A DNA stretch of 1,389 nucleotides from a phage, in sequence record OR845984.1. One strand, written 5' to 3'. The position numbers and the translations under genes are program-made. Below are positions 1-1,389 of the stretch, piece by piece. Each line of letters starts with the position of its first letter. Within the stretch, counting starts at the first letter, position 1. A model generated the notes under the pieces. It was not told the origin of the DNA. It saw only the letters and a list, made by a program, of their open reading frames with translations, and searched no databases.

Positions 1-1
1 G

Positions 2-1051
2 CGTGAACATCGCTGCCGTCTGGTTACACTGCCGCACAAAGATATCAACGAATGCCTGATGAACGGCGTCGCTGAGGATGAAATCTGGCAGTACATCGGT
101 ACAGCGTCATATTTCGACCCCGAAGAGCTTTACAGCGCCCGTGAGTTTTATCAGGACACCATCAATGCTTTCTACGGCAAGCAGCAGTATCTGTTTAACC
201 CACCGTGGGAAACGCTGGCTTACAACTTCCAGTTCCGTGAGGCGGAGTTAACGCTTGTCAATGGCGTGAACGGTCACGGAAAAACGGAGGTTGTCGGGCA
301 TATGGCACTTGAGGCCATGAGACAGGGGATAAAAACATGCGTCGCATCGCTTGAACTGAAGCCCGGGATTCTGCTTAAACGCCTGACCCGGCAGTCTACA
401 TGTTGCAAAATGCCGCCAGTTCTGGAAATCGAATCAGCATTTAAGTTTTACGATGACCGGCTCTGGTTATTTGGCCTGACAGGTACAGCCAAGGCTGAAC
501 GCCTGATTGAAATTTTCACATACGCCAGACGGCGATACGGCATCCAGTTATTCATCATCGACAGCCTCATGAAGTGCGGTATTGGCGATGACGATTACAA
601 CGGGCAAAAGGCGTTTGTTGACGCGCTGTGCGACTTCAAGAATAAAACCAACTCTCACATTATTCTCGTCACTCACTCCAGAAAGGGAGACAGCGAGGAG
701 AAACCTACCGGAAAGATGGACGTAAAAGGCTCAGGAGCGATTACAGACCTGACAGATAACCTGTTTATCATCTGGCGCAATAAAGCTCGCGAGAGAGCGT
801 TACAGCGCGTTCAGGCTGGCGAGCAAATTAACGAGAAAGACCAGCAACTTCTTGCTTCGCCCGCATCTGTTTTAATGCTTGAGAAGCAGCGGAACGGGGA
901 GGGGTGGGAAGGTGGCGTGCCGTTATTTCTTGACGAACAGTCTCACCAGTTCCTGCAAATGGAAGGTGCATCACCATACAACTACATAGCTAACATGCCT
1001 AAGTCGGAGTATGACGAAGTGTGGAGGCAGGAGAATGTTACGGAGTACTGA
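2..1051 (+). CDS. 5'-truncated bifunctional DNA primase-helicase (T7 gp4-like): C-terminal end of a TOPRIM primase domain followed by a complete DnaB-family SF4 helicase domain
   Basis: Open frame from nt 2 with no stop before the ATG at 59, so the gene starts upstream of the window. Stop TGA at 1049-1051. Helicase motifs read directly from the translation: Walker A GVNGHGKT (nt 263-286); H1a SLEL with the catalytic Glu (nt 347-358, cf. DnaB SLEM); Walker B LFIIDSL (Asp at nt 560-562); H3 ILVTHSRK (His at nt 674-676); H4 KGSGAITDLTDNLFIIWRN (nt 725-781, cf. DnaB RGSGSIEQDADLIMFIYR); arginine-finger region EKQRNG (nt 884-898, cf. DnaB AKQRNG). The first visible residues LPHKDINECLMNG (nt 29-67) resemble the end of the T7 gp4 TOPRIM domain (LP-x-KD-x-NEC-x-x-NG, recalled from memory), and the roughly 80-residue spacing to the Walker A lysine matches gp4. 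Confidence 0.85.
   Translation, partial: REHRCRLVTLPHKDINECLMNGVAEDEIWQYIGTASYFDPEELYSAREFYQDTINAFYGKQQYLFNPPWETLAYNFQFREAELTLVNGVNGHGKTEVVGHMALEAMRQGIKTCVASLELKPGILLKRLTRQSTCCKMPPVLEIESAFKFYDDRLWLFGLTGTAKAERLIEIFTYARRRYGIQLFIIDSLMKCGIGDDDYNGQKAFVDALCDFKNKTNSHIILVTHSRKGDSEEKPTGKMDVKGSGAITDLTDNLFIIWRNKARERALQRVQAGEQINEKDQQLLASPASVLMLEKQRNGEGWEGGVPLFLDEQSHQFLQMEGASPYNYIANMPKSEYDEVWRQENVTEY
1042..1045 (+). promoter_or_regulatory. Shine-Dalgarno (GGAG) for ORF2, lying inside the 3' end of the helicase gene
   Basis: GGAG at nt 1042-1045, 6 nt upstream of the ATG at 1052; the helicase stop TGA (1049-1051) is immediately followed by that ATG (TGAATG), consistent with translational coupling. Confidence 0.5.
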
Positions 1052-1330
1052 ATGAACAACCAAATAATACCTGAAATGCTTTTGAATCCCCGCTTCATTG
1101 CTGTTTTGAACAGATGTATCGACGAAGAAGAGCTCATTATGCAATTTGAAAGGTTGTCAGGTGTCACTCGACCACCAAAGGGGCAACATCCAATAGAGCT
1201 GATGGTTGATAAAGCGACAGGATTTTCTGATGAGCAGTGGAAACGGTTTTTTGAAGCATTTATCCCGTTCGTCTATGAGTTTATATGGCTCACATGGAGA
1301 GACCGTGACAATGAGGAGTGCTGGCAATGA
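1052..1330 (+). CDS. hypothetical small acidic protein (92 aa), function unknown
   Basis: ATG at 1052 directly abutting the upstream stop, with an SD at appropriate spacing; uninterrupted 92-codon frame ending TGA 1328-1330. Translation has about 16 acidic versus 10 basic residues and an aromatic-rich C-terminal third (FFEAFIPFVYEFIWLTW, 4 Trp in the last 30 residues). No motif I can assign to a known family. Confidence 0.6.
   Translation: MNNQIIPEMLLNPRFIAVLNRCIDEEELIMQFERLSGVTRPPKGQHPIELMVDKATGFSDEQWKRFFEAFIPFVYEFIWLTWRDRDNEECWQ
1313..1318 (+). promoter_or_regulatory. Shine-Dalgarno (GAGGAG) for a possible third ORF
   Basis: GAGGAG at nt 1313-1318, 8 nt upstream of the ATG at 1327, which overlaps the ORF2 stop (ATGA). 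Confidence 0.4.
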
Positions 1331-1389
1331 CTATCTACATCACTGAGCTAATAACAGGCCTGCTGGTAATCGCAGGCATTTTTATTTGG
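1327..1389 (+). CDS. possible 5' end of a small membrane protein (3'-truncated by the window edge); only 21 codons visible
   Basis: ATG at 1327-1329 overlapping the ORF2 stop TGA 1328-1330, with a GAGGAG SD 8 nt upstream. Translation MTIYITELITGLLVIAGIFIW is strongly hydrophobic, consistent with an N-terminal transmembrane helix. Caveat: the same bases can form a terminator-like hairpin plus T-tract (next feature), and T-rich sequence alone yields hydrophobic codons. Confidence 0.3.
   Translation, partial: MTIYITELITGLLVIAGIFIW
1358..1387 (+). terminator. candidate weak intrinsic terminator (alternative reading of the ORF3 region)
   Basis: 6-bp stem GCCTGC (1358-1363) / GCAGGC (1372-1377), 8-nt loop TGGTAATC, then ATTTTTATTT (1378-1387), about 28 nt after the ORF2 stop. 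Stem is short and the T-tract is interrupted, so it is weak at best. Confidence 0.25.

Follow-up and report, generated by a model that had tools for sequence, protein, structure and literature searches.

The 3' end of a phage replication operon very probably opens a lambdoid ninA/tR2 module, a terminator nested in a probably translated micro-ORF

The 1389-nt stretch of phage DNA analysed here (the window) very probably ends in the start of a lambdoid ninA/tR2 module (positions 1313-1389), in which a terminator is nested within a micro-ORF that is probably translated; the module lies where the replication genes of the early rightward (pR) operon meet the nin genes. An initial annotation of these bases had offered either the opening of a membrane-protein gene or the end of the operon. 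Neither a new membrane-protein gene nor a defence effector is present at the 3' end of the window; rather, the module represents the boundary beyond which delayed-early transcription depends on the phage antiterminator. The placement of tR2 within ninA has been known since 1982, and a 2016 study took the overlap apart by experiment; the finding itself is ordinary. The features needed for the argument, all of which lie on the (+) strand and are given in window coordinates, are as follows.

2..1051, (+) strand: 3' portion of the gene for a primase/helicase (homologs: ES18 gp61 and epsilon34 gp52); its 5' end lies outside the window, and it is given as context only
1052..1330, (+) strand: 92-aa ORF with no function assigned, homolog of ES18 gp62 and epsilon34 gp53; stop codon TGA at 1328-1330
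1313..1318, (+) strand: Shine-Dalgarno (SD) sequence GAGGAG for ninA, read from the sequence, 8 nt 5' of the ATG
1327..1389, (+) strand: first 21 codons of ninA, MTIYITELITGLLVIAGIFIW, open to the window end; match to phrog_5907; the full ORF has 24-27 codons in relatives
1356..1379, (+) strand: tR2 hairpin footprint; the canonical 8-bp stem is 1356-1363/1372-1379 with loop 1364-1371, and here only 1358-1363/1372-1377 pair
1378, (+) strand: A1378 (C in the consensus), which breaks the pair G1357-C1378, strands A1356-U1379, and turns the Leu of ninA codon 18 into Ile
1379..1387, (+) strand: U-tract TTTTTATTT, read from the sequence

Two genes precede the module. The primase/helicase gene is 94-99% identical to its annotated relatives, and its product matches phrog_239 (DNA primase/helicase, E = 1.4e-92) and Pfam AAA_25 (29.2 bits, cut-off 27), together with a sub-threshold match to DnaB_C. 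The 92-aa ORF that follows matches phrog_5692 (E = 3e-54) and has no match in Pfam, NCBIfam or PADLOC. Many relatives do without this ORF, and in these ninA comes directly after the primase/helicase gene. In the window, the ninA start codon (1327-1329) overlaps the TGA of the 92-aa ORF, creating the sequence ATGA at 1327-1330; this stop-start overlap and the GAGGAG 8 nt upstream of the ATG had both been pointed out in the initial annotation, and both are indeed there. The window shares 98.6-99.9% identity with S.Kent 1-2-1, g341c, and epsilon34, all of them P22-like phages of Salmonella, and 94% with ES18. The gene order in the annotated relatives at 98.6% identity is nutR, tR1, cII, O, primase/helicase, gp53, the module, and then ninB through Q.

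The module itself is widespread. About 420 phage records, lambda and P22 among them, contain a segment of about 75 bp that is 95-99% identical (a 150-nt epsilon34 probe returned 420 phage records, with the lambda match at 40567-40702). From the ATG onwards, lambda (J02459, 40567-40643), P22, 933W, and Lahn2 align base for base. When ES18, epsilon34, and S.Kent are added to this alignment, homology begins exactly at the ninA ATG and extends for about 75 bp, up to the ribosome binding site (RBS) of the next gene; the genes lying 5' of the homology block (ren, gene 12, gp62) are unrelated between phages.

The gene name ninA is established in the literature on lambda, P22, and epsilon34. Sequence records treat these bases in several ways. 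An 81-nt NinA CDS is entered in epsilon34 (gene 54) and ES18 (gp63), a Rho-independent terminator and no NinA in g341c, and both a NinA CDS and a terminator labelled tR2 in 933W, Lahn2, and the curated record of P22. PGAP/RefSeq usually calls no gene at this position. A peptide of 26 aa is below most gene-calling limits. The conflict is only apparent, because both layers are real on the same bases. Thus, tR2 and ninA are best entered together, with the curated P22 record as the model.

Viewed in the window alone, the hairpin rises only weakly above chance, and it is the comparative evidence that is decisive. A pattern scan locates at 1358-1363/1372-1377 a stem of 6 pairs (5 G-C) with an 8-nt loop, and then ATTTTTATTT. 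This is the 6-bp GC-rich hairpin of the initial annotation, which was described correctly for this copy but understates the stem of 8 bp seen in relatives. The scan reports 2 terminator-like sites in the window versus 1.5 +/- 1.2 in shuffles, and the terminator prediction and folding energy that had been suggested as a check recover the hairpin with a 40-nt fold of -11.6 kcal/mol (z = -2.5; 6 of 200 shuffles fold as well). The 21-codon open frame is by itself unremarkable, and a search of Rfam gave no family within E <= 1. A terminator-like match on the minus strand (1377..1358) was dismissed, since it is this hairpin's own palindrome followed by a weak run of T (CTGTTATT). In relatives, the canonical 8-bp stem folds at -15.7 kcal/mol (z = -4.2). 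All 34 bases of the TR2 oligo used by Li et al., aacaggcctgctggtaatcgcaggcctttttatt, match the window save for position 1378, and the spacer between the NinA RBS and start in that study has the same sequence as the window.

The properties of the lambda terminator can be drawn upon for this reason of sequence identity, and the functional data considered here all come from lambda in E. coli. In the absence of N, every pR transcript that gets past tR1 is stopped at lambda tR2 (PMC7084815), the efficiency of this terminator in vivo is about 0.9 (Li et al. 2016, PMC4824070), and in vitro it releases RNA at U7/U8 of the U-tract (preprint 10.64898/2026.05.29.728758). Transferred to the window, these termination points would fall at 1385/1386, within ninA codon 20.

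Variation among copies of the module also points to a terminator that is maintained. Among copies with the stem found in the window (type A), 3 of the 4 variant alleles in the stem, 33C>T, 51C>T, and 52C>T, still pair through G-U (in this ORF numbering, ninA position 52 is window position 1378). A second allele (type B), present in 94 contigs, has at the same position a 10-bp stem of unrelated sequence, GGGGCTATTT...AGTAGCCC, followed by a T6 tract; it folds at -14 to -17 kcal/mol and, with its T tract, has the same total length as type A. The stems of types A and B are in different registers, so that their columns are not homologous. A third variant is a type B stem with a compensatory change from U-A to C-G, and in five type B copies a 1-nt deletion cuts ninA to 7 codons while the hairpin is kept. 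Finally, in 22 contigs a gene for an HNH_3 + AP2 endonuclease is inserted in ninA just 5' of the hairpin, and tR2 directly follows the stop codon of the inserted gene. Together, these patterns argue for a genuine terminator that selection has maintained across the copies; terminator activity itself was demonstrated in lambda.

The one base at which the window departs from lambda tR2 lies within this stem. Position 1378, which is A in the window, is C in 7 of 7 aligned relatives, and the change from C to A leaves 6 of the 8 stem pairs and weakens the fold from -15.7 to -11.6 kcal/mol, a loss of 4.1 kcal/mol. With the resulting G-A mismatch, the stem is no longer intact, and its paired portion ends 2 nt short of the U-tract. 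The mismatch bears on whether the terminator has full efficiency and leaves the homology to tR2 untouched. A1378 is present in 9 IMG/VR viral contigs, which have 3 different upstream genes and 4 different downstream junctions, and in none of the 9 is there a compensating change in the 5' arm. An exact 30-nt probe spanning A1378 had no match in genome_contigs, and the exact 63-nt ninA haplotype of the window had no match in metagenome_contigs; the best viral contig matched at 62 of 63 positions. Counted from the main release site U8, as in the tR2 preprint (10.64898/2026.05.29.728758), 1378 is position -9, and the same work reports that GC at -11/-10, which adjoins -9, is critical for tR2. A1378 is a rare natural allele, predicted from the lost pairs to be leakier than lambda tR2, and this copy may be a poor terminator. 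Its recurrence in several mosaic backgrounds is consistent with an allele that may tune the leakiness of the checkpoint before nin and Q.

The coding layer raises a separate question, namely how far the frame from 1327 extends. The initial annotation had considered a membrane protein as the third member of the replication operon, possibly a superinfection-exclusion protein, a toxin, or an abortive-infection (Abi) effector; on this reading the protein would have tens to hundreds of residues and the hairpin would be incidental. A good SD, the ATGA overlap, and a strongly hydrophobic N-terminus are all as such a gene would have them, and in one relative (L080) the ninA frame is fused in phase to a 109-aa ORF. 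However, the frame is short nearly everywhere else that it was followed. The initial annotation had held that an in-frame stop within a few codons of 1389 would count against a membrane protein, and extension downstream, carried out on the relatives, finds such a stop 3-6 codons past 1389. The frames of the four closest relatives close 5-6 codons past 1389 and encode 26 or 27 aa; within the IMG/VR sample 24-27 aa are encoded in 112 of 125 copies; and all 9 of the A1378 contigs have the stop 3-6 codons after 1389. In addition, searches of PADLOC, Pfam, and NCBIfam with the peptide gave no match, a result that also leaves the exclusion, toxin, and Abi proposals without a counterpart in those collections, and the hairpin is that of lambda tR2, a proven terminator. 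Consequently, a substantial membrane protein is refuted for the relatives and is given practically no chance in the window, and what is left of the proposal is a hydrophobic micro-ORF of 26 aa.

Judged from these relatives, ninA of the window should have 24-27 codons, with a stop codon that overlaps the next start and a 3' end that lies outside the window. When the geometry of the downstream junctions was read from the sequences of the sampled copies, about 9 of 10 different junction types had a ninA stop that overlaps or abuts the start codon (ATG or GTG) of the following gene. A query composed of the 21 residues encoded in the window and the 5-residue tail of a relative (L076) matches phrog_5907 (function not known, 27 positions) with E = 2.7e-17 over positions 1-26. 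The C-terminal tail of NinA varies (GRGKS, GRVNRG, GRGKCG, GRVIGGFKK, and others).

Is this short frame translated, or is it an annotation artefact whose hydrophobicity simply reflects the composition of a hairpin and a U-tract, so that only the terminator is real? The terminator-only annotation of g341c and the usual absence of a PGAP/RefSeq gene would fit an artefact, as would a peptide whose function is not known in a nin region that has been reported to be dispensable. Furthermore, an L-to-Q change in the hydrophobic core of NinA is found in 7 copies, and occasional frameshifts and one premature stop are also seen; since these are tolerated, constraint on the peptide is not strict. Nevertheless, several lines of evidence argue against an untranslated frame. 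The ATG is kept in 122 of 122 canonical copies, which were found by anchoring on the hairpin and thus are unbiased for the 5' part. At the ends of 7 of 7 unrelated upstream genes, GGAG or AGGGG is present 6-8 nt before the ATG, and the stop codon overlaps or abuts the ATG, so that a correctly spaced SD and start recur at the same place in each. The frame is then open exactly to the next start across about 10 downstream junctions. Within codons 2-10, 8 of 13 variant alleles are synonymous versus the 23-31% expected (p about 0.01-0.05, in a small test of 13 alleles that are not independent events), and the non-synonymous changes in these codons are conservative (I/V, I/M, T/S, T/A). For the residues that the hairpin and U-tract encode, hydropathy is 2.50, compared to 0.33 +/- 0.76 for random terminators, and just 0.18% of the latter (20,000 simulated hairpin + U-tract sequences, random frames) reach 2.50.

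Work in lambda speaks to the same issue. The start site of lambda NinA was described as "not weak" (Li et al. 2016, PMC4824070). Its presence halves the output of an upstream reporter, for which non-stop decay has been proposed as the cause, and mutation of either the NinA RBS or its AUG restores the output and raises tR2 efficiency from 0.72 to 0.86-0.87 (Li et al., PMC4824070). Li et al. also cite the lambda ribosome profiling of Liu et al. 2013 for NinA. Thus, the conserved SD, the synonymous bias, and the activity of the lambda start site in reporters suggest that the coding layer of ninA is translated and selected, and a terminator accompanied by an untranslated frame is very unlikely. 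The 26-aa NinA peptide has been ignored for 40 years; the comparative data suggest that it is under selection.

Translation of ninA could matter without the peptide mattering. The nin region has been described, with reference to Kroger and Hobom 1982, as a chain of ATGA-interlinked genes. Within such a chain ninA might serve as a bridge, at which termination and reinitiation at the ATGA junctions pass ribosomes on from the last replication gene to the first nin gene while the peptide itself is functionless. The start/stop overlaps, which are kept in every mosaic context, are what a bridge of this kind would require, and a C-terminal tail that varies freely and a core that tolerates L-to-Q would be expected of it. 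However, a bridge has no need for the synonymous bias in codons 2-10, nor for a hydropathy that only about 0.2% of terminator-encoded peptides reach. In the HNH-interrupted allele, moreover, the replacement tail of ninA is again hydrophobic, although it is free of the hairpin constraint; this tail is AT-rich, which favours Ile, Leu, and Tyr codons. On balance, a bridging role with a functionless peptide is quite possible, at somewhat less than an even chance.

Given a terminator and a translated ORF on the same bases, the module of the window would probably operate as follows. RNA polymerase that starts at pR and is unmodified would release its transcript at about 1385/1386, and this termination at tR2 would keep the nin genes and the late activator Q from being transcribed. 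Once an N-type antiterminator has modified it at nutR, the polymerase would instead read on to ninB through Q. In this respect, the suggestion in the initial annotation that the operon ends at the hairpin holds for unmodified polymerase and fails once an N-type antiterminator overrides tR2. The bases of the hairpin and U-tract are also ninA codons 10-21, with ninA one link in the ATGA-chained nin genes, and its translation would yield a very hydrophobic micro-peptide. Because release of the RNA falls inside codon 20, full-length NinA would be made solely from read-through transcripts; terminated transcripts would carry a stop-less ninA, on which ribosomes would encounter no stop codon. Ribosomes that finish the 92-aa ORF would stop at the ATGA, which is separated from the hairpin by 26 nt. 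In the natural-sequence series of Li et al., tR2 efficiency was 0.83 with a 23-nt spacer and 0.92 with 28 nt (PMC4824070); given this series, the native 26-nt spacing would be just enough for near-maximal termination. In the window, the C-to-A change at 1378, by removing the two stem pairs that adjoin the U-tract, would make the terminator leakier than that of lambda.

A terminator within a short translated ORF also brings to mind a leader-peptide attenuator, in which the position of the ribosome on ninA would set whether the tR2 hairpin forms and thereby govern entry into the nin region. Ribosomes can certainly interfere with tR2: with a stop codon 5-8 nt upstream its efficiency is 0.15-0.25, and NinA translation reduces it from about 0.87 to 0.72 (Li et al., PMC4824070). 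This latter effect is small, however, and a ribosome cannot catch the polymerase <=30 nt from the start (Li et al., PMC4824070). In the window, the 77 nt from 1313 to 1389 fold no better than shuffles (z = +0.39), with the terminator hairpin the sole structure predicted, and ninA lacks a run of regulatory codons. What is established as controlling tR2 is antitermination by N (PMC7084815). An attenuator is therefore improbable. The initial annotation had also allowed that both of its signals could be true, as an attenuator inside a gene; of this, the coexistence of the two signals stands, and the attenuator, which finds no competing structure and a translation effect of only 0.87 to 0.72, is unlikely.

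Taking the nested ninA/tR2 arrangement one step further, NinA may be a genuine membrane micro-protein that is gated by antitermination, with a coding sequence that co-evolved with the terminator and, in A1378, a leaky tR2 that relaxes the dependence on N. Taken together these proposals are tentative, and we regard the combination as rather doubtful. If they are correct, terminated transcripts would be subject to non-stop translation and tmRNA-mediated decay. Co-evolution of the two layers would explain why the type A and type B hairpin/peptide alleles are interchangeable and why the HNH insertion brings a hydrophobic tail with it. The A1378 allele would relax the N-dependence of nin and Q expression.

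The closest known system is lambda tR2 itself (about 40,596-40,629, between ren and ninB), whose hairpin, loop, and U-tract are identical to those of the window except at 1378. The two terminators occupy the same place in the pR operon, after the replication genes and before ninB through Q, and are nested in ninA in the same way. They differ in the 5' neighbour, which in lambda is ren following P and in the window is an ES18 gp62-type ORF following the primase/helicase gene, and in the hairpin, which in lambda has an 8-bp stem at -15.7 kcal/mol and in the window a 6-bp stem at -11.6 kcal/mol. The ninA genes of lambda, P22, epsilon34, and ES18 (phrog_5907) share with the window the ATG, the first 17 residues, the SD, and the overlap with the upstream stop. 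Residue 18 is Leu in these relatives and Ile in the window, and the 3' partner of ninA varies, being ninB in epsilon34 and a hydrophobic ORF with a GTG start in S.Kent. The type B allele (for example, that of L047, MTIYITELITGAIYTVALFYWIKNEG...) has its first 10 ninA codons and its position in common with the type A allele of the window. It likewise consists of an in-frame hairpin and U-tract that encode a hydrophobic peptide ending in L-F-x-W, whereas its stem (10 bp, 5-nt loop, T6) is entirely different and its peptide residues 12-20 are unlike those of type A. Finally, ninA/tR2 resembles the leader attenuators trpL, thrL, and pyrBI in having a short translated ORF that lies over or ahead of an intrinsic terminator, whose hairpin can be suppressed by a nearby ribosome. 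Unlike these leaders, however, ninA/tR2 has no anti-terminator helix or regulatory codons and shows a small effect of translation, and its control is exerted by a processive antiterminator protein.

The loss of the last G-C pair of the tR2 stem in the window, through the C-to-A change at position 1378, is natural, and it was found again in nine IMG/VR viral contigs (L076, L127, and L152-L158). These nine contigs carry three kinds of upstream genes and four kinds of downstream junctions, a variety of flanking sequence which suggests that the A1378 allele has spread by recombination. In six of the nine, it is accompanied by an A-to-G change at ORF position 28 (Thr10 to Ala).

A second allele of the conserved ninA/tR2 module, type B, was found in 94 contigs; in one of these, L047, it lies at about 9183-9290, on the minus strand of the locus. 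Type B and the canonical (type A) module share identical first 10 ninA codons; the type B hairpin, a 10-bp stem (GGGGCTATTT/AGTAGCCC), is unrelated to the canonical stem and comes with a T6 tract, with hairpin and tract together encoding the peptide MTIYITELITGAIYTVALFYWIKNEG... One variant, contig L080, contains a compensatory change from U-A to C-G. In another contig, L179 (five copies), loss of 1 nt right behind the ATG (ATGAC-ATC) reduces ninA to only 7 codons. Since the type B hairpin and U-tract are undamaged in all five frameshifted copies, the terminator can persist without the ORF.

ninA can also be split: in contig L014 (6334-7079), an AT-rich insert of ~690 bp follows roughly the first 10 codons. 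This arrangement was seen in 22 of the 118 non-canonical contigs, including L014, L099, L184, L195, L220, L226, and L247. The insert encodes a 203-aa, homing-endonuclease-like protein with HNH_3 and AP2 domains, and it provides the interrupted ninA with a new hydrophobic tail (34 aa in all, MTIYITELIAGLSLLMVLTVYIIKYILYANKKTN). The TAA of the inserted gene is followed at once by the canonical tR2 hairpin, which is retained.

Downstream of the module, ninA is not followed by ninB in the closest relative, Salmonella phage S.Kent 1-2-1 (L003, 3901-4020). The next gene there is a GTG-start ORF, beginning VADWQIPIVILAGASLVAGFILLKKHKDRDQ..., whose GTG lies 8 nt inside the 3' end of ninA and whose product, like that of ninA, is small and hydrophobic. 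In L080 (about 993-1320) the ninA frame reads on, without a change of phase, into an ORF of 109 aa that carries CxxC..CxxC motifs (CQRCNGTG...CQCCGG), the only case among the sampled copies of a long product from the ninA ATG; an internal ATG (MPKKYDMY...) is probably this downstream gene's own start.

Upstream, the window contains:

1052-1330: 92-aa ORF (phrog_5692, unknown function), between the primase/helicase gene and ninA

This ORF occurs in some relatives only. In many P22-like phages ninA lies directly behind the primase/helicase stop, resulting in two-piece matches with 80% coverage.

Because the conserved module begins at ATGA, the spacer between the stop of the upstream gene and the tR2 stem is a constant 26 nt (window 1331-1356). 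In the natural-sequence series of Li et al. (PMC4824070), a 23-nt spacer gave a termination efficiency of 0.83 and a 28-nt spacer one of 0.92; judged against this rise, the native 26-nt spacing coincides with the very point at which ribosome interference ceases.
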